Below are positions 1 through 20,000 of a stretch of DNA of 20,000 nucleotides, piece by piece. Under the pieces are notes generated by a model that did no database searches, had not been told where the DNA came from, and saw nothing but the letters and a program-made list of their open reading frames with translations. Each line of letters starts with the position of its first letter. Within the stretch, counting starts at the first letter, position 1. The position numbers and the translations under genes are program-made. Source of the stretch: an uncultured virus (IMG/VR IMGVR_UViG_2061766007_000957) (lineage: Duplodnaviria > Heunggongvirae > Uroviricota > Caudoviricetes); the IMG/VR virus record IMGVR_UViG_2061766007_000957, positions 44,585 through 64,584 of that record; one strand, written 5' to 3'.

Positions 1-1414
1 GACATAAGGCTGCAAGACATTTTGGTTCTTGCTGGCTATAATCTGCCGACATTAAAACATATCCATCAGATGCAACAAACATCTTTCTAATATCCTTGTT
101 ATGAGATGGTATGTTTTGTAAGTTTGGATCACTACTACTCATTCTCCCAGTATCCGCACCATACTGATTAAACCTGCAATGAATACGCCCATCATTCGGA
201 TTAACACATTCAGGCAGCTTCTCAATATAAGTTGTCAATAATTTCTTAATGCCCCTATACTCTAAAATTGCATTAGATATTGGATGATCTAATTTACTGA
301 GGATCTCTTCTCCAGTACCCCGCGGATTCCTTTTATCGGGACATTTTAATCCCAGCACATCATATAACATAATTGCTATCTGAGATGCAGAACTGATGTT
401 GATGGGATATTCAAGTTTATTGTTTATTCCCTGCTCCGCTCGATACCGATCTAAGTCTTCTCCAAAATCATCACACAGTCGGTAAAATTTTTCCTTAGCA
501 TCTTCTAACATTTTATTGTATTGAACATTAAGTTGATTTGCATAATCCATATCAAGCAGGATTCCATTATCCTCCATACTTGTGACAGCTTCAATACATG
601 GCATCTCTATATTTTTGAATACCCAATATAACTGTCTCATATCTTCCCGATCATGATCCGCCCTTAAATGCTTCCTCTGATAGCTGCATAATTCATAAGT
701 AATTTCCGGATCATGAGCTGCATATAGATATCCAACAGTTGGTGGGATCATAGTAAATGGAATGCCCTTAAATAAATCATCAAATCTAAACGCATCCCCT
801 TCGCCAGCTAAACAATATTTCTTATGCAAATCTTTTAGATTTTTATGGGGCTCATTTTCATTTAAGATCCGGCCAGCTAAAAACCCATCCCATGTACAGT
901 ATATATTTTTGATGCCAGTTTGATTTCGTATAAACCGCAAATCAAAATTAGCATTGAACATATCTATCTCCGGACGCTTTTCTAATAAGCGATTAAACTC
1001 CTGAGATACAAAGTCAATGCTTAATTGATTTGGAACAAACTCATTCGTAATATAACTGATATGATTAAGGGGTATGTAAGCAGCTGGCTGCCCTTGCGTA
1101 AATGGACATATGCCTGCTATATGATTTAAGAGCGGATCTAATCCATCGGTTTCGGTATCAATGGCTATATATCCATTACCTATACATTCGGTAATAAAAT
1201 CGTGCAGGACTTCTTCTTCCCGAATGAGCTGATATCGGTCTTTGTATTGTCCAAGATTCTTTTCAACTTCCGCCTTGATCTGGTTAATGCGGGCAAGCAT
1301 AGTAGATCCACTTCTGACAGTTGATCTTGCTTTAGATATGGAATTAGATTTCCCAGCAATCTTTTTATCCTGAGCTTTATTATTAAGCCTATTCGGCACT
1401 TCAAACAACGCCAT
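1..1414 (-). CDS. polA: Family A DNA polymerase with 3'-5' exonuclease domain, no 5'-3' exonuclease; C-terminus runs off the window
   Basis: Not in the ORF track; translated by hand from ATG 1414 (RBS AAGGAGA): MALFEVPNRL... ExoI IAIDTETDGL, ExoII FNANFDLRF, ExoIII YAAHD, TGRMSSSDPNLQNIP and motif A SADYSQQEP. The start codon and the motifs at the window edge are in the same frame. Confidence 0.96.
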   Translation of the reverse strand, partial: MALFEVPNRLNNKAQDKKIAGKSNSISKARSTVRSGSTMLARINQIKAEVEKNLGQYKDRYQLIREEEVLHDFITECIGNGYIAIDTETDGLDPLLNHIAGICPFTQGQPAAYIPLNHISYITNEFVPNQLSIDFVSQEFNRLLEKRPEIDMFNANFDLRFIRNQTGIKNIYCTWDGFLAGRILNENEPHKNLKDLHKKYCLAGEGDAFRFDDLFKGIPFTMIPPTVGYLYAAHDPEITYELCSYQRKHLRADHDREDMRQLYWVFKNIEMPCIEAVTSMEDNGILLDMDYANQLNVQYNKMLEDAKEKFYRLCDDFGEDLDRYRAEQGINNKLEYPINISSASQIAIMLYDVLGLKCPDKRNPRGTGEEILSKLDHPISNAILEYRGIKKLLTTYIEKLPECVNPNDGRIHCRFNQYGADTGRMSSSDPNLQNIPSHNKDIRKMFVASDGYVLMSADYSQQEPKCLAALC

Positions 1415-1439
1415 TGTATTTCTCCTTAAAACAAATGAA

Positions 1440-1513
1440 TCGGGAGTATGGGATTCGAACCCATCGTCTTCGGCTTATAAGGCCGCTGCATTCACCTGCT
1501 ATGCTAACTCCCA
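1440..1513 (-). tRNA. tRNA-Ile, anticodon UAU; CCA not encoded
   Basis: Cloverleaf: acceptor TGGGAGT/ACTCCCG plus discriminator A; D stem GCAT/ATGC; anticodon arm GCGGC-CT TAT AA-GCCGA; T arm ATGGG-TTCGAAT-CCCAT. Anticodon at 1477-1479. Confidence 0.9.
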
Positions 1514-1629
1514 TTTATTGCAGGGACAACTTCTGCTTACCTAAGCTTCACTCATTGCCCGGTCCGATTGCATATAACCCTGCATGGATCAGAGTGTCAA
1601 TCCGTTAAAGTTTTGAACGGGGGAGCTGT

Positions 1630-2343
1630 TTAGTATACGTCCTCGTTGCTGCGGCGCGAAGGAGTTCTCCGTCTTACCGGGGCTTCCTCTTCCTGCTTAC
1701 CGCCACGCCGTCTGACGGGGCGAGCTTCTTCCGTATCATCATCCGTCGGCGGGAACTGACCTTCTGTCAGGTAATACTCCATATCTTCCGCCGTCTTATC
1801 AAGTACATGATTCCCAAGGATGGGAGACATTGCAGGGAGATCCTCTAACGTAGTATCATCAGGCTGGCCGATCGGATATACATTGTACTGGGTCTGCTGA
1901 TCACCAGATGCGCCATCACGCTCGATCTCAAATATCTGGCCTACCATATTCGGATACCGGGAAGCCATGCTAGTAAGCTTCTTAAACCAGGTCTTGCCCC
2001 GCTCCCATATCTGCACCTTATCCTCGTCAATGTTATAGATCGGGATAAACAGCTTGACAACCGTATATTTGCCTTCGCGGCAAAACGGGCATACATCAAC
2101 CGGATCCTTATAATCCCGCAAACAGTTAACGTATCTCTTACGGGGTCTGCCATTCTTGCCCATTAGGACTCTACCATTTTCATCGACCATATCGATTTCA
2201 TGGACAGTATCCCCTACAATATCATCAACGCTGGCATACATAAATCTGACCTGCGCCACTTCCTTATCTTCTTTGAGCTGAAAGAACCCAGCTCCTCCTT
2301 GGCCGCCGTACTTATCGACCTCGTCATGTCTAACTCTTGCCAT
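1630..2343 (-). CDS. Phage single-stranded DNA-binding protein (T4 gp32-like, Zn-binding)
   Basis: GFFQLKEDKE...VRF N-terminus, H...C...CPFC zinc ligands, IWERGK and FEIERDG...TQY motifs, acidic/aromatic tail; sits next to the polymerase. Confidence 0.8.
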   Translation of the reverse strand: MARVRHDEVDKYGGQGGAGFFQLKEDKEVAQVRFMYASVDDIVGDTVHEIDMVDENGRVLMGKNGRPRKRYVNCLRDYKDPVDVCPFCREGKYTVVKLFIPIYNIDEDKVQIWERGKTWFKKLTSMASRYPNMVGQIFEIERDGASGDQQTQYNVYPIGQPDDTTLEDLPAMSPILGNHVLDKTAEDMEYYLTEGQFPPTDDDTEEARPVRRRGGKQEEEAPVRRRTPSRRSNEDVY

Positions 2344-2344
2344 A

Positions 2345-3136
2345 TTACTTGTCCTCCTTCTTAGATTTTGTAGTGCCTTCGTTCTTGGAGATGCGATAAT
2401 TTCTCCCAGCTTTCAGTAGAGCCTTGATCAGCTTCTTATCCTGCGCGGACAGCTTGTCCGTGAATTTGTATACCGCCCCAAACATATGATTGATAGTTGA
2501 AGTGGGCTGAGTCATATCCTCAGTAACCACAATCGGCTTAACAGCAATCGTCAGAGAGCTCTTGCTGTAATTAAACTTGCAATACATATGGCCGCCTACC
2601 TTAAACGCATTCATCTTGATGTCCTTAGCAGGGCTGAAGATCTCATCCCCATATGCAGCTACCTGATCATAGATCCACTGCTTGTCCTCAGTGATGTGAG
2701 CTGCTTCCTGTTTAGGCTGGCGCGGCTTACGAGCTGCCTTTTTCTTGGCTGCATCAGCCTTTGCCTTTGCCTGAGCTGCGATCTCCTTACCAACCTCAGC
2801 CAGCGGAGTACCATCGCCTGCTACCTCAGCCTTCAGATCTGCCAGCTTCTCCGAACCGGGCATAGGAACCAGATTTTCCTCAACAATCTCATAGGATTCG
2901 ATCTTAGGGCACTCAATGCCAAGATCCTTCTTCTGCTGCATAACCTCCTCAACATAAGCATCCTGCTCCTGAGCCTGCTCATCCTCAACCTTCTTCCACC
3001 ATCTCTTGAAAGTGGATTCTGAGATCTCGGTGATCTTGCCATCAGCATACTGCAGCTGAACCGTTTTGAATTTCTCATTCCTGCCAATTACCGTCGCCAT
3101 CTGTACTTCTTTGCTTCTCTTGTTCATGTAAGTCAT
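2345..3136 (-). CDS. Hypothetical phage protein, charged, possibly nucleic-acid binding
   Basis: 263-aa ORF with strong RBS TAAGGAGG; basic/aromatic N-terminal domain (ISESTFKRWWKKV), Ala/Lys linker, globular C-terminus; ends 1 bp before the SSB start. Confidence 0.8.
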   Translation of the reverse strand: MTYMNKRSKEVQMATVIGRNEKFKTVQLQYADGKITEISESTFKRWWKKVEDEQAQEQDAYVEEVMQQKKDLGIECPKIESYEIVEENLVPMPGSEKLADLKAEVAGDGTPLAEVGKEIAAQAKAKADAAKKKAARKPRQPKQEAAHITEDKQWIYDQVAAYGDEIFSPAKDIKMNAFKVGGHMYCKFNYSKSSLTIAVKPIVVTEDMTQPTSTINHMFGAVYKFTDKLSAQDKKLIKALLKAGRNYRISKNEGTTKSKKEDK

Positions 3137-3210
3137 GTCTTTTCCTCCTTAGAAATAAGTTTGTAGGGTTTGTAGTTTCGATACGATATTAAGTTGTAGG
3201 AACCTCCTTT

Positions 3211-3342
3211 CTATAGTGAGTTGATATATTCCTCGGCGTCCTGCTCACTGGCAAAACTTCCGATGAATCCCAGCTTGCCATATACGTCAACCCCCATGGT
3301 CGACCGGCCAATAATGATTGTGAATCCCTTATAAATGTACAT
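3211..3342 (-). CDS. Small 43-aa hypothetical protein
   Basis: MYIYKGFTIIIGRSTMGVDVYGKLGFIGSFASEQDAEEYINSL; RBS GGGAGG 5 nt before the ATG, directly downstream of a consensus promoter; below the ORF-track cutoff. Confidence 0.75.
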   Translation of the reverse strand: MYIYKGFTIIIGRSTMGVDVYGKLGFIGSFASEQDAEEYINSL

Positions 3343-3352
3343 ACGCACCTCC

Positions 3353-3391
3353 CATCGTAAATATTATACGATGTATTTTCTGACATTTCAA
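3353..3391 (-). promoter_or_regulatory. sigmaA-type promoter with overlapping palindromic operator
   Basis: TTGAAA (3386-3391), 17-bp spacer, TATAAT (3363-3368); inverted repeat CATCGTA-N7-TACGATG spans the -10 box. Confidence 0.8.
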
Positions 3392-3394
3392 CCC

Positions 3395-3559
3395 TTATTT
3401 TGTATTTTGCAGGGCTTCAAGAATCTGCTTAGTAATATACGAATTTGTAGATCCGGAACGCATGACAATTTTTATCTTACTAAGATCCGCTCCGGATTTT
3501 CTTAACTTTCTACATATGGCATCAAACCTCATCAATAAATCCCTATCTTGTTCTTTCAT
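3395..3559 (-). CDS. Small hypothetical protein (54 aa)
   Basis: Start MKEQDRDLL overlaps the primase stop (ATGA), with RBS GGAGA; a better start than the track's 3598. Confidence 0.7.
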   Translation of the reverse strand: MKEQDRDLLMRFDAICRKLRKSGADLSKIKIVMRSGSTNSYITKQILEALQNTK

Positions 3560-4500
3560 AGCACTTTCTCCAATCTTTTTAATTCTTCCCCGGTACATTC
3601 ATTTGCATCTTTACGTCCACCGGGCAGCAAGTATTCAAATATCAATTTATTTGTAACATTCTTTTTAATTCGCTGGCGAGCCTGCATCCCTGCTTTATCC
3701 ATATCGGTACAAAGGATCAGTTCCCTGCATGGCAACTCTCTAAGCTGCTTGTATTGCAACTCCGTCCCAAGACCATTCAGCGCCACCGCACATCTTTTAA
3801 TTGTCCAGAATGATAATGCGTCAAGCATTGATTCGCATACAATGACTGCTGACGGGAATACTCTTTGTTGATATAATTCGAAAAGTCCGTAGAGTGGCTT
3901 TTCGGCTTCTTTCGGATAATTAAAATACTTAGTATCAACAGACCGACGGGCAACAAATAATGTGCCACCAGATTTATCCCGTACAGGAAAAGTAATGCAG
4001 CGAGTATCTTTATCATACCCAATATCAAACTCCTCAATAACTTCATCTGTTAACCCCCTCTCATACATGTATGGATGATAGTATCTATAGTGCTCTAATA
4101 TTTCTTCTGGAACATAAGTTATTTGTTTTTCTTGTGTCTTGCCTCTGCTGAGCTGCAATTCGATCGGCTTTCGATCCTCGACCTGAATAGTTGCATAATT
4201 TTTCAGTAACCACTTCCATCCAAAAGATCCAACCTGATCATTGATATATCCAAAGCAATATGAAATGACTTCATTAAGTTCGTGGATCTCCCCACATGCA
4301 AAACAATGAAATTTGCCATCGCTTTTTCTAATCCCAGCACTAGGTCTTCGTTCATTGTGATATGGACAGCATACCATGATATCATTCCCGATATCTTTTA
4401 TCTTATCAAATTTTTGCAAGCCTTGCGTAGCCAGCTGCGCATCGATCTCCATCAATATATCATTCAGGCTTGCATTAAATTCTACGCCATTGATTTTCAT
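3556..4500 (-). CDS. dnaG: DNA primase (CHC2 zinc finger + TOPRIM)
   Basis: CCPYHNERRPS...FHCFAC zinc finger; ITFPVRD, VCESMLDALS, LCTDMDKAG and KDANE TOPRIM motifs. Confidence 0.95.
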   Translation of the reverse strand: MKINGVEFNASLNDILMEIDAQLATQGLQKFDKIKDIGNDIMVCCPYHNERRPSAGIRKSDGKFHCFACGEIHELNEVISYCFGYINDQVGSFGWKWLLKNYATIQVEDRKPIELQLSRGKTQEKQITYVPEEILEHYRYYHPYMYERGLTDEVIEEFDIGYDKDTRCITFPVRDKSGGTLFVARRSVDTKYFNYPKEAEKPLYGLFELYQQRVFPSAVIVCESMLDALSFWTIKRCAVALNGLGTELQYKQLRELPCRELILCTDMDKAGMQARQRIKKNVTNKLIFEYLLPGGRKDANECTGEELKRLEKVL

Positions 4501-5783
4501 TAGAAAACATCCTCGTTGCTTTCTTCTTTTTCTTTTGGCTTTCTTTCCCTGCGCCTTATCGGTTCATCATTATTCAGAACAGTTGGTATAAACTCACCAA
4601 TATTAGCATTCCATGTATAAGCAATCTTTCCACCAACTCCTCCGTTCCTTTGCTTCTTAACCTGAATGATCAAAGTATTGTCTTTTTGCTTTAATGAAAT
4701 AATCTTGCTGGCATTGTAACTAATACCATCGCTGTCCCTGATATTTTCCAACTCAGGGAGATCATCTGTATTCTTATCAGTAATGCCGCCCCGGTTTGCT
4801 TGTACAACTGCCAGTACCGGAACTCCGACTTCCATTGATAGGCTCATAAGATCCTCAGCTATGTTTGTCAGAGAAGTGGTTTTATTATCGTTTCTGCGAC
4901 CCCGCTCATCACTTAAATATGTTATGCCATCAATGGCTATAATATCAAGATGATTTTGCTTTATCCAGTTCCGTAACTTTGTTACAGTTATTTGCCTATT
5001 GAAGTCATTGGGGGTAGCAACTAAAAATTGATTTTCCTTAGTAAGCAGATCATCTATATAAGTCCGGTATTCATCTTCTGCGATGTTATTATTACCCCAC
5101 ATAAGACCTTTATTATCAAAATTCTTATACAAAGTATCAAACCTATATCCGATACTGCTGGCTCCCATTTCCGGACTAATATAGCCAACATTAAATCCGA
5201 TCTCCCATATATGAGAACATATTTTTTCAAGCAGCCATGACTTACCTTGATTTGTTCTTGCAAAGATCACAAATAATTCTTCTCTTCGCTGAATCCCATG
5301 AATTAGATCATCAAGCTCCGGTAACCCAGTTGTAAAGAACCATTCTTTTTGATGATCCCTTCTTTCAACAAATTCATCATATCGCTGCTTTGCCTGCGAT
5401 ATAATATCAATTCCTCCCAGCTTATAAGAAGGTTGTAATTCTTTTGTGGCCTGCAACATGTATTCAGCAGCTGCATTAGCATCCGTCTGTAACAGATCAG
5501 CAATCTTCTGAACAATGGGAACTGATTTTTGAAATAAATATTCTTCCCGAATTGTTTCCACCAAATAACGATCACTTTCGGTAACCTCAACCAATTCTAT
5601 ATTATCAAACTTACTTAGAAAGGTCGCTTTGTCAGGAGTGTTGCCGTACTGCTTATAATGATCCAATATGAAATTGTATTCGTCTTCGTATTCTATGAAA
5701 TACTCTTGGGTAAGTTGATTGTTTTCGATAATATCTATGCTGCCAGTTTGAAGGCATTTTGAAAGAATCTGGAGTGCAACCAT
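4500..5783 (-). CDS. dnaB: Replicative DnaB-like (SF4) helicase
   Basis: TGLPELDD, Walker A FARTNQGKS, ISPEM, IAIDGITYL, VVQANR and IRDSDGI...KKQRNG motifs. Confidence 0.95.
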   Translation of the reverse strand: MVALQILSKCLQTGSIDIIENNQLTQEYFIEYEDEYNFILDHYKQYGNTPDKATFLSKFDNIELVEVTESDRYLVETIREEYLFQKSVPIVQKIADLLQTDANAAAEYMLQATKELQPSYKLGGIDIISQAKQRYDEFVERRDHQKEWFFTTGLPELDDLIHGIQRREELFVIFARTNQGKSWLLEKICSHIWEIGFNVGYISPEMGASSIGYRFDTLYKNFDNKGLMWGNNNIAEDEYRTYIDDLLTKENQFLVATPNDFNRQITVTKLRNWIKQNHLDIIAIDGITYLSDERGRRNDNKTTSLTNIAEDLMSLSMEVGVPVLAVVQANRGGITDKNTDDLPELENIRDSDGISYNASKIISLKQKDNTLIIQVKKQRNGGVGGKIAYTWNANIGEFIPTVLNNDEPIRRRERKPKEKEESNEDVF

Positions 5784-6439
5784 TATCTCATATCCTCACT
5801 TTTCAATTCTATTATCTCACTGCAATTGTATACCCTGCTTACCAACCGGCTACCAATATGCTCTGTTAATTCTTCAACAGAAGTATAATTGCTTGTAAAT
5901 ATGTTGGATCGGTTTGCCTGCTGCCTTGCATTGATATAAACAAGCAGCTGAGTGTAATCATATTCACTTACTTTACCCGCTCCTATATCATCCCATATGA
6001 CGAGCGGGGTTTTCTTTACGTTTTCCAAATAACTATTAGATAATGGGTTGTCAAAATGCTTTAACGAGGTTAAAAATTCCGGAACATATATAAACAATCC
6101 CAGCGGCTCAACAGGACCCCATACATCCCATTCTAATTCAAACAGCTTATACATGATCTTGATCGCCCAGCTTGTTTTTCCATTACCAGTATATTTGCTG
6201 CATATGTAAAGATTACTTCCATCTTCAACAAACCCATCCACAGTATCCTTTATCTCTTTCAGGCGAAGAAATTGTTTGAGATCTTTCCCATCGCAATCCA
6301 AATTGATGGGATGATGTAAATTCTCCGGAACACCAGATAAATTCATTAAGGCTTTAATAACCGGATATTTTACGCAAGTATTACAATCTTTATCGCATAC
6401 CTTTTTATACCAGCAATCAGAAATGGTATACGCGTTCAT
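5783..6439 (-). CDS. DnaC/IstB-like AAA+ helicase loader
   Basis: N-terminal Cys cluster, Walker A TGNGKTS, Walker B VIWDDIG, IFTSN and SRLVSRV...EDMR; lies between initiator and helicase. Confidence 0.9.
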   Translation of the reverse strand: MNAYTISDCWYKKVCDKDCNTCVKYPVIKALMNLSGVPENLHHPINLDCDGKDLKQFLRLKEIKDTVDGFVEDGSNLYICSKYTGNGKTSWAIKIMYKLFELEWDVWGPVEPLGLFIYVPEFLTSLKHFDNPLSNSYLENVKKTPLVIWDDIGAGKVSEYDYTQLLVYINARQQANRSNIFTSNYTSVEELTEHIGSRLVSRVYNCSEIIELKSEDMR

Positions 6440-7199
6440 TTTTATCCTCCTTTGTAGCTCTTGGTGCAGATGCTAACCCATCTATGGATTTCTTTTTGCC
6501 ATTATATTTTCCCTCTAAGATACTGAGAAATTTATCCTCCCTAAAAATGAAATCAAAATCTGCAACCCAGCCTCTGTCATTTTTTCCGGTTAAAAAATCA
6601 GATGCATTTGCTTTATCAAATACCTGGATTATTTCGTCCAGCGAATACTTTTTAAGGATAGCCCGGATAGCCTTTTTCCTTTTTTCTGATAATTGCCTTG
6701 CTTTTGGTAATTTGTTACATCGATCATTGTACAATTCCAATACCCGATTTTCGCCCTTATCCCCTTTATCCCTTTCTATATCTATATCTTTTTTTACTTC
6801 TATAAGCCCTTTACTGCTTAATGGCTTATTAAGACTATTATCTAGATTATCTATATGGCTTATATTATTGGTGAACCTTAGGTGCATACCATGAACCTTA
6901 GGTGCATACCCCCCATGAACCTTAGGTGCATAGTATGCAACATAGGTTACTCCATTTATAATTAATTGTTCTTTTGTAATAAGATTGCGGGAAATAAGAT
7001 TCTTCAGATTTTTTTGAATGCCCTGCTTTGTAGCTCCACACCAATCGGCTAAATATTGCAGGCTGCCAGTAAACTTTTGGTTTTCGATTTGACTGAATCC
7101 ATATATAGTGGCGTATACAAGTAAATCATTACCGGTCAATCCCAGCTCCGTTCTCATCCATCCTTGTATTTCTAAGAAATTGGTTTCCTGTACTTGCAT
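6417..7199 (-). CDS. Phage replication initiator / replisome organizer (N-terminal wHTH)
   Basis: Start MQVQETNF at 7199 with RBS GGAGG; IQGWMRTELGLTGNDLLVYATIYGFSQ...SLQYLADWCG HTH; C-terminal FLTGKNDRGWVADFDF...ILEGKY domain; internal iterons. Confidence 0.88.
   Translation of the reverse strand: MQVQETNFLEIQGWMRTELGLTGNDLLVYATIYGFSQIENQKFTGSLQYLADWCGATKQGIQKNLKNLISRNLITKEQLIINGVTYVAYYAPKVHGGYAPKVHGMHLRFTNNISHIDNLDNSLNKPLSSKGLIEVKKDIDIERDKGDKGENRVLELYNDRCNKLPKARQLSEKRKKAIRAILKKYSLDEIIQVFDKANASDFLTGKNDRGWVADFDFIFREDKFLSILEGKYNGKKKSIDGLASAPRATKEDKNERVYHF
6872..6950. repeat. Iteron array (probable replication origin) inside the initiator gene
   Basis: TGAACCTTAGGTGCATA occurs three times exactly (6872, 6892, 6916), plus a degenerate inverted copy at 6934-6950 (12/17 match); AT-rich tract at about 6775-6870. 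Confidence 0.85.
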
Positions 7200-7218
7200 G
7201 CCGTCCTCCGATAAAACC

Positions 7219-7318
7219 GGGCTTGCATAAATGCAAATGCGGTTACATTTATGCAAGCCCTTCTGTAGCTTTCGTTATAAGGTTTCTTGTTGCAAGAGTT
7301 CCGCATAACTCCAGCTAC
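7219..7318 (-). promoter_or_regulatory. Structured 5' leader of the initiator gene (attenuator/kissing-loop element)
   Basis: 18-bp hairpin at 7219-7260 (one G-U pair in the minus sense) and a multibranch element at 7265-7318 with complementary loops. Confidence 0.65.
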
Positions 7319-7349
7319 CTTTTTAATGAACCATGCAGCTCACAATTCT

Positions 7350-7377
7350 ATAATACTCATTGACATATATAAGTCAA
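7350..7377 (-). promoter_or_regulatory. Putative sigmaA promoter for the replication operon
   Basis: TTGACT-16 bp-TATTAT; the -35 box is part of a palindrome TTGAC-N8-GTCAA. Confidence 0.5.
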
Positions 7378-7382
7378 CCTTT

Positions 7383-7616
7383 TTATTTTTGGTATGCCTT
7401 ATATGCATCCTCGATCTGGTTGTCACATTCAGCATTAACAGTATCCCATAGCAATTTTCTTTCCTGCTCCAGATCCACACCTTCGACTGCTGGGATCAAT
7501 CTTTCTTCGCAAGCTTCGATTGTATAGAAGGCATCCCCGATCTTAATACTTGCCCTGCTCGTAAACCGGATACTTGTTGTGACAGCTTTCTGTTCATACT
7601 TCTTCTTTGTGGCCAT
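7383..7616 (-). CDS. Hypothetical phage protein (77 aa)
   Basis: ORF with RBS AAGGAG, coupled to the upstream stop (TAATG). Confidence 0.8.
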   Translation of the reverse strand: MATKKKYEQKAVTTSIRFTSRASIKIGDAFYTIEACEERLIPAVEGVDLEQERKLLWDTVNAECDNQIEDAYKAYQK

Positions 7617-8095
7617 TATTTTTTCTCCTTTGCTTTTTTGATTGTAAGGCGCTCTTCCTGCTTATCGGTATAACATGCCTTCAATTTAAGCAGAACCGCC
7701 TTATCTTCAATGTCACCATTAAATATGGCGGTTTCTAAAGCATCCTGATCGATATATTCCTTTGTCCTGATATAAGGACATTGCTGGGATCCATTATGGG
7801 AGATCCAATAGTCTTTCAGGATTTCAAGCATCTGCTCTTCATTAACAATATGCTTGGTTGCCACTACATAAGACATTACCCAGCCATCTGCTTCTATATT
7901 ATTGACAGAAAGCTCCCTGCATATACGCTTTATTTCCTTGTTATCCGCCTCAATTAGCGCTTTTAATTCATCAGCCTTAGATTTATTCGCCCCATAGGCT
8001 GGAATAAGCTGTATGAGCTTATTTTGGAGCTGATTTGCTGGCTCCTGCCTTACCTCTTCTACCGGGTTTTTTACTCCTAATACTTTTCTTGCCAT
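7616..8095 (-). CDS. Hypothetical phage protein (coiled-coil N-terminus)
   Basis: Start MARKVLG at 8095 with RBS AAGGAGG; stop coupled to the next gene's start. Confidence 0.8.
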   Translation of the reverse strand: MARKVLGVKNPVEEVRQEPANQLQNKLIQLIPAYGANKSKADELKALIEADNKEIKRICRELSVNNIEADGWVMSYVVATKHIVNEEQMLEILKDYWISHNGSQQCPYIRTKEYIDQDALETAIFNGDIEDKAVLLKLKACYTDKQEERLTIKKAKEKK

Positions 8096-8366
8096 CTTCT
8101 TTGACCTCCTTCTTATAATATCGCTGGGTTGTTTTGCCCATGATACCATTTCTACCTTTTGGAAGTGCCTTCTGAAATTCGATCAGTTTTGACAGATCTT
8201 CCCTTTTCCAATAGCGTCTACTTTTTTCAGTATCTTTTGTATACTCCGGAAGCAGCTGCGCAATTTCATTGTCCGGATTTTCCTTCTTAAATCGATACCA
8301 AAAATTCAAAGTATTTTCGCTGATGCCCAGCATTACTACTACCTGTTGTGCTGTTAAGTATTCCAT
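8019..8366 (-). CDS. MerR/excisionase-like HTH DNA-binding protein
   Basis: YLTAQQVVVMLGISENTLNFWY HTH and RRYWKREDLSKL wing; RBS AAAGGAGG. Confidence 0.75.
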   Translation of the reverse strand: MEYLTAQQVVVMLGISENTLNFWYRFKKENPDNEIAQLLPEYTKDTEKSRRYWKREDLSKLIEFQKALPKGRNGIMGKTTQRYYKKEVKEDGKKSIRSKKPGRRGKAGASKSAPK

Positions 8367-8437
8367 TTCTATCCTCCTTTATCCATCATCATAACAGCTA
8401 ATCTCCTTTCCATAGGGCTTGTAGGTTTATCCTATTA

Positions 8438-10114
8438 TTAGCTGAGCAAATAGTTCAGCAATTCTCTCTTATCTCCGGCCAGCTTGCCATCAACCATAGC
8501 ATCCGCCATCATACCTTTCTTTTCAACAATTTCATGAATGCGCTCATCAATTGTATCCTTACACATCAAGGTATAAATTGTAAGATTGTTTTTCTGTCCA
8601 ATTCTATGACAGCGGTCAACACATTGTTCTTTCAAAGCCATGTTCCAAGGCTCATCCAAAAAGATCTCAACTGTCCCAGCAGTTAATGTAAGGCCCGTGC
8701 CCATTGCACCGGAAGTTCCGATCAATATCTGAATGTTACCATTCTGAAAATCTTCAACTATATGCTGGCGACGATCATCTGGAATTTCTCCAGTTATACA
8801 AGCTACATTATAGCCAGCATCTTCTAATCGGTCAAGTACAGGATCTACCATTTGAGTCCAATTTGTAAAGATAACAACCTTCTTATTATTACCGGTAGCT
8901 TCCTCAACTAACTCCATCATTCTATCTATCTTAGCCGATTCCATTATGGTACTGGATAAGATCCCAGTAAAACCAGTTGCTTGTCTCATACGGATCAATT
9001 CTGCTAAAGGATTTGGAGATATAGAAATCTGATCAATGTTGTCTTTGATTTCCTGCGTCACTTCCTTATAAACTTTCTTCTGCGCAGGCAGCATATCCAC
9101 AAACTCATCAATATAAGTTTTCTCCGGAAGATCTAAAACTTCTTCTTTTTTGCGGCGCAGCATAATTTCATTAAGTCGATCCTGCAATTCATCTAAGTTC
9201 TTATAACCGACAACTTGATAGCCACCAAATCCACCATATACACAGTAATGTTTCTTGAAGCTGTAGAAGGCATGCTTTTCATACCCAAGCCATTTCAAGA
9301 TAATAAACAGATCCATAGGCTGATTCATAAGGGGCGTTCCAGTCATGGCAATCATTGTTTCTGCCTGCAGCTGCAAAATACCTTTGCCCTGCTGAGTGGA
9401 TGGATTTTTACATTTATGACATTCGTCAAATGCTATCATACCGATAAGCCCGCATTCGCATGCCTGCTTCAAAGCATTCGCAATAACCTCATCCCGCAAT
9501 GATTCTACATTTGTGATAATGAAATATTCATCATGTGCTGGGAGATCAATAATGTCATTATACTTGTCCTGATTGCTTCCAATAGAGATTCGATTGCCTT
9601 TTGTTTTCTGACCAAGGATCCAAGCATCTTCATTAGAATGAGTATAAACCTCATTACGCCAGTTCCACTTCAAACCATTAACGCCGCAAATAATAAGGCA
9701 ATGCTTATATCCTTTCGCGAGCTTCTTGGCAACCGCAATATCAATAACCTGCTTAGTCTTGCCAAGTCCCATTTCATCTCCCAGCAACCATCTGTCATAT
9801 TGCAGGCCATAGTTAAAACCAGTTATCTGATGTTCATAGGGAGTTGTTTTGAAGTTGAATCCCTTCGGCATAACTGCCTTCGGTTTTTCTAAAGATACAT
9901 ACTGGCCACTGATATCGAAATCCTGATCCGGTAATGCCTTTACAAAATCTCCCAGCTTATTCAATGGGAGCTCCCACTTCTTTTCATCCGCATACCAAAA
10001 CTTAGTTGGAAAAGTACGAATGACCTCGACGATTTTCATATCGAAGTCAAAGGTAATGAATAATGAAAAATCTCCATTCAATCTGTTTGCCTTGTCTATA
10101 GTGATTTTGATCAT
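8438..10114 (-). CDS. SNF2-family helicase with N-terminal HARP-like domain
   Basis: LLGDEMGLGKT, DECH, MTGTP, MLRRKKEEVL, GTGLTL and QCVDRCHRIGQ motifs; N-terminal F-D-F...IRTFP..FW....KWELP resembles HARP. Confidence 0.93.
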   Translation of the reverse strand: MIKITIDKANRLNGDFSLFITFDFDMKIVEVIRTFPTKFWYADEKKWELPLNKLGDFVKALPDQDFDISGQYVSLEKPKAVMPKGFNFKTTPYEHQITGFNYGLQYDRWLLGDEMGLGKTKQVIDIAVAKKLAKGYKHCLIICGVNGLKWNWRNEVYTHSNEDAWILGQKTKGNRISIGSNQDKYNDIIDLPAHDEYFIITNVESLRDEVIANALKQACECGLIGMIAFDECHKCKNPSTQQGKGILQLQAETMIAMTGTPLMNQPMDLFIILKWLGYEKHAFYSFKKHYCVYGGFGGYQVVGYKNLDELQDRLNEIMLRRKKEEVLDLPEKTYIDEFVDMLPAQKKVYKEVTQEIKDNIDQISISPNPLAELIRMRQATGFTGILSSTIMESAKIDRMMELVEEATGNNKKVVIFTNWTQMVDPVLDRLEDAGYNVACITGEIPDDRRQHIVEDFQNGNIQILIGTSGAMGTGLTLTAGTVEIFLDEPWNMALKEQCVDRCHRIGQKNNLTIYTLMCKDTIDERIHEIVEKKGMMADAMVDGKLAGDKRELLNYLLS

Positions 10115-10165
10115 TTTGTTTCCTCCTATATATGCCCGTATAGCCGCTAGCCCAGCTCCTGATAT

Positions 10166-10909
10166 TTAAGCCATCGGATTAATAAGTGTTCTAAAATGAT
10201 AACACTGGATGTTATATCCACCGGCTCCGATGGTCTGTACTTTTGCTTTGCCTTTTGTTCCAATAATGAAACCATTCAGATCATCCTTTGCTCCAATACT
10301 TAAGTTGCTGGCATCCGTGATCTGTCCTACGATTGCATTTGTTCTTTCAATAATGAAATCGTATTTACGGTTGGCTTCCTGTTCCAGATCTTTGTCCAGC
10401 TTTTTCAGATCCAGCTCATTTCGATCCATGTATTGGATGATCCAATTCCATTTCGAAAGATAAGCTTCTCTGACCTTATGCTCTTCTTCTCGCAGCTGCT
10501 TGCGTTGCTCCTTCTCGGAATAAGGAATCTTCCAATTCATCAAATCACAATAGTTACGTTCATATTCTGCATATTCCTGCTTTGCTTCCAAATATGCAGG
10601 CACTGCGTCGATATAGTGCTGGCGAACCCTTGCCTTCCAGTTATCCAGGAATTGAGTGATAACAACCACATTGCGGCTTGCTGCCTTTTCCAATTCCTGC
10701 ATCAACTTCTCATTATAATCTGCTAATGCCTTTTTTGCATCCTCTAAATCTTTCAATGCCCAGCGCTTATCCTGTTCGCTGTAATAATACGGGTTGACCT
10801 CCCAGTCAGTTGATTCCGCCATCGCGATACGATCCAGCTTCTTTACAATCTTGGCAATTTCTGCTTCCTTGCCTGCAATCCTCTTCTTTAAAAATTCTAC
10901 ACTTGCCAT
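10166..10909 (-). CDS. Hypothetical phage protein, first gene of the early operon
   Basis: Start MASVEFL at 10909 with RBS AAAGGAGG; coiled coil, then a C-terminal DLNGFIIG...VQTIGAGGYNIQCYHFRTLI segment that I recognise from other Firmicute phage proteins of unknown function. Confidence 0.85.
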   Translation of the reverse strand: MASVEFLKKRIAGKEAEIAKIVKKLDRIAMAESTDWEVNPYYYSEQDKRWALKDLEDAKKALADYNEKLMQELEKAASRNVVVITQFLDNWKARVRQHYIDAVPAYLEAKQEYAEYERNYCDLMNWKIPYSEKEQRKQLREEEHKVREAYLSKWNWIIQYMDRNELDLKKLDKDLEQEANRKYDFIIERTNAIVGQITDASNLSIGAKDDLNGFIIGTKGKAKVQTIGAGGYNIQCYHFRTLINPMA

Positions 10910-11027
10910 TCTGCTACCTCCTTTGTGGTTTATAGTGTTTGTAGTGGAGAAGCTTTGCTGTCCTGCCAATATCGACCGCGTAGCTTGATTACCACGACCG
11001 GTACCCGGTTTTGCAATATATCAGCCC

Positions 11028-11064
11028 TCGTAAATATTATACGATATATTTATGGTAAATACAA
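11028..11064 (-). promoter_or_regulatory. sigmaA-type early promoter with the same 18-bp operator as 3355-3372
   Basis: TTGTAT (11059-11064), 17-bp spacer, TATAAT (11036-11041); ATCGTATAATATTTACGA is identical to the other copy. Confidence 0.8.
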
Positions 11065-11066
11065 CC

Positions 11067-11108
11067 AAAAAATAAAAATAGCAGATTTCCGTAGAAACCC
11101 ACTATTTT
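11067..11108 (-). terminator. Rho-independent terminator closing the cassette
   Basis: Stem AAAATAGTGGGTTTC / GAAATCTGCTATTTT with a C(UACG)G tetraloop, followed by a U-rich tail. Confidence 0.85.
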
Positions 11109-11125
11109 CAATAATTTGATGGCAT

Positions 11126-11497
11126 TTAGAATTCAATATTTGAAAGGTTTTCTTCTATTATATGGCGTTCTTCAGGTAAATCGGTGCTGTTATATAGGAT
11201 ATGCAGAAACTCCAATACTTCTTTGCATATAACCGCAATATGAGTTAATACGGCTTCCTTTTCTGTCCCAGTTAATTGATATTGCCTTTTAATATCACAA
11301 TAACGTTTATAGCTGGGGAGTATATCAGTCAATTCCTTCCCTACCACATCATTTTTAATTGCTGACACTTGATTTAAGGCTTCTGAATTAAAATGTCTTA
11401 CAATGTATAGGGACGCCAGCTTTTCACAGTTGTTAAAAGTTGTATCGTTGTCCTCCAATTCTTGAATTGTATTCTCTACCAGCTGCATATCTAACAT
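11126..11497 (-). CDS. Hypothetical helical protein (last cassette gene)
   Basis: 123-aa ORF overlapping the ferritin-like gene's stop. Confidence 0.8.
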   Translation of the reverse strand: MLDMQLVENTIQELEDNDTTFNNCEKLASLYIVRHFNSEALNQVSAIKNDVVGKELTDILPSYKRYCDIKRQYQLTGTEKEAVLTHIAVICKEVLEFLHILYNSTDLPEERHIIEENLSNIEF

Positions 11498-12063
11498 ATG
11501 CTCACCTTCAATTCTTCTTCACATAGCTTTTGATATTTCTTATGCTTGCGTCCCTGCTCCTCGATGATCATAGTCATATCATAATTGGTTGCTTCTTTAT
11601 TCAGCCAATAGCGTTCAGCCTTTTTAAGCTCACAGTCCACATCCTCTATAAACTCTTTAACCTTCATGGCGCTGGCTACTTCATTTATGGCAATCAATTC
11701 TTTATACATCTGTTCATAGAGCTTCTTTGTATCCCGCTCCCATTCAACCCATTTTGTAAGACCATTCTTTACTCCATTCTGTTTTGTTGAAATATCAACA
11801 TCAGATCTTACATGGTTATACCAACTGTCCGGTATGAGATTTGGATCCTCAATTTTTTCTTCGGGAATCAAATTATCATGATGATTGATAAAGTACCTAT
11901 TCAAACTTCTATATCCCAGCGTTTCTTTCAAGAAATGGTATTCATGGCATCTTTTATAACCCTTCAATCCGAGAAAGTCATAATAGTTTGCCATTTGATC
12001 ATGGATCATCATTCCTTTTATCATATGAGATGCCAGCTTACTATATATCTCTTTCAGTTCCAT
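11491..12063 (-). CDS. Ferritin-like four-helix-bundle protein
   Basis: HDQMANYYDFLGLKGYKRCHEYHFLKE and WVEWERDTKKLYEQM...FIEDVDCE follow ferritin-like helix and ligand spacing. Confidence 0.7.
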   Translation of the reverse strand: MELKEIYSKLASHMIKGMMIHDQMANYYDFLGLKGYKRCHEYHFLKETLGYRSLNRYFINHHDNLIPEEKIEDPNLIPDSWYNHVRSDVDISTKQNGVKNGLTKWVEWERDTKKLYEQMYKELIAINEVASAMKVKEFIEDVDCELKKAERYWLNKEATNYDMTMIIEEQGRKHKKYQKLCEEELKVSIC

Positions 12064-12283
12064 TATTTTCCTCCAATAATTTTATGATATGGTCGAGCTT
12101 GATATCCTGCATCTCAAGATGGGAATGGATCTCCTGTAATAACATTTCAGCTTTATCTGCTAAATCATTTTGCAATTCCTGCTTATCGGATTGAGTTACA
12201 TTTTCATCGAGATTTATTAAACCGATAACAAAACTCATCACGGTCAATATATCCAAGAAATCAAGCTGACCATTATTTGTCAT
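12041..12283 (-). CDS. Small hypothetical protein (hydrophobic N-terminus + coiled coil)
   Basis: FLDILTVMSFVIGLINL followed by a heptad-rich region; overlaps the downstream gene. Confidence 0.75.
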   Translation of the reverse strand: MTNNGQLDFLDILTVMSFVIGLINLDENVTQSDKQELQNDLADKAEMLLQEIHSHLEMQDIKLDHIIKLLEENNGTERDI

Positions 12284-12284
12284 A

Positions 12285-12662
12285 TCAACATACCTTCGTT
12301 ACTACAATATTTGCATCCGTAAAAGTTGCAGATGCAGATCCAGTATTTCTTACCTGTATATTAGTTGGCTGACTGCAGCAGCATTTCGTATTATTTTCTG
12401 ATACCGGAACAAGGGTTACAAACGAAGGCGAAGTGCCAGTTGATTGAGCCTGCGGTAGAGCCACACCATCTTTGAATAACTGAATAGTAGCTGCCGTAGC
12501 AGAACTTGCATCTACTGATACCATATATACACCGCATTTATTCAATTCTATAGTAGATACCCCATTTAATTTAACCGTACATCCTTTTTCGATAGAAGTA
12601 TTGTTAAAAGGTATTGCCGTATCCTGTGGTACTGTTACATTCAAACTATATGCTTCTAACAT
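12285..12662 (-). CDS. BclA C-terminal / C1q-TNF-like beta-sandwich protein
   Basis: AIPFNN...TIELNKCGVYMVSVDAS...IQLFKDGVALP...IQVRNTG...ANIVVTKV follows the BclA-CTD/C1q strand pattern, with a CCC insert; RBS AAGGAGG. Confidence 0.6.
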   Translation of the reverse strand: MLEAYSLNVTVPQDTAIPFNNTSIEKGCTVKLNGVSTIELNKCGVYMVSVDASSATAATIQLFKDGVALPQAQSTGTSPSFVTLVPVSENNTKCCCSQPTNIQVRNTGSASATFTDANIVVTKVC

Positions 12663-12680
12663 TTACTCATCCTCCTTGTT

Positions 12681-12711
12681 AAAAATAAGAGGAGCAGTTG
12701 CCCACTCCTCT
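12681..12711 (-). terminator. Internal intrinsic terminator of the cassette
   Basis: AGAGGAGTGG-GCAA-CTGCTCCTCT followed by TATTTTT. Confidence 0.75.
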
Positions 12712-12755
12712 CGATACATAGGCATACTATATATGCTCACCAAATATAAATTTGT

Positions 12756-13406
12756 TTATACTCCACAACCACATCCGCAAAACGGACTCATTCCAGCATT
12801 GTAAGTCCAAGAGTTAGGATATCTTACAACACCATTGGTAGCCTGCGCCAGCTGTAACTGATTAACCTGTGCCTGCAAAGCTTCAATCTTATCCTGCGCC
12901 AGCATATCTTTTACCGACTGGATCTGCGCTGTGATATTTGCATTAGTAGCTGCATCTCTCATAGCGCCGTCATAATTTGTCTGCTGAATTAACTGCTTCG
13001 TCTCACAGCAGCATTCATTCTGCTTTGCAAGAAGGTTTGCCTGACCTACCTGTAACTGTGCAATATCTCTCTCAGTTTCATTGTAAAGATTCTGCATGGC
13101 CATCAAGCTATCATGGAATGTCTGATTAGTAGCTGCGATACCTGCCTGACCCTGAGCATTCACTGCTGCGAGAATGTCTCTGGTCTGTGCCTGAAGATTC
13201 TGGTTATCGAATCCACGCTGCACTTCATTAGATGTAGCGAGGTTCTCATAACCGATGGCATTATTAAAACCGCCCCAGCCAAAACCATTGCCACCCATCA
13301 TTGCAAGAATGAGAAGTGCGAAGATCCAGAAACCGCCACCGCCGAAACTGTCAACGCCATTTCCACCAATAGGCATTACCGGCATAATTCCCGTACCGTT
13401 ATCCAT
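12756..13406 (-). CDS. Gly-rich / TM / coiled-coil / Cys-cluster protein of unknown function
   Basis: GGGGFWIFALLILAMMGGNGFGWGG, a long Gln/Ala coiled coil containing ECCCE, C-terminal FCGCGCGV; very strong RBS AAAGGAGG. Confidence 0.85.
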   Translation of the reverse strand: MDNGTGIMPVMPIGGNGVDSFGGGGFWIFALLILAMMGGNGFGWGGFNNAIGYENLATSNEVQRGFDNQNLQAQTRDILAAVNAQGQAGIAATNQTFHDSLMAMQNLYNETERDIAQLQVGQANLLAKQNECCCETKQLIQQTNYDGAMRDAATNANITAQIQSVKDMLAQDKIEALQAQVNQLQLAQATNGVVRYPNSWTYNAGMSPFCGCGCGV

Positions 13407-13435
13407 TTGTTTTCCTCCTTTAGATTTTGTATATA

Positions 13436-13681
13436 TTAAGCGTTGCGCATCGCTTGTATGATTTGATCCGCATCTACATTCATTTGCTTTGCAAGATCTC
13501 GAAATGCCTTTTCCGGATTTCCATTAGCAGCTTGTATCAAAGAATTAACCTGCGGATTTCGTTGAAGCATTTGTTGAATCATTGCCTGCGGATTACTCAT
13601 AGTCTTAAACTGCTTTATGAGATTTGTGATATTACTTGATAATTGGCTTTGCGGATTTAACTGCTGATACAGATTTGTCAT
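13436..13681 (-). CDS. Small Gln/Met/Asn-rich protein
   Basis: NPQAMIQQMLQRNPQV...NPEKAF; RBS GAAGGAG. Confidence 0.8.
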   Translation of the reverse strand: MTNLYQQLNPQSQLSSNITNLIKQFKTMSNPQAMIQQMLQRNPQVNSLIQAANGNPEKAFRDLAKQMNVDADQIIQAMRNA

Positions 13682-14006
13682 TTGCGTTCTCCTTCATTAT
13701 TGATTTAACCAAAGAAGCCAGCTCATCTTTCTTAACATATCCGGTTAGATCTACATTTGGAGTTGAAGTATTAGTTATCTCTTCAAATCTAAAAGTCCTC
13801 AAATTACACATACCTACATTATCGGATACCTTTATATAGAAGATCCCATCGTTCTCACTATCTAATAAAATGCAATTAGATGCTGGCATTAACTGAAAAG
13901 CCTTTGCCCCTTCAATTCCCTGCACCCAGTTTATACCATTATGGTTTTGCTGGGCGACATAATTCATTTGCGGAAACATAGGGTTTGTTATTGTTGGATT
14001 GATCAT
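13632..14006 (-). CDS. Hypothetical protein (P/Q/M-rich N-terminus, WVQGIEGAKAF domain)
   Basis: 124-aa ORF with RBS GAGGAGGAG; INWVQGIEGAKAF...LLDSEND-IFYIK...YVKKDEL. Confidence 0.85.
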   Translation of the reverse strand: MINPTITNPMFPQMNYVAQQNHNGINWVQGIEGAKAFQLMPASNCILLDSENDGIFYIKVSDNVGMCNLRTFRFEEITNTSTPNVDLTGYVKKDELASLVKSIMKENANDKSVSAVKSAKPIIK

Positions 14007-14124
14007 GGTTTATACTCCTCCTCGATAAGTTAGATTGAGATTGAGTATATGCAAAGAATGCATATACCGGAGAACAATTTAATTCTTTCATTATGTTTTT
14101 AAGATCATTACTTATATCTTTCAT
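13939..14124 (-). CDS. Possible leaderless small ORF at the start of the cassette
   Basis: MKDISNDLKNIMKELNCSPVYAFF...; ATG lies 6 nt after a TACAAT -10-like box (14131-14136), with no RBS. Confidence 0.35.
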   Translation of the reverse strand: MKDISNDLKNIMKELNCSPVYAFFAYTQSQSNLSRRSINHDQSNNNKPYVSANELCRPAKP

Positions 14125-14139
14125 ACTCTTATTGTAAAT

Positions 14140-14170
14140 AAAAAAGAATCCCACTAAATGTAGGATTCTT
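14140..14170 (-). terminator. Intrinsic terminator ending the tail/holin block
   Basis: AAGAATCCTAC-ATTTA-GTGGGATTCTT followed by TTTT. Confidence 0.75.
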
Positions 14171-14198
14171 ATACAAAAATTCTATTGATAAATATATG

Positions 14199-14513
14199 TT
14201 ATTTGTCCCTTAGATCTGCAACTGCTTGCTCAAGCTTATAAGTACGCTCGATAACAGAATTATGCTTCTCAACCTGCTTTGCTAAATCATCGAATTTTGT
14301 TTCTATGATTTCAACTTTCGTATTTATTTGAGAAAGTTCATTTTGCAGGGAATGGATTTCTGCATGAGTTTGCTGATGATATTCATCAAGCGTTTTCTGC
14401 ATATCCTCCCTTGTTTTATCTCTTTCTTTTCTTGCGGACATTTGCCATGTTCCCATCGAAACAAGAAGCGTTACTCCACCTGAAATTAAAGCGCATGCAA
14501 TTTCTGCATTCAT
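14199..14513 (-). CDS. Holin-like / XhlA-like membrane protein
   Basis: Single N-terminal TM segment (IACALISGGVTLLVSMG), coiled coil, and the L..QVEKHN.VIERTYKLE motif typical of Clostridial phage lysis-region proteins. Confidence 0.65.
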   Translation of the reverse strand: MNAEIACALISGGVTLLVSMGTWQMSARKERDKTREDMQKTLDEYHQQTHAEIHSLQNELSQINTKVEIIETKFDDLAKQVEKHNSVIERTYKLEQAVADLRDK

Positions 14514-14526
14514 AATTTTATTCTCC

Positions 14527-14613
14527 TTACATATATTTATCCATAAACCATTGAATTAGCAGGCATATAATCGTCATTACTATTCCAATGGATAATACAA
14601 ACAAAAGAGCCAT
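14527..14613 (-). CDS. 28-aa single-TM peptide
   Basis: MALLFVLSIGIVMTIICLLIQWFMDKYM; fills the intergenic gap, and its stop overlaps the next RBS (TAAGGAG). Confidence 0.55.
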   Translation of the reverse strand: MALLFVLSIGIVMTIICLLIQWFMDKYM

Positions 14614-14615
14614 AT

Positions 14616-14816
14616 CTATATCACTCGTTTCATTTTATCTTTTACTCTTCTTGCCAGCTTAGAAACTTGAGCTTCTGATACATTCATTTGTAGAGCTATT
14701 TGTATATTAGAACAATCCTGCGAACGTAAATTAAAATATAATAATTCATCCGGAGTGAAATTGCAAAGCTCTCTAAATGTATTCAGTTCTGGTACAGTGA
14801 AATCTCTAAGCTTCAT
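14616..14816 (-). CDS. Stand-alone GerE/LuxR (sigma region 4-like) HTH regulator
   Basis: NFTPDELLYFNLRSQDCSNIQIALQMNVSEAQVSKLARRVKDKM matches the LT..E.......G.S...IA..L..S..TV......I..KL pattern. Confidence 0.75.
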   Translation of the reverse strand: MKLRDFTVPELNTFRELCNFTPDELLYFNLRSQDCSNIQIALQMNVSEAQVSKLARRVKDKMKRVI

Positions 14817-15251
14817 TTATGTTGTCTTGATATATTGCAGGGTAACATATACAGTCACCTCCGCTGCGGTAACATAGGCGATATATATCTGCAATGCATT
14901 TTCCCGAATGTTAATATTTGCGGACTTATAAGTAAACATTGCGGATGCACCGCTGCCTGAATAAGTATCGCGACCAAACGCTGTAAAATTACCCGAATCT
15001 AACAGAATATATCTAACATCAACAAAAGTCTTATTTGAAACATCAAAATCAGAAAAAGAATGCCATGACTTGTTTCCGGTTGAAGGAATTGTTTTCGTTA
15101 AAGTAATCTGATATAATGGCGATCCATCTATCCATCTACCAACGACTTTTTCAGTTGTAGAATAATCATTTGCAGAACCATTCAAATAAGGTCGTATACC
15201 TTGATAAAAATCCTGCAAATCGCTTTTTGTTACCATTTTATTTGCTGACAT
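14817..15251 (-). CDS. Tail-fibre-associated protein (YST-E-VVG-WIDG domain)
   Basis: YSTTEKVVGRWIDGSPLYQIT...VTLQYIKTT; paralogous to the C-terminus of the upstream gene. Confidence 0.7.
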   Translation of the reverse strand: MSANKMVTKSDLQDFYQGIRPYLNGSANDYSTTEKVVGRWIDGSPLYQITLTKTIPSTGNKSWHSFSDFDVSNKTFVDVRYILLDSGNFTAFGRDTYSGSGASAMFTYKSANINIRENALQIYIAYVTAAEVTVYVTLQYIKTT

Positions 15252-15265
15252 TTATCTCCCCTCCT

Positions 15266-16435
15266 TTAATCCGTTGTCTTGGTGTACTGAATGGTTATCC
15301 AATAATCAGTCGAACTGTTTGAAGAACTTCTCCACTCTATATTTTCGTCATAATAAAAAACATCATACATAGATGATTGACTTTGATAATACGGTATAGA
15401 GAATTGATATCCTGAAACAACTACATTACCTCTAATATTTATAAAATGCTCCGGCGATAAACTAGATACTGAAAATAAACTTGTTGATGTTGATGCAACT
15501 GTTCCCGAAAAAGTTTTCTGATAAATGGGTTTTCCATCAATCCATTTACCAACAACTTGCTCACCTGTCGAATATTCTTGGAAATTATCTCTCGCGACCG
15601 GTAATGGAGTAATAACATCATTCATATCTGCCGCGGTCATCTTATCTGTAGAATCCTGATAAGCAGTTGTATCAATAGTACCATCATTTTTAATAAGACC
15701 GGCCGTGGAAGATTTCTGCGGATAATTTGATAAATCAACAAACCCCGAAAGTAAATCAAATTTATAAGTAGAACTACCAATATCAACAACGGCTACATTA
15801 TCACCGACGTTAATTGTCTTGCCTGCGCCACCTACAAAGTCAGCAGTTGTTGTCCCGCTATCAGTTACATTATAAACATTGCCAAGATTGCTAGCAATTA
15901 AAAGACTTGAAGTAAGCTGGGCAACTGTCTTATCTCCGCTTGGTTTATATACACTTGAAAGGGCCGCATCAATAGCAGTCTTTACCGCTCCACTTTCAAC
16001 AAGTGCTGTAGACCCATCTGTCACCGCATTTGTGCTATTCTTAGCAGCTGCGGTTCCTAGTGTAGGCTTATTTTTGATATAATCTAATTTTGTATTATCT
16101 GACTGATCATAATCTGACTGGATCTGAGCGGCTGGAATGTCGCTTGCAGTCGCCAGCTTATTTGATGATGTTGCTCCTGAAGGAATAACTCCTTCAATAG
16201 CAGTCACCCTTCCTGATAATGCAGTATCATCATATACAGTATCTGTGAATACTGCATTCGCCGGTACATCTTTTGCAACGGTATGATTATTTACTTTTTC
16301 TGCATTATCAACAATGCCATTATTGTCCGTATCATAAACGGACTTTTTCATGTCGCCATCGCCACTTCCTCCACCACCGGAGCCAGCTAATGCAGATGCT
16401 AATGCAATTACTTCAGCTTCTGTTACTGCTTTCAT
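15266..16435 (-). CDS. Tail fibre-like protein
   Basis: GDMKKSVYDTDNNGIVDNAE, VPANAVFTDT, QSDYDQ...DYIKNKP and YSTGEQVVGKWIDGKPIYQKT motifs; Ala/Thr/Ser/Gly-rich. Confidence 0.75.
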   Translation of the reverse strand: MKAVTEAEVIALASALAGSGGGGSGDGDMKKSVYDTDNNGIVDNAEKVNNHTVAKDVPANAVFTDTVYDDTALSGRVTAIEGVIPSGATSSNKLATASDIPAAQIQSDYDQSDNTKLDYIKNKPTLGTAAAKNSTNAVTDGSTALVESGAVKTAIDAALSSVYKPSGDKTVAQLTSSLLIASNLGNVYNVTDSGTTTADFVGGAGKTINVGDNVAVVDIGSSTYKFDLLSGFVDLSNYPQKSSTAGLIKNDGTIDTTAYQDSTDKMTAADMNDVITPLPVARDNFQEYSTGEQVVGKWIDGKPIYQKTFSGTVASTSTSLFSVSSLSPEHFINIRGNVVVSGYQFSIPYYQSQSSMYDVFYYDENIEWRSSSNSSTDYWITIQYTKTTD

Positions 16436-16456
16436 ATGTTTAATCTCCCTTCATCG

Positions 16457-16681
16457 TTATTTCCATACCCATGTATGCGAGCTGTTAAGACAACCGACAT
16501 CAAATGCGGCAGTTCTTACAATAGAACCAGCATCTAAATCAACATCGTCCCACATCCCTTCAACATCTTCGCCGGTAATGGAATTTGTCACTTCAGATTT
16601 TGTATCTGCATAAAGAGATACCATCTGAGCTTTCTTCCCTCCTGTTTGAGATTCTCCTAAGACGCTTAACAGTTTTATCAT
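16457..16681 (-). CDS. Small hypothetical tail-region protein
   Basis: 74 aa, RBS AAAGGAGGAG. Confidence 0.75.
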   Translation of the reverse strand: MIKLLSVLGESQTGGKKAQMVSLYADTKSEVTNSITGEDVEGMWDDVDLDAGSIVRTAAFDVGCLNSSHTWVWK

Positions 16682-16779
16682 TTTCTATCTCCTCCTTTCA
16701 TAATGCCCTTTATGATGAAAAATAATAATATCAATTCAAGTATGCACCCTATTGTTAAAACAATATACATATCAATCAT
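16678..16779 (-). CDS. 33-aa single-TM peptide
   Basis: MIDMYIVLTIGCILELILLFFIIKGIMKGGDRK; RBS GGGAGA; ATGA overlap with the next gene. Confidence 0.6.
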   Translation of the reverse strand: MIDMYIVLTIGCILELILLFFIIKGIMKGGDRK

Positions 16780-16792
16780 AAAAATTCTCCCA

Positions 16793-17473
16793 TTATTCTC
16801 CAATAGCAATCCACCACGCTGATTTCACGGCACAGTTTGCATTATTATTTGTTGTGATCGAAACCGAACCACCATTTATATTTAGAGTTGCTATATAAAC
16901 AGCTGTTCCAGCAGTACCAAGAGGTTTATCGATATAGCTACCTGCGGTGGAACCATTATTATAAAATCCTTGATAATTAGTTGAGGATACATCGTAATTA
17001 TACTGGCCCGAGCAGCGTATATTTGCATTTCCTTTGGACCCATTGTAAAAAATATAAAATCTTTTGATGCTGGTTAAACCGGTATTGAAAGAAGTTCCGG
17101 TATTTGCACCTTCAATATCTGGGCAAGTACCGTACGCGCCTGCTGTAGGTGGTGATTGATATAAATATCCACCGGAAACACTCAAGTTATACATTTTGCC
17201 TATTGATAACCAAGGTGGGTTAGAGCTGGATGGAGTTACAGTTTCATAATTATCAATAATATATCCGCCATTTCCGGTTATTCTATATATATAGCCAGCA
17301 TATACAGGTGATTGAGTGGGGTTTGACGTTGGCGTATGTTCAATATAATCCTTAATTGCATATCCGGCCTCTGTCGGTTCATATATTTGTCCGCTTATCA
17401 TATAAACAGGCTGATTTGAAGGAGTAATTGGTGCTGGTGTAACGCCACCGCCGGTACATCTATACATTGGCAT
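16793..17473 (-). CDS. Tail-associated protein with three ~30-aa internal repeats
   Basis: Units TPSN...GQIY...GYAI / TPTSN...GYIY...GGYII / TPSSSN...GKMY...GGYLY; RBS AAAGGAGG. Confidence 0.7.
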   Translation of the reverse strand: MPMYRCTGGGVTPAPITPSNQPVYMISGQIYEPTEAGYAIKDYIEHTPTSNPTQSPVYAGYIYRITGNGGYIIDNYETVTPSSSNPPWLSIGKMYNLSVSGGYLYQSPPTAGAYGTCPDIEGANTGTSFNTGLTSIKRFYIFYNGSKGNANIRCSGQYNYDVSSTNYQGFYNNGSTAGSYIDKPLGTAGTAVYIATLNINGGSVSITTNNNANCAVKSAWWIAIGE

Positions 17474-17488
17474 ATTTCTTACCTCCTT

Positions 17489-19342
17489 TTATTTTATCTC
17501 GATTCCACAAGTCGTTACATTATCAGAAGTTTTGAACTTAACATTCATAGATCCATTTGATGTAGATACGCTTGTAGGCGCAACTCCGAACACGTTACAA
17601 TAATAATCGTATCTCCCGGTTGTTGTTATTCTTGCATCTGTAAAAGCGAATGTTCTTGTCCCACTTGAATCCGTATATGTTGATTTTTCAATATAATCTG
17701 GTAGAGCATCCGTCAACTGCTTGTTGGTCATTGCATACGGCGCATAAGTGCTATCAGGGTCACTCGCAAGGCGTAGCATCGGCTTTAATGTGATACCGCT
17801 TGCGTTCGTACCATTTGTAACAACAATAGACAGATTCCATACGGCACTTGTTATATCGGGGAATACAAAAGTGTTTCCACTACCGTTATCTTGATATACG
17901 TCACCGTCACGAATCCATAGTTGAACACGAATGTTACCCGACAAACCACCCGTCAATGTGACACGTTTGCCTTTCAGCCTATTAGAAAAGCCAGAGTTGG
18001 TATCATTTGAACGGAAGGTATAAACCGCATTTGCCCCACTAGCAGTACCACTCATGCTAATCGTTCCGTCTGAATTAGCAGTAAAAGTAACACCAGCCGT
18101 GTCAACTTTTGTATCACCGTCTTGATACGGATAAACAAGTAAATTCTTTGCCCCTAAAACCGCCTGTTCACTTCGGTCAAACTTGCTATCTTTGACCGGA
18201 ACGTAATAAGGCTCATATGTTGGGTCAGTTTCGGTGGAAAGGCGTAGCATCGGCTTGAACAGAAGGTTGCTTGCGTTGTAGCCGTTGTTTATTCTAATTT
18301 CAACAGAAAGTGCCGTTGAAGAATCCGCTGGAATGTCAACACCTTCGCCGTAATCATATATGTCACTTCCCGACATACGCCATTTAAGCGAATAGCCATT
18401 TGAAGAACCGCCAGCCGGACAACCACTCATGATTAAGTCACGATTTCCCGTTGTTACATTTGTTGCAATGGGCAATACTGTTGTCGCACTTGCAGTTCCA
18501 TTTACAAGAACAGAACCGTCAGCATTTACAGTAAACGTTACGTCATTGATAACCTGCGAATACGCAACGTTTTTAAGTAAATTCTTCCCTTCAACAACTT
18601 CCGCATCCCGGAAAGTCTGCTTGACCGTTTCGTGGTAAGGCTCATAGGTCGAATCGGATATATCGCCATGACGTAGCATAGGGTAAATCTTTACATTGCT
18701 TACCTGCTTATCTTTTGCTATTCTTATGCGAACAATGATCGCGGTATCTGCTGATAAGGTAAAGGATTTTGACGTACCGCTTTCAACCCTATACAGTTCG
18801 TTATAACTTGTATCAAGTATTTGTATGCAACCAAACGTAGATGCGTCTGCGCCTTGCGAAAGAATGTAATCTCCGGCTTTAAGCGTAAACGTATTCAGTT
18901 CCAAAAAGGCATTTGCGCTTGCCGTACCGTTCGCATTAACAGTTCCGTCTGCGTTTACCGTGTACGTTATATCGCTTTTAACTGCTGATTCCGCTTTGTT
19001 TTCAAGAAGGTTCTTCCCCGTCCATCCAACAGTATCTCTAATCAAATCTTCATCGGCTCCGCCACCACCACCTGACTGATTGACCCATGTAACATCGTAA
19101 TCAGTAGCAGATGCTTTTGCCAGCACTTGATTAGCGGATCCTCCTGAAGGAAGTCCATGAGCTGTTGCATCTTCAGCTAATACCGTCCATGTAGCACCTT
19201 CGCTGGGCGTAACATCGATCACGTTATCTTGCTTGCAAACCCAAGACTTGCCATTGTAGCGCACCCAATCAAGATGCGAATAAGTTGTACCTGCGCTATA
19301 AGTGCCTTTCGGCATTAAAACAACTTTTCCGATTGATTCCAT
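17489..19342 (-). CDS. Receptor-binding/tail fibre protein with N-terminal CBM5/12-like module and three carbohydrate-binding-like repeats
   Basis: KGTYSAGTTY...DWVRYNGKSWVCK; three copies of KNLL...TFT(V/A)N.DG....GTAS...PMLR...D.TY.PY. Confidence 0.8.
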   Translation of the reverse strand: MESIGKVVLMPKGTYSAGTTYSHLDWVRYNGKSWVCKQDNVIDVTPSEGATWTVLAEDATAHGLPSGGSANQVLAKASATDYDVTWVNQSGGGGGADEDLIRDTVGWTGKNLLENKAESAVKSDITYTVNADGTVNANGTASANAFLELNTFTLKAGDYILSQGADASTFGCIQILDTSYNELYRVESGTSKSFTLSADTAIIVRIRIAKDKQVSNVKIYPMLRHGDISDSTYEPYHETVKQTFRDAEVVEGKNLLKNVAYSQVINDVTFTVNADGSVLVNGTASATTVLPIATNVTTGNRDLIMSGCPAGGSSNGYSLKWRMSGSDIYDYGEGVDIPADSSTALSVEIRINNGYNASNLLFKPMLRLSTETDPTYEPYYVPVKDSKFDRSEQAVLGAKNLLVYPYQDGDTKVDTAGVTFTANSDGTISMSGTASGANAVYTFRSNDTNSGFSNRLKGKRVTLTGGLSGNIRVQLWIRDGDVYQDNGSGNTFVFPDITSAVWNLSIVVTNGTNASGITLKPMLRLASDPDSTYAPYAMTNKQLTDALPDYIEKSTYTDSSGTRTFAFTDARITTTGRYDYYCNVFGVAPTSVSTSNGSMNVKFKTSDNVTTCGIEIK

Positions 19343-19364
19343 GCTTTTGTTCTCCTAAACAAAA

Positions 19365-20000
19365 TTAAAGATTCCAAATTTTGCAATAAAAATTGATCTG
19401 CAAGTTACTTTTCTTGTATGAGGCACTTCCGTTAGATTCTCTTATTTTCATATCCAAAACAGGTATTCCGTAATAAATGTATGTACCCGTATCATATCTT
19501 TGCGGAACGCCCATTGCCGTCAATGAAGAACAGTTTACCTCGCTACTCTGCGGGGTACAGTAATAATTTAACAAAAATTCTTGTTCTGCTTGTGAATATG
19601 TATGACCGAAAATCTTTGCGAAATTAGATACTGATGCTGGCGGCGCATCTGTTAAAGCTATGAGATAATTCCTTGAATAAACATGAATAATATCACCAGC
19701 CGAACCGCTTTCGCTAGTTCCGCTATCCGATGAACCACCTTCTATTACATCCCCAAAGATAATAGGACTAATCACGTTATTTTCCCACTTGCCGGATGTT
19801 GAATTGTAAAGCAAAATCTGTCCGTTTGAAGGACTACTGACAGTAACATCACTTAAAGACGAAAGGCTGGTAGCACCGCCACCGTCTTGTACTATCATCA
19901 TCCAATATGTGCCCTCAGACGGCGTAATGTTTGTAATGCCGTCAACTTTACACATCCACGACTTACCGTCATAGCGTACAATATCCAAACTATTATATGT
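19365..20000 (-). CDS. Tail fibre-like protein, 5' end outside the window
   Basis: Frame is open to the edge (TYNSLDIVRYDGKSWMCK); same CBM-like module as the next gene; LSDVTVSSPSNGQILLYNSTSGKWEN motif. Confidence 0.75.
   Translation of the reverse strand, partial: TYNSLDIVRYDGKSWMCKVDGITNITPSEGTYWMMIVQDGGGATSLSSLSDVTVSSPSNGQILLYNSTSGKWENNVISPIIFGDVIEGGSSDSGTSESGSAGDIIHVYSRNYLIALTDAPPASVSNFAKIFGHTYSQAEQEFLLNYYCTPQSSEVNCSSLTAMGVPQRYDTGTYIYYGIPVLDMKIRESNGSASYKKSNLQINFYCKIWNL

Follow-up and report, generated by a model that had tools for sequence, protein, structure and literature searches.

The stretch of DNA analysed here (20,000 nucleotides, referred to as the window) forms the end of a 64,584-bp virus record that is 96% complete. 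Its minus strand carries an operon of replication genes (initiator, helicase loader, helicase and primase), and the leader that is the subject of this work (7343-7211, minus strand; Table 1) lies between a sigma-A-like promoter and this operon, in the 184-bp gap upstream of the initiator gene. The downstream gene had been predicted to encode a replication initiator, and the domain scan bears this out (HTH_36, lambda-O-like); the iteron-like repeats within it are presumably the origin, by analogy with lambda O. No match to a tyrosine or serine integrase, ParA or an HTH_3 repressor was found anywhere in the phage record. Elsewhere in the window there is a tRNA-Ile (1440-1513, minus strand) with the anticodon UAU, which is rare in bacteria and reads AUA directly, and the replication region starts at a 17-bp terminator (11075-11115, minus strand) followed by a TATAAT box and two small hairpins (11040-11050, minus strand). 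Outside the window, between head genes (G000:C1:11760-11860, minus strand), a strong promoter is combined with a U-tract and a 16-bp hairpin whose loop (UUGCGCAA region) is self-complementary, making a possible small RNA of ~100 nt or a homodimerising attenuator. The N-termini of ORFs beside a DNA polymerase (G000:C1:39223-43678), compared by eye, resemble what we take to be QueC and related base-modification genes.

Table 1. Features of the replication operon and its leader, in window coordinates.
Feature	Position	Strand	Basis or remark
Sigma-A-type promoter, TTGACT-16-TATTAT	7350-7377	minus	10/12 consensus match
P0, small 5' hairpin, variable across the family	7326-7343	minus	5' hairpins vary in size in several homologs
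Arm a, 5' strand common to early and late helix	7307-7318	minus
L1, AUGCGG, loop of the early hairpin, buried by the late fold	7301-7306	minus
a', nearer partner of arm a, forming the early metastable hairpin (-9.5 kcal/mol)	7289-7300	minus	folding prediction
a'', more distant partner, pairing with arm a and with L1 in the late fold (-19.4 kcal/mol); proposed anti-antiterminator	7265-7282	minus	folding prediction
Putative antiterminator hairpin, -3.7 kcal/mol; AAGCU (7271-7267) with GGCUU (7259-7255, terminator base)	7255-7271	minus
P2, 18-bp terminator-type hairpin with one U-G pair	7219-7260	minus
L2, CCGCAU, loop of the terminator and exact complement of L1; fully exposed once the leader is complete	7237-7242	minus
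U-tract, GGUUUUAU, weak in the window	7211-7218	minus
Shine-Dalgarno GGAGG, outside the hairpins	7205-7209	minus	unpaired probability 0.7
Replication initiator, 260 aa, HTH_36; lambda-O-like / replisome organizer	6417-7199	minus	domain scan
Iteron-like direct repeats (three to four) within the initiator gene, family D1	6872-6947
DnaC-like helicase loader	5783-6439	minus	domain scan
DnaB-like helicase	4500-5783	minus
DnaG-type primase	3556-4500	minus

The structural elements described in the original prediction are present on the minus strand: the hairpin GAGUU (7311-7307), AUGCGG (7306-7301), AACUC (7300-7296), its enclosing stem GUAGCU (7318-7313) / AGCUAC (7270-7265), the 18-bp hairpin (7260-7219) whose loop CCGCAU (7242-7237) is the exact complement of AUGCGG, and, further 3', GGUUUUAU (7218-7211) and GGAGG (7209-7205), with the AUG of the initiator at 7199. 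The pairing of GUUAUG (7309-7304) with UAUAAC (7279-7274), which had been taken for an alternative that would hide the first loop, also exists; it is not a minor alternative, however, and is instead the minimum-energy fold. Transcription would start at about 7343, judging from the position of the promoter, and the resulting 133-nt leader folds at -53.4 kcal/mol (z -6.7), with none of 200 shuffles as good. An Rfam search with the whole window returned only a tRNA and nothing at the leader, and searches with 8 homologous loci gave no match, C4, isrK and guanidine-IV included. Among 28 strong hairpins of the phage's own genome, a single one, P2 of the leader, has such a complement of its loop upstream. 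Overlapping the -35 box of the leader promoter is an 18-bp palindrome, TTGAC-N8-GTCAA (7360-7377), which is single-copy in the genome and is a possible operator or divergent promoter.

Relatives of the initiator are encoded at 252 gathered loci, which yielded 189 distinct upstream regions (the window included) once short and >90% identical regions had been dropped. A strong hairpin ending at most 60 nt from the start codon is present in 89 of these, and it is on these 89, leaving out the other 100, that loops were tested, without conditioning on the match. A Watson-Crick complement of the loop of at least 7 nt is found upstream at 39 of the 89 loci, versus 4.3 expected when loops are swapped among loci; for a complement of at least 6 nt the count is 64, and because 16.7 of 89 are then expected by chance, a 6-nt match by itself is weak. 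The kiss filter kept 58 loci, of which 42 have the layout of the window (type A), 12 have a second layout (type B) and 4 are of other kinds. Type A leaders, of which three (L126, L157, L247) are doubtful, thus precede 42 of the 189 related initiators; they form 32 clusters at 70% identity with a median pairwise identity of 46% and contain 31 different L1 sequences in the 32 clusters, and pairing of at least 6 nt between loops of different members occurs in 4.5% of cases. Loop-loop complementarity is therefore kept with different letters, as the covariation check proposed originally was meant to reveal, and since related phages keep the design while its letters change, the leader is confirmed, at the level of comparative sequence analysis, as a real RNA switch with covarying loop-loop pairing. 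A tandem DNA operator, suggested by a short palindrome in each arm of P2, was dropped because homologs keep the pairing and not the letters.

With a covariance model built from 8 leaders, 100 sources yielded 23 matches, of which 22 lie where a sense-strand leader is expected, and 98 further sources yielded 7, of which 6 are leaders; the model also added a close relative (L108) with another perfect pair, GGGCAG/CUGCCC. In 180 kb of related phage DNA the combined rule of kiss plus early hairpin selected 6 of 151 hairpins, 5 of which are known leaders, and one known leader was missed. A further model (R2) gave no matches in 151 genomes of one family but also missed a known instance, which makes this result uninformative, and in DNA pattern scans 4 of 10 and 39 of 113 matches were real, the rest being due to chance. 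In a separate family of 26 sequences found by DNA pattern, pairing is nearly complete in the early helix (100%), the kiss (99.4%), the late helix (100%) and the terminator (98.5%), and both sides of a pair have changed at 2 of 9, 4 of 7, 2 of 10 and 7 of 15 pairs, respectively, counts that are not independent events because the 26 sequences are related. Agreement with helix pairing is looser in the clade of the window than in this family. Kissing loops are 3-4 times as diverse as stems within two close temperate sub-families, and in the clade of the window they are not more variable (0.28 vs 0.41 for stems). Where the starts of the initiators are at least 94% identical, 4 of 5 pairs of loci differ in the loop, the pairs having been pre-selected to differ upstream. 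One natural variant (L301) has an A-C mismatch in the kissing helix.

The predicted folding of the leader changes as the transcript grows. Arm a pairs with a', directly behind L1, and then with a'', ~20 nt further on; L1 has a mean unpaired probability of 0.86 at +12 nt and of only 0.35 at +40 nt. Such an early-to-late switch is predicted in 39 of 42 type A loci, versus 21% after shuffling of the distal segment. The late fold gains -11.6 kcal/mol and only -3.2 kcal/mol when L1 is kept unpaired (30 clusters), so that it seems to exist largely to bury L1; a correlation of this gain with kiss strength (rho 0.59; 0.46) was rejected as an artefact because forcing L1 to stay unpaired lowers rho to 0.12. 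In the early helix 20% of the pairs are G-U, and in 31 of 32 clusters the sense strand gives the more stable version of this helix, which identifies the transcript (minus strand) as the folding strand. The barrier of the direct path from early to late fold has a median of 7.8 kcal/mol (8.0 in the window) and corresponds, with an assumed prefactor of 1e5-1e6 per second, to an early-fold lifetime of 2-20 s (3-32 s in the window), an estimate good to an order of magnitude, although some homologs refold fast (0.1-1 s in L006). The decision window, from completion of a'' to exit of L2, is 0.55-1.4 s, likewise to an order of magnitude, and the probability that the early fold survives it ranges from 0.49 to 0.97 depending on assumptions; refolding would thus be slower than the decision. 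In the finished RNA, L2 is predicted to be more exposed than L1 in 30 of 32 clusters (0.99 vs 0.34), and the finished leader of the window leaves L2 fully open and has 5 of 6 bases of L1 in pairs.

P2 has the form of an intrinsic terminator, in line with the attenuator that had been proposed: a U-tract (at least 4 U in 8 nt) lies 3' of it in 28 of 32 clusters, its tail being weak in the window. The base of the terminator 5' arm pairs with a'' at a mean of -2.2 kcal/mol, versus -1.0 in cross and shuffle controls (permutation p 5e-5), and this pairing is clear in 14 of 30 clusters, the window among them; pairing of a'' with the upper terminator arm gave no signal. Where present, the a'' hairpin has 4-9 bp, versus 15-18 bp for the terminator. 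A sense promoter of at least 10 bits precedes the leader in 14 of 32 clusters, versus 0.8% of shuffles, as scored with a sigma-70 matrix. These comparisons support all four helices and the way they exclude one another, along with the strand assignment, the promoter and the form of the terminator.

The 12 type B loci, of which about 10 are convincing (L050, L052, L055, L063, L083, L111, L128, L159, L235, L245), have a short-range layout in which a complement of 9-16 nt at the very 5' end is tied to the foot of an 18-29-bp stem. They keep the loop complement and have no timer; the recognition word is present twice in L111 and L128, and L142 carries a 16-nt variant. Their geometry should also free L2 after termination.

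The leader is not bound to one initiator. In a pattern-defined family of 39 loci, in which downstream genes were typed by scanning 9 representatives, the gene behind it is an initiator of one of 7 sequence types at 37 loci and a homing endonuclease at 2, and identical leaders stand before different initiators, which argues against feedback by the initiator protein. GIY-YIG endonucleases occupy the first position in L333 and L353, and in the L265-L375 family the cassettes that are exchanged follow a conserved second Shine-Dalgarno/ATG, from which the initiator gains an N-terminal extension of 12-13 aa. Carriers include both integrase-free and temperate phages: a tyrosine or serine integrase was found in 6 of the 20 type A records searched and none in the other 14. 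A link of type A leaders to a lytic lifestyle (tyrosine integrase in 1 of 20 versus 10 of 23) was weakened when serine recombinases were added (either integrase, 6 of 20 versus 14 of 23). In one temperate member that was inspected, a normal cI/cro pair lies 4.5 kb upstream, and no operator common to the cI/cro region and the leader promoter was evident in 2 temperate genomes. The leader is absent from a syntenic 60-kb circular element of Eubacterium eligens and from 5 named phage records and is therefore optional. The annotation of the former (NC_012782.1, L386/L392), a 'plasmid' of strain ATCC 27750, lists a full phage gene set together with a recombinase and, beside a tail gene, a reverse transcriptase; the element shows the replication synteny of the window without the leader.

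The switch probably sets how often the replication genes are read. The reading that we prefer, held tentatively and at somewhat less than even confidence, is that of a transcription attenuator run as a folding race, in which the terminated leader is its own trans-acting inhibitor. As the sequence comparisons support, arm a pairs first with a', showing L1, and can later be captured by a'', burying L1. If refolding takes seconds, L1 would usually meet L2 as the latter leaves the polymerase; the kiss would lock the early fold, would make it harder for the terminator to close, much as happens in guanidine-IV riboswitches, and would leave a'' free to hold the terminator base, so that the replication operon would be transcribed. 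It is this likeness to guanidine-IV that points to the kiss as the cause of read-through. Transcripts that have refolded in time, or whose L1 is occupied, would terminate, and the released RNA of ~130 nt would relax to the late fold, in which L1 is buried and L2 accessible. In the least certain steps, which are modelled on the P4 CI RNA, the L2 of accumulated leaders would bind the L1 of nascent leaders with the same letters and block their internal kiss, and the outcome would be negative feedback on the replication genes and possibly exclusion of phages with the same loop type. Copy-number control of a phage initiator, as originally proposed, is a plausible candidate role.

The preferred reading is favoured by the loop covariation, by the early-to-late switch and by a sense promoter unaccompanied by an antisense one, and its action in trans by a late fold that seems built to hide L1 while L2 stays open; and by a loop diversity 3-4 times that of stems in two sub-families, with type B reaching the same end. 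Against it stand the loops of the window's clade, which are not more variable than stems, the plus strand, which also folds and shows a complementary loop, and the fact that a kiss in trans, which would likewise lock the early fold, could have an activating effect. An internal promoter that is on by default is moreover awkward in temperate carriers, with no cI/cro operator shared in the 2 genomes. The attenuator itself is weakened by the poor U-tract of the window and by an antiterminator pairing in only 14 of 30 clusters, and the early-fold linker is long (~25-35 nt), so that a complete 18-bp terminator may tolerate the kiss and need not be blocked.

The strongest rival, which we regard as unlikely yet deserving of weight, retains the same race and has nothing act in trans: polymerase speed or pausing would set read-through, and the replication genes would track the growth state of the host or stay at a fixed low level. 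All of the structural evidence fits such a purely cis-acting kinetic attenuator, and so do the estimates of refolding time and decision window, which lie within about one order of magnitude of each other, and the loops of the window's clade, which are not hypervariable. The phage genome, moreover, contains no match of at least 13 nt to the leader elsewhere, i.e. no separate complementary RNA. This rival does not account for type B leaders, which have no timer and still keep the complement, or for a loop turnover that exceeds stem turnover in the two temperate sub-families.

Improbable by comparison is activation in trans, a delay or multiplicity sensor in which the late fold wins by default until leader RNA has accumulated; by kissing the L1 of nascent transcripts this RNA would hold them in the early fold, and a'' would become available as antiterminator. 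Engagement of L1 does remove most of the late-fold gain, the pairing of a'' with the terminator base is real, and some homologs, such as L006, refold fast; but the a'' hairpin is missing in half of the clusters and elsewhere is short against the terminator, the scheme is unworkable through L2 in type B, and it would turn on replication in lysogens of temperate carriers.

The original prediction named an antisense RNA as a possible regulator, in the manner of pT181 and pIP501; a plus-strand countertranscript would bind L1 and force termination. We consider this quite improbable. The plus strand of the window does fold (-42.7 kcal/mol, z -4.9) and displays CCGCAU, stems are mostly Watson-Crick, and the plus-strand T run that had been read as a terminator is indeed present after the stem (7321-7326); it is, however, no feature of the family, since an antisense U-tract (at least 5 A in 8 nt before the stem) occurs in 9 of 31. 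No antisense promoter of at least 10 bits was found in any of 32 clusters in the three search regions tested, with a matrix that weak or non-sigma-A promoters could escape, versus 14 with a sense promoter, and the early hairpin favours the sense strand in 31 of 32. A U-turn (YUNR) recognition loop is a feature of ColIb-P9 rep control, and YUNR is not enriched in the loops (L1 8 of 32, L2 4 of 32, versus 40% in shuffled loops).

Very improbable is stabilisation of the kissed form by a protein or small ligand, whether riboswitch-like or as protein-gated antitermination; the topology resembles that of guanidine-IV and the clade of the window has a conserved ACCUYAUAA stretch, but 31 loops in 32 clusters at 46% median identity, a best loop position conserved in just 22 of 30, and a freely swapped downstream gene all speak against it. 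Translational or RNase-processing control in place of termination, by a ColIb-P9-like pseudoknot (raised originally as a precedent) or an RNase III-cut long stem, is the least probable of all: it would suit the weak U-tract of the window and the position of P2, whose end is 12-34 nt short of the start codon in most clusters, but the Shine-Dalgarno lies 3' of and outside P2 (median unpaired probability 0.61 across clusters) and is not stem-sequestered as in ColIb-P9, no conserved leader peptide was found (a leader ORF with a Shine-Dalgarno exists in 2 of 32), and U-tracts are oriented 3' of P2 in 28 of 32. The IncI system, to which ColIb-P9 repZ belongs, acts on translation and depends both on a leader peptide and on an antisense RNA; none of these three features was found for the leader.

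The leader can be set beside four known kinds of RNA control. In the guanidine-IV (mepA / GGAM-1) riboswitch, found mostly in Firmicutes, the loop of one hairpin forms a kiss with that of a long intrinsic terminator, and the kiss leads to read-through within a short co-transcriptional window (PMC11611296, PMC7736828). Covariation indicates that the same kind of kissing loop, between the first-hairpin loop and the terminator loop, is present in the leader; unlike guanidine-IV, which has them in its ligand pocket, the leader has no conserved loop nucleotides, has no Rfam match, undergoes an additional early-to-late refold that buries L1, and precedes phage replication genes and not transporters. 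The CI RNA of satellite phage P4 with seqA is likewise made from a constitutive promoter as a terminated leader before replication genes, and its inhibitor, like the one proposed for the leader, derives from the same transcript as the target (PMC10111431). The predicted structure of the finished leader would fit a trans-acting RNA of the P4 CI type; the leader differs in having no C4/isrK Rfam match and no nested eta/kil reading frame that could be found, and in that its intrinsic hairpin terminates and itself carries the recognition loop, and trans action, which was shown for P4 (PMC10111431), is for the leader a proposal drawn from the likeness. As in pT181 and pIP501, a terminator lies just before the rep start and an initiator would be under sequence-specific RNA control; the pre-emptor that pairs with the terminator 5' arm in those plasmids (PMC5703833) has a possible counterpart in just 14 of 30 clusters, the window among them, but no countertranscript promoter was detected for the leader, and its partner loop lies within the terminator on the same strand. 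With rep control in the IncI complex (ColIb-P9 repZ pseudoknot, Inc RNA/RNAI; PMC10724649) it would share an intramolecular loop pairing that turns rep on, that can be out-competed by an RNA with the same letters and whose specificity groups differ by few loop bases. Each of these families has a defining trait that the leader lacks. In its working the leader would resemble a guanidine-IV antiterminator built into attenuation of the pT181 type, to which a P4-like inhibitor may be added.

The leader family is uncatalogued. A literature search that covered few subscription papers returned no description of this leader type, and look-ups for the early-to-late refold and the trans-inhibitor model found nothing. 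One entry of Fremin and Kyrpides (2023), DNAVirus_3182 (102 nt, 58 sequences, Caudovirales of Clostridiales), lies within 25 bp of HTH_36 genes in 18 cases; it is listed without a function and was scored as having no terminator, and the main text does not contain the word 'kissing' (PMC10690425). To judge from its table description, this entry may overlap the leader family, and the bulk supplements of PMC10690425 and PMC8040213 may hold the family as an unnamed candidate.

If the preferred reading, feedback by the terminated leader, is extended to the whole family, a claim that we put forward more tentatively still, this would be a widespread phage leader in which one transcript of ~130 nt is target, timer and inhibitor together. 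It would be born as a receptor with L1 shown, would decide termination by its internal kiss, and would refold within seconds to an inhibitor with L2 shown; the loop letters would define specificity groups independent of the initiator protein, and both feedback on replication and exclusion of the same type would be achieved without a ligand, a protein, an antisense promoter or a processing step. That RNA can control replication initiators is textbook knowledge for plasmids and for satellite P4, and to our knowledge such control has hardly been described for tailed phages of Clostridia-like hosts. The leader survives swaps of the initiator gene, and if the proposal is true, it would add a layer of phage-phage incompatibility and provide a natural set of about 30 largely orthogonal RNA switches.

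Follow-up and report, generated by a model that had tools for sequence, protein, structure and literature searches.

The window analysed here, a stretch of 20,000 nucleotides from an uncultured cattle-gut virus (positions 44,585 to 64,584 of IMG/VR record IMGVR_UViG_2061766007_000957), contains a cassette of genes A to G, all on the minus strand. The core genes are A124 (13632..14006), whose product has a P/Q/N-rich N-terminus, a small alpha/beta domain and a C-terminal helix, and B81 (13436..13681), which encodes a Q/N/M-rich helical protein. The universal member, C216 (12756..13406), specifies a hydrophobic helix, a long helix, a CCC motif and a Cys-rich tail, and D125 (12285..12662) a BclA-CTD/C1q-like domain that stands alone and contains a conserved cluster of Cys. 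Three accessory genes follow: E80 (12041..12283), with a hydrophobic N-terminal stretch and a short coiled coil, F190 (11491..12063), a candidate four-helix bundle of ferritin-like type whose metal site is non-canonical, and G123 (11126..11497), a helical protein. A and B, E and F, and F and G overlap, while D and E abut. A terminator-like hairpin (minus strand, 11110-11073) closes the cassette ahead of the replication genes. A preliminary description of this DNA had proposed a co-oriented, tightly coupled cassette between two terminators; the genes and hairpins confirm this, and a third terminator-like hairpin with a T tract lies inside, between C and D (12687..12712, minus strand). The five terminator-like hairpins in 10000-16000 compare with 3.3 +/- 1.8 in shuffled sequence, so the hairpin count alone is not above chance.

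Upstream of A is an element (14131..14170, minus strand) composed of a terminator-like hairpin (14170-14144), a T tract and a -10-like hexamer (14136-14131), which probably marks both the end of an upstream late transcript and the start of the cassette; the same arrangement precedes A in L004, L011, L062 and other loci. A doubtful 61-codon ORF (13939..14124, minus strand) overlaps the start of A, and relatives of it were absent from the ORFs of loci L001-L100. Beyond the hairpin, a non-core gene of 104 codons (14199..14513, minus strand) is inserted between H and A; 'holin-like' by appearance, with an N-terminal transmembrane segment and a coiled coil, it gave weak coiled-coil matches only in family searches and has a single relative within L001-L027, located in the lysis block of L002. 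It is followed upstream by a candidate 28-codon hydrophobic ORF (14527..14613, minus strand), seen as a translation only and not assigned to the cassette, and by H66 (14616..14816, minus strand), an HTH-only protein of the sigma-70 region 4/LuxR type. The HTH gene, which had been placed just upstream of the cassette, is thus separated from A by about 610 bases, the two intervening ORFs and the hairpin.

Across 88 phage and prophage loci, A (73/88), B (71/88) and C recur in most cases together with a small beta 'head', which is either D (43/88) or the unrelated D' (35/88). Unrelated phages share the order of the genes, indicating that the cassette is more than a chance arrangement, and this survey of co-occurrence bears out the suggestion of a self-contained, uncharacterised and co-inherited module. 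The cassette is found in genomes labelled as siphoviruses, myoviruses and podoviruses, and the positions it occupies in its genomes are unrelated; both observations speak against docking at a fixed site on a single type of virion. In many loci it lies 3' of lysis or tail genes, which fits late expression. The samples searched were dominated by gut data, so that any link to the gut is inseparable from sampling.

An HTH gene is indeed associated with the cassette, as members of the H family lie upstream in 43 of the 88 loci. Its assignment as GerE-like did not hold up: H66 falls under the Pfam GerE cut-off (E 4.5e-4, 20.2 bits against 23.5), and a scan of two relatives gave no GerE match for the first, while the other exceeded the cut-off yet scored better as Sigma70_r4 (in L047, 1e-10 compared with 6e-7 for GerE). 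Direct repeats of 11 bp occur in the cassette promoter in 19/31 loci with H adjacent and also in 6/20 loci without a detected H; no clear repeat is present in this window (z 0.0; lag 11 gives 12/24 matches and does not outperform lags 13-14). Proteins of the RinA/ArpU type activate late phage promoters, and H probably activates the cassette promoter.

The Gly-rich transmembrane and coiled-coil protein with CCC and CGCGC clusters that had been described is recognizable as C, in which a Gly-flanked hydrophobic helix (residues 26-37) precedes CCC at 132-134 and a CGCGC tail. An AF2 monomer model (pTM 0.35) places residues 59-189 in a single long helix of about 19 nm. C is present in 7449/8000 candidates and its family comprises 1864 clusters at 50% identity. 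What the family conserves is its cysteines, with an internal Cys pair in 87/88 loci and two or more tail Cys in 80/88; the Vibrio and Yersinia proteins are without the Cys-rich tail. The hydrophobic anchor is also conserved (19-residue hydropathy of at least 1.6 in 103/169). C is the sole member common to the Firmicute, Treponema, crAss-like, Vibrio and enterobacterial versions of the cassette: a profile built without crAss, Vibrio and enterobacterial sequences scored 120 bits for crAss, 66 for Vibrio and 11-27 for five enterobacterial proteins, over most of their length, compared with a maximum of 6.8 bits among 200 shuffles of each. Matches to C in the ESM Atlas were to unnamed viral clusters only, and P0234 had no named match there. 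HEF2, autotransporters and spike proteins were considered as homologues of C and rejected, their matches being put down to coiled-coil composition; HEF2 headed the PDB matches of the C profile, at a non-significant E of 0.046 in 177,635 sequences. Some loci encode a Cys/His/Asp protein (f11) that is missing from this window's cassette and has no Pfam or PDB match; one idea is that it might cleave a double-glycine leader off C.

Two kinds of signal bear on how much C is made. In three unrelated phages, C ranks second for likeness to capsid and tail codon usage (2/77 in G000, 2/52 in Bas08 and 2/46 in CPD1), with A, B, E and G at ranks 59-75 of 77, and its optimal-codon bias is positive in 75/87 loci, as against 24/72 for A, 29/69 for B and 34/78 for D. 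Moreover, a hairpin of -15 kcal/mol or lower follows C in 68/89 loci, compared with 15/73 after A, 13/72 after B and 15/79 after D (paired P ~1e-11), and this post-C hairpin is found in E. coli phages too. From these signals we infer that the hairpin between C and D acts as a step-down making C far more abundant than D to G, and that C would be the bulk product of the cassette. C appears to be made at capsid-like levels in rumen siphoviruses, crAss-like phages and T1-like coliphages. Codon bias and hairpins speak to abundance, not to purpose.

A and B had been described as two low-complexity proteins rich in Gln, Met, Pro and Asn. This is accurate for B, which is of low complexity throughout (Q 17%, N 14%, M 7%), but not for A, in which a folded domain is predicted with confidence (pLDDT 96 for blocks 31-70; 83.5 overall with AF2). 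No PDB fold matched A (best Z 3.6), and an SH2-like assignment was discarded as non-significant (Foldseek E 0.07 or worse, Z of 3.6 or less); its matches in BFVD are labelled Siphoviridae, Myoviridae and Podoviridae. For B, profile searches returned a designed protein and an M protein only, with no natural PDB relative of note. A may serve as an adaptor, and B, which we take to resemble Met-rich chaperones of the STI1 type, as a chaperone for the hydrophobic segment of C.

The proposed BclA-CTD/C1q-like protein with a CCC motif corresponds to D, which carries CCC at 94-96. D matches Pfam BclA_C below the cut-off (E 1.2e-7, 32 bits against 38), and the D family profile matches the BclA structure 3TWI (E 4e-7) and 9H38 (E 2.5e-5), the latter being F-BclA-CTD according to PMC12357932. 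D' has neither a PDB match nor a profile link to D. We suggest that D forms a cap or knob; enterobacterial and Vibrio versions of the cassette have other partners and no D, so that such a cap is not universal.

Among the accessory genes, E is present in 16/88 loci and G, for which family searches gave no match, in 9/88. The ferritin-like member that had been noticed was recovered in two forms, F (16/88) and the 99-residue alternative X99 (12/88), with one or the other in 26/88. The F family profile matched archaeal ferritins weakly (E 0.007-0.016), ferritins making up most of the list, and the X99 profile matched BfrB at E 3e-6. X99 retains a half site (E-x6-Y and E-x2-H); in the alignment of F190, two residues of the ferritin centre are not kept, its first Glu and the ExxH His, and other His and Glu residues are conserved. 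In 46 loci unrelated helical proteins replace the ferritin-like genes, and the two never occur together.

Whether the cassette serves the spore surface can be judged from its hosts. The preliminary description took it for a set of genes that, controlled by a GerE-like regulator, remodel the spore coat or exosporium of the host, and D does resemble BclA and F-BclA heads, some hosts sporulate (those of C. perfringens phages), and gut phages carry sporulation genes according to PMC10294663, in which the terms coat, BclA, exosporium, cotJ, gerE and ferritin do not occur. However, C was found in 12/151 Treponema-genus genomes (two of them seeds), compared with 3/201 in the family of a Lachnospiraceae genome (one a seed); across three Bacillota samples the counts were 3/201, 6/201 and 6/300, with G985 left unscored in the last. 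The Treponema loci have the order H-A-B-C-D'-ferritin-like, and a cultured Butyrivibrio fibrisolvens phage likewise carries the cassette in full, with its ferritin-like gene. C is further encoded by crAss-like phages, Vibrio phages and 231 enterobacterial phage records, and cultured phages of E. coli K-12 (Bas08 DanielBernoulli, KurtStettler and CAjan) have a version of the cassette. Alignments of only five sequences linked enterobacterial genes 2-4 to none of A-G at above 50% probability; the second enterobacterial gene is His-rich. Treponema, Butyrivibrio, Vibrio, E. coli and the hosts of crAss-like phages are not known to sporulate; genome bin labels can err, and cultured phages are the firmer evidence of host. 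Because viruses of non-spore-formers carry it, the cassette is not a spore-coat kit. This is an outcome that the preliminary description itself had named as refuting its reading. Nor do the supposed hallmarks CotY/ExsY, CdeC, CotJC and CotF appear among the matches: at E 0.1, A-G hit no CotY/ExsY-type or other named coat family in Pfam or NCBIfam (remote fold likeness is possible for B, E and G), and there was no Pfam match to the DUF4183 or DUF3992 pilins of F-ENA/ENA appendages. Neither a tyrosine integrase nor a large serine recombinase is encoded by this phage (record 96% complete), giving no sign of a lysogen whose spores could be remodelled. As a general function, spore remodelling is largely refuted and we consider it very improbable.

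The reading we tentatively prefer is that a portable late operon would yield much membrane-anchored coiled-coil C and little of the D cap, and that, once the cell has lysed, cysteine cross-links would join them into a matrix enclosing the progeny; a disulfide-linked structure is our best guess. H would bind the 11-bp direct repeats 5' of A and turn on an A-B-C-D(-E-F-G) transcript, and the post-C hairpin and capsid-like codons, signals seen in the sequence from which protein levels are estimated, would make C dominant and the rest minor. B and A would keep the hydrophobic N-terminus of C soluble and aid its assembly. C would then anchor in the host membrane with its coiled coil of about 19 nm, probably trimeric, projecting into the cytoplasm and capped by C1q-like D. 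Upon lysis, the cysteines of CCC and of the tail would be oxidised by air, fixing C and D in a fibrous mesh rooted in the membrane; this mesh would gather progeny virions into clumps and protect them while they pass from one animal to the next. The ferritin-like protein would be an exchangeable metal or redox helper. Such a mesh would be akin to Cys cross-linked spore fibres or a viral occlusion matrix, with sporulation not needed. Several observations count against this reading: versions of the cassette exist that are without D or, in C, without the Cys-rich tail, this window shows no clear 11-bp repeat while some loci with no detected H do, and the operon is missing from close relatives (swan01 carries different genes at the corresponding place, and T5-like phages retain fragments). 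A wider claim, which we regard as doubtful, is that tailed phages of at least four bacterial phyla encode a self-regulated kit for an oxygen-cured, membrane-rooted mesh around their progeny, a phage counterpart of the occlusion body or spore coat that would account for the survival of phages of strict gut anaerobes on their way from host to host.

The conserved anchor of C would also suit a role in the envelope of the live infected cell or lysogen, where abundant C might block superinfection, shift the timing of lysis or counter defence. The cassette has its own promoter and regulator, occurs in integrase-bearing prophages (L121), and fills a swappable accessory slot in T1-like phages. We hold this to be rather unlikely, since capsid-level codon bias and Cys clusters would seem to exceed what such a role usually needs, and phages described as lytic in PMC7372960 carry the cassette. 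Another reading is a scaffold attached to the membrane inside the cell, with Cys clusters and ferritin-like or His-rich helpers, that would bind or store metal and so shield replication against oxidative damage. It would accommodate ferritin-like F and X99, the half site of X99 and the His-rich enterobacterial second gene, but it is unlikely given that ferritin-like genes are confined to 26 of the 88 loci, unrelated helical proteins stand in their place in 46, and the ferritin centre of F is missing its His and its first Glu.

Similarly unlikely, in our judgement, are whiskers or a decoration on the virion, with C as a fibritin-like fibre tipped by D that binds mucus or cells or assists tail-fibre assembly. 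C has the codon use of a structural gene, the cassette often adjoins tail-fibre genes, and GenBank labels read 'putative lateral tail fiber chaperone' and 'spike protein/glycoprotein', yet no experiment was found behind these labels. Moreover, the cassette is common to unrelated virion types and lies away from the structural genes or in the opposite orientation, and C starts with a membrane-type helix. The literature searched, mostly openly accessible papers, yielded neither an account of the cassette nor any observation of its product by proteomics, EM or RNA, and it described no such matrix for a tailed phage; phage proteomes or screens may exist elsewhere. The one proteome found is that of swan01 (PMC6563131), uninformative for C and D as this phage is without the operon, and the Seuratvirus paper contains no proteomics.

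C belongs to a very large family of phage proteins that has neither a name nor a Pfam model, and its product is a common, overlooked outcome of phage infection. If it forms a protective matrix, modelling of gut phage transmission and persistence changes, and filtered virome preparations might lose such particles. As cultured E. coli K-12 phages have a version of the cassette, the question is open to bench test.

Comparison with known systems brings out both likeness and difference. By profile, D shares the C1q-like domain of the BclA and F-BclA CTDs, which belong to the exosporium of the Bacillus cereus group and to the F-ENA tip fibrillum (1WCK, 3TWI, 9H38), and CC motifs and C1q tips are among the features of spore appendages in PMC12357932; CC motifs are present in the cassette too, for which a knob on a trimeric stalk may be proposed. 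Unlike BclA, D stands alone, without an exosporium leader or the M-P-x-x-x-P-x N-terminal hook of F-ENA (as given in PMC12357932), and no collagen-like (Gly-X-Y)n repeat was found in D or any cassette protein; a second protein, the coiled-coil C, would serve as the stalk, D is swapped for unrelated D' in many loci, and the hosts include non-sporulating bacteria. The F190 and X99 profiles match prokaryotic ferritins and BfrB (2JD6, 3KX9, 3QD8), X99 keeping half of the di-iron motif, but F has a non-canonical site and X99 only half a bundle, neither gene is obligatory, and neither protein matches CotJC (Mn-catalase) or CotF. H is small and HTH-only, like GerE and phage late activators of the sigma-70 region 4/LuxR type, and probably acts at the adjacent promoter; unlike GerE, it is associated with 11-bp direct repeats and occurs in Treponema prophages. 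C is also comparable to class I viral fusion subunits such as influenza C/D HEF2 and to trimeric coiled-coil fibres such as autotransporter stalks, with T4 fibritin as an analogy: its N-terminus is hydrophobic and rich in Gly, and a long helix rich in N/Q comes next, though we claim no homology. Finally, insect-virus occlusion bodies and the sporesilk/A-ENA matrix (PMC13111695) would resemble the cassette in proposed role, that of a mass-produced matrix which would cluster and protect a transmissible particle; no sequence or fold link was found.

The seven genes of the cassette (A to G, all on the - strand) lie in the final 20 kb of a viral record of 64,584 bases that is 96% complete and is present in bovine gut metagenome runs from one study. 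The cassette is preceded by tail genes and followed by replication genes, likewise on the - strand; genes for major capsid, major tail, tape measure, terminase and endolysin with holin were identified by eye elsewhere in the record, in which a search for a tyrosine integrase or large serine recombinase found none. The preliminary description was right about the genes and where they overlap, about the cysteine clusters and about the hairpin on either flank; an additional, third hairpin sits between C and D. Protein A, which had been called low in complexity, is largely a folded domain, for which no known fold was found. The 66-aa helix-turn-helix gene, H, is indeed upstream but not immediately adjacent, being ~610 bases away from A and separated from it by a holin-like gene.

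The phage genome (G000) has further features of its own. ARAGORN identifies a tRNA-Ile with anticodon TAT at window 1440-1513 (- strand), which is unusual in bacteria, as ATA is normally decoded by a modified CAT tRNA. At least eight genes of differing length within G000:C1:15588-24864, dispersed in the neighbourhood of the terminase and lysis genes, start with a common short motif, W-I-T-x-x-G-x-H-I, possibly a shared capsid-targeting tag. A block at G000:C1:39728-43678 encodes proteins that by eye are QueC-, QueT- and deaminase-like, which suggests 7-deazaguanine DNA modification. Since the first and last 150 bases of G000:C1 are near-identical but not identical, they represent a diverged repeat and not a clean terminal repeat.

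The constant element of the cassette is C, which had 7449 matches among 8000 candidates, forms 1864 clusters at 50% identity and matched no Pfam or NCBIfam family. A C open reading frame was obtained at 97 of 100 loci, and the removal of nine (duplicates, fragments and the locus of the window itself) left 88. Among these we found A at 73, B at 71, D (BclA-CTD/C1q-like) at 43, an unrelated small protein in the same place (D') at 35, H at 43, E at 16, G at 9, a ferritin-like gene (F or the 99-aa X99) at 26 and a helical Y protein at 46 (DUF7841 in 29, RG/Y-rich types in 17), all of these counts being floors because some loci are cut off by the end of a contig and three represent variants from outside the Firmicutes. 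No locus had both a ferritin-like and a Y gene, where ~14 would be expected under independence. In a maximum-likelihood tree built quickly from 93 C proteins, the ferritin-like and Y labels require 7 changes, 4 or more of them on well-supported branches, and D versus D' requires 17. The exclusion and the tree changes together indicate that the slots after C have been exchanged repeatedly. Clustering would miss a distant relationship, which may exist, between G and the N-terminus of some Y proteins.

Other genes come and go at these loci. In unrelated phages the cassette carries insertions of HNH-type genes, at points that differ between them (L098 4122-4745; L099 6157-6951; L073). A 120-aa protein with invariant Cys/His/Asp, a putative cysteine protease, lies before A or after Y at 11 of the 88 loci (L033, L037, L054, L057-L059, L062, L085, L089, L091 and L099) and is absent from the window. 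A transmembrane protein, present at 12 of the 88, often lies just before H, sometimes with a 48-aa Cys-rich peptide (L001 1833-2205, L002 2176-2557, L007 4596-4946); both may be further accessory members.

Several signals set C apart. When codon use was referenced to the major capsid and tail genes of the phage in question (picked by eye in G000 and in the further phage CPD1), C ranked second in codon likeness among the 77, 52 and 46 genes of three phages. Optimal codons are favoured in C at 75 of 87 loci and not in A, B or D, and a hairpin of ≤-15 kcal/mol follows C at 68 of 89 loci versus roughly a fifth of cases for A, B and D. The predicted monomer model of C has a helix at 26-37, a single long helix at 59-189 and disordered ends. 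Mean net charge is -1.1 before the hydrophobic stretch and about 0 after it, a pattern compatible with an anchor that would leave the coil in the cytoplasm. By eye, E alone among the other proteins has a hydrophobic N-terminus, so C's partners are probably cytoplasmic until lysis.

Upstream of A, self-similarity across the 61 loci for which a usable start was available has its peak at lag 11 and at no other lag. Where H lies within 300 bases, the mean z at this lag is 2.41 and z is at least 2 in 19 of 31 loci (3/31 at lag 9, 1/31 at lag 14), compared with 4 of 10 loci where H is farther and 6 of 20 where no H was detected. A hexamer resembling a -10 box is common 24-38 bases ahead of A. The window keeps the layout of hairpin, T tract and -10 and has no clear 11-bp repeat upstream of A, so that activation of its cassette by H is suggested by the relatives. 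The leader of A in the window (14045-14067) contains an inverted repeat, perfect over 9 bp and with a loop of 5 bases, that is a possible operator or RNA hairpin.

The cassette had been proposed as a spore-coat or exosporium assembly kit under a GerE-like regulator. Using C profile A2, we found C in 3/201 genomes from the family of a Lachnospiraceae bin, 6/201 from the order of Ruminococcus flavefaciens, 6/300 from the class of a Bacilli bin (each of these six genomes smaller than 2.4 Mb), 12/151 from the genus of a Treponema bin, 8/140 from the family holding Phascolarctobacterium and 4/151 from the order of a Gastranaerophilales bin; each tally counts one or two of the seeds, the groups are named after record titles, and a bin may include contigs of foreign origin. 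The order in Treponema loci is H-A-B-C-D'-F/X99, and at one of them the neighbours are a tail gene on one side and an integrase on the other. One Treponema bin has an interrupted C (L025 7001-7972). In the genome bin G001, C occurs on eight contigs (C13, C19, C21-C24, C30, C33), reflecting either many prophages or a bin that gathered phage contigs.

Cultured phages give firmer host evidence than bins. H, A, B, C, D, Y and G are present in phage Ceridwen of Butyrivibrio fibrisolvens, described as lytic (PMC7372960). C. perfringens phages carry A, B, C, D', E and F, crAss-like phages carry DUF7841 followed by C, and a Vibrio phage carries C and one small gene. A C relative occurs in 231 phage records, nearly all with enterobacterial hosts. 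In seven records examined (T1-like, Queuovirinae-type, Yersinia and Edwardsiella phages) C leads a four-gene operon with other partners, and a T5-like record examined has a C fragment only. A profile built without crAss, Vibrio and enterobacterial sequences scored 120 bits for crAss, 66 for Vibrio and 11-27 for five enterobacterial proteins, exceeding every shuffle (≤6.8), with the Yersinia protein marginal. In many T5-like phages C remains as fragments adjoining the L-shaped fibre gene (e.g. L101 4791-5120). In the enterobacterial operon, the second gene (L095 4452-4799 and relatives) has no Pfam match and encodes a His-rich protein ending in an acidic helix pair that, by eye, is reminiscent of metal sites of the MazG type.

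Treponema, Butyrivibrio, Phascolarctobacterium and enterobacteria are non-sporulating. The surveys and cultured phages together thus describe a mobile module of phages, present at low frequency in every group tested, that is neither a host sporulation gene set nor enriched in spore formers, and we consider it highly improbable that it remodels the host spore. The likeness of its parts to exosporium knobs, ferritins and HTH activators stands, but on the features tested they fall outside the exosporium and the ENA and GerE families; H is of the sigma-70 region 4/LuxR type.

We tentatively read the cassette as encoding a matrix. H would activate the genes, and C, synthesised in bulk, would anchor in the membrane and form a trimer that D may cap; oxidative cross-linking after lysis could then yield a product with a protective role. 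A function at the cell envelope or in counter-defence is unlikely. The ferritin-like assignment is clear for X99 and weak for F, whose site is altered, and a metal scaffold is doubtful. Relatives of A occur in sipho-, myo- and podovirus-labelled genomes, and that the products form a virion fibre is about as doubtful.

Our literature search found no description of the cassette, and the passages of PMC8594841 available to us do not discuss the operon. D has a head domain like those of BclA and F-BclA (PMC12357932) and is without collagen.
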